Made by a program: the position numbers and the translations under genes
IMG/VR virus record: IMGVR_UViG_2526164688_000030
Direction: 5' to 3' (one strand)
From: a virus
Lineage: Duplodnaviria; Heunggongvirae; Uroviricota; Caudoviricetes
Length of the DNA: 11,137 nucleotides
Notes under the pieces: model-generated
Told to the model about the DNA's origin: nothing
Seen by the model: only the letters and a program-made list of their open reading frames with translations
Database searches by the model: none
Shown here: one piece after another, positions 1 to 11,137 of the stretch
How positions within the stretch are numbered: the first letter of the stretch is position 1
Layout of the letters: each line of letters starts with the position of its first letter

Positions 1-876
1 GGATGGGGAGTAAGCTTAGTCAGCCGTTGTCTCCGGGTGTCGCGTGCGCAGTTGCACGTCATTCTCAGACGAACCGATGACTGGATGGATGGCCGCCGCA
101 GTCGTCACACTGATGATACGGATGTGCTTCTCCGTATACACCATGTTATCGGAGAGCTGCCCACGTATGGTTATCGTCGGGTATGGGCGCTGCTTCGCAG
201 ACAGGCAGAACTTGATGGTATGCCTGCGATCAATGCCAAACGTGTTTACCGGATCATGCGCCAGAATGCGCTGTTGCTTGAGCGAAAACCTGCTGTACCG
301 CCATCGAAACGGGCACATACAGGCAGAGTGGCTGTGAAAGAAAGTAATCAGCGATGGTGCTCTGACGGGTTCGAGTTCCGCTGTGATAACGGAGAAAAAC
401 TGCGAGTCACGTTCGCGCTGGACTGCTGTGACCGTGAGGCACTGCACTGGGCGGTCACTACGGGCGGCTTCAACAGTGAAACAGTACAGGACGTCATGCT
501 GGGAGCGGTGGAACGCCGCTTCGGCAACGAGCTTCCGGCGTCTCCAGTAGAGTGGCTGACGGATAATGGTTCATGCTACCGGGCTAATGAAACACGGCAG
601 TTTGCCCGGATGTTGGGGCTTGAACCGAAGAGCACGGCGGTGCGGAGTCCGGAGAGTAACGGCATAGCAGAGAGCTTCGTGAAAACGATAAAGCGTGACT
701 ACATCAGTGTCATGCCCAAACCAGACGGGTTAACGGCAGCAAAGAACCTTGCAGAGGCGTTCGAGCATTATAACGAATGGCATCCGCATAGTGCACTGGG
801 TTATCGCTCGCCACGGGAATATCTACGGCAGCAAGCCAGTAATGGGTTAAGTGATAACAGGTGTCTGGAAATATAG
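1..876 (+). CDS. insD: IS2 transposase OrfB (InsD), 5'-truncated by the window edge; DDE/RNase H-fold integrase-type catalytic domain
   Basis: Frame 1 is open from base 1 ([20 protein letters not shown]...), continuing the 37..876 ORF upstream; stop TAG at 874-876. Sequence is characteristic of IS3-family OrfB. Confidence 0.88.
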
Positions 877-887
877 GGGCAAATCCA
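1..887 (+). mobile_element. IS2: IS2 insertion sequence, 3' portion (left end lies outside the window); right terminus ...TGGAAATATAGGGGCAAATCCA ends at 887
   Basis: Encoded protein matches recalled IS2 InsD over its whole visible length; terminal sequence at 866-887 matches the IS2 right inverted repeat as I recall it. Coding frame is open from base 1, so the element continues upstream of the window. Confidence 0.88.
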
Positions 888-959
888 GTTCGTAAAATTG
901 GTGGAATCCGTTTTCCTTTGCTGGCAGTCCGTGCTTATTATGCGTCCAGTATAGCTATT

Positions 960-2342
960 ATGACATCGCAAGGGACGTGGGTTAGTGCTTTAGAACGCCT
1001 AGAGCGTGCGCTTAGGCTGTGTTGTTTTTTTCGAAAGCATACTGATTTCAGGGATGAATTTGATCAGCTTTCGGCACATCTACTAGCAGAGTATGAACGT
1101 ACCAGAGAACAAGGCGATTCACCTTATCCGCTGCGACTCCTGCAACTCGATATCGACTGTAAAGTGAGTGAGCCATCTTTTATTGCCCAGGAACTCCTGT
1201 TTCTGACAAAAAACTATCTGGCTCAAAAATTATTTTCATTTGCCGTCGATGCCTGTAAAACCGCAATCCCGATTGCGAATAGGTGCTGTGACAGAGATAC
1301 ACAGTTTGAATTCTGGCGGCTTCTTGCCGATACACATCTGGAAGAGTCAAAATTCCAAGATGGCGGTATGATTTCGGCAGCCTGCATGCAGAATGCTATT
1401 GAAGCACTGGCTAATATTCCAGGAACCCGAATAGAACGTCTTGCGCTGTATGAAGAAATGCGTGATTACCAAATCGAATCCCGTCACCAGATGTCTATCC
1501 TTCAGTCTCCCCCTCAAGATATTAGTGAGATTGTCCATCAAGCCAAGAGTCGGGTAGTCGGAAGAGATTTGTTTGATATGGTTTTCAGACTTGCGATGCT
1601 GGTCTGTCGGCCAACCAGCATTGAGAGACTTAAGGCTCAAGCAATAGAACAAAAGGCCAACAGCATAGCTTGGATGTTTGGATCAACACATATTGATCAT
1701 GAGGGAATGACACTTGCTCGCATACCCGCAGGATTGGGGATTGATGATGCAAATGGGGCAGTTATTTGGCCCATAATGATGACGAGAATGCGTATCGACC
1801 ATGAGTTGGCAGTAGCTGGGCAAATTATTCCTGCTACAGATGAGATCACAATGAAATATCCAATCTCGGAGGCGTTTTTTCGCGATATGTTCATCAATCA
1901 TCCCTTCATCCCGTTTGGGCATGAAGAGTTTTTCATCAAGGGTATGGTTTGCGGTTTCAATGGAGATTTTATGACGGCATGCCACGTGTTGATTCCCCAG
2001 ATCGAAAATAGTCTGAGATATGTGGCTAAAATTAAAGGTGAGGAACCATCGCAGCTTCACGGGGACGGTTCGCAAGAGCGAAATGGACTCAAGGGATTAC
2101 TAGATAATCCACTGATTATTGAAGCTTTCGGCGTAGACATAATTGGCAATCTTCAGGCCTTACTGGTAGATAAAATCTATGGTGATTTACGAAATCAACT
2201 AGCTCACGGATATGTGCCTGCCGGTTACTACAATCAACCTCCCTGCATTTTTGCATGGTGGCTTGTATTGCACATTCTAATGAACCCTACGGCGAGATAC
2301 TGGCAAGCCACTTATGGCCAAGAGAGTGAGGCTCAGACTTAA
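960..2342 (+). CDS. Hypothetical cargo protein (~460 aa from ATG 960; ORF open from 858) with C-terminal R-x4-H motif (DLRNQLAHG) suggesting a HEPN-like RNase domain; candidate abortive-infection/defence protein
   Basis: Long uninterrupted ORF with stop at 2340-2342. Start is uncertain: the frame is open across the IS2 boundary (GTG 861 lies inside IS2), ATG 960 is the first ATG after IS2 but has no clear SD, TTG 918 is an alternative. The R-N-x-x-x-H motif near the C-terminus is read directly. Convergent with flanking phage genes; not a recognisable lambdoid function. Confidence 0.55.
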   Translation: MTSQGTWVSALERLERALRLCCFFRKHTDFRDEFDQLSAHLLAEYERTREQGDSPYPLRLLQLDIDCKVSEPSFIAQELLFLTKNYLAQKLFSFAVDACKTAIPIANRCCDRDTQFEFWRLLADTHLEESKFQDGGMISAACMQNAIEALANIPGTRIERLALYEEMRDYQIESRHQMSILQSPPQDISEIVHQAKSRVVGRDLFDMVFRLAMLVCRPTSIERLKAQAIEQKANSIAWMFGSTHIDHEGMTLARIPAGLGIDDANGAVIWPIMMTRMRIDHELAVAGQIIPATDEITMKYPISEAFFRDMFINHPFIPFGHEEFFIKGMVCGFNGDFMTACHVLIPQIENSLRYVAKIKGEEPSQLHGDGSQERNGLKGLLDNPLIIEAFGVDIIGNLQALLVDKIYGDLRNQLAHGYVPAGYYNQPPCIFAWWLVLHILMNPTARYWQATYGQESEAQT

Positions 2343-2439
2343 AGTGAATAAGTTTACGAAGTTGGCACTTCCGGATGCATGTCCATATGAGTTGAGGCGA
2401 TTTGGTTAATAAGGTTGAGTGCTGCTGAAATTATTCGAT

Positions 2440-2463
2440 GTCCGCTTTTGGCACAAAGCGGAC
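2440..2463. terminator. Perfect 9-bp inverted repeat GTCCGCTTT-(TGGCAC)-AAAGCGGAC between convergent genes; possible bidirectional terminator or protein-binding palindrome
   Basis: Arms 2440-2448 and 2455-2463 are exact reverse complements; located in the 218-bp gap between the + strand cargo gene and the - strand 133-aa gene. No clean U-tract follows on either strand. Confidence 0.3.
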
Positions 2464-2560
2464 AACCACGCCAGATCTACCCTGTGCCATGAAAAATGAG
2501 AATGTCAATTCACTCCTGAACTAATGCTTTTTAATCTAGTAACGTCTAAAATACCTAACA

Positions 2561-2962
2561 TTATCCCTGATAAAATGCCAGTATGCGCTGCATAACTTCA
2601 CTCATCCGGCACTCGCGACAGATTATGTTTAGGCGACTGTCGTAGCGACGTATTTCTCCATCAGGTAACGACCAGATAAGGTCCGGATCAACCACAGCTG
2701 TTTTCTTCACCTTTGCCCTCGAGAGTTTTTTGCGGGCGTTTTGCCAGTCCTTACGCGCCTGTTCAGACGGGAATAACCCGTAGCCGGAGTTGTATACATC
2801 GCCACTGGCTACCAGCTCTCTGGCAAGAACGCTCATCAGATATCTAGTCGCACCTGTTTTAGCTTCCAGTTGCCGTAACGTCTCACGACCGCTCTGGCGC
2901 ACGAGTTCCACCACCTGCCCTTTAATTTTTTCCCGCTCTTCTTGTGTAAAAACTTTTGCCAC
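2561..2962 (-). CDS. Hypothetical phage early-right protein (133 aa), function unknown
   Basis: GTG start at 2962 preceded by a strong SD (AAGGGGGA, short 3-nt spacer) on the minus strand; lies 40 nt downstream of the replication gene in the same orientation. Confidence 0.6.
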   Translation of the reverse strand: MAKVFTQEEREKIKGQVVELVRQSGRETLRQLEAKTGATRYLMSVLARELVASGDVYNSGYGLFPSEQARKDWQNARKKLSRAKVKKTAVVDPDLIWSLPDGEIRRYDSRLNIICRECRMSEVMQRILAFYQG

Positions 2963-3002
2963 AAGTCCCCCTTAAAATTACCTCATGACCTGAAATCAAA
3001 AC

Positions 3003-3968
3003 TTATCCTCTGAAACCAGGCGGAATTTCTGTATCCGGTTCAGAAATATGATTAACACAACGCTGTACAGGTGAACGCCCCAGGCGGATGACCAGTTCGT
3101 CCCATTTTTCGCGGAGCTTTGACGGGCTCATGATGTTTTTTACCCAGAATGGATCCCGCTGTACCCGACCAAACATTTCACAAATTTGTCTGTGGCTTCT
3201 GCCATCCAGCATCCGCATTGTGCGCACATCATTGGCCCAGACAGTCCAGTTAGGCTCTTTTGGTCGCATGATCTCGCCATCATCACTGGCGGCCTGTTCG
3301 TAGAGACCCACGATCCGCCCCCATATCCACTGCGCACACGCCAGATCCTCCTGGCTACCCCACTGGCGTTTTTTCGCACTAAACACAACTGCGCCAGGGT
3401 GCCGGATTAAAAAATCCTGTTCAGCCGTCTGCGGGTCCGGTTGCGAAGCTTCCGGACGAAAAGTGTTTTTATTCTCTGTAGTAATCTCTGTTGTATTCTC
3501 TGTAGGATCATCGGGCCATTTTGACCCGATGACATTGGGTCGTTTTGAACCAATGGAGCGTTTCATTTTGACCTCTTCCATCGTGTCATTTTGACCTGAT
3601 GGAGCGGCGCATTTTGAACCGATGGATTCGCTCAATTTGCCATCATCTAAAAGCTCGCTCCCATAGTTAATCGTGTAGAAATTGGTCATATCGCGCTTTG
3701 ATTTATTGAGCTTTTCACAACGCAAAAGCCCCAGCGTTTTCAGACTTGCAAACGCGCGCTTTAACGTTGACTCTGACCAGAATGGGAACTGTTCCAGCCA
3801 TTGTTCCGTTGTGTTGTAAATCCAGCGAACACCATCACATTCCATGCCGGAATTGGTATCTCTCAACCAGTAATGCAACTGCTGCAACACAATGGCTTCA
3901 TTTAAGCCAATCTTCATCGCAAGCTGTGTGTTTATAACCAGTGGGCGTTCAGCAAAAAGAAGGCTCAT
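3003..3968 (-). CDS. Putative phage replication initiation protein (lambda O-like role; N-terminal winged-helix-like region, C-terminal DnaT-like region); contains the iteron array
   Basis: ORF 3003..4022 (TTG at 4022); the more likely start is ATG 3968 with GGATGG 5-7 nt upstream, overlapping the upstream gene by 20 nt. Position downstream of the Cro-like gene and internal iterons (protein repeats SIGSK...SIGSK...VIGSK) match lambdoid O-gene architecture. Family assignment is from recollection, not a search. Confidence 0.7.
   Translation of the reverse strand: MSLLFAERPLVINTQLAMKIGLNEAIVLQQLHYWLRDTNSGMECDGVRWIYNTTEQWLEQFPFWSESTLKRAFASLKTLGLLRCEKLNKSKRDMTNFYTINYGSELLDDGKLSESIGSKCAAPSGQNDTMEEVKMKRSIGSKRPNVIGSKWPDDPTENTTEITTENKNTFRPEASQPDPQTAEQDFLIRHPGAVVFSAKKRQWGSQEDLACAQWIWGRIVGLYEQAASDDGEIMRPKEPNWTVWANDVRTMRMLDGRSHRQICEMFGRVQRDPFWVKNIMSPSKLREKWDELVIRLGRSPVQRCVNHISEPDTEIPPGFRG
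3470..3505. repeat. Three tandem 12-bp direct repeats (TATTCTCTGTAG / TAATCTCTGTTG / TATTCTCTGTAG) adjacent to the iteron array
   Basis: Read directly; encodes the TENTTEITTENK repeat in the replication protein. Sits immediately promoter-distal of the iterons, where lambdoid origins carry their A/T-rich unwinding region. Confidence 0.5.
3517..3647. repeat. Iteron array: six direct repeats of ~CATTTTGA(A/C)C(N)GATGG at a regular 23-bp period; putative prophage origin of replication inside the initiator gene
   Basis: Copies begin at 3517, 3541, 3564, 3587, 3610 and a degenerate one at 3633, all read directly from the sequence. Confidence 0.6.
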
Positions 3969-4470
3969 AATTCCATCCAGCTTTTTGTTGGTATTGCTGT
4001 CGATACGCAAGTTTGAAAGCAATTGCTTTTTCTATAAGTTCGTCAGTTTCACGATCCACTACGGCAGGATCAGCAAAAAGCAGTCCGGACTCCACCACAT
4101 CGCCATATTCTTTGTTTAACCCGGCGATCATGTACGTGATGCTTTTTCCGTCACTAATTTCACGATACAACCTGAAATCATTAATCCGGATAGCCTCCAT
4201 AATTGCAGGCACTAGCGCCGTGAACTTTTCACGCTTATCCCTGGTGTCGATAGCCTTCCAGCGTTCGAATATCTTCACTCGATTAACGCCAAGCGCTCGC
4301 TGATCAACCGCGCCACCTTCATCTGTGACACGCTGAACATCGATGTTCGGGCGCTCTTTCAAAGCCCAGAATGCTTCAGTGATTAATATCGTCGCCTGCT
4401 CCTGTGTCATTCCTGGTCGACATATCCAGGCATCCAGAGCCTCACGAGCCTGTTCAGGAGTGATTTTCAT
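3949..4470 (-). CDS. Hypothetical early-right protein (173 aa) in the cII/YdaT-like position between the Cro-like gene and the replication gene
   Basis: ATG at 4470 with G-rich SD (GGGGCGG) ~7 nt upstream; overlaps the dicC-like stop by 17 nt and the replication gene start by 20 nt (translational coupling). No confident family recognition. Confidence 0.6.
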   Translation of the reverse strand: MKITPEQAREALDAWICRPGMTQEQATILITEAFWALKERPNIDVQRVTDEGGAVDQRALGVNRVKIFERWKAIDTRDKREKFTALVPAIMEAIRINDFRLYREISDGKSITYMIAGLNKEYGDVVESGLLFADPAVVDRETDELIEKAIAFKLAYRQQYQQKAGWNYEPSFC

Positions 4471-4681
4471 TGTTCAACCGCCCCGCCCGCTTCGTCTTAC
4501 GATATTCGTCATAAACCTTGGGATCATACAGAAGCTCCCCGCCAGATGCCTCCTGTAGACGCATCGCGCGACCTTCAGGAACCAGTATCCCCCAAGCAGC
4601 AACACTTGCCAGTCTCACTCCTGCGGCATTGGCAAGCTTTGTTTTGCTGCCAAAAAAAGTAATTGCGTCAACTTTAAGCAT
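4454..4681 (-). CDS. dicC: DicC-like Cro-type small DNA-binding regulator (75 aa)
   Basis: ATG at 4681 with strong SD (AGAGGGGG, 5-nt spacer); protein (MLKVDAITFFGSKTKLANAAGVRLASVAAWG...RLQEASGGELLYDPKVYDEYRKTKRAGRLNNENHS) closely resembles recalled E. coli Qin DicC; divergent from the dicA-like gene. Confidence 0.8.
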   Translation of the reverse strand: MLKVDAITFFGSKTKLANAAGVRLASVAAWGILVPEGRAMRLQEASGGELLYDPKVYDEYRKTKRAGRLNNENHS

Positions 4682-4694
4682 CAAAGCCCCCTCT

Positions 4695-4712
4695 TGTTAG
4701 ACTTTTCTAACA
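4695..4712. promoter_or_regulatory. Operator-like palindrome TGTTAGA-cttt-TCTAACA in the dicC/dicA divergent promoter region (putative DicA/DicC binding site)
   Basis: 7-bp perfect inverted arms 4695-4701 / 4706-4712; overlaps the dicC RBS/promoter region; a near-identical palindrome recurs at 5205-5224. Confidence 0.5.
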
Positions 4713-4761
4713 TTATTGTGCGCGGGATATCTAAGTCAAGAAAAATTAGAATTACCTAACT

Positions 4762-5169
4762 ATGGATACAAGAACCCTAGGCCAGCGAGTTCTGGCGCGA
4801 CGAAAAGAATTACGCTTAACACAACGAGAAGCTGCGCGCCTCGCTGGAGTTGCTCACGTCACAATTTCACAATGGGAAAGAGACGAAACCCAGCCAGTCG
4901 GAAAACGATTGTTTGCTTTAGCGGATGCTCTGAAGTGCTCACCTACATGGCTAATGTTTGGTGACGAAGACAAGGCACCAGTGCCTGCACAAGAACTTCA
5001 TGTGGAAACAGAGCTAACTCCCAACCACAAAGAATTGATCGAATTATTCGATGCTCTTCCATCTTCCGAGCAGGAAGCCTTGCTGTCTGAAATGCGCGCA
5101 AGAGTAGAAAACTTCAACAAACTCTTCGAAGAAATGCTTAAAGCGCGTAAAAATAAATCAATAAAATAA
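4762..5169 (+). CDS. dicA: DicA-like HTH (XRE/P22 C2-type) prophage repressor, 135 aa
   Basis: N-terminal HTH (LRLTQREAARLAGVAHVTISQWERDETQPVGKRLFALADALKCSPTWLMFGDEDK) and C-terminal block (ELIELFDALPSSEQEALLSEMRARVENFNKLFEEMLKAR) closely resemble recalled K-12 DicA; divergent from the Cro-like gene. Confidence 0.85.
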   Translation: MDTRTLGQRVLARRKELRLTQREAARLAGVAHVTISQWERDETQPVGKRLFALADALKCSPTWLMFGDEDKAPVPAQELHVETELTPNHKELIELFDALPSSEQEALLSEMRARVENFNKLFEEMLKARKNKSIK

Positions 5170-5204
5170 CATTCTTTTCAAGTGATTAGTTGCGCCCACT
5201 CTTT

Positions 5205-5224
5205 TTGTTAGACCAATCTAACAA
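5205..5224. promoter_or_regulatory. Second operator palindrome TTGTTAGA-ccaa-TCTAACAA, between dicA and ydfA-like; putative operator of the dicB-operon promoter
   Basis: 8-bp perfect inverted arms 5205-5212 / 5217-5224; 36 nt after the dicA stop and ~114 nt before the ydfA-like ATG. Confidence 0.5.
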
Positions 5225-5337
5225 AAAACACTTGCCTATCATGTTAGGTTATTCTAAATTACTTTCCATCAAGACACCGCACGGTGTTCTCAGCAAACAG
5301 TTCCGCTACCCCGGCGTTAAGGGGAAATGAGGTCAGC

Positions 5338-5493
5338 ATGGATACTATCGATCTTGGCAACAGCGAATCTCTGGTATGTGGCGTGTTCCCCAACCAGGAC
5401 GGCACGTTCACCGCGATGACGTATACCAAAAGCAAAACGTTTAAAACCGAAAATGGTGCCCGTCGCTGGCTGGAAAGAAACTCAGGTGAGTGA
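5338..5493 (+). CDS. ydfA: YdfA/YdaF-like small protein (51 aa) of the dicB operon
   Basis: ATG 5338 with purine-rich SD (GAGGT); protein MDTIDLGNSESLVCGVFPNQDGTFTAMTYTKSKTFKTENGARRWLERNSGE matches recalled Qin YdfA; stop TGA at 5491-5493. Confidence 0.75.
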   Translation: MDTIDLGNSESLVCGVFPNQDGTFTAMTYTKSKTFKTENGARRWLERNSGE

Positions 5494-5494
5494 T

Positions 5495-6070
5495 ATGGAT
5501 TTCGACACAATCATGGAAAAGGCTTACGAAGAATACTTCGAAGGCCTTGCCGAAGGCGAAGAAGCTCTCAGCTTCAGTGAGTTTAAACAGGCACTCAGAA
5601 TAAGAATGTGCTCTCACAATGACGCGGAGCACAAATATGAGAAGCAAAATCAGACCGCAGAAAATTTTGTTCTGGAACCCGGAGAAACGCTTTTCAAAAT
5701 TCCCGTTACGTGCCCCATTTGCGGTTTTACATCAGAAGAACTTGACGACTCCTGTAACAATCAGGAAACAACCAAGTATGTCGAAGATGATACCGAGTGC
5801 GCACGAAGAACGATTATATCCACGAGTCCAAACTCCAGGGCCAATAAATCTCACTTTGAGAGGGTGATTAATCCACTCCCCCAAACCAATAAAAAAGATG
5901 CCGGAGGACAAAAAACCCAATGGAACAACGGGATATCTGTCAAAAAAAGACGTTCCATTAAAGACAAACAACGCAGCGCCAACAACTGTAAGCGCTTTAT
6001 ACCAGTAATCAATTTTCATGTTCTTAAGCGGATTTATTGGTGGTTGCGACATTGCTTAATGAATCCTTAA
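5495..6070 (+). CDS. ydfB: YdfB-like protein; N-terminus MDFDTIMEKAYEEYFEGLAEGEEALSFSEFKQAL; ORF stays open for 191 codons but the C-terminal extent is uncertain
   Basis: ATG 5495 is 1 nt after the ydfA stop with SD CAGGTGAG. N-terminal ~35 aa match recalled YdfB. The K/R/N-rich 3' half and rare codons suggest the distal part may be an antisense shadow of the minus-strand ORF 5732..6052. Confidence 0.45.
   Translation: MDFDTIMEKAYEEYFEGLAEGEEALSFSEFKQALRIRMCSHNDAEHKYEKQNQTAENFVLEPGETLFKIPVTCPICGFTSEELDDSCNNQETTKYVEDDTECARRTIISTSPNSRANKSHFERVINPLPQTNKKDAGGQKTQWNNGISVKKRRSIKDKQRSANNCKRFIPVINFHVLKRIYWWLRHCLMNP
5732..6052 (-). CDS. Candidate small membrane protein (106 aa, about three predicted TM segments) antisense to the 3' half of the ydfB-like ORF
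   Basis: ATG at 6052; translation has three hydrophobic stretches (ALTVVGAALFVF, VVPLGFLSSGIFFIGLG, ALGIIFDILGCFLIVTGVV). Only a weak SD (GGA 13 nt upstream). Cannot be resolved against the overlapping plus-strand ORF from sequence alone. Confidence 0.3.
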   Translation of the reverse strand: MSQPPINPLKNMKIDYWYKALTVVGAALFVFNGTSFFDRYPVVPLGFLSSGIFFIGLGEWINHPLKVRFIGPGVWTRGYNRSSCALGIIFDILGCFLIVTGVVKFF

Positions 6071-6091
6071 AACTGTGGTGATTTTAAGGAT
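6063..6091. other. Perfect 10-bp inverted repeat ATCCTTAAAA-(ctgtggtga)-TTTTAAGGAT
   Basis: Arms 6063-6072 / 6082-6091; overlaps the stop of the plus ORF and lies just upstream of the minus-strand ORF start; candidate RNA hairpin or palindromic binding site. Confidence 0.35.
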
Positions 6092-6329
6092 ACCACCTCG
6101 CCTGACGTGGTTAAAAGCAGGCACACAACACGAAAGCGCACGGCGAAGTTCGTCTCACTGTACGGTGTCGTTAAATTTAATTCGACCGTGCGCTTCCGGT
6201 TGTGGCAACCCGCAAAATGGCGCGGCGGTAAGTATGGCGGGGTTATTCCTTCCCCGTTGAGGACACCGGGTTGTCAGGTTGACCATACGCTTAAGTGACA
6301 ACCCCGCTGCAACGCCCTCTGTTATCAAT

Positions 6330-6387
6330 TTTCTGGTGACGTTTGGCGGTATCAGTTTTACTCCGTGACTGCTCTGCCGCCGTTTTT
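6330..6387 (+). ncRNA. dicF: DicF small regulatory RNA (Hfq-dependent sRNA processed from the dicB-operon transcript; ftsZ antisense regulator)
   Basis: TTTCTGGTGACGTTTGGCGGTATCAGTTTTACTCCGTGACTGCTCTGCCGCCGTTTTT matches recalled E. coli DicF almost base-for-base, with 3' GC-rich stem plus U-tract, in the expected position between ydfB/C-like and dicB. Confidence 0.8.
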
Positions 6388-6556
6388 AAAGTGAATTTTG
6401 TTATGCGGTGAATGCGGCTAAGCGCACGCGGAACAGTTAAAACCAAAAACAGTGTTATGGGTGGATTCTCTGTATCCGACGTTAATTGTTAACTGGTTAA
6501 CGTCACCTGGAGGCACCAGGCACTGCATCACAAAATTTATTGTTGAGGACGCGATA

Positions 6557-6745
6557 ATGAAAACGTTATTACCAAACGTTAATACGTCTGAAGGTTGTTT
6601 TGAAATTGGTGTCACTATCAGTAACCCTGTATTTACTGAAGATGCCATTAACAAGAGAAAACAAGAACGGGAGCTATTAAATAAAATATGCATTGTTTCA
6701 ATGCTGGCTCGTTTACGTCTGATGCCAAAAGGATGTGCACAATGA
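6557..6745 (+). CDS. dicB: DicB cell-division inhibitor (62 aa; MinC-dependent in E. coli)
   Basis: ATG 6557 with SD GAGGA (7-nt spacer); protein MKTLLPNVNTSEGCFEIGVTISNPVFTEDAINKRKQERELLNKICIVSMLARLRLMPKGCAQ matches recalled Qin DicB; stop TGA at 6743-6745. Confidence 0.85.
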   Translation: MKTLLPNVNTSEGCFEIGVTISNPVFTEDAINKRKQERELLNKICIVSMLARLRLMPKGCAQ

Positions 6746-6933
6746 ATTCAGCATTTGCGCTTGTTCTGACAGTTTTTCTTGTTTCCGGAGTGCCAGTTGA
6801 TATTGCAGTCAGTGTTCACAGGACAATGCAGGAGTGTATGACTGCAGCAACCGAACAGAAAATTCCCGGTAACTGTTACCCGGTCGATAAAGTTATTAAC
6901 CAGGATAATATCGAAATCTCGGCAGGTCTTTAA
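6742..6933 (+). CDS. ydfD: YdfD-like small membrane protein (63 aa; reported lysis protein in E. coli)
   Basis: ATG 6742 overlaps the dicB stop (ATGA); N-terminal hydrophobic segment MNSAFALVLTVFLVSGVPV; matches recalled Qin YdfD. Confidence 0.75.
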   Translation: MNSAFALVLTVFLVSGVPVDIAVSVHRTMQECMTAATEQKIPGNCYPVDKVINQDNIEISAGL

Positions 6934-7026
6934 AACAGTTCCGTAATAAATATCCGGTTTCATTCTTATATGCCAGCAATGGCAGGGATTTGTTCATCCT
7001 TAAATCTGTCATGAGGTTAAAACAAA

Positions 7027-9498
7027 ATGAGTAAAGTCTTTATTTGCGCCGCTATTCCTGACGAACTGGCAACAAGGGAAGAAGGCGCTGTGGCTGTAGC
7101 CACAGCCATTGAAGCTGGCGACGAACGCCGTGCTCGAGCAAAATTTCACTGGCAATTCCTGGAACATTATCCGGCTGCTCAGGACTGCGCTTATAAATTT
7201 ATTGTCTGCGAGGATAAACCTGGCATACCCCGCCCTGCCCTCGATTCATGGGATGCTGAATATATGCAGGAAAACCGCTGGGATGAGGAGTCTGCTTCTT
7301 TTGTCCCGAATGAGACTGAATCCGATCCGATGAACGTCACTTTTGACAAGCTGGCCCCTGAAGTACAGAACGCTGTCATGGTTAAGTTCGACACATGTGA
7401 AAACATCACCGTTGATATGGTTATTAGCGCACAGGAATTGTTGCAGGAAGACATGGCAACATTCGACGGACATATCGTTGAAGCGTTGATGAAAATGCCA
7501 GAAGTTAACGCCATGTATCCGGAGCTTAAGTTGCACGCCATTGGGTGGGTTAAGCATAAATGTATTCCTGGTGCTAAATGGCCCGAAATTCAGGCAGAGA
7601 TGCGCATCTGGAAAAAACGTCGCGAAGGTGAACGCAAGGAAACCGGAAAATACACGTCTGTTGTTGATCTCGCACGCGCCAGAGCCAATCAACCGTACAC
7701 TGAAAATTCAACAGGAAAAATCAGCCCGGTCATTGCTGCCATTCATCGCGAATACAAGCAGACATGGAAAACACTGGATGACGAACTGGCCTACGCTCTC
7801 TGGCCTGGTGATGTGGATGCCGGAAACATTGACGGCAGCATCCATCGCTGGGCAAAAAAAGAAGTTATCGACAACGACCGCGAAGACTGGAAGCGTATCT
7901 CGGCATCAATGCGCAAACAGCCTGATGCCCTTCGCTACGACCGCCAGACTATTTTTGGCCTTGTCCGTGAGCGTCCGATCGACATTCACAAAGATCCCGT
8001 AGCACTGAACAAATATATCTGCGAATACCTGACGACAAAGGGCGTGTTTGAGAATGAAGAAACAGACCTGGGCACTGTTGATGTTCTCCAGTCATCAGAA
8101 ACACAAACTGATGCAGTGGAAACTGAGGTATCTGATATCCCAAAAAATGAAACCGCGCCGGAAGCTGAACCATCTGTAGAGCGTGAGGGGCCGTTCTATT
8201 TCCTCTTCGCAGATAAGGACGGAGAAAAATACGGTCGCGCAAACAAACTTTCTGGTCTGGATAAGGCACTGGCTGCTGGCGCCACTGAAATCACAAAAGA
8301 AGAATATTTTGCCCGAAAAAATGGCACATACACGGGCTTACCGCAAAATGTAGATACCGCTGAAGATTCAGAACAACCAGAGCCGATAAAAGTTACCGCT
8401 GACGAAGTAAACAAAATTATGCAGGCAGCCAATATCAGCCAGCCTGACGCCGATAAGTTGCTTGCTGCCTCTCGCGGAGAATTTGTTGCAGGGATTAGCG
8501 ACCCGAATGATCCGAAATGGGTTAAGGGGATCCAGACCCGCGATTCTGTAAACCAGAACCAGCATGAATCGGAACGGAACTACCAAAAAGCGGAACAAAA
8601 CAGCCCAAATGCGTTACAAAACGAGCCAGAAACGAAACAGCCTGAACCAGTGGCGCAACAGGAAGTGGAAAAAGTCTGCACCGCCTGCGGTCAGACCGGC
8701 GGCGGCAACTGCCCTGATTGTGGCGCGGTGATGGGCGACGCAACATACCAGGAAACATTCGATGAAGAGTATCAGGTTGAAGTTCAGGAAGATGATCCGG
8801 AGAAAATGGAAGGCGCTGAACATCCACACAAGGAGAACACTGGCGGCAATCAGCATCATGCCAGCGATAATGAAACTGGCGAGACGGCAGATCACTCAAT
8901 TAAGGTGAACGGTCATCAAGAAATCACATCCACCAGCAGGACGTGTGACCATCTAATGATCGACCTTGAAACCATGGGAAAAAATCCTGATGCCCCGATC
9001 ATCTCAATAGGTGCAATATTTTTCGATCCGCAAACCGGAGATATGGGACCGGAATTTAGTAAGACTATCGATCTGGAAACTGCTGGCGGAGTCATTGATC
9101 GGGACACCATTAAATGGTGGCTTAAGCAATCACGCGAAGCGCAATCTGCCATTATGACCGATGAAATCCCGTTAGATGATGCACTGTTACAATTGCGGGA
9201 ATTTATCGACGAAAACTCCGGTGAATTTTTTGTTCAGGTCTGGGGAAATGGAGCCAACTTCGACAACACGATTTTGCGCCGTTCATACGAACGGCAGGGG
9301 ATCCCCTGCCCGTGGCGTTACTACAACGATCGCGATGTACGCACAATCGTTGAGCTGGGGAAAGCCATAGACTTCGATGCCAGAACGGCTATTCCATTCG
9401 AAGGTGAGCGCCATAATGCACTTGATGACGCCCGTTACCAGGCAAAATACGTTTCAGTTATCTGGCAAAAACTGATCCCGAGTCAGGCTGATTCTTAA
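7027..9498 (+). CDS. ydfE: Full-length YdfE-like large early-left protein (823 aa): N-terminal domain of unknown function, central Cys4 zinc ribbon (CTACGQTGGGNCPDCG), C-terminal DnaQ-like DEDDh 3'-5' exonuclease domain
   Basis: ATG 7027 with SD GAGGT. The three DEDDh motifs are read directly: MIDLETMG (Exo I), WGNGANFDNTIL (Exo II), HNALDDARYQ (Exo III). The N-terminus matches the recalled K-12 YdfE fragment. Sits where lambdoid phages carry recombination/exonuclease genes, upstream of xis-int. Confidence 0.85.
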   Translation: MSKVFICAAIPDELATREEGAVAVATAIEAGDERRARAKFHWQFLEHYPAAQDCAYKFIVCEDKPGIPRPALDSWDAEYMQENRWDEESASFVPNETESDPMNVTFDKLAPEVQNAVMVKFDTCENITVDMVISAQELLQEDMATFDGHIVEALMKMPEVNAMYPELKLHAIGWVKHKCIPGAKWPEIQAEMRIWKKRREGERKETGKYTSVVDLARARANQPYTENSTGKISPVIAAIHREYKQTWKTLDDELAYALWPGDVDAGNIDGSIHRWAKKEVIDNDREDWKRISASMRKQPDALRYDRQTIFGLVRERPIDIHKDPVALNKYICEYLTTKGVFENEETDLGTVDVLQSSETQTDAVETEVSDIPKNETAPEAEPSVEREGPFYFLFADKDGEKYGRANKLSGLDKALAAGATEITKEEYFARKNGTYTGLPQNVDTAEDSEQPEPIKVTADEVNKIMQAANISQPDADKLLAASRGEFVAGISDPNDPKWVKGIQTRDSVNQNQHESERNYQKAEQNSPNALQNEPETKQPEPVAQQEVEKVCTACGQTGGGNCPDCGAVMGDATYQETFDEEYQVEVQEDDPEKMEGAEHPHKENTGGNQHHASDNETGETADHSIKVNGHQEITSTSRTCDHLMIDLETMGKNPDAPIISIGAIFFDPQTGDMGPEFSKTIDLETAGGVIDRDTIKWWLKQSREAQSAIMTDEIPLDDALLQLREFIDENSGEFFVQVWGNGANFDNTILRRSYERQGIPCPWRYYNDRDVRTIVELGKAIDFDARTAIPFEGERHNALDDARYQAKYVSVIWQKLIPSQADS

Positions 9499-9509
9499 TG
9501 TTCAACTGT

Positions 9510-9541
9510 CGCCGGTTGTGACTGGTATTCTGCAACCGGCG
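9510..9541 (+). other. 9-bp perfect inverted repeat CGCCGGTTG-(14 nt)-CAACCGGCG between the ydfE-like gene and xis; possible attenuator/processing hairpin
   Basis: Arms 9510-9518 / 9533-9541, 12 nt after the upstream stop codon; no U-tract, so not a canonical intrinsic terminator. Confidence 0.3.
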
Positions 9542-9570
9542 CTCGTCTGATGTAAGAGATAAAGAAATCG

Positions 9571-9822
9571 ATGAGCGAAGTAATCATGATTGTCTCTCCC
9601 GGCAAATGGGTATCCGAAGAGCAGTTAATTGCGCTGAAAGGAATAAAAAAAGGTACGTTAAAAAAGGCCCGGGAAAAATCGTTTATGGAAGGAAGGGAAT
9701 ATAAGCATGTCGCTCATGACGGTATGCCATGGGATAACAGTCCATGCTTTTACAACCTGGAAGAAATTGATCGCTGGATTGAGCGCCAGGCATCAGCGAG
9801 ACCAAGACGTCATCTTACTTGA
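9571..9822 (+). CDS. xis: Putative excisionase (Xis-like small DNA-binding protein, 83 aa) immediately upstream of int
   Basis: Small basic protein adjacent to and co-oriented with the integrase; resembles lambdoid/cryptic-prophage excisionase-like proteins. ATG 9571 has only a weak SD; ATG 9586 is an alternative start. Confidence 0.65.
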   Translation: MSEVIMIVSPGKWVSEEQLIALKGIKKGTLKKAREKSFMEGREYKHVAHDGMPWDNSPCFYNLEEIDRWIERQASARPRRHLT

Positions 9823-9856
9823 CTAAAAGCCACACTAACTAATGAGAGAAGTTGAA

Positions 9857-11137
9857 ATGAAATATCCGACAGGCGTGGAAAACCATGGAGGGAAATTACG
9901 TATCTGGTTTGTTTATAAAGGCGTAAGAGTCAGGGAAAATCTGGGGGTTCCTGACACAGCAAAAAACAGGCGCGTTGCAGGTGAACTACGCTCCTCTGTT
10001 TGTTACGCAATAAAAACTGGTGTTTTCGACTATGCAAAACAGTTTCCCTCCTCACGCAATCTGGAAAAATTTGGTGAGGCCCGACAAGATTTAACCATAA
10101 AAGAACTGGCTGAAAAATTTCTGGCACTGAAAGAAACTGAAGTCGCCAAAACATCACTCAACACATACCGTGCCGTCATCAAAAATATCCTGAGCATAAT
10201 CGGTGAAAAAAATCTTGCCTCATCGATTAATAAAGAAAAATTACTGGAGGTTCGTAAAGAGTTACTGACTGGATACCAGATCCCCAAAAGTAACTATATT
10301 GTTACACAACCAGGGAGATCGGCTGTAACTGTAAATAATTACATGACAAATCTTAACGCCGTGTTCCAGTTTGGTGTTGATAACGGTTACCTGGCAGATA
10401 ATCCGTTTAAGGGGATCTCGCCATTAAAGGAATCAAGAACCATTCCGGATCCTCTTTCGCGGGAAGAATTTATCCGTCTTATCGATGCGTGCAGAAATCA
10501 GCAAGCAAAAAATTTATGGTGTGTTTCTGTTTATACTGGCGTTCGCCCTGGTGAGCTGTGTGCACTTGGATGGGAGGACGTAGATCTGAAAAATGGAACA
10601 ATGATGATCAGGAGAAATTTAGCAAAAGACCGTTTCACGGTACCAAAAACACAGGCGGGAACCAATCGGGTCATTCATCTTATTAAGCCAGCAATCGACG
10701 CTCTCCGGAGTCAGATGACATTAACGAGACTGAGCAAAGAGCATATCATTGATGTTCACCTCAGAGAGTATGGCAGAACAGAAAAACAAAAATGCACCTT
10801 TGTTTTTCAACCTGAAGTGTCAGCGAGAGTAAAAAATTATGGTGACCATTTTACCGTTGACTCAATAAGGCAGATGTGGGACGCAGCGATAAAACGTGCC
10901 GGACTCCGCCATCGAAAATCATATCAGTCGAGACATACTTATGCCTGCTGGTCGCTGACAGCTGGTGCTAACCCGGCATTTATAGCAAACCAGATGGGCC
11001 ATGCAGATGCGCAAATGGTATTTCAGGTATACGGAAAATGGATGTCTGAAAACAATAATGCACAGGTAGCTTTGTTAAATACACAGTTAAGCGAGTTTGC
11101 CCCAACCATGCCCCATAACGAAGCAATGAAAAATTAA
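9857..11137 (+). CDS. int: Tyrosine site-specific integrase with N-terminal arm-binding domain (GVENHGGKLRIWFVYKGVRVRE) and C-terminal catalytic domain (R...HxxR...Y)
   Basis: Most likely start is ATG 9857 (SD GAGAGAAG, 5-nt spacer) rather than ATG 9842. C-terminal motifs RHTYACW, GHADAQMVFQVYGKW and the catalytic Tyr region are typical of phage integrases. Stop TAA is the last three bases of the window. Confidence 0.9.
   Translation: MKYPTGVENHGGKLRIWFVYKGVRVRENLGVPDTAKNRRVAGELRSSVCYAIKTGVFDYAKQFPSSRNLEKFGEARQDLTIKELAEKFLALKETEVAKTSLNTYRAVIKNILSIIGEKNLASSINKEKLLEVRKELLTGYQIPKSNYIVTQPGRSAVTVNNYMTNLNAVFQFGVDNGYLADNPFKGISPLKESRTIPDPLSREEFIRLIDACRNQQAKNLWCVSVYTGVRPGELCALGWEDVDLKNGTMMIRRNLAKDRFTVPKTQAGTNRVIHLIKPAIDALRSQMTLTRLSKEHIIDVHLREYGRTEKQKCTFVFQPEVSARVKNYGDHFTVDSIRQMWDAAIKRAGLRHRKSYQSRHTYACWSLTAGANPAFIANQMGHADAQMVFQVYGKWMSENNNAQVALLNTQLSEFAPTMPHNEAMKN

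Follow-up and report, generated by a model that had tools for sequence, protein, structure and literature searches.

An IS2 insertion splits a prophage-borne HEPN gene of Escherichia coli DEC9A and probably leaves a null allele

Insertional inactivation by IS2, an element of the IS3 family, follows a copy-out/paste-in route and leaves a 5-bp target duplication. By the ISfinder convention, copies with at least 95% nucleotide identity are regarded as isoforms of IS2. The right inverted repeat (IRR) is 41 bp long, and its -35 element builds the promoter Pjunc on the IS2 minicircle, whereas the own promoter of IS2 is weak and OrfA-repressed and production of OrfAB requires a frameshift (PMC3299598). 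Fusion promoters formed by IS2 have been described for ampC, acrEF, and neoR, whereby in the ampC case (Jaurin and Normark 1983), in the account given by PMC9330008, the IS2 -35 landed 17 bp from a resident -10. The gene that is hit by IS2 in the present case belongs to PADLOC family PDC-S39, bacterial C6orf70/ERMARD-type HEPN proteins with the Pfam domains DUF7380 and DUF4209, the latter of which has been placed in the HEPN superfamily (PMC3710099).

The window, the whole stretch of 11,137 nucleotides that was analyzed, corresponds to draft contig AIGK01000032.1 of E. coli DEC9A, which starts inside an IS2 element (Table 1). As a reference we used the 1331-bp IS2 copy of DEC9B, the ends of which are set by its own target duplication and which is named IS2 by PGAP. 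Window 1-887 aligns to the last 887 nt of this copy without gaps and with 27 mismatches (97.0% identity), within the range of IS2 isoforms, and many E. coli genomes carry IS2 copies that are 100% identical to the window variant. The alignment terminates at 887, just where the initial annotation had placed the IS2 terminus, with the tip ...GGGGCAAATCCA (window 876-887). The opposite end lies on the neighbouring DEC9A contig AIGK01000031.1 (here L006), where the left inverted repeat (IRL) runs from position 10339 with the tip TAGACTGGCCCC... and where the start of orfA with HTH_Tnp_1 was found; the domains rve and rve_3 were assigned to the ORF in the window. The 187 nt of IS2 between both contigs are unassembled and represent the expected place of the -1 frameshift site that joins orfA and orfB. 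In the draft assembly the two contigs are not physically linked through one IS2.

Table 1. Coordinates of IS2 and target gene features in the window.
Feature	Position	Strand	Basis or remark
IS2 isoform, 3' part, nt 445-1331 (887 nt)	1..887	+	alignment to DEC9B IS2
IS2 right inverted repeat IRR, 41 bp	847..887, outer tip 887	+	DEC9B copy and empty-site reconstruction
TAA closing frame 0	855..857	+	frame across junction open only from 858
GTG, in frame inside IRR, 27 nt from IS2 tip	861..863	+	ATG here in canonical IS2
TGGAAA, inferred outward-facing -35 of IRR	866..871	+	17-bp spacer / 1-bp junction rule (PMC3299598)
orfB (transposase catalytic part)	to TAG 874-876	+	Pfam HTH_21, rve, rve_3 on ORF
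GTTCG, right copy of 5-bp target-site duplication	888..892	+	codon 112 plus two bases of codon 113
Gene 3' fragment, codons 112-595 plus stop (WP_000340969.1; PADLOC PDC-S39)	888..2342	+	match to ATCC 25922
ATG, internal Met136 of native protein, not a start codon	960..962	+	no SD
RNQLAH, Rx4H HEPN catalytic motif (R546, H551)	2190..2207	+	intact in 3' fragment

The neighbouring contig holds the missing 5' part of the gene. Its end reads ...TGGGTTCG followed by TAGACTGGCCCC, with the left junction ...CACTTTGGGTTCG joined to TAGACTGGCCCCCTGA..., and a GTTCG copy stands directly before IRL (TAGACTGG...) at L006 10334-10338. GTTCG at the right end had been proposed as one copy of a target duplication, and its partner is thus in place. 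When the two flanks are joined, they rebuild the empty site base for base. The matching left junction on the neighbouring contig therefore indicates a simple transposition with the 5-bp duplication GTTCG. The 117-aa stub predicted from this junction is identical to database protein WP_000340971.1, and none of five alternative left junctions (duplications of 0, 3, 4, 6, or 7 bp) yielded an exact database protein. Accessions for both gene halves are paired in the same three assemblies, and the same right junction is present in the independent assembly GCA_050054375.1 (L005). Of the 150 complete E. coli genomes with this locus, 149 have no interruption at the site, and none of 5,426 complete E. 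coli genomes searched by megablast contains the junction. The only apparent full match, DEC9B, was discarded, as it consists of two pieces 380 bp apart and represents a different IS2 insertion. An exact search with the 29-nt junction gave no match in a contig collection with one genome per species and is hence uninformative. Only short repeats at chance level were detected in window 1-3000.

In order to decide between an insertion into a longer gene and one into a promoter region, both of which the initial annotation had considered, we aligned the IS2-free alleles across the site, as it had suggested. In these alleles, which comprise ATCC 25922 and 148 further complete genomes, the ORF begins 333 nt upstream of window 888 and encodes a 595-aa protein, whereby the native ATG is preceded by the Shine-Dalgarno (SD) sequence AAGGTGA. 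The coding sequence of the IS-free allele spans 3668-5455 of L002, and window 888 equals L002 4001 in the identical frame. Thus, IS2 lies inside the 5' part of a longer gene, the gene starts well before ATG960, and the insertion removes the first 111 codons from the 3' fragment, which shows 0 mismatches to ATCC 25922 over 1513 nt.

In the intact protein, an N-terminal DUF7380 domain is followed by a TPR-like helical array and, at the C-terminus, by a DUF4209 HEPN domain (predicted RNase). In the intact allele both Pfam domains score above the gathering score, DUF7380 at residues 4-166 (118.6 bits, E=3e-34) and DUF4209 at residues 484-573 (33.9 bits), so that IS2 splits DUF7380; the window fragment retains DUF4209 only, and DUF7380 is not detected in it. 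In the HEPN catalytic motif of the Rx4-6H type (RNQLAH, residues 546-551), R546 and H551 show no variation among 61 homologues. Searches for the gene product yielded no NCBIfam match and no relative in the PDB by sequence, and a literature search on DUF7380 returned nothing. The suggestion that this is a candidate defence gene is supported by the match of the intact allele to the PDC-S39 profile (E=2e-102), of which the window holds a split copy. A defence function as such is unproven, as the family is only a defence candidate in the literature found, where no experimental paper deals with its RNase activity or with phage protection.

In the best reading of these data, one IS2 copy transposed into the coding sequence of this stand-alone prophage gene in DEC9A. 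It entered codon 113 after the second base, duplicated GTTCG, and left two gene pieces 1331 bp apart. The first piece encodes an N-terminal stub of 117 aa (residues 1-113 plus RLAP from the left end of IS2) and still lies behind the native upstream region and the native Shine-Dalgarno sequence. The second is a promoter-less 3' fragment for residues 112-595, beginning at window 888. The reading frame, open from 858 as had been noted before and ending at TAA 2340-2342, is the native frame preceded by 30 nt of IS2 in which no stop happens to occur. The chance of ten codons without a stop is about 60% ((61/64)^10), and the open 30 nt in IS2 (858-887) are thus not significant.

The cut falls directly after the near-invariant motif A104-R105-x2-D108-x2-W111, the four residues of which are at least 90% conserved in the 61 homologues. 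Alignments to homologues with 33-39% identity run straight through the cut, and all 61 aligned homologues carry 96-126 residues before it. Among the homologues that align from the start of the fragment, taken from the best 150 of 2,992 family representatives, none begins at the cut. In the AF2 full-length model (pLDDT 94.4, pTM 0.85) the cut lies at the end of helix 100-112, within the helical array. Three points make the DEC9A allele a probable loss-of-function (null) allele: a near-invariant motif and the remainder of one compact fold are separated, none of the homologues compared has its natural start at the cut, and neither a usable promoter nor a usable ribosome-binding site is available at the junction. 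Overall, we are highly confident that a single IS2 transposed into the coding sequence of the 595-aa HEPN gene and left a split, probably null allele. As judged from the 3' fragment, which is 100% identical to intact alleles, the insertion looks recent. By the same token, the fragment displays no decay that would confirm a dead gene.

Two other explanations of the junction were considered. Instead of a simple insertion, it could reflect an artefact of assembly or an inversion or deletion by IS2-IS2 recombination, in line with a contig that begins in a multi-copy IS, gene halves on separate contigs, and the unassembled part of IS2. However, recombination between different IS2 copies would leave flanks that do not match, whereas the 5-bp duplication is identical on both sides and the two flanks together restore the empty site. 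Together with the reciprocal left junction, the identical junction in the independent assembly argues against an artefact, as do the joint recurrence of both halves in three assemblies, the consecutive contig numbers (31, 32), and the complementary prophage content. We therefore regard this explanation as extremely improbable. It is almost inconceivable that IS2 sits in the promoter or leader, with the real gene start at ATG960 or at GTG861 as annotated. This reading draws on the local picture only, in which 960 is the first ATG and the ORF called by gene prediction is 493 aa long and starts at 861, and it is refuted by the 333 further coding nucleotides with a good SD in IS-free alleles, by the span of DUF7380 over the cut, and by the conservation of the upstream part in distant homologues, whereby ATG960 becomes an internal codon. 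An insertion in the promoter region is thus excluded for the window; it does apply to the separate IS2 copy of DEC9B.

A further question is whether IS2 has re-wired expression through a hybrid outward promoter, as the initial annotation had envisaged, and drives an N-terminally truncated HEPN protein as a deregulated or altered effector. Such a product would comprise residues 112-595 plus nine IS2-encoded residues, or begin at Met136, and its transcription could be driven by a hybrid IRR promoter or arrive by read-through, either from IS2 or from the native promoter. In favor of this, the outward -35 of IRR faces the fragment, fusion promoters and Pjunc are known from IS2 elsewhere (PMC9330008; PMC3299598), the frame is open over the junction with GTG861 in frame, the HEPN motif is intact, and AF2 models the fragment alone at a pLDDT of 94.9, although AF2 confidence for a fragment is no indicator of its stability. 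However, the hexamers at 16, 17, and 18 bp from TGGAAA (GTTCGT, TTCGTA, TCGTAA) match TATAAT at 1-2 of 6 positions and are not -10-like. The nearest good -10, TAAAAT at 893-898, is 21 bp from the inferred -35, the best plus-strand promoter combinations reach 7-8 of 12 matches with off-optimal spacers, and the plus strand of window 700-1200 contains no sigma-70 consensus. No convincing ribosome-binding site was found either. In-frame starts before 1200 are GTG861, TTG918, ATG960, and GTG1164. GTG861, which overlaps the end of orfB and is the annotated start of the 493-aa ORF EHW38751.1/WP_001429192.1, has a weak SD (anti-SD duplex -3.1 kcal/mol, near background), and at TTG918 the sequence GGTGGA is present but 12 nt away. 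For ATG960, the duplex energy of +0.7 kcal/mol, compared with a median of -2.2 in the window and -4.1 at the native start, bears out the earlier remark that this first in-frame ATG is without a clear SD. Coupling to orfB would be rare, since the IS2 promoter is weak and OrfA-repressed and OrfAB depends on frameshifting. Given also the loss of the near-invariant motif and the lack of a natural short form among the homologues compared, we consider re-wiring very unlikely.

A terminator scan of window 700-1200 found none between IS2 and the fragment, and thus some read-through transcription and low-level translation of the fragment are conceivable. That read-through from the native promoter through IS2 and initiation at GTG861 produce a low-level truncated TPR-HEPN protein without the N-terminal module is hardly to be expected; if true, the insertion would have given rise to an altered and possibly deregulated effector rather than simply killing the gene. 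Upstream of the native gene and at its 3' end, scans for consensus promoters and terminators revealed nothing on the plus strand; a perfect TATAAT with a poor -35 was seen by eye about 150 bp upstream of the native ATG. For the polarity of IS2 in "orientation II" the literature search found nothing.

The split allele is also compatible with a reading that concerns the cause, namely that loss of a costly or self-toxic gene is selected, with recurrent hits to the gene in pathogenic lineages rich in IS elements. HEPN RNases are typical suicide effectors (PMC3710099), and four further lesions of the gene were identified: an independent canonical IS2 in DEC9B, 47 bp upstream of the gene ATG with the duplication CATTT; a 1310-bp IS3-family element at codon 414 in JNEC-KY202 with a 3-bp duplication; and deletions in LR-46 and A10 that each have an end within the gene. 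However, lesions in 4 of 150 complete genomes (~3%) plus the DEC9A lineage, a count confined to this gene, are not obviously above the rate for any accessory prophage gene in IS-rich strains, and both deletions take several kilobases of prophage, so that the gene need not be their target. Selection thus appears unlikely. As an extension of the improbable reading of a truncated effector, the insertions in DEC9A, DEC9B, and JNEC-KY202 could mark the gene as a recurrent target, a costly defence gene that is tuned or shut down by IS elements in pathogenic E. coli.

The importance of the locus lies mostly in annotation. The 493-aa product ("DUF4209 domain-containing") and the 117-aa WP_000340971.1 ("DUF7380 domain-containing") are halves of one IS2-split gene and should be treated as a pseudogene; defence censuses should therefore not count DEC9A-type strains as intact PDC-S39. 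Moreover, the intact allele of ATCC 25922, the promoter-separated one of DEC9B, and the split ones of DEC9A and JNEC-KY202 offer natural material for testing this HEPN family.

With the ampC fusion promoter and the minicircle Pjunc, the DEC9A locus shares the geometry of an outward -35 in IRR that points towards a downstream gene. In contrast to ampC, where by the account cited above IS2 lies in the promoter, the DEC9A element lies in the coding sequence, its flank has no -10 at 16-18 bp, and any product would lose 111 residues. From classical IS2 inactivation there is no difference of substance, whereby the target gene and the allele alone are undescribed in the literature searched. The window element is 97-100% identical to known copies, likewise has canonical tips at IRR and IRL, is flanked by a direct duplication of 5 bp, and splits a coding sequence. 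The event is an ordinary, probable gene knockout by a mobile element.

Among 5,426 complete E. coli genomes, 149 have a chromosomal locus 99–100% identical to the region behind the IS2 element (window 888–2400); the annotated gene there, for example in ATCC 25922, comprises 1788 nt and encodes 595 aa. The intact gene has its start codon 333 nt further upstream than the base matching window position 888, in the same frame and behind an AAGGTGA Shine-Dalgarno (SD) sequence; codon 112 begins at position 888, and ATG960 corresponds to Met136. A 300-bp probe with the insertion site at its centre matched 150 genomes and ran without interruption in 149 of them, the exception being a deletion, and the junction of DEC9A, the source strain of the window, was found in none of the 5,426 genomes. 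Since the IS-free alleles extend upstream in frame without interruption, IS2 lies within coding sequence. The initial annotation had placed the element either in the 5' part of a longer gene or in a promoter region; alignment of the IS-free alleles over the junction bears out the former and excludes the latter.

Its sequence observations, i.e., the IS2 end at 887, a frame open from 858 and an SD-less ATG960, are all correct. No statistical weight attaches to the 30 nt over which the frame is open within IS2, as about 60% of runs of ten codons would lack a stop. The 493-aa ORF starting at GTG861 exactly equals the database protein EHW38751.1 ("ECDEC9A_1991"). Canonical IS2 has ATG instead of this GTG, 27 nt from the tip of the right inverted repeat (IRR), with no stop before the element end, so that one in three insertions of the same orientation would have an open frame that starts in IS2 and runs on into the target.

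The reference was the 1331-bp IS2 copy in strain DEC9B, delimited at both ends by its own 5-bp duplication. The window copy aligned to it without gaps and with 27 mismatches up to ...GGGGCAAATCCA at 887; its ORF shows the domain set of an IS3-family transposase (HTH_21, rve, and rve_3), and many E. coli genomes contain copies 100% identical to this variant. Bases 1–11137 of AIGK01000032.1 from DEC9A (GCA_000249895.2), a contig beginning within IS2, are identical to the window. Draft contigs often begin inside IS elements. In order to characterize the left junction, the empty site was combined with the canonical IS2 left end, and the N-terminal stub was predicted for a 5-bp duplication and, as alternatives, for five other duplication lengths. 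The 5-bp stub (residues 1–113, then RLAP, then a stop) is present as the exact protein WP_000340971.1 (117 aa), whereas none of the five alternatives is. In DEC9A the stub is encoded at the end of the adjacent contig AIGK01000031.1, which reads ...GATACACTTTGGGTTCG directly followed by TAGACTGGCCCCCTGAATC... and then the start of IS2 orfA. Joined to window 893 onward, this left flank reproduces ATCC 25922 at every base. The target duplication GTTCG, initially a guess, is confirmed by this junction and the exactly rebuilt empty site, and the sequences on both sides show a simple transposition.

Coordinates of features of the IS2 junction, the interrupted gene and related loci
Feature	Position	Orientation	Remark
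IS2 3' part, last 887 nt	1–887		gap-free to DEC9B IS2
Stop TAA	855–857		closes frame 0
Frame-0 stop-free stretch	858 to stop at 2340–2342
Frame-0 start codons	GTG861, TTG918, ATG960, GTG1164		GTG861 within IS2
Inferred -35 TGGAAA	866–871
GTTCG	888–892		directly after IS2 end
-10-like TAAAAT	893–898
DUF7380 (Pfam)	residues 4–166		intact protein, E=3e-34
DUF4209 (Pfam)	residues 484–573		intact protein
Rx4H motif RNQLAH	residues 546–551; 2190–2207
DicF antisense sRNA	6331–6382	+	Rfam RF00039, 72.5 bits
dicB	6557–6745
823-aa protein	7027–9498	+	YdfE_N and YdfE_C regions
Excisionase, integrase	9857–11137		after 823-aa gene
Candidate native promoter TATAAT	ATCC 25922 locus 3515–3520 (DEC9A AIGK01000031.1 ~9850)		~150 bp upstream of native ATG
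Extra 3.3 kb	DEC9A AIGK01000031.1 locus 6025–9324		versus ATCC 25922, between hokD side and split gene
Independent canonical IS2	DEC9B (NZ_CP074760.1) locus 4798–6128	same as window	47 bp upstream of ATG, duplication CATTT
IS3-family element, 1310 bp	JNEC-KY202 (NZ_AP045178.1) locus 2942–4251	opposite	splits gene at codon 414
Deletion end	LR-46 locus ~5114		codon 99
Deletion end	A10 locus ~5243		codon 192

Three parts can be recognised in the intact protein: DUF7380, DUF4209 and the Rx4H motif. DUF4209 belongs to the HEPN superfamily of predicted RNases and, within it, to the C6orf70 family, which is fused to TPR repeats and has active bacterial members (PMC3710099). Over nearly its whole length the protein fits PDC-S39, a PADLOC defence candidate (E=2e-102); in the literature found, PDC-S39 appears as a prediction only, a literature search on DUF7380 yielded nothing, and a search by sequence found no solved relative. 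"Candidate defence gene" is thus a fair label for a role that is only predicted. A HMMER scan with the window fragment over 1.84 billion cluster representatives gave 2,992 relatives (397 at E<=1e-30). Across 61 of them aligned together, R546 and H551 never vary, conservation of A104, R105, D108, and W111 is 90% or more, and each of the 61 has 96–126 residues before the cut point. The N-terminal motif ARIADxLW ends exactly at the IS2 cut, homologues of 33–39% identity align continuously through it, and among the best 150 of the 2,992 representatives none of those whose alignment covers the fragment start has its own beginning at that point. Distant DUF4209 relatives (22–24% identity over the C-terminal 55–60%) occur in the P2-like phages AM157366.1 (P2-EC46) and ON470601.1 (vB_EcoM-569R9), one of them in a short database entry for a fragment of the P2 variable region from ECOR46.

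That the junction is an assembly artefact or a rearrangement is hardly credible: recombination between different IS2 copies would give unmatched flanks, whereas the 5-bp duplication matches on both sides, the junction recurs in the independent assembly GCA_050054375.1, and both gene halves occur as paired accessions in the same three assemblies. The idea that IS2 has re-wired expression, initially raised with a hybrid outward promoter in mind, so that a truncated HEPN protein is made, finds no positive support and is improbable as well, albeit somewhat less so. The IRR faces the 3' fragment, and the -35 comes from it both in the minicircle promoter Pjunc and in known IS2 fusion promoters (PMC9330008, PMC3299598), so the window shares their geometry. 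Yet the hexamers of Pjunc, which arises with a 1-bp junction, must be exactly 17 bp apart (PMC3299598), from which TGGAAA would be the -35, and the hexamers 16–18 bp beyond it (GTTCGT, TTCGTA, TCGTAA) are not -10-like; the sole good candidate, TAAAAT, is 21 bp away. A promoter consensus scan of the + strand around the junction found nothing. No terminator-like site was seen in the scanned region, so read-through from the native promoter or IS2 could reach the fragment, but translation would have to use one of three poor starts: GTG861, with a background-level SD and overlapping the end of the rarely translated orfB; TTG918, with an SD-like GGTGGA 12 nt away; or ATG960, whose SD pairing is essentially nil (+0.7 kcal/mol; the window median is -2.2, and the native start reaches -4.1).

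As a candidate native promoter we saw only a perfect TATAAT whose -35 is poor (CAGCCA at 17 bp) and which falls below the scan threshold. The DEC9B IS2 parts this TATAAT from an intact gene, i.e., the promoter-region scenario in a strain other than that of the window. The JNEC-KY202 element, presumably IS629-like by its size, has a 3-bp duplication and an annotated AL1L frameshift pseudoknot, and the LR-46 and A10 deletions join the gene to the dicB region with loss of the prophage replication and immunity module. These four further lesions might suggest that loss of the gene was selected, but they amount to about 3% of alleles, and we consider selection rather unlikely.

The prophage around the gene is lambdoid and Qin-like. 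Within it the gene (~45% G+C versus ~55% for IS2) has no neighbour on its own strand; upstream it is flanked by hokD or other prophage genes, and downstream by a DUF977 gene and the replication module. DicF, adjoining dicB and ydfD, marks the prophage as Qin-like, and the element adjoins rspB. The 823-aa protein ends in an Rv2179c-like 3'-5' exoribonuclease domain (E=2e-67; weak PADLOC DEDDh match). The extra DEC9A DNA contains relE/relB, a 101-aa ORF, flxA, and a 446-aa transposase gene, and so marks the entry of a second mobile element ~750 bp upstream of the gene.

Overall, the allele is very probably a split one: IS2 transposed into the coding sequence, duplicating GTTCG and parting the native upstream region, SD and codons 1–113 from the 3' fragment by 1331 bp. 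With somewhat less confidence, the split allele is most probably null. The 3' fragment carries no mutations relative to intact alleles, so the insertion appears recent and sequence decay is no evidence either way. The components are already annotated in public databases, with the two halves entered as separate proteins; the practical value lies in pseudogene annotation, and the natural allele set provides material for testing an uncharacterised HEPN defence candidate. With its split coding sequence and 5-bp duplication, the case is the same as classical, textbook IS2 insertional inactivation.

What the first reader, a model, noticed from the sequence alone, without database searches (positions are those of the whole stretch)
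888..2342. Orphan cargo gene with a C-terminal HEPN-like R-x4-H motif, wedged between IS2 and the prophage replication module
A ~460-493 codon ORF runs against the direction of the neighbouring phage replication genes and corresponds to no standard lambdoid function. Near its C-terminus is DKIYGDLRNQLAHGYV, an R-[NQ]-x3-H arrangement that is the catalytic signature of HEPN RNases (Abi proteins, toxins, Cas13/Csm6-type effectors). The gene is bounded by a mobile element on one side and a hairpin on the other, which is typical of a moron/defence cargo. I cannot assign a family from sequence alone, and no partner gene (antitoxin or sensor) is visible, though one could lie beyond the IS2.
Basis: partly seen in the sequence, partly recalled or inferred. 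Interest (0 to 1): 0.78.

Follow-up and report, generated by a model that had tools for sequence, protein, structure and literature searches.

The report
IS2-split prophage HEPN defence-candidate gene

Summary
The ORF, the DKIYGDLRNQLAHGYV motif (window 2169-2216), the IS2 end (887) and the hairpin (2439-2464) are all real.

The ORF is not a whole gene. It is codons 112-595 of a 595-codon gene (WP_000340969.1), which is intact in E. coli ATCC 25922 and found in 152 of 5,426 complete E. coli genomes. An IS2-family element split it, with target duplication GTTCG. The predicted 117-aa 5' fragment product exists in the same assemblies.

The protein has three parts: DUF7380, TPR-like repeats, and DUF4209.
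- DUF4209 was assigned to the HEPN superfamily in 2013 (the C6orf70/ERMARD family).
- The whole protein matches PADLOC's untested defence candidate PDC-S39 (E 4e-83).

Homologues are single genes in P2 phage hotspots, lambdoid moron sites and defence islands.

Most likely the intact protein is a one-protein abortive-infection RNase, and the DEC9A copy is inactivated. No experimental test of the family was found. This is a catalogued family, so interest is modest.

The parts
1..887 (+). 3' 887 bp of an IS2-family (IS3 family) insertion sequence. The transposase orfB reading frame ends at 876 and the right inverted repeat ends ...GGGGCAAATCCA at 887. The window starts inside the IS because the source contig (E. 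coli DEC9A draft, AIGK01000032.1) breaks there.
   Evidence: The IS end is identical to copies in NCTC86 and STEC383, whose flanks diverge right after ...AAATCCA and show 5-bp target duplications.
861..887 (+). Nine IS-derived codons (GTG start inside the IS right end) fused in frame to the gene remnant. They give the annotated 493-aa 'hypothetical protein ECDEC9A_1991'.
   Evidence: No Shine-Dalgarno-like sequence lies upstream of GTG 861, TTG 918 or ATG 960. No sigma-70-like promoter was found on the + strand between 700 and 1200.
888..892 (+). GTTCG, the right copy of the 5-bp target-site duplication of the IS insertion.
   Evidence: I predicted the left half as residues 1-113 plus RLAP read from the IS left end TAGACTGGCCCCCTGA. 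That exact 117-aa protein exists (WP_000340971.1; MGD3051682.1, MGD3122275.1), and its accession numbers fall in the same number series as those of the 493-aa product, pointing to the same assemblies.
888..2342 (+). 3' fragment (codons 112-595 plus stop) of the DUF7380 / TPR-like / DUF4209(HEPN) gene, equal to PADLOC PDC-S39. The DNA is 100% identical to the intact ATCC 25922 allele.
888..1052 (+). Remnant of the N-terminal DUF7380 domain. Only profile positions 130-175 of 177 remain. The near-invariant A104-R105-x-x-D108-x-x-W111 motif is cut off.
   Evidence: (23.6 bits, below the gathering score of 27), against for the intact protein (119 bits).
909..1664 (+). Helical-repeat (TPR/SNAP-like) middle region, residues about 119-370 of the intact protein.
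1752..2339 (+). C-terminal domain modelled alone (residues 400-595). The HEPN helical bundle is roughly residues 455-594 (window 1917-2336). The Pfam DUF4209 hit covers window 2004-2273.
1992..2018 (+). IPQIENSLR, a conserved helix of the HEPN domain. Q482 is in 222/222 homologues, E484 in 220/222 and R488 in 221/222. These are probable active-site or structural partners of the R/H dyad.
2190..2207 (+). R546-N-Q-L-A-H551, the Rx4H HEPN signature, followed by G552.
   Evidence: R is in 222/222 homologues and H in 222/222. The residue after R is N in 200 and H in 19. G is in 220/222.
2439..2464 (.). Perfect 10-bp inverted repeat with a 6-nt loop and no T-run on either side. It sits where homology to other Qin/Rac-type prophages begins, so it marks the right border of the variable cargo slot.

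Best explanation
What it is (shown): Window 888-2342 is the 3' part (codons 112-595) of a 595-codon cargo gene of a Qin-type defective lambdoid prophage. The gene sits in the variable slot between hokD and the DUF977/replication module. In this strain (E. coli DEC9A) an IS2-family element inserted after codon 111/113 with a 5-bp duplication (GTTCG) and split the gene. The first 113 codons lie beyond the IS, outside the window. The intact protein has an N-terminal DUF7380 domain, a TPR-like helical-repeat region and a C-terminal HEPN domain (Pfam DUF4209, the C6orf70/ERMARD HEPN family) with an invariant R-N-x3-H-G motif. It is PADLOC's 'phage defence candidate' PDC-S39.

How it works (inferred): The intact protein acts alone as a sensor-plus-effector abortive-infection system. 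DUF7380 and the repeats hold the HEPN RNase off until a phage cue arrives. HEPN domains of two subunits then pair their Rx4H motifs into one active site and cut host and/or phage RNA (tRNA, rRNA or mRNA). This stops translation and phage growth.

The copy here (inferred): It is most likely an inactive pseudogene of recent origin. It has lost the conserved N-terminal motif and its native start and promoter, yet shows no base change from the intact allele.
For: Identity and truncation:
- PADLOC PDC-S39 matches at E 3.7e-83, but the alignment covers only profile positions 126-584 of 595.
- DUF4209 scores 34.4 bits against a gathering score of 22.3. Only the tail of DUF7380 is present.
- The intact 595-aa gene is in ATCC 25922, and window 888 equals base 334 of that gene.
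- The IS end and the 5-bp duplications of sister copies were read directly.
- The predicted 117-aa 5' fragment product was found exactly, in the same assemblies as the 493-aa product.

HEPN domain:
- Literature assigns DUF4209 to the HEPN superfamily (PMC3710099).
- R546, H551 and Q482 are invariant, and E484 and R488 nearly so, in 222 homologues with a median identity of 25%.

Cargo and defence context:
- The gene is in 152 of 5,426 complete E. coli genomes, all at >=99% identity.
- The hokD-DUF977 slot carries different cargo in other strains.
- Homologues are single genes in the P2 gpA-gpQ hotspot. There DUF4209 is the 13th most common cargo, with 193 occurrences (Rousset 2022 Table S5).
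- One homologue lies between Q and the holin gene of a lambdoid prophage.
- One lies in a tail-gene moron site of a P2-like prophage.
- Others lie next to CBASS genes, next to nSTAND3 and DUF4238, and among TIR, Ymh-HEPN, helicase and Shedu-like genes.
- No conserved neighbour gene was seen in any context.
- The family is large and uniform, about 600 aa long, with 7,942 cluster representatives.
Against: - No experiment on this family was found. Payne et al. list the PDC systems as untested. Literature searches for DUF4209, DUF7380, PDC-S39 and the protein accession found no functional study.
- Some homologues sit alone between housekeeping genes.
- RNase activity, dimerisation, the trigger and the target are all inferred.
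- Loss of function of the DEC9A copy is inferred from anatomy, not measured. Read-through from the IS into the in-frame GTG 861 ORF cannot be excluded.
Confidence: 0.62

Rival explanations
1. The family is not an anti-phage system. The HEPN protein instead serves the mobile element or the cell in another way. It could be an RNA-processing or regulatory factor like eukaryotic ERMARD is proposed to be, an addiction or stress toxin, or a non-catalytic ligand-binding HEPN.
For: The family is untested. Singleton insertions lie between housekeeping genes in V. cholerae and in one metagenomic genome. Non-nuclease HEPN proteins (MtlR, the KNTase C-terminal domain) are among the structural matches.
Against: The Rx4H dyad plus Q/E/R are invariant in 222 of 222 homologues, which argues for catalysis. 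Homologues recur in validated defence hotspots and defence islands. The gene is patchy in E. coli, present in 2.8% of genomes.
Confidence: 0.22
2. The truncated ORF in this window is still made, by read-through from the IS2 transposase gene with a start at GTG 861 or ATG 960. It would act as a deregulated or shortened HEPN protein, meaning the IS created a new functional variant rather than a pseudogene.
For: The ORF is in frame with a GTG inside the IS end and overlaps the transposase stop. The TPR-like region and the HEPN domain are complete. The same junction is found in three assemblies.
Against: No Shine-Dalgarno sequence or promoter-like site was found upstream. The DUF7380 domain is cut through and its near-invariant ARxxDxxW motif is lost. 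All 150 best matches in the library of cluster representatives span nearly the whole profile and are about 550-820 aa, so no natural N-terminally short form was seen among them. The sequence is identical to the intact allele, so persistence says nothing about function.
Confidence: 0.07
3. The toxin works with an unseen partner, making it a HEPN toxin-antitoxin pair or a two-gene system whose second gene lies beyond the IS2.
Against: In intact loci the upstream neighbour is hokD, 674 bp away on the other strand, and nothing lies between the stop codon and the DUF977 gene. Neighbours differ in every homologous context examined. What lies beyond the IS is the gene's own 5' end. PADLOC's only matches are to PDC-S39 models; that the 'S' label denotes a single-gene candidate is from my memory, not checked.
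Confidence: 0.05

Closest known systems
C6orf70/ERMARD-type HEPN family (Pfam PF13910, DUF4209; Anantharaman et al. 2013, PMC3710099)
   Same: The Pfam hit is above the gathering score. The motif is R-N-x3-H-G. The bacterial members are described as fused to TPR repeats, which matches this protein.
   Different: The eukaryotic members are ER-membrane proteins with transmembrane helices. The E. coli protein shows no convincing transmembrane segment; the best 19-residue hydropathy window is inside the HEPN bundle. No member of either branch has a demonstrated RNase activity that I could find.
PADLOC phage defence candidate PDC-S39 (Payne et al. 2024 bioRxiv, 10.1101/2024.01.29.577857)
   Same: It matches both PDC-S39 models (E 3.7e-83 and 1.5e-81). 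The intact allele and the P2-phage homologues match end to end.
   Different: The window copy covers only profile positions 126-584 and is IS-split. PDC systems are predictions from gene embedding in BREX, DISARM and type I RM loci and are untested. The E. coli copy is in a prophage, not embedded in such a system.
Experimentally supported single-protein or simple HEPN defence and toxin systems: HEC-08 (DUF3644 HEPN), AbiV, RnlA/LsoA, HepT toxins, Csm6
   Same: They share the HEPN fold and the Rx4-6H dyad. Several are structural matches. HEC-08 defence is lost on mutating the motif histidine.
   Different: There is no sequence-level relation: no Pfam, PADLOC or NCBIfam hit to those families. 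The N-terminal architecture is different (DUF7380 plus TPR-like repeats). There is no antitoxin, CARF domain or cas neighbourhood.
Prophage and satellite defence hotspots (P2 old/tin locus, Rousset et al. 2022, PMC9122126)
   Same: DUF4209 proteins are frequent single-gene cargo of the P2 gpA-gpQ hotspot. The Qin-type hokD-DUF977 slot behaves in the same way, with swapped cargo between conserved flanks.
   Different: The hokD-DUF977 slot was not found described as a defence hotspot in the papers read. Its alternative cargos have no PADLOC hits. DUF4209 does not appear in the table of systems tested in that study.

Membership tests
HEPN superfamily | All-alpha up-down helical bundle of the HEPN type | tested here: met
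HEPN superfamily | Conserved Rx4-6H motif, usually with a polar residue after R | tested here: met
   RNQLAH is at window 2190-2207. R and H are in 222 of 222 homologues. The residue after R is N in 200 and H in 19.
HEPN superfamily | Metal-independent RNase activity from a composite active site of two HEPN domains | not testable with these tools
   No multimer modelling or biochemistry was available. There is one HEPN domain per chain, so a homodimer would be needed (inference).
Pfam DUF4209 (C6orf70/ERMARD HEPN family) | Score above Pfam's gathering threshold | tested here: met
   34.4 bits against 22.3. All 39 aligned homologues hit the model.
Pfam DUF7380 | Score above the gathering threshold over the whole domain | tested here: not met
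   The window ORF scores 23.6 bits against 27, over profile positions 130-175 of 177 only. The intact allele scores 119 bits over positions 4-175. The domain is cut by the IS.
PADLOC PDC-S39 | Match to the PDC-S39 protein models | tested here: met
   E 3.7e-83 and 1.5e-81.
PADLOC PDC-S39 | Complete, uninterrupted gene | tested here: not met
   Only profile positions 126-584 of 595 are covered, and the IS2 junction is at 887/888.
PADLOC PDC-S39 | Anti-phage activity | not testable with these tools
   Its authors describe the 145 candidates as untested. No later study was found.
HEPN-MNT (HepT) toxin-antitoxin | Adjacent MNT nucleotidyltransferase antitoxin gene and a small (about 130 aa) toxin | tested here: not met
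   There is no adjacent partner ORF in the window or in intact loci, and the protein is 595 aa. The HepT-like Pfam model is hit by only one homologue, at E 0.059.
CRISPR-associated HEPN RNases (Csm6/Csx1/Cas13) | CARF or Cas13 architecture, or a cas gene neighbourhood | tested here: not met
   No such Pfam hits and no cas genes in any context. The similarity is at the fold level only.
Named lactococcal-type Abi HEPN families (Abi_2/AbiD-F, AbiU2, AbiV, AbiJ) | Sequence-profile match to the family | tested here: not met
   No Pfam or PADLOC hit other than DUF4209, DUF7380 and PDC-S39.

The most novel reading that the evidence does not exclude
The intact DUF7380 / TPR-like / HEPN protein is a real, so far unvalidated class of one-protein anti-phage RNase, and the bacterial relative of eukaryotic ERMARD. 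It would be carried as swappable cargo by P2-like and lambdoid prophages. Its repeated knock-outs by different insertion sequences in E. coli (an IS2 variant, canonical IS2 just upstream, an IS3-family element, ISEc23) would then reflect a fitness cost of carrying a self-targeting RNase.
Probability: 0.45. Interest if true: 0.5.

Novelty: already known. Interest (0 to 1): 0.27.

Why it matters
- **The call is sound but not new.** A tool-free reading of an Rx4H motif did point to a real HEPN domain. But the HEPN assignment dates from 2013, the defence-candidate label from 2024, and RefSeq already annotates the gene.
- **What is still missing is an experiment.** An intact copy identical in DNA over the overlapping 1,455 bp sits in E. 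coli ATCC 25922, a standard laboratory strain, so PDC-S39 is easy to test.
- **What a positive test would give.** It would add a common one-protein RNase defence, with about 8,000 sequence clusters, and a functional handle on the eukaryotic ERMARD family.
- **A practical lesson for annotation.** An ORF that abuts an IS end at the edge of a draft contig should be checked against profile coordinates before it is called a complete gene.

Tried and rejected
- **Sequence searches against the PDB.** A single sequence and a profile found no relative with a solved structure.
- **NCBIfam.** No family matched.
- **Promoter and terminator scan of 700-2700.** Nothing was above the shuffled expectation and nothing lay upstream of the ORF.
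- **Search for the exact IS-gene junction in 5,426 complete E. coli genomes.** None holds it. The apparent extension of IS hits past position 887 in NCTC86 and STEC383 was only chance similarity of flanks.
- **IS2-adjacent deletion from a DEC9B-like ancestor (IS2 47 bp upstream).** Rejected. The two IS copies differ by about 3% at their ends, and the 5' fragment with the expected target duplication exists.
- **Supplement searches.** A search for PDC-S39 or DUF4209 in the Payne 2024 supplements found nothing. The DefensePredictor preprint has no supplements held.
- **Transmembrane anchor (noted for the P2 homologue in Rousset's table).** No convincing hydrophobic segment outside the HEPN core.
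- **Alternative cargos of the same slot.** They gave no PADLOC hits.

Full report
**1. What is in the sequence**

ORF listing shows a + strand ORF from GTG 861 to the stop at 2340-2342 (493 aa). It is convergent with a run of minus-strand genes for DUF977, an O-like replication protein, YdaT and Cro. The motif DKIYGDLRNQLAHGYV is at window 2169-2216, with R at 2190 and H at 2205.

The first 887 bases are the 3' part of an IS2-family element, which ends ...GGGGCAAATCCA at 887. Two other genomes, NCTC86 and STEC383, carry the same IS variant. It is identical up to that base, followed by unrelated flanks and 5-bp target duplications.

A perfect 10-bp hairpin lies at 2439-2464. Its free energy is about -15 kcal/mol and its z-score about -2.8. 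Neither strand has a T-run after it.

**2. The ORF is a fragment**

- PADLOC's PDC-S39 models match at E 3.7e-83, but only from profile position 126 onward, out of 595.
- Pfam finds DUF4209 above its threshold, but only the last 46 positions of the 177-position DUF7380 model.
- E. coli ATCC 25922 has the same DNA, 100% identical over window 888-2600, as part of an intact 1,788-bp gene (WP_000340969.1, 595 aa). Window 888 is base 334 of that gene.
- The IS therefore sits after codon 111/113. The first nine codons of the 493-aa ORF come from the IS.

I tested whether this is a simple insertion. With a 5-bp duplication (GTTCG) and the IS left end TAGACTGGCCCCCTGA, the left half should encode residues 1-113 followed by RLAP and a stop. 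That exact 117-aa protein is on record (WP_000340971.1). Its accessions fall in the same number series as those of the 493-aa product: MGD3051682 with MGD3051844, and MGD3122275 with MGD3122446. Each product is on three contigs. This points to the same assemblies holding both halves.

The window is the first 11 kb of a draft contig of E. coli DEC9A (AIGK01000032.1, ECDEC9A_1991) that begins inside the IS. That is why the 5' half is not visible.

**3. What the protein is**

The AF2 model of the intact protein is confident (pLDDT 89) and almost all helical. The whole model matches only TPR and helical-repeat proteins.

- YutE, TTHA0636 and HI0074
- Roquin, MtlR, Las1, RnlA, LsoA and AbiV further down

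I aligned 222 homologues with a median identity of 25% to the E. coli protein.
- R546, H551, Q482 and G467 are invariant.
- E484 is in 220 of 222 and R488 in 221 of 222.
- The residue after R is N or H in 219.

Rx4-6H patterns as such are not significant here: four are found and 2.7 are expected. Conservation and fold carry the argument.

Anantharaman et al. 2013 already placed DUF4209 in the HEPN superfamily as the C6orf70 (ERMARD) family. They predicted it to be active, with bacterial members fused to TPR repeats and found near restriction-modification genes.

The N-terminal domain has its own near-invariant motif (A104, R105, D108, W111). This motif lies just upstream of the IS breakpoint and is therefore missing from the window ORF.

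**4. Context**

The gene is in 152 of 5,426 complete E. coli genomes, always at >=99% identity and always chromosomal. In ATCC 25922 it lies in a Qin-type prophage carrying cspI, cspB, ydfT, ydfU, rem, hokD, this gene, then DUF977, an O-like gene, ydaT, cro, a repressor, ydfA, dicB, ydfD, an exonuclease, xis and int next to rspB.

Other prophages share the DUF977 module, with homology beginning at the hairpin (window about 2438-2446). They carry different cargo between hokD and DUF977:
- a 484-aa unknown protein,
- a pair of unknown proteins,
- or QueH.

None of these alternates has a PADLOC hit.

More distant PDC-S39 homologues are single genes in the following places:
- the P2 gpA-gpQ hotspot, where Rousset et al. 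list DUF4209 as the 13th most frequent cargo with 193 occurrences; DUF4209 does not appear in their table of tested systems;
- between Q and the holin gene of an Enterobacter prophage;
- a tail-gene moron site of a P2-like prophage;
- flanked by IS elements near CBASS genes in Oleispira;
- next to nSTAND3 and DUF4238 genes;
- in an island with TIR, Ymh-HEPN, a DUF4011 helicase and a Shedu-like gene.

Two contexts are plain insertions between housekeeping genes. No neighbour is conserved across contexts.

The family has 7,942 cluster representatives at E <= 0.001. The 150 best matches all span nearly the whole profile at about 550-820 aa.

**5. Mechanism**

Shown:
- a domain order of DUF7380, helical repeats, then HEPN;
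- an intact and invariant HEPN dyad;
- single-gene, mobile, patchy distribution.

Inferred: the intact protein is a self-contained sensor and effector. The N-terminal part senses infection or holds the enzyme off. HEPN domains of two chains then pair to form an RNase site, and RNA cleavage aborts the infection. I give the defence-RNase reading about 0.6.

The DEC9A copy is probably inactive. The N-terminal domain is cut, its conserved motif is lost, and no ribosome-binding site or promoter-like sequence precedes GTG 861, TTG 918 or ATG 960. The remnant has no base change from the intact allele, so the insertion is recent.

**6. Other disruptions**

- DEC9B, from the same strain collection (names DEC9A and DEC9B), has a canonical IS2 47 bp upstream of an intact gene, with duplication CATTT. 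Its ends differ by about 3% from the IS in the window, so this is a separate event.
- JNEC-KY174 has an IS3-family element at about codon 427.
- MEI1-1023 has ISEc23 at base 1589.
- Truncated alleles of 335, 369 and 521 aa are on record.
- Most copies are intact (147 of 152 cover at least 80% of the gene).

This may reflect a cost of the gene, or simply decay of a defective prophage. I cannot tell which.

**7. Comparison and verdict**

The thing is a member of catalogued families: Pfam DUF4209 and DUF7380, PADLOC PDC-S39, and PHROGs 5183 and 31613 of unknown function. It is not a HEPN-MNT pair, not CRISPR-associated, and not one of the named Abi families; the membership table gives the tests.

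No functional study of the family was found in the searchable literature.

The claims of an 'orphan' gene, a gene 'bounded by IS2' and a 'partner beyond the IS2' do not.

Novelty is low, because the HEPN assignment and the defence-candidate status are published and this copy is broken. What is left is a straightforward experiment on the intact ATCC 25922 allele.

Noticed in passing
window 2343-2560 (hairpin 2439-2464); loci L001, L022, L023, L024: The stretch between hokD and the DUF977 gene is a swap site for cargo in Qin/Rac-type prophages. Homology between prophages starts at the hairpin. Other strains carry a 484-aa unknown protein (WP_032341362.1), two unknown proteins (333 and 320 aa, one with a weak sub-threshold HEPN_RES_NTD1 hit), or QueH. 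None has a PADLOC hit, and all are unexplored candidates.
   Followed up: partly
L002 4290-5621 (DEC9B); L015 2784-3997 (JNEC-KY174); L016 4120-6536 (MEI1-1023): At least four independent insertion-sequence events hit this gene or its upstream region in different E. coli strains: the IS2 variant in the window, canonical IS2 47 bp upstream, an IS3-family element at about codon 427, and ISEc23 at base 1589. Truncated alleles of 335, 369 and 521 aa also exist. It is unclear whether this is selection against the gene or ordinary prophage decay.
   Followed up: partly
window 1-887: The window is the very start of a draft contig (E. coli DEC9A, AIGK01000032.1) that breaks inside the IS. The left edge is an assembly boundary, not a biological one. 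The IS is a variant about 3% different from canonical IS2, and RefSeq labels it only 'IS3 family transposase'.
   Followed up: yes
window 6331-6382: The DicF antisense sRNA scores 72.5 bits in Rfam, upstream of dicB (6557-6745) and ydfD (6742-6933). This confirms the Qin-type cell-division-inhibitor module.
   Followed up: yes
window 7027-9498: An 823-aa 'exonuclease' ORF has YdfE_N and YdfE_C domains, a C-terminal Rv2179c-like 3'-5' exonuclease domain, a long acidic, low-complexity middle and a CxxC...CxxC stretch (CTACGQTGGGNCPDCG). It was not examined further.
   Followed up: no
window 5453-6070 (+) and 5732-6052 (-): An ORF of 191-205 aa with a CPICG motif is called in the DEC9A contig but not annotated in ATCC 25922 for the same DNA. 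It overlaps a hydrophobic 106-aa ORF on the other strand. It is unclear which, if either, is real.
   Followed up: no
protein P0062 (729 aa, Logan assembly): One PDC-S39 homologue carries an extra N-terminal domain of about 115 aa with weak hits to nucleoside 2-deoxyribosyltransferase (E 0.0016) and TIR_2 (E 0.034). This is a possible second effector fused to the family.
   Followed up: no
L005-L007 8958-9440 (Vibrio cholerae): In V. cholerae the homologue forms a two-gene islet between tauE and carB with a 160-aa ORF that has no Pfam hit. It was not seen next to other homologues.
   Followed up: no

Follow-up and report, generated by a model that had tools for sequence, protein, structure and literature searches.

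The sequence analysed here, a stretch of 11,137 nucleotides referred to below as the window, belongs to a lambdoid prophage in E. coli that is of the type Qin/mEp460/CP-933O and is inserted beside rspB. It contains int, xis and a large exonuclease gene, as well as genes for a CI-like repressor, a Cro-like protein and a YdaT/CII-like protein; of these, int and xis and the genes for the repressor and the Cro-like protein are intact. The replication gene treated below lies on the minus strand, and its setting is outlined by the following features:

37-876, IS3-family transposase, interrupting a neighbouring gene
3003-3968, minus strand, O-like replication initiator gene, 321 amino acids, ATG at 3968 (open reading frame list and PHROG 391)
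4712-4739, minus strand, pR-like promoter TTGACT-16-AATAAT (consensus scan only)
6331-6382, DicF (Rfam match)

According to the gene order, as taken from the open reading frame list and from domain and phage-genome comparison, the pR-like promoter would drive the cro-like, YdaT/CII-like and O-like genes, with transcription running through the proposed origin. A promoter scan of the origin region itself revealed no promoter-like site inside. The gene next after the initiator is DUF977/LygF. With an IS element nearby, this particular prophage copy may be non-inducible.

The first-pass annotation had placed a set of repeats inside an O-like replication gene, and the assignment of this gene was borne out by a match of its product to PHROG 391, "replication initiation O-like", with an E value of 3.5e-92. 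The start codon at 3968 is the one annotated also in the phages HannyBb, mEp460_ev081 and PhiR42_1 and in RefSeq. These isolated phages contain the same gene at 97–98% identity, and it was matched in 3026 of 5426 complete E. coli genomes. A Pfam search of the initiator returned no family, even at E ≤ 10, compared with 5.7e-36 (PF04492) for lambda O itself. Sequence searches of the PDB gave no match for the profile of the N-terminal domain, and for the full initiator they gave nothing except its DnaT-like tail and a spurious match to YteR. The protein is not a member of the DnaT family, as residues 302–321 alone match, at 16.3 bits against a whole-protein NCBIfam cut-off of 201 bits; the DnaD/DnaB_2 C-domain (PF07261) is absent from it, and, being without a Pfam match, it does not belong to RepA_N either. 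The gene product is labelled "hypothetical protein" in RefSeq and "Primosomal protein I" in other records, the latter because of the DnaT-like tail alone. Within the gene, we distinguished the following features, given in the direction of transcription:

3648-3968, minus strand, N-terminal domain (residues 1–107), predicted winged helix with the recognition helix at residues 66–78 (AF2 model)
3625-3647, minus strand, iteron slot 0, decayed, GATGATGGCAAATTGAGCGAATC (in phase with iteron 1, which follows at a distance of 23 nt)
3602-3624, minus strand, iteron 1, CATCGGTTCAAAATGCGCCGCTC, translated as SIGSK (pattern and core match)
3579-3601, minus strand, iteron 2, CATCAGGTCAAAATGACACGATG, translated as SGQND (pattern and core match)
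3556-3578, minus strand, iteron 3, GAAGAGGTCAAAATGAAACGCTC, translated as EEVKMK (core match)
3533-3555, minus strand, iteron 4, CATTGGTTCAAAACGACCCAATG, translated as SIGSK (pattern and core match)
3509-3531, minus strand, iteron 5, CATCGGGTCAAAATGGCCCGATG, translated as VIGSK, 24 nt from iteron 4 (inverted repeat, pattern and core match)
3470-3505, minus strand, three tandem 12-mers, CTACAGAGAATA / CAACAGAGATTA / CTACAGAGAATA (TRF and repeat finder)
3461-3469, minus strand, A5 tract AAAAACACT at the end of the low-GC block (read from the sequence)
3435-3457, minus strand, 23-bp palindrome GTCCGGAAGC-TTC-GCAACCGGAC with 8 of 10 arm pairs (read from the sequence)
3081-3401, minus strand, C-terminal domain homologous to that of lambda O (BLASTP)
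3006-3065, minus strand, C-terminal 20 residues, a copy of the host DnaT tail (…ISEPDTEIPPGFRG) (sequence comparison)

On the gene strand, the iteron array extends from 3647 to 3509 and consists of six 23-nt slots, five of them strong and one decayed, with spacings of 23, 23, 23, 23 and 24 nt. The first-pass annotation had given the location of the repeats correctly and had counted six direct repeats of about 16 bp at a strict 23-bp period. Its count holds as architecture, since the decayed slot 0 aligns with a canonical GATGAGGTCAAAGTGACC iteron in relatives from Klebsiella, Citrobacter, Enterobacter, Xenorhabdus and Morganella, but the unit is not a 16-nt direct repeat but a 23-nt imperfect palindrome, with 18 self-complementary positions out of 23 in the best dyad (iteron 5), and the period is not strict, because the last interval measures 24 nt. 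A scan of the whole window detected five exact copies of the 10-nt core GKTCAAAAYG, all of them in the array and on one strand, and four matches to the 23-nt iteron pattern, compared with 0.01 expected from shuffled sequences. The repeats cover residues 108–165 of the 321, between the N-terminal domain (1–107) and the lambda-O-like C-terminal domain (about 190–296). Since 23 is not divisible by 3, the reading frame differs among the six slots (0, 2, 1, 0, 2 and 2), which yield three unrelated peptides, with S/VIGSK encoded solely by the three iterons in frame 2. One DNA word is thus kept in three frames, which indicates that selection acts on the DNA and that these are DNA-level repeats; the SIGSK peptide repeats are their by-products. 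The earlier suggestion that the linker tolerates the DNA repeats agrees with this result.

The iterons are followed by three tandem 12-bp repeats at 3505–3470, which had already been recognized in the first-pass annotation and reached a TRF score of 52, with three exact copies of ACAGAGAWTA and the translation TENTTEITTEN. They follow the iterons in the direction of the gene, as had been stated, but come first in plus-strand coordinates. This block, which we regard as a putative DNA-unwinding or loading element, has the lowest GC content in the gene (27.5%, at 3460–3499). An A/T-rich region therefore lies beside the iterons on their downstream side, but the 12-mers in it are a conserved sequence element (see below) and not an incidental A/T-rich stretch. 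The palindrome behind the A5 tract is conserved in position among the enterobacterial relatives, and the changes in its arms are compensatory (GGTTGC/GCAACC vs. GGTTCC/GGAACC). DnaA boxes were absent near the origin and occurred at chance level over the window; the 12-mers were also considered as candidates for such boxes and dropped, as they matched by eye at no more than 6–7 of 9 positions.

The arrangement repeats the element order of the annotated lambda ori, as the first-pass annotation had recognized, and as a kind it is the classic and already well-known design of an origin inside its initiator gene. The lambda paradigm comprises an O-some on the iterons and an adjacent A/T-rich region (PMC7466680). 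In both cases, the initiator gene includes the origin between the sequences for its two domains and is located downstream of cro-/cII-like genes and a pR or pR-like promoter, and the coding strand shows iterons, then a low-GC purine-rich block, then a palindrome, with that of the window holding the place of lambda's GTCAGAG-N14-CTCTGAC. The iterons of lambda (ATCCCTCAAAACGAGGGA) and of the window (CATCGGGTCAAAATGGCCCGATG) are alike in being palindromic with an A-tract centre and in lying 20–24 bp apart, lambda having four of them with spacings of 20, 24 and 23 compared with the six slots of the window. The C-terminal domains are homologous as well. Unlike lambda O, the window initiator has an N-terminal domain that is not Phage_rep_O (PF04492), its low-GC block consists of regularly repeated 12-mers, of which lambda keeps a single degenerate one (TCAGAGAATTC) at the matching place, and it ends in a DnaT-like tail in a window without a P gene. 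The origins of the Stx phages 933W and P27 contain six iterons, those distal to the A/T-rich block being bound weakly (PMC7466680). These weak distal iterons parallel the decayed slot 0 of the window, although the Stx phages differ in having lambda-type O and P and lambda-type iteron sequences. The minus-strand orientation of the gene, the non-lambda family of its N-terminal domain, the lack of a P gene and the conservation of the 12-mers are observations going beyond the first-pass annotation.

The two halves of the initiator have different affiliations. Residues 147–294 align with residues 135–270 of lambda O at 34% identity over 148 amino acids (BLASTP, E value 3e-27), which further substantiates the O-like nature of the gene, and the alignment starts within the stretch that iteron 5 and the low-GC block encode; the two genes are therefore collinear from there on. 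At the DNA level, the C-domain half is 86–87% identical to other E. coli prophage initiators with different N-terminal domains. Partial matches in E. coli genomes break at about query position 467, corresponding to about 3469 of the window and thus to the edge of the 12-mers, and one viral contig changes its sequence directly after the second 12-mer. Klebsiella phages have only the N-terminal domain and the iterons in common with the window. From the break points at the 12-mers, we conclude that the N-terminal domain and the iterons form one specificity module with the 12-mers as the joint, and the 12-mer block appears from these comparisons as a mosaic recombination joint. The origin of the window differs by few bases from those of the isolated phages, and the layout of five cores and three 12-mers is essentially fixed among 80 contigs with 99–100% identical N-terminal domains. 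The variation in repeat number that the first-pass annotation had proposed to look for among homologues is thus practically missing within this group but does exist between genera, with 3–6 iterons and 2–5 12-mers.

For the N-terminal domain, we obtained an AF2 model from an alignment of 62 sequences (pLDDT 86, pTM 0.78) with the order helix-helix-hairpin-helix-helix-wing. Its best matches among PDB folds were the N-domains of the plasmid Rep initiators 4pql, 5kbj and 4pt7, including a Rep-DNA complex, at an E value of 2e-3, a TM score of 0.56 and 15–19% identity, followed by wHTH regulators. We take these three structures to be staphylococcal RepA_N proteins of pSK41/pTZ2162, which likewise have their origin within the rep gene. 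The plasmid initiators resemble that of the window in their conserved DNA-binding N-domain, mid-gene iterons and exchangeable C-domain, but they belong to plasmid and not to phage replicons, and the similarity is at the fold level only. No relation was found between the N-domain profile and the N-domain of lambda O by hhalign (probability 0.05%), and the idea of a diverged lambda O N-domain was dropped on this result. The mode of DNA binding is therefore argued from the model and from covariation only. The domain occurs at 45–100% identity in prophages of Enterobacterales, Pseudomonas, Acinetobacter, Comamonas, Desulfuromonas, Hydrogenimonas and Bacillus/Neobacillus, as well as in those of Staphylococcus, lactobacilli, clostridia, Thermomicrobiales, Caldilineaceae and Armatimonadales, and is fused to at least three kinds of C-domains (lambda-O type, Phg_2220_C and DnaD/DnaB_2). 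An example of the last kind is the "DnaD domain protein" of Staphylococcus phage fPfSau02, whose N-domain is 51% identical to that of the window and whose iterons (CATCAGGTCAAAATGACCCGA) are nearly identical and are followed by CAGAGA-type repeats; it differs in its DnaB_2/DnaD C-domain (PF07261) and in the replicative helicase gene next to it. The studied paradigm of DnaD-like phage replisome organisers is G38P of SPP1 with oriL.

Nearly all of about 75 diverse homologues show iterons directly downstream of the N-terminal domain, which are palindromic (NNNCA-N3-TGNNN), spaced by 22–24 nt and variable in their arms by lineage (GGTCA, GGGCA, GTGCA, GGACA, GATCA, GTTCA, TATCA and others). Among the 42 loci with a clear half-site, the base beside the invariant CA followed the identity of residue 67, located at the second position of the predicted recognition helix: 21 loci combined a Ser/Ala-type residue with T, 13 of the 14 loci with Asp had G, and all 7 with Lys or Arg had A. 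The mutual information between residue and base amounted to 1.38 of a possible 1.46 bits, far above that of any other column. A neighbour-joining tree calculated without column 67 implied 7–8 independent switches of residue and base; N-domains as similar as 86–90% differ in both characters, whereas others sharing only 42–46% identity agree in both. As a comparative argument, this covariation is the strongest available stand-in for a footprint, and it supports the prediction that the N-terminal domain reads the iterons.

When loci were selected by their N-domain protein only, the sequence CAGAGAnTA was present in 142 copies within 330 nt past the N-domain, in 59 of 78 loci, compared with 7 copies in 469 kb of flanking DNA, and 126 copies defined the consensus A-C-A-G-A-G-A-n-T-A-C-w. 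It varies freely at one position only, the second base of codon 3, where changes are non-synonymous (N/T/I), while the synonymous third positions are fixed. In the TE.T motifs, Thr is encoded by ACA in 96 of 99 cases and Glu by GAG in 95 of 99, compared with 24% and 48% in the rest of the same reading frames (p about 1e-50 for ACA and 1e-24 for GAG), in hosts with GC contents of 32–70%. The freezing of synonymous sites across phyla points to a sequence-specific DNA element and not to a mere A/T-rich stretch. The same 12-mer array also follows quite different iterons, as in the O gene of an Stx phage and in the "replication protein O" of Bacillus phage BtCS33. A pattern scan of viral contigs revealed at least 120 loci with a 12-mer array; the longest reading frames spanning the arrays at the 120 listed loci had a median length of 309 amino acids, with the array mostly near residues 130–175, and all 12 inspected proteins were initiator-like. 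The N-domains accompanying 12-mers are probably divergent subfamilies of one superfamily and not unrelated families, as single-linkage BLAST clustering merged 105 of the N-domains of the 120 listed reading frames into one group. Sequence-specific unwinding elements are familiar from the 13-mers of oriC, the DnaA-trios and the DUE repeats of RK2 and F, which are bound as single strands by Rep. Like these, the 12-mers are short tandem repeats that adjoin the double-stranded binding sites of the initiator, show strong strand asymmetry and are conserved as a sequence beyond their A/T content, but ACAGAGAnTACw matches none of them. A full-text literature search for the 12-mer sequences, within which older subscription literature did not fall, returned unrelated primers only and no account of the motif.

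The last 20 residues of the initiator (302–321) are identical at 14 of 20 positions to residues 160–179 of DnaT from E. coli K-12, and this tail alone matches the NCBIfam DnaT model and the DnaT chains in the PDB. The same tail ends the enterobacterial homologues whatever their C-domain. We infer that it docks a component of the host primosome or loader. A function of the extreme tail of DnaT is not given in PMC5778457, PMC13220808, PMC13377028 or PMC4129139, and a preprimosome structure paper of 2026 still calls the recruitment of the host helicase machinery unknown. No P-, DnaC- or DnaB-like gene was found from the initiator to the left end of the window or in the remainder of the window, and a loader gene was likewise absent from the early operon of HannyBb, the one phage operon scanned with Pfam, and from the retrieved part of mEp460_ev081. 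A homologue from O157:H7 with the same C-domain and tail is followed by a gene for a DnaC-like ATPase; the tail therefore does not by itself replace a loader.

Several other explanations of the repeats have to be weighed against an origin. If selection acted on a SIGSK or TENTTE peptide in a flexible linker, the periodicity of the DNA would be only its shadow. Such peptides are indeed seen in the translation (SIGSK/SIGSK/VIGSK and TENTTEITTE), and the 12-mers stay in one frame in 133 of 142 copies, just as the array lies in one common frame of the longest spanning reading frame at 119 of the 120 listed viral loci. For the iterons, a period of 23 nt, which changes the frame from slot to slot, effectively refutes this idea. 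For the 12-mers, it is at odds with the frozen synonymous positions next to a single free position that is non-synonymous, and with seven loci where the first 12-mer, at a spacing of 11 nt to the following one, is translated in a different frame (…RDY|TETT…). We therefore consider selection on the peptide a far-fetched explanation of the locus.

More serious, though still improbable, is the proposal that the iterons are initiator sites serving control (autoregulation, copy-number handcuffing, exclusion or partition) while the true origin lies elsewhere. Plasmid iterons do have such secondary roles, and cloned lambda ori iterons reportedly inhibit related phages; but the low-GC block of 12-mers on the same strand and the palindrome always follow the iterons, as in lambda ori, and the window contains no further iteron copy, for example by the promoter, and no alternative origin-like feature or DnaA box. 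Slightly greater weight, within the range of the unlikely, goes to the view that the locus is a relic, that is, a former origin silenced in this prophage copy by a defect or a missing partner. The interruption of a neighbouring gene by the IS3-family transposase, the absent helicase-loader gene and the decay of slot 0 compared with its counterparts in other genera are compatible with it, as is the case of Qin in K-12, a known cryptic prophage at the same rspB site. Against a relic stand the intact reading frame of the initiator together with the intact int, xis, repressor and cro-like genes, the difference of only few bases from the origins of isolated phages, and the same loader-less layout in those phages, as seen in the early operon of HannyBb and the retrieved part of mEp460_ev081.

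The putative origin embedded in the O-like gene, as first proposed, was supported by every computational test, and we consider it very probable that positions 3435–3647 represent the vegetative origin of a Qin/mEp460-type lambdoid prophage, situated within its own initiator gene, in the linker that separates the two domains, and working as follows. Dimers of the winged-helix N-domain would bind the palindromic iterons via the half-site NNTCA-N3-TGANN and, with five or six sites at intervals of about 2.2 helical turns, may assemble into a multi-dimer, O-some-like complex. Following the lambda model, the stress induced by this complex, together with transcription from pR, would open the adjacent low-GC block of three 12-mers. 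The C-terminal part of the initiator, consisting of the lambda-O-type C-domain and the tail copied from DnaT, would then recruit the host DnaB helicase, and this is the weakest step of the scheme.

More tentatively, and with the odds rather against so broad a reading, ACAGAGAnTACw may represent an ancient sequence-specific origin element that lies 3' of the iterons in fixed orientation in many phyla (Proteobacteria, Campylobacterota, Firmicutes, Chloroflexi and others), persists whatever the iteron sequence or C-domain, is read as DNA and also serves as the crossover point for origin-specificity modules. Its reader would most plausibly be the initiator superfamily or a universally conserved replisome protein, recognizing it as single-stranded DNA during unwinding or helicase loading. 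Together with the residue-67 rule and the mimicry of DnaT, the element might then mark a widespread and largely undescribed type of loader-less replicon.

An origin at this place is not surprising in itself, but it belongs to a prophage type found in more than half of the complete E. coli genomes and helps in annotating them. The covariation between residue 67 and the iteron arm offers a recognition code, open to direct testing, for an initiator domain that is very widespread and has no Pfam family. A DnaT-tailed initiator without a loader gene gives access to the question of how the helicase machinery of the host is recruited by DnaT-type motifs. Finally, the freezing of the 12-mer across phyla suggests that the unwinding or loading regions of phages carry sequence information, which is a general question for replication origins.

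The initiator of this prophage, a 321-residue O-like replication protein whose gene contains the putative origin, was compared with its relatives at the following places of its gene:

3768–3770, minus strand: codon of Ser67 in the N-terminal domain, compared with loci L093–L172
3435–3457: 23-bp palindrome, following the 12-mers
about 3465–3475: mosaic joint, with the break at the 12-mers
3006–3065, minus strand: DnaT-like tail, the last 20 residues (QRCVNHISEPDTEIPPGFRG)

In the iteron half-sites of L093–L172, loci that had been chosen by homology of the N-domain, the base adjoining the invariant CA covaries almost perfectly with residue 67, the second residue of the predicted recognition helix. 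Ser or Ala pairs with T, Asp with G, and Lys or Arg with A, and there have been approximately seven to eight independent switches. Judged by this covariation, residue 67 is a candidate for a one-residue recognition code that would specify the iteron base.

Initiator genes of many different phyla repeat the array of ACAGAGAnTACw 12-mers at 3470–3505, again 3' of their iterons, namely at L093–L172, at the loci L010 and L011, and at L176–L295, a set of at least 120 viral-contig loci recovered by a scan for the 12-mer pattern. Its synonymous positions are frozen while one non-synonymous position is free, and no description of the array was found in the searchable literature. Six of the module copies on genome contigs (L093, L094, L140, L151, L154 and L163) are of the E. 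coli or Staphylococcus type, and the MAGs or assemblies containing them are labelled as Veillonella, Bacillota, Collinsella, Nocardioides, Micromonospora and Micrarchaeota. These labels are probably artefacts of binning or contamination rather than real hosts.

In E. coli genomes, the N-terminal half of the initiator gene, which contains the iterons, and the C-terminal half recombine independently, with the 12-mers as the breakpoint. The palindrome is kept in relatives with compensatory changes in its arms (GGTTGC…GCAACC vs. GGTTCC…GGAACC), and lambda carries its right-hand inverted repeat at the matching place.

The remainder of the window contains these features:

37–876, plus strand: IS3-family transposase ORF with rve domains
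861–2342, plus strand: DUF7380/DUF4209 gene, adjoining the transposase ORF
3949–4470, minus strand: YdaT/CII-like gene, overlapping the initiator start by 20 nt (3949–3968)
6331–6382, plus strand: DicF antisense sRNA (Rfam RF00039, 72.5 bits)
7027–9498, plus strand: 823-residue "exonuclease"

The presence of DicF is consistent with a Qin-type prophage, and the gene overlap suggests that the YdaT/CII-like gene and the initiator gene are translationally coupled. In the "exonuclease", only one domain can be recognised, with an Rv2179c-like 3'-5' exoribonuclease fold (2e-67) at the C-terminus, and the first ~640 residues of the protein gave no family match. The DUF7380/DUF4209 gene is split by IS1203 in strain 720632, and the corresponding position in phage mEp460_ev081 is occupied by a gene of 1350 bp whose only annotation is "hypothetical protein".

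The initiator tail shares 14 of its 20 residues with the very end of the C-terminus of E. coli DnaT, and its variants VPAGFRS, VPHGFRG and IPAGFRG form the C-terminal ends of enterobacterial homologues with a different C-domain. The tail looks like a short candidate docking motif that mimics the host.

Downstream of the initiator, the window carries DUF977/LygF ("Ren-like") and then DUF7380/DUF4209, the latter being replaced by QueH and DUF968 in the isolated phage HannyBb. Neither window positions 1–3002 nor HannyBb positions 1–6100 contain a P-, DnaC- or DnaB-like gene after the initiator. This arrangement is an "initiator-only" replication module, present in viable lambdoid phages. An O157:H7 homologue sharing the C-domain of the window initiator does have a DnaC-like neighbour.

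Follow-up and report, generated by a model that had tools for sequence, protein, structure and literature searches.

The locus analysed here raises the question of whether two near-identical palindromes that flank a dicA-like repressor gene are operators, and whether the product of that gene acts through them on its own immunity switch as well as on a neighbouring operon. The window, by which we mean the whole stretch of DNA that was analysed, comprises 11,137 nucleotides. In the initial annotation the two palindromes were described together with a third, degenerate pair of half-sites, and the layout was read as that of a repressor controlling both the immunity switch and the dicB-operon promoter. 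As judged from sequence comparison, the palindromes are very probably OR/OL-type operators of a lambdoid (Qin-type) immunity region, recognized by a P22 C2-like repressor of the DicA type.

To place the window in its genomic context, a 1.2-kb stretch of it (4400-5600) was compared with E. coli genomes. It is 100% identical in E. coli DEC9B, and regions covering at least 80% of this query were found in 554 of 5,426 complete E. coli genomes. In DEC9B the element adjoins rspB, rspA and ynfA, and its upstream genes are rem, hokD, ydfU and ydfT. Since the element has these neighbours, the window is, by sequence, the E. coli Qin prophage, located at the insertion site that it has in K-12 (rspB side); its left arm is intact, and its immunity allele differs from that of K-12.

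The genes of the region and the features described below are collected in Table 1. Initially the three genes around the palindromes had been named as dicA-like, dicC and ydfA, and these names were borne out by the domain matches listed there. The repressor shares 57% identity with K-12 DicA over 132 aa (E 4e-55) and matches it in length and architecture, and residues 1-71 align without gaps with the DNA-binding domain of P22 C2 (E 1e-18). In a Pfam search of the dicA-like protein, the part C-terminal to the HTH gave no match to a peptidase or cleavage domain or to any other Pfam domain. The dicBF operon is complete downstream of the repressor gene, and 3' of ydfD it is followed by the genes for an 823-aa exonuclease, an excisionase and an integrase. 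An Rfam scan of the window returned DicF only, with no match at the palindromes.

Table 1. Sites, genes and promoter elements of the immunity region, in window coordinates
Feature	Position	Strand	Description
Site 1 (Oc homologue)	4694..4713		TTGTTAGACTTTTCTAACAT = TTGTTAGA-CTTT-TCTAACAt; mismatch at last base only
Orphan right half-site	4730-4734		TCTAA; adjoins dicC -35; from sequence
Site 2 (Oa homologue)	4743..4762		AAATTAGA-ATTA-CCTAACTA; 10/14; adjoins dicA ATG, overlaps candidate dicA -10
Site 3	5205-5224		TTGTTAGACCAATCTAACAA = perfect TTGTTAGA-CCAA-TCTAACAA; 14/14; in 5202..5227
Site 4	5241..5260		ATGTTAGG-TTAT-TCTAAATT; 10/14; in spacer and -10 of putative dicB-operon promoter
dicC-like Cro-family gene	4454..4681	-	75 aa from the ATG annotated in DEC9B; P22_Cro; 84% identical to K-12 DicC
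dicA-like repressor gene	4762..5169	+	135 aa; HTH_3; N-terminal HTH homologous to P22 C2 DNA-binding domain
Regulated operon	5338..6933	+	ydfA, ydfB-like ORF, DicF, dicB, ydfD
ydfA	5338-5493	+	DUF1391
ydfB-like ORF	5495-6070	+	
DicF RNA	6331-6382	+	Rfam, 72.5 bits
dicB	6557-6745	+	
ydfD	6742-6933	+	
Predicted dicC promoter	4712..4739	-	-35 TTGACT (4739-4734), 16-bp spacer, -10 AATAAT (4717-4712); from consensus scan
Candidate dicA -10	4747..4752	+	TAGAAT; 9 nt before ATG, inside site 2; from sequence
Putative dicB-operon promoter (PL analogue)	5232..5260	+	-35 TTGCCT (5232-5237), 17-bp spacer, -10 TAAATT (5255-5260); from conservation

Subsequently, the frequency of the palindromes was compared with chance. 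When the 11,137 bases were searched for TTGTTAGA-N4-TCTAACAA with up to three mismatches, sites 1 and 3 were the only matches (0.04 expected). Site 1 agrees with the consensus TTGTTAG-N6-CTAACAA at 13 of 14 positions, and site 3 lies within perfect arms of 11 nt (5202-5212 and 5217-5227). Of the core TTAG-N6-CTAA the window contains exactly four copies (at 4697, 4746, 5208 and 5244), against 0.10 expected from whole-window shuffles, and all four cores sit in the two intergenic regions that flank the dicA-like gene. With shuffling confined to these AT-rich regions (245 bp in total, 59% AT), 0.012 cores were expected and none of 3000 shuffles reached four. Because the expectations from pattern searches and shuffles lie far below the observed counts, the palindromes and the third site are regarded as real and non-random. 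In the same prophage of DEC9B, no further copy of the core was found in 19.2 kb, for instance near rem. The same dyad motif is thus present at both the PR/PRM-like and the PL-like region, with two sites in each and none elsewhere in the 11-19 kb examined.

These results also bear on the number of sites. The degenerate pair TTAGA-ATTAC-CTAAC at 4746-4760 is present, but it reads better as 4743-4762 with a 14-bp core, which is the geometry of the other sites. The two palindromes and the third pair described initially were therefore real, whereas the count of two plus one has to be replaced by four sites and a half-site, the site at 5241-5260 having been missed. In the dicC-dicA region a full middle operator was not found: the left half is no better than background, and only a right half-site is present there, with distances of 24 bp to the right half of site 1 and 25 bp to the right half of site 2. 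Judged by its sequence, this orphan half-site may be a degenerate middle operator (OR2 or 'Om'-like). It reads CCTAAG or TCTCAA in the corresponding other allele groups.

A comparison with the operator regions of Qin-type prophages had been suggested as a check, and in pairwise comparison all four sites align base for base with K-12 Qin sites, with positions that agree within 1 bp. The counterpart of site 1 is Oc (TTGTTAGTCATAACTAACAA), a 20-nt inverted repeat for which DicA binding was seen in an in-vivo repression assay (Yun et al. 2012, PMC3441716), and a single A-to-C change in Oc abolishes this binding (PMC3441716). The counterpart of site 2 is TTTAGCATTAGCTAAC, which lies beside the dicA ATG, and those of sites 3 and 4 are ATGTTAGCTATAGCATACAA and ATGTTAGTCATGGCTAATCT. 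In the same in-vivo assay DicA did not bind Om and Oa, which had also been proposed as sites (PMC3441716). Because Oa is the K-12 equivalent of site 2, site 2 is by analogy the least certain DicA operator of the four. Operator-like sequences in both the dicC-dicA and the dicA-dicBp region were reported by Bejar et al. (1988), as restated in PMC10448788, and a statement of three operators per region is attributed to Bejar et al. (1986/1988) as cited in PMC10448788 and PMC3441716. Taken together, the match of site 1 to an operator validated in vivo (PMC3441716), the alignment of the other sites with K-12, the complete operon downstream and the conservation described below support the proposed layout, in which one repressor would control the immunity switch and the dicB-operon promoter.

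The two loci share the chromosomal site, the gene order (dicC leftward, dicA rightward, then ydfA-DicF-dicB rightward), identical outer half-sites TTGTTAG/CTAACAA and the overlap of Oc with the -10 of dicC. They differ in their repressors, which are only 57% identical, and in the left arm (exonuclease, xis, int), which is intact in the window. Site 3 is a perfect 11+11 palindrome in the window and also perfect in Citrobacter, whereas it is degenerate (11/14) in K-12. The intergenic DNA around the sites has diverged, whereas the ydfA leader past the promoter is nearly identical. A further difference was found at the base that adjoins the spacer, which is a purine in most half-sites of the window type, termed group A (TTAGA/TCTAA), and a pyrimidine in 12 of 12 half-sites of the K-12 group (TTAGY/RCTAA). 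A simple cross-immunity with K-12 was tempered after this tabulation of half-sites. As the base next to TTAG differs systematically, the sequences suggest that the window and K-12 alleles may still be hetero-immune.

We then related the sites to promoters. The predicted dicC promoter and site 1 align column for column with the K-12 dicC promoter and Oc; in K-12, Oc overlaps the -10 of this promoter, and the dicC start has been mapped by 5'RACE (PMC3441716). In the window, site 1 covers the predicted dicC start and shares 2 nt with the leftward dicC -10. The consensus promoter scan made no call at the putative dicB-operon promoter (8/12 matches), and its assignment therefore rests on conservation: a CTTGnC and a TAAnnT block, 17-18 bp apart, are conserved across every allele group. 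No start site of dicBp was found in PMC10448788, and the location of DicA binding at dicBp in K-12 is listed as unknown or low-evidence (PMC7567609). The 20-mer of site 3 ends 7 nt upstream of the putative -35, and the right half of site 4 doubles as the -10 while its left half covaries with the repressor allele. As site 4 lies within the spacer and the -10, it would be the most directly occluding site. Ahead of dicA no Shine-Dalgarno motif was found in the sequence. By analogy with lambda cI from PRM and with paaR2, the leaderless forms of which are described in PMC8630535, this lack and the candidate -10 so close to the ATG suggest a near-leaderless dicA mRNA.

To examine conservation, 28 loci were compared, consisting of seven E. 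coli alleles and 21 loci from other genomes, among them E. ruysiae, E. albertii, Citrobacter, Enterobacter, Rahnella, Symbiopectobacterium, Superficieibacter and Buttiauxella. Lack of conservation in homologous immunity regions would have spoken against the operators, and the opposite was found: across genera the positions of the sites are fixed and the half-sites are conserved, while the spacers drift and the half-sites covary with the repressor allele. Among the alleles of TTGTTAG specificity (the window, E. albertii, two Citrobacter with 73-74% protein identity, the K-12 type, Rahnella and Symbiopectobacterium), the sites agree in position within 1 bp, half-sites and promoter hexamers are kept, and central spacers and flanks are variable.

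At least five allele groups carry distinct half-sites at these fixed positions, with changes at recognition-helix residues 33 and 37. Alleles with V33 and Q37, as retained in the window protein, go with TTAG/CTAA sites, and alleles with S33 and L37 go with TTGAG/CTCAA at the same positions. For sites 1, 3 and 4 (left half), the window and K-12 types (AHVTISQ and SHVSVSQ in helices 2-3) have TTGTTAG...CTAACAA, and the TTGAG type, with VSGSSISLWESD in helices 2-3, has ATTGAG-TTTT-CTCAAT. The TTGTTGAG type (SHATISLWESD) has TTGTTGAG...TTAACAA and the ATAACTT type (SSVSVFKWE) has ATAACTT..GTTAT. In the CCTTAG type, where helix 3 is as in the window and helix 2 is different, the sites read CCTTAG...CTAAGG. 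In the complex of P22 C2 with its operator, the bases are contacted by V33 and Q37, and the half-site TTAAG is arranged around an uncontacted 4-bp centre (PMC5175364). The covariation thus falls on the residues that are expected to make contacts. Compared with sites 1, 3 and 4, site 2 shows less variation among allele groups, and this suggests a contribution of promoter or start-codon constraints; the conservation of site 2 may partly reflect the dicA promoter and start.

In lambda-type switches, Cro and repressor use common operators. The HTH of DicC, a protein of the P22_Cro family, also differs between allele groups with different operators, and the comparative data therefore cannot say which protein uses which site. 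The sites are probably also bound by Cro-like DicC. That they are mainly targets of DicC, or that DicC alone acts at sites 2 and 4, would fit this covariation and the failure of K-12 Oa to bind DicA (PMC3441716), but we consider it unlikely. DicA binds in vivo to K-12 Oc, whose half-sites are the same (PMC3441716), and deletion of dicA in K-12 derepresses dicBp 22-fold, while deletion of dicC does not (Ragunathan et al. 2023, PMC10448788). Moreover, the residues that covary occupy positions known to contact bases in the C2-type repressor. A reading with DicC as a ligand complements the model of DicA operators rather than replacing it.

Two further explanations concern the palindromes as such. 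The perfect 11-bp stem at 5202-5227 lies 36 nt after the dicA stop codon and folds in both strands, with z-scores of -3.1 and -2.8 in an 81-nt context, as might be seen if it were an RNA hairpin (a dicA terminator or a processing or stability element) whose likeness to the upstream site is secondary. This is highly improbable, given that the K-12 homologue of site 3 is a poor palindrome and yet keeps its half-site bases, and that in Citrobacter the half-sites are retained with a freely varying spacer between them, a pattern of DNA recognition and not of stem maintenance; the motif also recurs at three promoter-linked positions. Least probable of all, and in our view scarcely tenable, is an origin of the sites as chance AT-rich palindromes, through conservation of overlapping promoters only, or as targets of host nucleoid proteins (H-NS/Cnu, IHF). 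The AT content of the intergenic regions, the overlap of sites 2 and 4 with -10-like hexamers and the effect of the Cnu variant CnuK9E with H-NS on this region in K-12 (PMC3441716) would be in line with such an origin. Chance, however, did not produce four cores in any of the intergenic-only shuffles, sites 1 and 3 are the best conserved and yet lie largely outside the promoter hexamers, and a switch of half-sites with the repressor allele would be unexpected for the site of a host factor.

With the sites taken as DicA operators, the following mechanism is proposed. A dimer of the DicA-like repressor would bind the 14-bp cores TTAGA-N4-TCTAA, flanked by TG/CA, through its P22 C2-type helix-turn-helix. 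As site 1 covers the -10 and the start of dicC, a dimer at this site would block the leftward dicC promoter, so that dicC, the ydaT-like gene and the replication genes would be shut off; by analogy with K-12, occupancy of site 1 probably also permits or activates transcription of dicA. Sites 3 and 4 bracket the -35 and fill the spacer and the -10 of the putative dicB-operon promoter, and dimers at both would thereby silence ydfA, DicF, dicB and ydfD as well as exo, xis and int further along. Site 2 and the orphan half-site would be weak and would likely serve autoregulation or be used preferentially by DicC to turn dicA off, and this turn-off would complete a bistable switch. The sequence data show that the sites exist, where they lie, that they are not random, that they are conserved across genera and covary with the repressor, and that one of them is homologous to a site with in-vivo binding data; from this we infer physical binding by the protein of this allele, the assignments of the dicA and dicB promoters and starts, and what site 2 and the half-site do.

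Release from repression was considered by analogy as well. K-12 DicA is reported to be without the Ala-Gly bond needed for RecA-mediated cleavage, and to be relieved instead by the antirepressor Rem (PMC10448788). Since the window repressor has no cleavage domain detectable with Pfam and rem lies upstream in DEC9B, relief probably occurs by an antirepressor or by flipping of the switch, as described for K-12.

Compared with the lambda OR/OL system, the region has divergent repressor and cro genes, repeated dyads that overlap the PR-like and the putative PL-like promoter, the logic of a bistable switch, and a PL-like promoter that would lie 3' of the repressor gene and point the same way. It differs in that two clear sites per region and one orphan half-site take the place of three full sites, and in that only 511 bp separate the OR-like from the OL-like region. 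The sites of the window are spaced by 49 and 36 bp centre to centre, and not arranged as three tandem sites about 23-24 bp apart. We know of no cooperative binding by the DicA-like repressor.

With P22 C2, the window repressor shares a homologous DNA-binding domain in which V33 and Q37 are kept, and the operators share 5-bp half-sites, a 4-bp central spacer and a 14-bp core. The P22 operators follow the consensus ATTTAAGATATCTTAAAT (ATTTAAG-N4-CTTAAAT; structure 2R1J), so that the half-site is TTAAG in P22 and TTAGA/TCTAA in the window. DicA-type proteins further differ from C2 in being 135 aa long, with no Pfam cleavage domain found C-terminal to the HTH. The PaaR2/YdaS/YdaT region of prophage CP-933P (PMC8630535) is likewise a cryptic lambdoid switch, with Cro-like and YdaT (CII-like) genes leftward of the repressor, palindromic repeats in the OR-like and PL-like regions and a leaderless repressor gene. 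Its repressor family and operator consensus, however, are unrelated (four 18-bp palindromes of the GTTTAGTAA type, set at equal intervals), and a toxin-antitoxin pair is embedded in its operon (PMC8630535).

The Qin/P22-type immunity layout is known, as descriptions of it in K-12 go back to 1986-88 (cited in PMC10448788 and PMC3441716), and the locus is another allele of it; the understanding of lambdoid switches is unchanged. What the analysis provides is a map at sequence level, with four sites and a half-site, for a common and uncharacterised Qin immunity allele. By comparative footprinting it also indicates the expected place of DicA binding at the dicB-operon promoter, for which the K-12 location is listed as unknown. 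The map may help to design reporter and EMSA work on the control of the division inhibitors DicB and DicF.

More speculatively, the base adjoining the spacer, the only one at which the window and K-12 half-sites differ consistently, could along with helix-3 residues 31, 34 and 35 be the whole discriminator of immunity. Alternatively, repressors of the window and K-12 types could cross-bind, with co-resident Qin-like prophages jointly silencing each other's dicB and DicF. A related idea is DicA-mediated looping between the OR-like and OL-like regions over the 511 bp. We hold these possibilities to be rather doubtful.

Some minor observations concern secondary structure and complementarity. An intrinsic terminator at 5202-5227 was considered and rejected, as the stem is AT-rich, neither strand has a U-run and a terminator scan made no call. 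Of the hairpins in the ydfA leader only the second was evaluated, the first having been misaligned by MAFFT. Sites 2 and 4 are mutually complementary, with 89% over 18 nt.

The same recognition helix, VAHVTISQWERDETQP, was found in the window repressor (4762-5169) and in the repressors of loci L004 (959-1366) and L012 (1201-1605), which represent the alleles of E. coli NCCP 15739 and Enterobacter hormaechei. Despite this identity, the operators of the latter two alleles read CCTTAG...CTAAGG, compared with TGTTAG...CTAACA in the window, and their repressors differ from the window repressor in helix 2 (SQAALGK versus TQREAAR). Since helix 3 is shared while operators and helix 2 differ, this sequence comparison suggests that residues outside helix 3 read the outer operator bases.

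At the dicC promoter an orphan operator half-site was detected (see table); its distance to the matching half is 24 bp for operator site 1 and 25 bp for operator site 2. The equivalent position reads CCTAAG and TCTCAA in alleles having those operator types. The orphan half-site may be a degenerate OR2/'Om' site.

Features at the dicC promoter, the dicA 3' end and the ydfA leader. L001 and L007 are compared loci with K-12-type alleles; other positions refer to the window.
Feature	Sequence	Position	Remark
Orphan operator half-site	TCTAA	4730-4734	adjoins dicC -35
Post-dicA hairpin	GATAACATCATCAATGAGTTATC-TTTT	L001 2271-2300	
Post-dicA hairpin	GATAACGCAATCAATGCGTTATC-TTTTT	L007 1071-1100	
ydfA-leader hairpin 1	ACACCGCACGGTGT	5274-5287	
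ydfA-leader hairpin 2	CCCC-GGCGTTAA-GGGG	5309-5324	conserved GTTCCGCTA precedes

Upstream of dicA, a Shine-Dalgarno sequence was absent in all alleles examined, and a -10-like hexamer, TAGAAT, is located 9 nt upstream of the ATG (region 4743-4764). By analogy to lambda cI and paaR2, the dicA mRNA may be leaderless or near-leaderless. At the other end of the gene, K-12-type alleles harbor a hairpin followed by a T-run immediately 3' of the dicA stop codon, with compensatory changes between L001 and L007, and this element looks like a dicA terminator. No equivalent was present in the window allele, and because this terminator-like hairpin is missing, transcription of dicA may continue into the control region of the dicB operon.

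Directly 3' of the dicB-operon promoter, the ydfA leader (5274-5324) is near-identical between immunity alleles and contains two small hairpins. The stem of hairpin 2 varies with compensation in Citrobacter, Enterobacter and Superficieibacter (CCCTG/CAGGG, GCC/GGC, GCCT/AGGC), and compensatory pairs amounted to 2/4 in the alignment. An Rfam scan of the window returned no family match for these hairpins. Their position directly after a PL-like promoter recalls that of nut or put antitermination sites.

Among the remaining genes of the prophage, positions 1-2342 comprise a partial IS2 (IS3-family) transposase gene followed by a gene for a DUF4209/DUF7380 protein, both inserted past the replication-module genes (DUF977, 339-aa protein). 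The DUF4209/DUF7380 gene is possibly accessory or defence cargo; in the annotation of E. coli DEC9B the DUF4209 CDS spans 1,788 bp and is longer than the 493-aa ORF listed for the window. A 191-aa ORF (5495-6070), for which a Pfam search gave no match, has a start coinciding with that of the short K-12 ydfB. RefSeq lists it for DEC9B as a pseudogene, a truncated ydfB, but for another strain as a hypothetical protein gene of 576 bp.

Follow-up and report, generated by a model that had tools for sequence, protein, structure and literature searches.

A prophage membrane-protein gene in the sieB position whose antisense frame stays open in almost every diverged phage lineage

P22, lambda-type phages and the Rac prophage carry sieB in a slot between the repressor and the early-left genes, where it opposes the early operon. 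SieB (PF14163) is a small prophage-borne membrane protein of 162-192 aa, and the annotation of the P22 record states that Esc is required to escape the phage's own SieB.

Solid evolutionary evidence for antisense gene pairs that overlap completely over a long stretch is, to our knowledge, scarce in bacteria and phages. Antisense overlap has been described for gene 10 and olg1 of Pseudomonas phage Fc02, from RNA-seq and phenotypes and with no comparative evidence (PMC9936078), and antisense overlapping genes have been proposed in EHEC, namely ano (PMC5960689) and three genes in EDL933 (PMC9927249).

Here we analyse a window of 11,137 nucleotides (the whole stretch of viral DNA considered, IMG/VR record IMGVR_UViG_2526164688_000030), which represents the early-left region of a Qin/dicBF-type lambdoid prophage of E. 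coli and carries a long plus-strand ORF antisense to a membrane-protein gene. As in Fc02, the overlapping genes lie in a lysis-lysogeny control region, with a repressor-side transcript set against an early lytic operon. The Fc02 phage group and proteins are nevertheless unrelated to those of the window, and both Fc02 genes are linked to superinfection exclusion, whereas the window pair is known purely from comparative evidence. The EHEC cases likewise involve a long ORF antisense to a real gene, with one partner missed by annotation. By contrast, the overlap in the window spans an entire gene in the codon-aligned frame and is retained across lineages whose proteins are just 35-60% identical, and the evidence for it comes from evolution, as stop avoidance relative to matched controls, and not from ribosome profiling of one strain.

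A mosaic locus with two overlapping frames

The initial annotation of this region described a plus-strand ORF open for 191 codons from a YdfB-like start and, on the opposite strand, a 106-aa protein with three hydrophobic segments, and both observations hold. The features discussed below are as follows.

5495-6070, plus strand: 191-aa ORF, from ATG at 5495 to the TAA stop at 6068-6070
5495-5596, plus strand: YdfB-homologous N-terminus of 34 codons (megablast, PGAP note)
5606-6070, plus strand: probable native ORF of 154 aa, starting MCSHND..., with equivalents in other phages
5675-5731, plus strand: non-overlapping motif EPGETLFKIPVTCPICGFT of the plus ORF (codon alignment)
5732-6052, minus strand: membrane-protein gene, product of 106 aa with three TM helices (ORF call, homologues, codon positions, AlphaFold model)
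6063-6091, no strand assigned: perfect 10-bp inverted repeat, the variable hairpin of the sieB-slot leader
6089-6126, minus strand: conserved leader core (conservation across contexts)

The repressor encoded nearby is DicA-like, and DicF was the sole Rfam match in a search of the region. A consensus scan for sigma-70 promoters detected no site, and a terminator scan returned one weak terminator-like site on the minus strand (5555-5536), within the ydfB part. When positions 5400-6200 were used as a megablast query, K-12 and many other genomes matched query positions 1-193/196 only; nucleotide homology with K-12 Qin stops at about 5592-5595, which indicates a recombination junction. Homology to K-12 Qin thus covers the upstream ydfA-ydfB junction and the first 34 codons, but in the window the overlapping module replaces the YdfB C-terminus and ydfC. 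The ORF is therefore not a full-length 42-aa YdfB, and PGAP flags the window-type ydfB as 'missing C-terminus'. The 191-codon frame joins the 34 ydfB codons in frame to a 154-codon ORF that accompanies the membrane gene, and the equivalent ORFs in other phages (150-156 aa) start at the corresponding point. A longer alternative of 205 aa starts at 5453.

A hidden family of small membrane proteins

On comparative evidence, the minus-strand ORF is a genuine membrane-protein gene under purifying selection. Its product has hydrophobic segments at residues ~17-37, 41-58 and 85-106, and a confident AlphaFold (AF2) model (mean pLDDT 86.8) places helices at 17-32, 42-62 and 85-105 and a beta-hairpin at 65-79. 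The protein belongs to an unnamed family of ~100 aa with 487 cluster representatives (E<=1e-3), in which the motifs DYWYK and GLGEWINHPL form invariant alignment columns. One homology search returned 60 homologues from several phyla with identity down to 34%; those at 34-58% identity come from Yersinia, Herminiimonas, Reinekea, Burkholderia phage Bcep176 (where the protein is annotated as gp33) and many metagenomes. We know of no exclusion or defence activity in this family. The initial annotation had asked which frame is under purifying selection, and codon positions favour the minus frame: differences from close homologues fall at its positions 1/2/3 in counts of 11/7/36 and 8/10/23, population SNP sites in counts of 11/6/19 and, near saturation, differences in counts of 38/22/54. 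The minus ORF is intact in 32 of 33 natural alleles.

Most gene callers, phrog_35040 (which the plus ORF matches) and several phage annotations assume instead that the plus ORF is the only gene and the minus ORF an artefact. The plus ORF is indeed longer and usually called, being reported in 1798 sequences as against 141 + 137 for the minus ORF, and it is the annotated ORF in phages HannyBb and mEp390. Comparative data already refute this reading, to which we give practically no credence: the minus protein is 34-50% identical where the plus frame has 3-17 stops, substitutions concentrate at minus third positions, the minus protein has a confident membrane-protein model, and plus-ORF homologues are restricted to Escherichia. 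The minus gene lacks annotation in the RefSeq records inspected and its product found no match in Pfam, PHROGs, NCBIfam or PADLOC, the last including its defence-system models, partly because gene callers choose the longer complementary ORF. A widespread membrane-protein family has thereby stayed hidden from domain, phage-protein and defence catalogues. Literature searches on the membrane protein, the ORF pair and the leader returned nothing.

Two familiar classes of small membrane protein were considered and rejected. Type I toxins are shorter than ~60 aa, have a single TM helix and are paired with a small antisense RNA that has its own promoter; the minus protein has 106 aa with three helices and a hairpin, there is no match to a small-RNA family, and the antisense partner is a long ORF of the early operon. 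Class I holins have ~100 aa, three TM helices, a charged C-terminal tail and a place in the lysis cassette. The minus protein ends in a hydrophobic ...VVKFF rather than a charged tail, its gene lies in the immunity/early region and not the lysis region, and no Pfam or PHROG holin matched.

The position of the gene is that of sieB. It lies between the repressor and the early-left genes and opposes the early operon, in the same slot and orientation as sieB in Rac (K-12 annotation) and P22, in line with the position that the initial annotation gave for sieB in Rac-type prophages. Location, orientation, a conserved upstream element and the nature of the product as a small prophage-borne membrane protein are all shared with sieB of P22, lambda and Rac, but the proteins have no sequence or profile similarity. 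Kinship with SieB is rejected on two counts: PF14163 matches P22 SieB (4e-29) and Rac SieB (1.5e-31) and fails to match the minus protein, and hhalign of the membrane-family profile against P22 SieB gives a probability of 0.25%.

Antisense stop codons are avoided throughout the overlap

The plus and minus frames are codon-for-codon complementary across the entire membrane gene, and each plus-strand stop would consequently appear as a TTA, CTA or TCA codon in the minus gene. The window gene and all of its homologues in enterobacterial prophages contain none of these codons, and 14 of 15 diverged phage lineages carry a membrane gene free of all three. On the basis of codon usage in 29 control gene families with the same leader and slot, the chance of zero antisense stops is 0.0015-0.047 per lineage, and just one of the 29 control families has none. 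TTG is used 22 times and TTA never, and none of the 26 TCN codons is TCA. A general avoidance of A-ending or rare codons was rejected as the cause, as ATA and other A-ending codons are used, and among the codons for Val, Ala, Gly, Thr and Pro ~23% end in A. Chromosomal and other homologues of the membrane gene have 3-17 antisense stops, the division into 'phage-type' and 'other' homologues having been drawn post hoc with the data already seen. The antisense frames of P22 and Rac sieB are likewise full of stops (7-19), unlike that of the window module. One lineage, L210, has four antisense stops, and L013 has a TGA shortly before the overlap.

Both frames are thus open over the full overlap in all but one of the diverged lineages. 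We lean towards the view, drawn from these sequence comparisons, that the two ORFs form a conserved, completely overlapping, codon-aligned antisense gene pair that moves among lambdoid phages as a single module. As the opposite frame has been kept stop-free across many phage lineages, translation probably occurs on both strands. That the two ORFs are mutually exclusive, as first proposed, is probably wrong: the N-terminal domain of the plus ORF is conserved and its frame is open in the same 14 of 15 lineages. A simpler account holds that the minus gene alone is functional and that the plus ORF past ~5731 is a shadow frame, open by happenstance as the complement, codon by codon, of a real gene. 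An antisense frame in this register is indeed the one most often open by chance, but absence of stops in all but one lineage, with third positions near saturation and a single such case among the matched controls, speaks against chance, and we judge this account improbable.

Among complete E. coli genomes, ~15% carry the module. In the window and in lineages L007, L008, L013, L014 and L015 the ORF pair lies antisense in the early-left operon, with the L008, L013, L014 and L015 homologues sharing the layout seen in Rac and P22. In mEp390 and L221 the pair is instead part of the early-right operon and is flanked by cro and cII; the plus-type ORF there is annotated as gp39 and ends 17 nt before cII. 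Stop avoidance in this system can be measured against matched controls over many diverged lineages, and HannyBb and mEp390 are culturable phages.

The plus-strand ORF has a conserved head and a polar tail

Directly ahead of the overlap, the 5675-5731 motif forms a single Cys-Pro-x-Cys-Gly knuckle. Its consensus PGExLFxIPVxCPICGF varies at wobble positions (window, L007, L014, L015 and L019), related N-terminal motifs occur across ~20 lineages, and SNP sites in 5495-5731 fall at plus codon positions 1/2/3 in counts of 7/4/11. A rubredoxin-knuckle match of the plus ORF is weak (E=0.12), and the second Cys pair expected for a zinc ribbon is not conserved among the plus-ORF equivalents. The plus ORF stops 16-18 nt beyond the membrane-gene start codon, an ending that is consistent among equivalents. 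Both the conserved head with its wobble variation and this fixed end point count against a shadow frame, and comparative sequence evidence indicates that the plus ORF is more than that and is part of the early operon.

Within the overlap the picture is different. The distal half is rich in K, R and N, as the initial annotation had noted (fraction 0.29, against 0.13 in the first 79 residues), and its claim of rare codons is weakly borne out (low-usage codons 13/112 distal, 7/79 proximal). Amino-acid conservation of the tail does not clearly exceed what the minus gene would impose (distant pairs, p = 0.04-0.6), and no structure is predicted for the tail (mean pLDDT 46.6 with a shallow alignment as input). 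The plus frame is open in 29 of 33 natural alleles; in three of the 33 it is truncated at 101 or 133 aa with the minus ORF intact. PGAP labels vary between 'ydfB, missing C-terminus', at times called as a pseudogene, and a 191-aa hypothetical protein. The lack of clear constraint and of predicted structure, the nonsense alleles and the occasional pseudogene label count in favour of a shadow frame.

The same properties bear on a further alternative, in which the plus-ORF product itself acts as the counterpart to the membrane protein, for instance as an antidote or an Esc-like self-immunity factor that is produced at an early stage of lytic growth. The membrane protein would be neutralized by the small Cys knuckle domain and the long polar tail of this product, and the tail would be needed as protein. 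Such a role fits an open frame that is peculiar to the membrane-gene cassette rather than a property of the slot, the joint movement of both ORFs between early-left and early-right operons, and the conservation of the N-terminal domain. It also has precedents in P22 Esc, which the phage needs to escape its own SieB according to the record annotation, and in the antisense-overlapping genes beside the Fc02 repressor, each of which shows exclusion activity (PMC9936078). Against it stand a tail with neither clear amino-acid-level constraint nor predicted structure, the missing second Cys pair and the persistence of truncated alleles in natural populations, and we consider a partner role rather unlikely. 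A narrower version supposes a natural sense/antisense protein pair. Each residue of the plus tail derives from the complement of the matching membrane-protein codon, and the two hydropathy profiles are consequently inverted; the tail might then bind and neutralize the membrane protein at the lytic switch. We regard this as a long shot. If true, it would amount to a means of self-immunity encoded by the complement of the gene that it controls, and it would explain why the open frame is exclusive to the membrane-gene cassette.

A model for the antisense arrangement

In a lysogen, the early operon would be switched off through the DicA-like repressor and the membrane protein would be expressed from its own leader. 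The protein would then serve as a prophage accessory function, most likely one that excludes other phages or defends against them. After induction, the early operon would be transcribed antisense over the membrane gene, with ribosomes translating the plus ORF across it. That stops are selected against implies a role for this ribosome transit or for the polar tail that it yields. Our preferred reading is that transit allows the phage to override its own membrane protein during lytic growth: translation would prevent both Rho-dependent termination of the early transcript and its pairing with membrane-gene mRNA, and polymerase would thus continue past the membrane gene and its promoter to reach the early genes beyond. 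As the reason for the open frame, we rate ribosome transit as a serious possibility that falls short of an even chance, function of the plus-ORF protein itself as slightly less likely, and any other cause as rather unlikely.

Rho and NusG are reported to terminate transcripts that are untranslated or antisense (PMC11551753), and in Rac the kilR gene is held silent by Rho and NusG (PMC5793797). The antisense RNA shows no unusual excess of C over G, which lends no support to a Rho entry site based on C-richness. Anti-termination as a general property of the slot was rejected, as 28 of the 29 other cassette families and sieB have a stop-filled antisense strand.

A leader shared with sieB and unrelated cassettes

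On the minus strand, the leader core reads GTGCCTG-CTTTTAA-CCAC-G-TCAGGC-GAG-GTGGTATC and holds two interleaved complementary pairs, GCCTG/CAGGC and CCAC/GTGG. Across contexts it is more conserved than the coding sequence. In phage contigs it precedes at least 29 ORF families that are unrelated to one another. It also precedes sieB in Rac and P22, with covariation of the outer pair to GCCCGG/CCGGGC, and blastn aligns the region upstream of the membrane gene with the sequence directly before sieB in P22-like phages. An Rfam search of the leader returned no family even at E<=10. The P22 arrangement differs: a duplicated hairpin follows the conserved core, and the mapped sieB promoter is downstream of both. 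In enterobacterial prophages the sieB position is a hotspot of variable genes marked by the shared leader, and the small gene families found there offer a candidate list of exclusion, defence or counter-defence genes.

On the membrane-gene side of the core lies the inverted repeat, whose 10-nt arms (6063-6072 and 6082-6091) are 100% complementary and 9 nt apart. The repeat had been placed exactly between the plus-ORF stop and the minus-ORF start; it is perfect, as described, but the plus-ORF stop at 6068-6070 falls inside its left arm. The minus start at 6052 lies 11 nt outside the repeat, and on the minus strand the 3′ arm carries the Shine-Dalgarno sequence AAGGA (6068-6064) of the membrane gene. 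The positions of arms and start thus identify the repeat as the region immediately 5′ of the minus gene. When sequences are folded individually, the hairpin recurs in ~40 distinct variants with mutually compensating stem changes; RNAalifold on a MAFFT alignment of leaders did not recover it, because the stems fail to align. Fold energies and G-U pairs were compared on both strands, and the early-operon strand of the hairpin folds more stably in 32 of 39 stems, a bias confounded by G/U-rich loops.

Genomic setting of the overlapping genes

The window covers the immunity and early-left region of an E. coli lambdoid prophage, of Qin/dicBF type, with the following features.

4454-4684, minus strand: P22-Cro-like gene
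4762-5169, plus strand: DicA-like HTH repressor
end at 5493: ydfA (DUF1391)
5495: ydfB-like start
5495-6070, plus strand: plus ORF, 191 aa
6052-5732, minus strand: minus ORF, 106 aa
6053-6126, minus strand: conserved leader with covarying hairpin, also at loci L251-L368
6331-6382: DicF sRNA (72.5 bits)
beyond DicF: dicB, ydfD and the gene for an 823-aa exonuclease

The isolated phage HannyBb carries the same DNA at 99-100% identity, and 793 of 5,426 complete E. coli genomes contain it at a coverage of at least 80%. Both ORFs described in the initial annotation are present, and the three hydrophobic segments it recognized in the minus product are seen; a confident AlphaFold model has three helices and a beta-hairpin (mean pLDDT 86.8). 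K, R and N are enriched in the distal plus ORF as described (0.29 versus 0.13), but its rare-codon use is not striking.

The minus strand encodes a member of a membrane-protein family

Comparative analysis establishes the minus ORF as a real gene. Searched against 5.8 billion proteins, its product has 60 relatives, among them proteins from Yersinia (51% identity) and from Herminiimonas and Reinekea (38-41%), together with many metagenomic ones about 100 aa long. With a profile, 487 of 1.84 billion cluster representatives match at E ≤ 1e-3, of which 218 reach E ≤ 1e-10; nearly all are 95-115 aa long. W17, Y18, K19, G56, G58, E59, W60, N62, H63 and P64 are invariant in the alignments. The codon-position comparison proposed in the initial annotation favours the minus frame: close homologues differ at minus codon positions 1/2/3 by 11/7/36 and 8/10/23, and distant homologues by 38/22/54, with position 3 near saturation. 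Among 33 natural alleles, SNP sites divide 11/6/19 over the minus codon positions, and 32 alleles keep the ORF intact. By sequence the protein belongs to a new, as yet unnamed family; the homologue in Burkholderia phage Bcep176 is annotated gp33. In the two RefSeq records inspected the membrane gene is unannotated; what PGAP reports there is 'ydfB, missing C-terminus' in one form and the 191-aa plus ORF in the other.

Enterobacterial membrane genes keep an in-frame Met at codon 12 (window 6019-6017; NMKIDYWYK), which is Leu in other homologues. Frameshifted or truncated copies occur in a Shigella flexneri chromosome (L039, 3989-4234) and in viral contigs L252 and L335. Non-phage homologues also exist (L010, 6001-7179; L028, L029, L030); that of Herminiimonas aquatilis is followed by a DUF5677 gene, and an Arcobacter MAG has three copies whose identity at distant chromosomal sites suggests a mobile element.

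The membrane gene occupies the sieB slot behind a shared leader

In every enterobacterial context recovered, the membrane gene adjoins the repressor and opposes the early-left operon; these contexts are Qin-type prophages, Rac-type prophages with KilR and RecE/RecT, phages with an S24 repressor and P22-Cro, and Yersinia. The sieB-like location suspected in the initial annotation is confirmed as the place of sieB in both Rac and P22. The cassette is of the sieB-slot type by position and leader, but the membrane protein and SieB share no homology.

About 80 nt 5′ of the start codon are conserved above the level of the coding sequence. On the gene's own strand this leader reads GCCTG-(U-rich)-CCAC-N-CAGGC-N3-4-GTGGTATC, then a hairpin with the Shine-Dalgarno sequence, and the ATG follows 55-58 nt after CCAC. 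The hairpin is the inverted repeat reported at 6063-6091, which is indeed perfect but does not lie between the plus-ORF stop and the minus start: it overlaps that stop, 11 nt upstream of the minus start. Its stems vary by cassette with pairing retained (CCUUAAAA/UUUUAAGG, CUUGG/CCAAG, CCUCUG/CGAGAGG and others). The outer pair of the leader also covaries (GCCCGG/CCGGGC in Rac, GCCGGG/CCCGGC in L240), and a pseudoknot could arise from its two interleaved complementary pairs. No Rfam family matches the leader.

An exact-pattern scan of viral contigs matched at least 120 stretches, placing the leader, in contigs of enterobacterial phages, 5′ of small ORFs from at least 29 unrelated families, at a constant distance to the ATG among the matches listed. 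The core lies directly 5′ of sieB in P22-like phages (blastn) and is present before Rac sieB too. The sieB position, marked by the leader, is a hotspot of variable genes. The sieB promoter and RNA start mapped in P22 lie downstream of the core, past an apparent duplicated hairpin. The SfV annotation (L369) records the leader hairpin as a putative rho-independent terminator, and in another E. coli prophage (NZ_CP041304.1; L003, 1603-2137) this place is taken by a different cassette, annotated as hypothetical ORFs of 121 aa (plus) and 66 aa (minus) with overlapping ends.

The antisense frame is kept open

Four observations argue that the plus ORF is more than a shadow of the membrane gene. The two frames are complementary codon for codon, so a plus-strand stop can arise only at TTA, CTA or TCA in the minus gene. 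These codons are absent from all enterobacterial prophage homologues, at protein identities of 35-60% and with third positions near saturation. Membrane genes use TTG 22 times and TTA never, and none of 26 TCN codons is TCA; codons for Val, Ala, Gly, Thr and Pro end in A in about 23% of cases, and ATA also occurs. As a matched control we took the 29 other gene families, among the matches listed, that share the leader and slot: there TTA or CTA supplies 27.7% of Leu codons and TCA 17.9% of Ser codons, and only one family, a 66-codon gene, is free of antisense stops. From these frequencies the chance of zero antisense stops is 0.0015-0.047 per lineage; zero were observed in 14 of 15 membrane-gene lineages (mutual similarity below about 75%). 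Homologues outside the phage-borne group have 3-17 antisense stops, and sieB of P22 and Rac 7-19.

The overlapping tail of the plus ORF appears to have no sequence constraint of its own. Its conservation in the overlap is no higher than the membrane gene forces (simulation; p = 0.04-0.6, distant pairs), and no structure is predicted for it (pLDDT 46.6; shallow alignment). L210 has four plus-frame stops, L013 has TGA straight after CPVC, and in 3 of the 33 natural alleles a nonsense SNP interrupts the tail, with the membrane gene intact. It follows that selection, though real, is not absolute and that its target is openness rather than sequence.

The plus ORF is a fusion: homology to K-12 Qin ends at about 5595, after 34 YdfB codons, and the remainder matches 150-156-aa ORFs found alongside the membrane gene in other phages, whose starts are close to the counterpart of ATG 5606. 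At the protein level, the non-overlapping stretch directly ahead of the overlap is conserved (xPGExLFxIPVxCP[IV]CGF in the window, L007, L014 and L015; Roseateles has a relative), and its codons differ at plus-frame wobble positions (CCC/CCT/CCA/CCG, ATT/ATC/ATA, GGT/GGA/GGG). An mEp390-type group has the alternative motif FFExL...PGSVxID....VxLxGW, and one lineage has both.

The two ORFs travel together. The early-right operon of mEp390 and of L221 holds the pair between cro and cII, with the plus-type ORF (annotated as gp39) co-oriented with that operon and ending 17 nt before cII. Published annotations pick the ORF opposite the conserved cassette gene in mEp390 (gp39; L004, 3956-4411), HannyBb (CDS0038; L006, 3983-4600) and SfV (orf33; L369, 3811-4107), and mEp390 gp39 even bears the remark 'similar to Bcep176 gp33', yet what gp33 represents is the membrane protein, encoded on the opposite strand. 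About 50-60 nt separate the start of the membrane gene from that of the divergent cII in mEp390-type phages (L004, 3939-3990; L221, 2942-3001). This is the place of lambda's CII-activated establishment promoter, a position from which the membrane gene could be the first of an establishment transcript running antisense through cro into the repressor gene.

Antisense-overlapping exclusion genes beside the repressor are described, from RNA-seq and phenotypes, in a single report on Pseudomonas phage Fc02 (PMC9936078), and antisense overlapping genes of EHEC have been proposed from ribosome profiling (PMC9927249, PMC5960689, bioRxiv 2020.11.18.388249). The literature searched contained no description of the antisense pair, the membrane-protein family or the leader. 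What is new is comparative evidence, drawn from sequence, for a complete codon-aligned overlap kept across many diverged phage lineages against a matched control.

Possible roles of the pair

The membrane protein is probably a prophage-expressed accessory function, in exclusion or defence, judging by the sieB analogy and the variable-cassette nature of the slot. Upon derepression, the early operon would be transcribed and translated across the membrane gene. Rho with NusG silences kilR of Rac (PMC5793797) and ends untranslated and antisense transcripts (PMC11551753). An ORF spanning the antisense gene would shield the early transcript from Rho, and between cro and cII such shielding would be essential. 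Other cassettes of the slot do without a spanning ORF, so the requirement is specific to the membrane gene, which suggests either transcription through gene and promoter or a plus-ORF protein acting against the membrane protein. That the phage must drive transcription through the membrane gene and its promoter to switch the gene off is a plausible reading, which we hold tentatively; that the membrane protein is antagonized by the plus-ORF protein, on the model of Esc counteracting SieB, is conceivable and somewhat less favoured.

Other features of the region

The Rac sRNA KilS (L371, 2906-3003) lies between the sieB leader and kilR, the place of DicF here between leader and dicB; a 16-nt KilS stretch matches within DicF (6344-6359), and window 6377-6541 shares 79% identity with the Rac sequence 5′ of kilR. 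Extra inverted repeats lie between leader and DicF (6131-6198 and 6268-6304), one with 13-nt arms, 92% complementary, around a 16-nt palindrome and another with perfect 9-nt arms spaced 19 nt apart. The 823-aa early-left 'exonuclease' (7027-9498) has as its sole domain a C-terminal Rv2179c-like 3′-5′ exoribonuclease (E = 2e-67), and its gene is frameshifted (L001, 4628-6801) in the prophage of strain 190, a prophage identical in other respects.

Follow-up and report, generated by a model that had tools for sequence, protein, structure and literature searches.

RecE (exonuclease VIII), encoded by the Rac prophage of E. coli K-12, carries a C-terminal PD-(D/E)XK 5'-3' nuclease domain, which we take to occupy residues ~606-866. 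A review places this domain at residues 564-866 and describes the N-terminal region of RecE as having no known function (PMC11611040). A different nuclease family, of the DEDDh type, is represented by phage T4 DexA and by the stand-alone E. coli protein EcD, an enzyme that cuts 5hmC DNA and confers protection from T4 (PMC12153337). Among the recombination (Rec) modules of phages, that of phage Tritos is presented in the available text of Zheng et al. (Genome Res 2025, PMC12315714) as the prototype of a 'nuclease-only' class, without SAP, SSB or anti-RecBCD genes, in phages that are Chi-rich. The same paper states that DnaQ-type 3'-5' nucleases are, as a rule, inhibitors of homologous recombination, and that sporadic DnaQ-type genes beside int are not counted as Rec-module members unless contiguous with other Rec genes.

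The DNA analysed here (the window, 11,137 nt) represents the early-left operon of a lambdoid prophage of the Qin/Tritos type, and includes dicA, ydfA, DicF, dicB, ydfD, a ydfE-type gene, xis and int. The features at and around the ydfE-type gene are as follows.

6331..6382, + strand: DicF sRNA (Rfam RF00039, 72.5 bits), in the same early-left operon, 5' of the exonuclease gene
6557-6745, + strand: dicB, upstream neighbour
6742-6933, + strand: ydfD, directly 5' of the exonuclease gene
7012..7015, + strand: GAGG, plausible Shine-Dalgarno sequence 11 nt 5' of the ATG, read from the sequence
7027..9498, + strand: intact ORF of 823 aa, ATG to stop with no internal stops; full-length YdfE (RecE-like scaffold plus DEDDh exonuclease)
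9571-9822, + strand: excisionase gene (xis), directly 3' of the exonuclease gene
9842/9857-11137, + strand: integrase gene (int), 3' of xis

The protein is matched by phrog_2082 over residues 1-822 of 823, and its precomputed Pfam families are YdfE_N, YdfE_C and Rv2179c-like. Stand-alone homologues begin at the position of M644, but translation from an internal start there was considered and rejected, as no Shine-Dalgarno sequence lies upstream of it. In K-12 the counterpart is the pseudogene ydfE (b1577), which is 99% identical over residues 1-256 (254/256 identical) and is then interrupted by IS2E; orthology is indicated by this identity and by the same gene order, dicB-ydfD-ydfE-(xis)-int, adjoining rspB. 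A preliminary reading of the DNA (the sequence-only reading) had proposed both an intact YdfE-like gene and an IS2-disrupted K-12 counterpart, correctly in each case. Its further suggestion, that the full-length copy displays an ancestral architecture, stands as far as this is the intact counterpart of the truncated K-12 gene, but overstates its rarity: of 5426 complete E. coli genomes, 3537 (~65%) contain a copy with 80% or more of the gene covered, often as several copies per genome. Many copies are truncated or IS-interrupted, for example those of K-12 and DTU-1, and the gene is intact in the plaque-forming phages Tritos, HannyBb, mEp460 and Evi. The ydfE-type gene is thus one of the commonest E. 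coli prophage genes, and the truncation of the copy in the usual laboratory strain may be why it has escaped study; a literature search on ydfE, and on an exonuclease associated with dicB and ydfD, returned no functional study. The intact gene is also annotated as an exonuclease and included in a published survey. In several phage records this 3'-5' DEDDh protein goes under the name "exonuclease VIII, 5'-3' dsDNA exonuclease", and records that call the gene "exodeoxyribonuclease VIII" are mis-annotated, a recurrent error.

K-12 ydfE is co-transcribed with dicB and ydfD from the DicA-repressed dicB promoter (bioRxiv 10.1101/2024.09.21.614188). Membership of the dicB operon and repression by DicA are known from the literature for the K-12 orthologue only, and a consensus scan of the window detected no promoter-like + strand site upstream of the exonuclease gene. 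Because of this K-12 operon context and the lack of a promoter-like site directly upstream, the gene in the window is probably silent in lysogens.

The domains and motifs of the encoded protein, all on the + strand, are listed below.

7027..7695, + strand: N-terminal domain, residues 1-223 (Pfam YdfE_N), predicted alpha/beta fold (AlphaFold2 with a multiple sequence alignment)
7762..8046, + strand: central helical domain, residues 246-340 (Pfam YdfE_C)
8062..8181, + strand: acidic low-complexity linker, residues 346-385 (28% D+E)
8182..8325, + strand: conserved island, residues 386-433 (GPFYFLFADKDGEKYGRANKL...EEYFARKNGTY)
8437..8901, + strand: segment nearly identical to K-12 RecE 453-591, residues 471-625 (BLASTP)
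8677..8721, + strand: Cys4 motif CTACGQTGGGNCPDC, residues 551-565, possible zinc knuckle/ribbon
8950..9465, + strand: predicted DEDDh 3'-5' exonuclease domain, residues 642-813, Rv2179c/DexA-like (PF16473)
8962..8970, + strand: Exo I motif MIDLET, with D646 and E648
9262..9264, + strand: Exo II motif NFD, with D746
9412..9429, + strand: Exo III motif HNALDD, with H796 and D801 (H-x4-D)

The C-terminal domain matches the Rv2179c-like family over profile positions 2-177 of 177 (PF16473, E 2e-67, 226.7 bits against a cut-off of 27) and possesses the complete DEDDh pentad (D646, E648, D746, H796, D801), which is kept in eight of nine divergent relatives. One representative, P0230, has lost two of the catalytic residues. 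The only solved relative found by sequence was T4 DexA (PDB 8KEL; E 7.6e-8, 28% identity). The DnaQ-like motifs seen in the sequence-only reading, and its assignment of a 3'-5' rather than a lambda-Exo-type fold, are both borne out. A DEDDh fold would imply 3'-5' polarity, and the protein is very likely an active 3'-5' exonuclease, with a predicted dependence on Mg2+.

The region ahead of the nuclease had been described as lacking an obvious function, and indeed a structural search with the N-terminal domain gave no functionally informative match; what had been missed is its relationship to RecE. Profile-profile comparison (hhalign) of YdfE_N with RecE_N over residues 1-245 gave a probability of 98.5% (E 1.6e-15), by which measure this part of the protein and the RecE N-terminal module are distantly homologous. 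Modelling of residues 1-345 by AlphaFold2 with an alignment gave pLDDT values mostly above 90 over the N-terminal domain, and the single-sequence prediction of the full protein had a pLDDT of 34.7. From residue ~246 onwards the relationship is direct. The central helical domain is common to RecE (residues ~278-355) and to every architecture in the family, and in BLASTP residues 262-625 align with RecE 278-591, the alignment stopping at 625. The NCBIfam RecE equivalog NF007259 likewise matches only residues 246-625 and scores 278.8 bits, far below its cut-off of 1269. A phmmer search with RecE residues 596-866 matched other family members but not the window protein. Taken together, these alignments identify the protein as a RecE-family scaffold with a swapped nuclease, and its overall architecture is close to certain.

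Between the two folded ends lies a long linker, which is probably disordered, judging from its composition and relaxed constraint. The acidic character ascribed to it earlier is found in two tracts, residues 346-385 and residues 576-640 (26% D+E). The island at residues 386-433 is kept in YdfE_N-type relatives whatever the C-terminal effector (e.g. the P0126 and P0139 sequences), and a phmmer search with residues 346-470 matched many family representatives. The RecE-like segment that follows (residues 471-625) contains the sequence LLAASRGEFVxGISDPNDPKWVKGIQTRD as well as the second acidic tract. It also holds the Cys4 motif, which had been singled out as a zinc ribbon: the cysteines are present, but only one of 57 long family representatives has them, namely the one standing for the type to which the window protein belongs. 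A separate check of K-12 RecE showed the motif there too. Being rare among the representatives yet present in K-12 RecE, the Cys4 motif is therefore a lineage-specific feature of a fast-evolving linker, not a hallmark of the family.

Substitution rates follow the same division. The dN/dS ratio is 0.10 for the N-terminal domain, 0.14 for the central helical domain and 0.16-0.22 for the DEDDh domain (0.10-0.22 on the folded parts), versus 0.34-0.39 for residues 346-470 and 0.49-0.57 for residues 471-625 (0.34-0.57 on the linker). Purifying selection thus acts on both folded ends of the protein.

Across the family, the C-terminal effector is a RecE-type PD-(D/E)XK nuclease, a DEDDh domain, a putative Rad52-like domain or an uncharacterised domain. 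All four combinations of N-terminal module and nuclease occur; in phage 640R1, for example, a RecE-type N-terminus is joined to an identical DEDDh domain. The alignments accordingly show an exchange of the predicted C-terminal effector at the linker, DEDDh versus RecE PD-(D/E)XK. In the third C-terminal class, sub-threshold matches to Pfam Rad52_Rad22 were obtained for nine of 12 members (best E 0.0028), and neither Rad52 nor Sak appeared among the matches of a profile search against the PDB. A motif of this class, KKSLTDAxKKALSxLGF, presumably resembles RAD52, and the class is regarded here as a putative Rad52-like annealase. The new elements of this analysis are the predicted homology of the front end of the protein to the RecE N-terminal region and the effector swap at the linker, as judged by alignment.

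The neighbouring genes differ with the effector. After PD-(D/E)XK versions the next gene is recT (K-12 Rac, P0128), and DEDDh versions stand directly before xis/int in the window and in LD91-1, HannyBb, 640R1, Tritos, mEp460, P0228 and P0252; in Evi the DEDDh version precedes a small unnamed ORF. The gene does sit, as had been noted, in the slot where lambdoid phages carry exo/bet-type functions, adjoining xis-int. The accompanying observation that no recombinase partner is visible also holds, since annealase (SAP) families were found neither among the window ORFs as a whole nor between the exonuclease gene and xis/int, and the complete related phage Tritos has no annotated annealase or anti-RecBCD gene. 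A check of neighbouring genomes for an annealase, which had been proposed, gave the same picture: none was present downstream of the DEDDh version in the eight related loci examined, and recT occurred only with the PD-(D/E)XK versions examined. The locus therefore differs from the two-component exonuclease/annealase systems (Red Exo-Beta, RecE-RecT) in having no adjacent SAP gene, and the predicted DEDDh fold is not that of a 5'-3' exonuclease producing 3' tails, as in Red/RecET.

Tritos provides a phage context for the gene. Its TRITO_27 is 98.7% identical at the DNA level, lies in the same gene order as in the window, and is the only gene in the recombination slot of that phage. The Chi count, part of the phage-biology evidence for Tritos, is 9 versus 2, with 0.7 expected. 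A missing anti-RecBCD function would account equally well for the abundance of Chi in Tritos-type phages, with no role for the ydfE-type gene.

The reading we prefer, at a probability of roughly 45%, is that the protein trims the 3' ends of DNA in the lytic cycle of phages dependent on host RecBCD. It would be made after derepression, in lytic development, and its DEDDh exonuclease would remove 3' single-stranded tails, or trim 3' ends, on phage replication and recombination intermediates. The trimmed ends could then be loaded by host RecBCD, so that a Chi-rich phage would use the host RecBCD-Chi-RecA pathway and not a Red/RecET-type pair. The N-terminal scaffold would serve as a common targeting or assembly platform, on which relatives mount a 5'-3' nuclease, a 3'-5' nuclease, a putative annealase or other effectors. 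End-blunting for RecBCD, as proposed here, is pure extrapolation from the E. coli enzymes ExoI and ExoX, and the statements of Zheng et al. on DnaQ-type nucleases, given above, count against this reading.

The characterised relatives of the nuclease domain suggest other functions. Since the only close relatives with experimental characterisation are T4 DexA and EcD, the protein could be a prophage-borne defence of the HREX/EcD kind, in which the DEDDh domain degrades the 5hmC-type DNA of superinfecting T-even phages and protects the lysogen. The gene is prophage-borne and very widespread, as might be expected of such a function, and an EcD-like protein of 189 aa (MIDTET..., Ala78) is 37.7% identical to window residues 644-816. 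However, the residues proposed to recognise 5hmC, a Trp and an acidic residue, are not kept: in a MAFFT alignment with full-length DexA and the EcD-like protein, of moderate quality around D169, DexA W152 corresponds to Y766 and D169 to K779. The tetramer-forming Asp (DexA D90), which is replaced by alanine in EcD (Ala78), is retained in the window protein as Asp718; DexA S87 aligns with P715. The comparison sequence is an EcD-like protein and not EcD itself: the forward primer of the published EcD recovered this 189-aa family, which has Ala78 but differs from EcD at the C-terminus, and its reverse primer, searched in IMG/VR, gave no match. In addition, probable silence in lysogens, argued above from the K-12 operon and the upstream scan, would ill suit the protection of a lysogen, the PADLOC match is weak and of a generic DEDDh kind, and EcD is without the 640-residue RecE-like extension. 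Defence against 5hmC-modified phage DNA is thus less likely than 3'-end trimming, and on its own terms we consider it unlikely. DexA itself points in another direction, namely to degradation of host or fragmented DNA to nucleotides in lytic growth, or destruction of linear host ends, a scavenging role documented for T4 DexA in the abstract of PMC12153337. A takeover function would fit the surroundings of the gene: the K-12 copy shares a transcript with dicB and ydfD, early genes directed at the host, and DicF is encoded a little way 5' of them within the early-left region. Breakdown of the host chromosome is not known from temperate lambdoid phages; the window ORFs of the operon include no endonuclease partner, and the RecE scaffold with its alternative annealase and RecE-nuclease effectors points to recombination and not to bulk degradation, making such a role improbable, at long odds.

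RNA is a possible substrate as well, and one that would count against end-trimming, as PF16473 is named for Rv2179c as a 3'-5' exoribonuclease. RefSeq sometimes uses the name "3'-5' exoribonuclease domain-containing protein", and an sRNA gene, dicF, is part of the same operon; the protein might accordingly be a 3'-5' exoribonuclease or a nanoRNase, with sRNAs, RNA of retrons or primers, or short nucleotide signals as candidate substrates and a possible part in counter-defence. The nearest solved and tested relatives (DexA, EcD) are nonetheless DNases, the scaffold is common to DNA recombination proteins, and no link to signalling-based defence systems was seen with PADLOC, so that we hold this to be very improbable. 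Finally, the frequent truncation and IS interruption of copies (K-12, DTU-1), along with the loss of two catalytic residues in P0230, might be taken to mean that the gene is a decaying, functionless prophage relic kept by hitch-hiking. That idea is scarcely credible given the strong purifying selection on the N-terminal and nuclease domains (dN/dS 0.10-0.22) and the presence of an intact gene in four plaque-forming phages and in thousands of genomes.

A broader proposal, put forward tentatively and with the odds against it, is that the RecE/YdfE N-terminal region is a modular delivery platform of lambdoid phages that has not been described before, consisting of a two-domain scaffold and a flexible acidic tether that carries interchangeable DNA-transaction effectors. 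These would be a PD-(D/E)XK 5'-3' nuclease acting with recT, a DEDDh 3'-5' nuclease by itself, a Rad52-like annealase partnered by a Gp157-like protein, or another domain, with every effector directed to the same place, for instance a DNA end, the replisome or a recombination protein of the host. The DEDDh version would then constitute, in a single protein, a recombination module passing the ends of phage DNA on to host RecBCD-Chi. Were this so, the RecE N-terminal domain would gain its first link to a function. It bears on what the RecE N-terminus does, which is relevant to linear-linear recombineering, and on concatemer formation in Chi-rich phages that apparently depend on host RecBCD.

Set beside known systems, the window protein agrees only in part with each. 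The E. coli exonucleases ExoX and ExoI may be functional analogues for the 3'-end trimming mechanism; they are not close in sequence, and are host-encoded, stand-alone enzymes. ExoX is a DnaQ-superfamily 3'-5' DNase of DNA repair, as cited in the available text of PMC12315714, which does not describe the domain architecture, the relation to the RecE scaffold or the activity of the protein. The window domain matches the full length of the family model founded on Mycobacterium tuberculosis Rv2179c, and differs in that Rv2179c, a small stand-alone bacterial protein, is a 3'-5' exoribonuclease by its Pfam name and has no phage context or scaffold. T4 DexA (PDB 8KEL/8KEN) and EcD (HREX) belong to the same DEDDh family and the catalytic set is conserved in full (28% identity to the window domain for DexA, about 38% for the EcD-like 189-aa protein), but stand alone at 189-227 aa, whereas the window protein is extended at its N-terminus by 640 residues. 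In place of the C-terminal PD-(D/E)XK 5'-3' nuclease of RecE the window protein has a predicted DEDDh 3'-5' domain, and its gene has no downstream recT; the two proteins nevertheless have homologous N-terminal modules, a common central helical domain and a nearly identical linker segment that includes the Cys4 motif (window 471-625, RecE 453-591), and their genes occupy the same genomic slot, between kil-type genes and xis-int.

In sequence searches the window is 99.6-99.7% identical to E. coli chromosomes, where it lies in a Qin-like lambdoid prophage with an integration site adjoining rspB. The contig that corresponds to it exactly is AIGK01000032.1 of assembly GCA_000249895.2. Its gene order is an IS2-cut DUF4209 gene, DUF977, an O-like gene, a YdaT-like gene and cro/dicC, then, divergent from cro/dicC, dicA, ydfA, an ORF of no assigned function, DicF, dicB, ydfD, the exonuclease gene, xis and int.

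Features of the window around the exonuclease gene
5453/5495-6070, + strand: ORF of 191-205 aa, phrog_35040 (no known function), no match in a Pfam search
6331-6382, + strand: canonical DicF sRNA gene (Rfam RF00039, 72.5 bits), 5' of dicB as in K-12 Qin
11 nt upstream of the exonuclease-gene ATG, + strand: GAGG, found by sequence inspection
7027-9498, + strand: intact exonuclease ORF, 823 codons in a single uninterrupted reading frame
8930-8937, bottom (-) strand: Chi octamer GCTGGTGG, the only one in the window, inside the linker-coding part of the exonuclease gene

The uninterrupted frame bears out the sequence-only reading that this is a full-length copy, and its statement that the K-12 counterpart is an IS2-disrupted pseudogene was also correct: ydfE (b1577) is identical at 254 of 256 positions to residues 1-256 of the window protein and is followed by IS2E. 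The phrog_35040 ORF, which has a CPICG...C cysteine cluster, fills the place of K-12 ydfB and ydfC between ydfA and DicF. At the left end (37-876 and 861-2342), a DUF4209/DUF7380 gene, complete at 595 aa in E. coli LD91-1, is cut short by an adjoining IS2-type transposase ORF (rve, HTH_21). The remnant hits PADLOC's candidate defence system PDC-S39 (E 3.7e-83) only from profile position ~126 onward, so that what was probably a defence gene of the prophage has been inactivated in the window's strain by the IS insertion.

The C-terminal domain has a DnaQ-type exonuclease fold, matching Pfam PF16473 (Rv2179c-like 3'-5' exoribonuclease domain) end to end (residues 642-813, E 2e-67). The motifs described earlier as clear form a full DEDDh pentad, with D646 and E648 in MIDLET, D746 in NFD, and H796 and D801 in HNALDD, and it is kept in eight of nine divergent family representatives. 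Given the domain match and the conserved pentad, the protein is very likely an active 3'-5' exonuclease. The exception, P0230 (752 aa, RecE-type N-terminus plus DEDDh), has lysine for the Exo I glutamate and alanine for the Exo II aspartate, and is probably a catalytically dead variant.

The remainder of the protein is related to RecE, a homology added by the present analysis. The NCBIfam RecE model covers residues 246-625, at a score far under its cut-off, and BLASTp aligns residues 262-625 with RecE 278-591, with near-complete identity from residue 473 onward, including the Cys4 motif, and an end point close to the start of the RecE nuclease domain. Profile-profile comparison of the YdfE-type and RecE-type N-terminal modules (probability 98.5%, E 1.6e-15, 236 columns) indicates that the entire front end is a diverged RecE N-terminal region. 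Pfam profile searches of the N-terminal region returned no match; precomputed Pfam labels assign it to YdfE_N and YdfE_C, recent families named for the K-12 fragment and without assigned function. The family is narrow, as residues 1-345 recovered only 168 clusters at 50% identity in a HMMER search of the whole library. An AlphaFold2 model (39-sequence alignment, mean pLDDT 91.6) confidently predicts an alpha/beta domain at residues 1-223 and a helical domain at 246-340, with residues 224-235 as a disordered loop between them. Foldseek comparison with BFVD and the PDB yielded no hit at E ≤ 1e-3, so the match to a fold of established function that would have told against the earlier reading did not appear; the confident fold with no functionally informative structural relative is new here.

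Mapping of modules on family representatives by phmmer found all four combinations of YdfE-type or RecE-type N-terminal module with DEDDh or PD-(D/E)XK (RecE-type 5'-3') nuclease. One example is a protein of phage vB_EcoS-640R1, whose RecE-type N-terminus (59% identity with RecE 50-591) is fused to a DEDDh domain all but identical with the one in the window, in the same dicB-ydfD-exo-xis-int slot. Where the nuclease is PD-(D/E)XK, an annealase gene follows: recT after recE in Rac, and a PF03837 (RecT family) match (E 2e-36) downstream of P0128. None adjoins the DEDDh version in any locus examined, which extends the earlier observation that the window holds no recombinase partner. Eight DEDDh loci (window, LD91-1, HannyBb, 640R1, Tritos, mEp460, P0228 and P0252) run directly into xis/int, and in Evi a small unnamed ORF is next. 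This pattern fits the chemistry, since an annealase needs 3' tails, which are made by a 5'-3' nuclease and not by a 3'-5' one. The effector swap, strictly tied to annealase presence or absence in the loci examined, is a new observation.

Two more C-terminal classes occur on the YdfE-type N-terminal and central scaffold. The third (P0130, P0132, P0139, P0146, P0155, P0159 and others; PHROGs label "exonuclease") carries a conserved domain of ~285 aa with the motif KKSLTDAxKKALSxLGFsADV. A weak, sub-threshold Pfam Rad52_Rad22 match in 9 of 12 members (best E 0.0028) suggests a putative Rad52-like annealase; one such gene (L009:6001-8370) is followed by a Sipho_Gp157 gene (8367-8927), which points to a scaffold-annealase fusion. 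The fourth (phrog_26058; P0126, P0268, P0241, P0214, P0267; L011:6001-8109) ends in a ~250-aa region without a match in Pfam, NCBIfam or the PDB and likewise occupies the kil-to-int slot. Members of this class may correspond to the "RecE-2" proteins that, in Zheng et al. (Genome Res 2025, PMC12315714), lack a nuclease domain.

The linker is acidic, as had been proposed (26-28% D+E at residues 346-385 and 576-640), and changes more rapidly than the folded regions: its dN/dS is 0.34-0.57, whereas the N-terminal domains have 0.10-0.14 and the nuclease has 0.16-0.22. The cysteine pattern of the zinc ribbon suggested earlier, CxxC-x8-CxxC, is present as a putative metal site but is no family hallmark, as it occurs in one of 57 long representatives (the window protein's own type) and in K-12 RecE. 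Synonymous divergence differs strongly between gene regions, varying more than 20-fold in comparisons with Evi (L041:7690-10170) and mEp460 (L040:6449-8920); nuclease-domain dS is 1.09 and 0.04, respectively. This shows domain-level recombination inside the gene.

The sequence-only reading is confirmed as an observation and supported in its interpretation. The gene itself is no rarity: it is known, catalogued (PHROGs full-length family phrog_2082) and very common in prophages. Of 5426 complete E. coli genomes, 3537 have a copy with at least 80% coverage of the gene, with matches at a median of two places per genome (maximum 10). It is also present, at 88-99% DNA identity, in HannyBb, PhiR42_1, Tritos, mEp460 and Evi, all of which form plaques. 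E. coli copies are annotated "exonuclease" or "3'-5' exonuclease". Records PV340562.1, OV696610.1 and ON470612.1 (L005:4671-7112, L008:26518-28989) use "exodeoxyribonuclease VIII" or "exonuclease VIII, ds DNA exonuclease", a mis-annotation carried over from the N-terminal and linker part that the two proteins share, as the RecE PD-(D/E)XK domain is absent and a DEDDh domain of opposite polarity is present. Correction of this label in several phage records is new.

A literature search found no functional study of the protein. In Zheng et al. (PMC12315714), Tritos is the prototype of a Rec-module class with abundant Chi sites and a nuclease, and without SAP, SSB or anti-RecBCD function; DnaQ-like 3'-5' nucleases are reported in lambdoid Rec modules and sporadically beside int. 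Tritos has nine Chi sites on one strand and two on the other (0.7 expected per strand), and the window site is one of the nine. In K-12 the DicA-repressed dicB promoter drives ydfE (bioRxiv 10.1101/2024.09.21.614188), and a scan directly upstream of the window gene found no promoter-like site, so synthesis of the protein most likely follows derepression and belongs to lytic development. The exonuclease fold and the genetic context are established. Beyond them we infer, tentatively (probability about 0.45), that the role of the protein is to trim the 3' ends of DNA in replication or recombination intermediates of the phage. It would do so in a phage that has neither annealase nor RecBCD inhibitor of its own and relies on host RecBCD-Chi-RecA, and the RecE-like front end would serve as a targeting or assembly platform.

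Scavenging of host DNA and action on RNA or oligonucleotides are considered less likely, and so is a relic devoid of function, against which the purifying selection seen in dN/dS argues. The main rival to 3'-end trimming is a defence role like that of EcD, an E. coli DexA homologue that breaks down 5hmC DNA and gives protection from T4 (PMC12153337), and an EcD-like stand-alone protein is 38% identical to the window domain. The gene lies, however, within an operon that is repressed in K-12 (dicB, DicA), and its PADLOC match is weak and of generic DEDDh type. T4 DexA (8KEL, 8KEN; a 227-aa "Exodeoxyribonuclease" of DEDDh type) is the only solved relative detectable by sequence, at 28% identity, and the proposed 5hmC determinants are not conserved: DexA W152 and D169 align with Y766 and K779 of the window protein, which also retains, as D718, an aspartate that EcD lacks.
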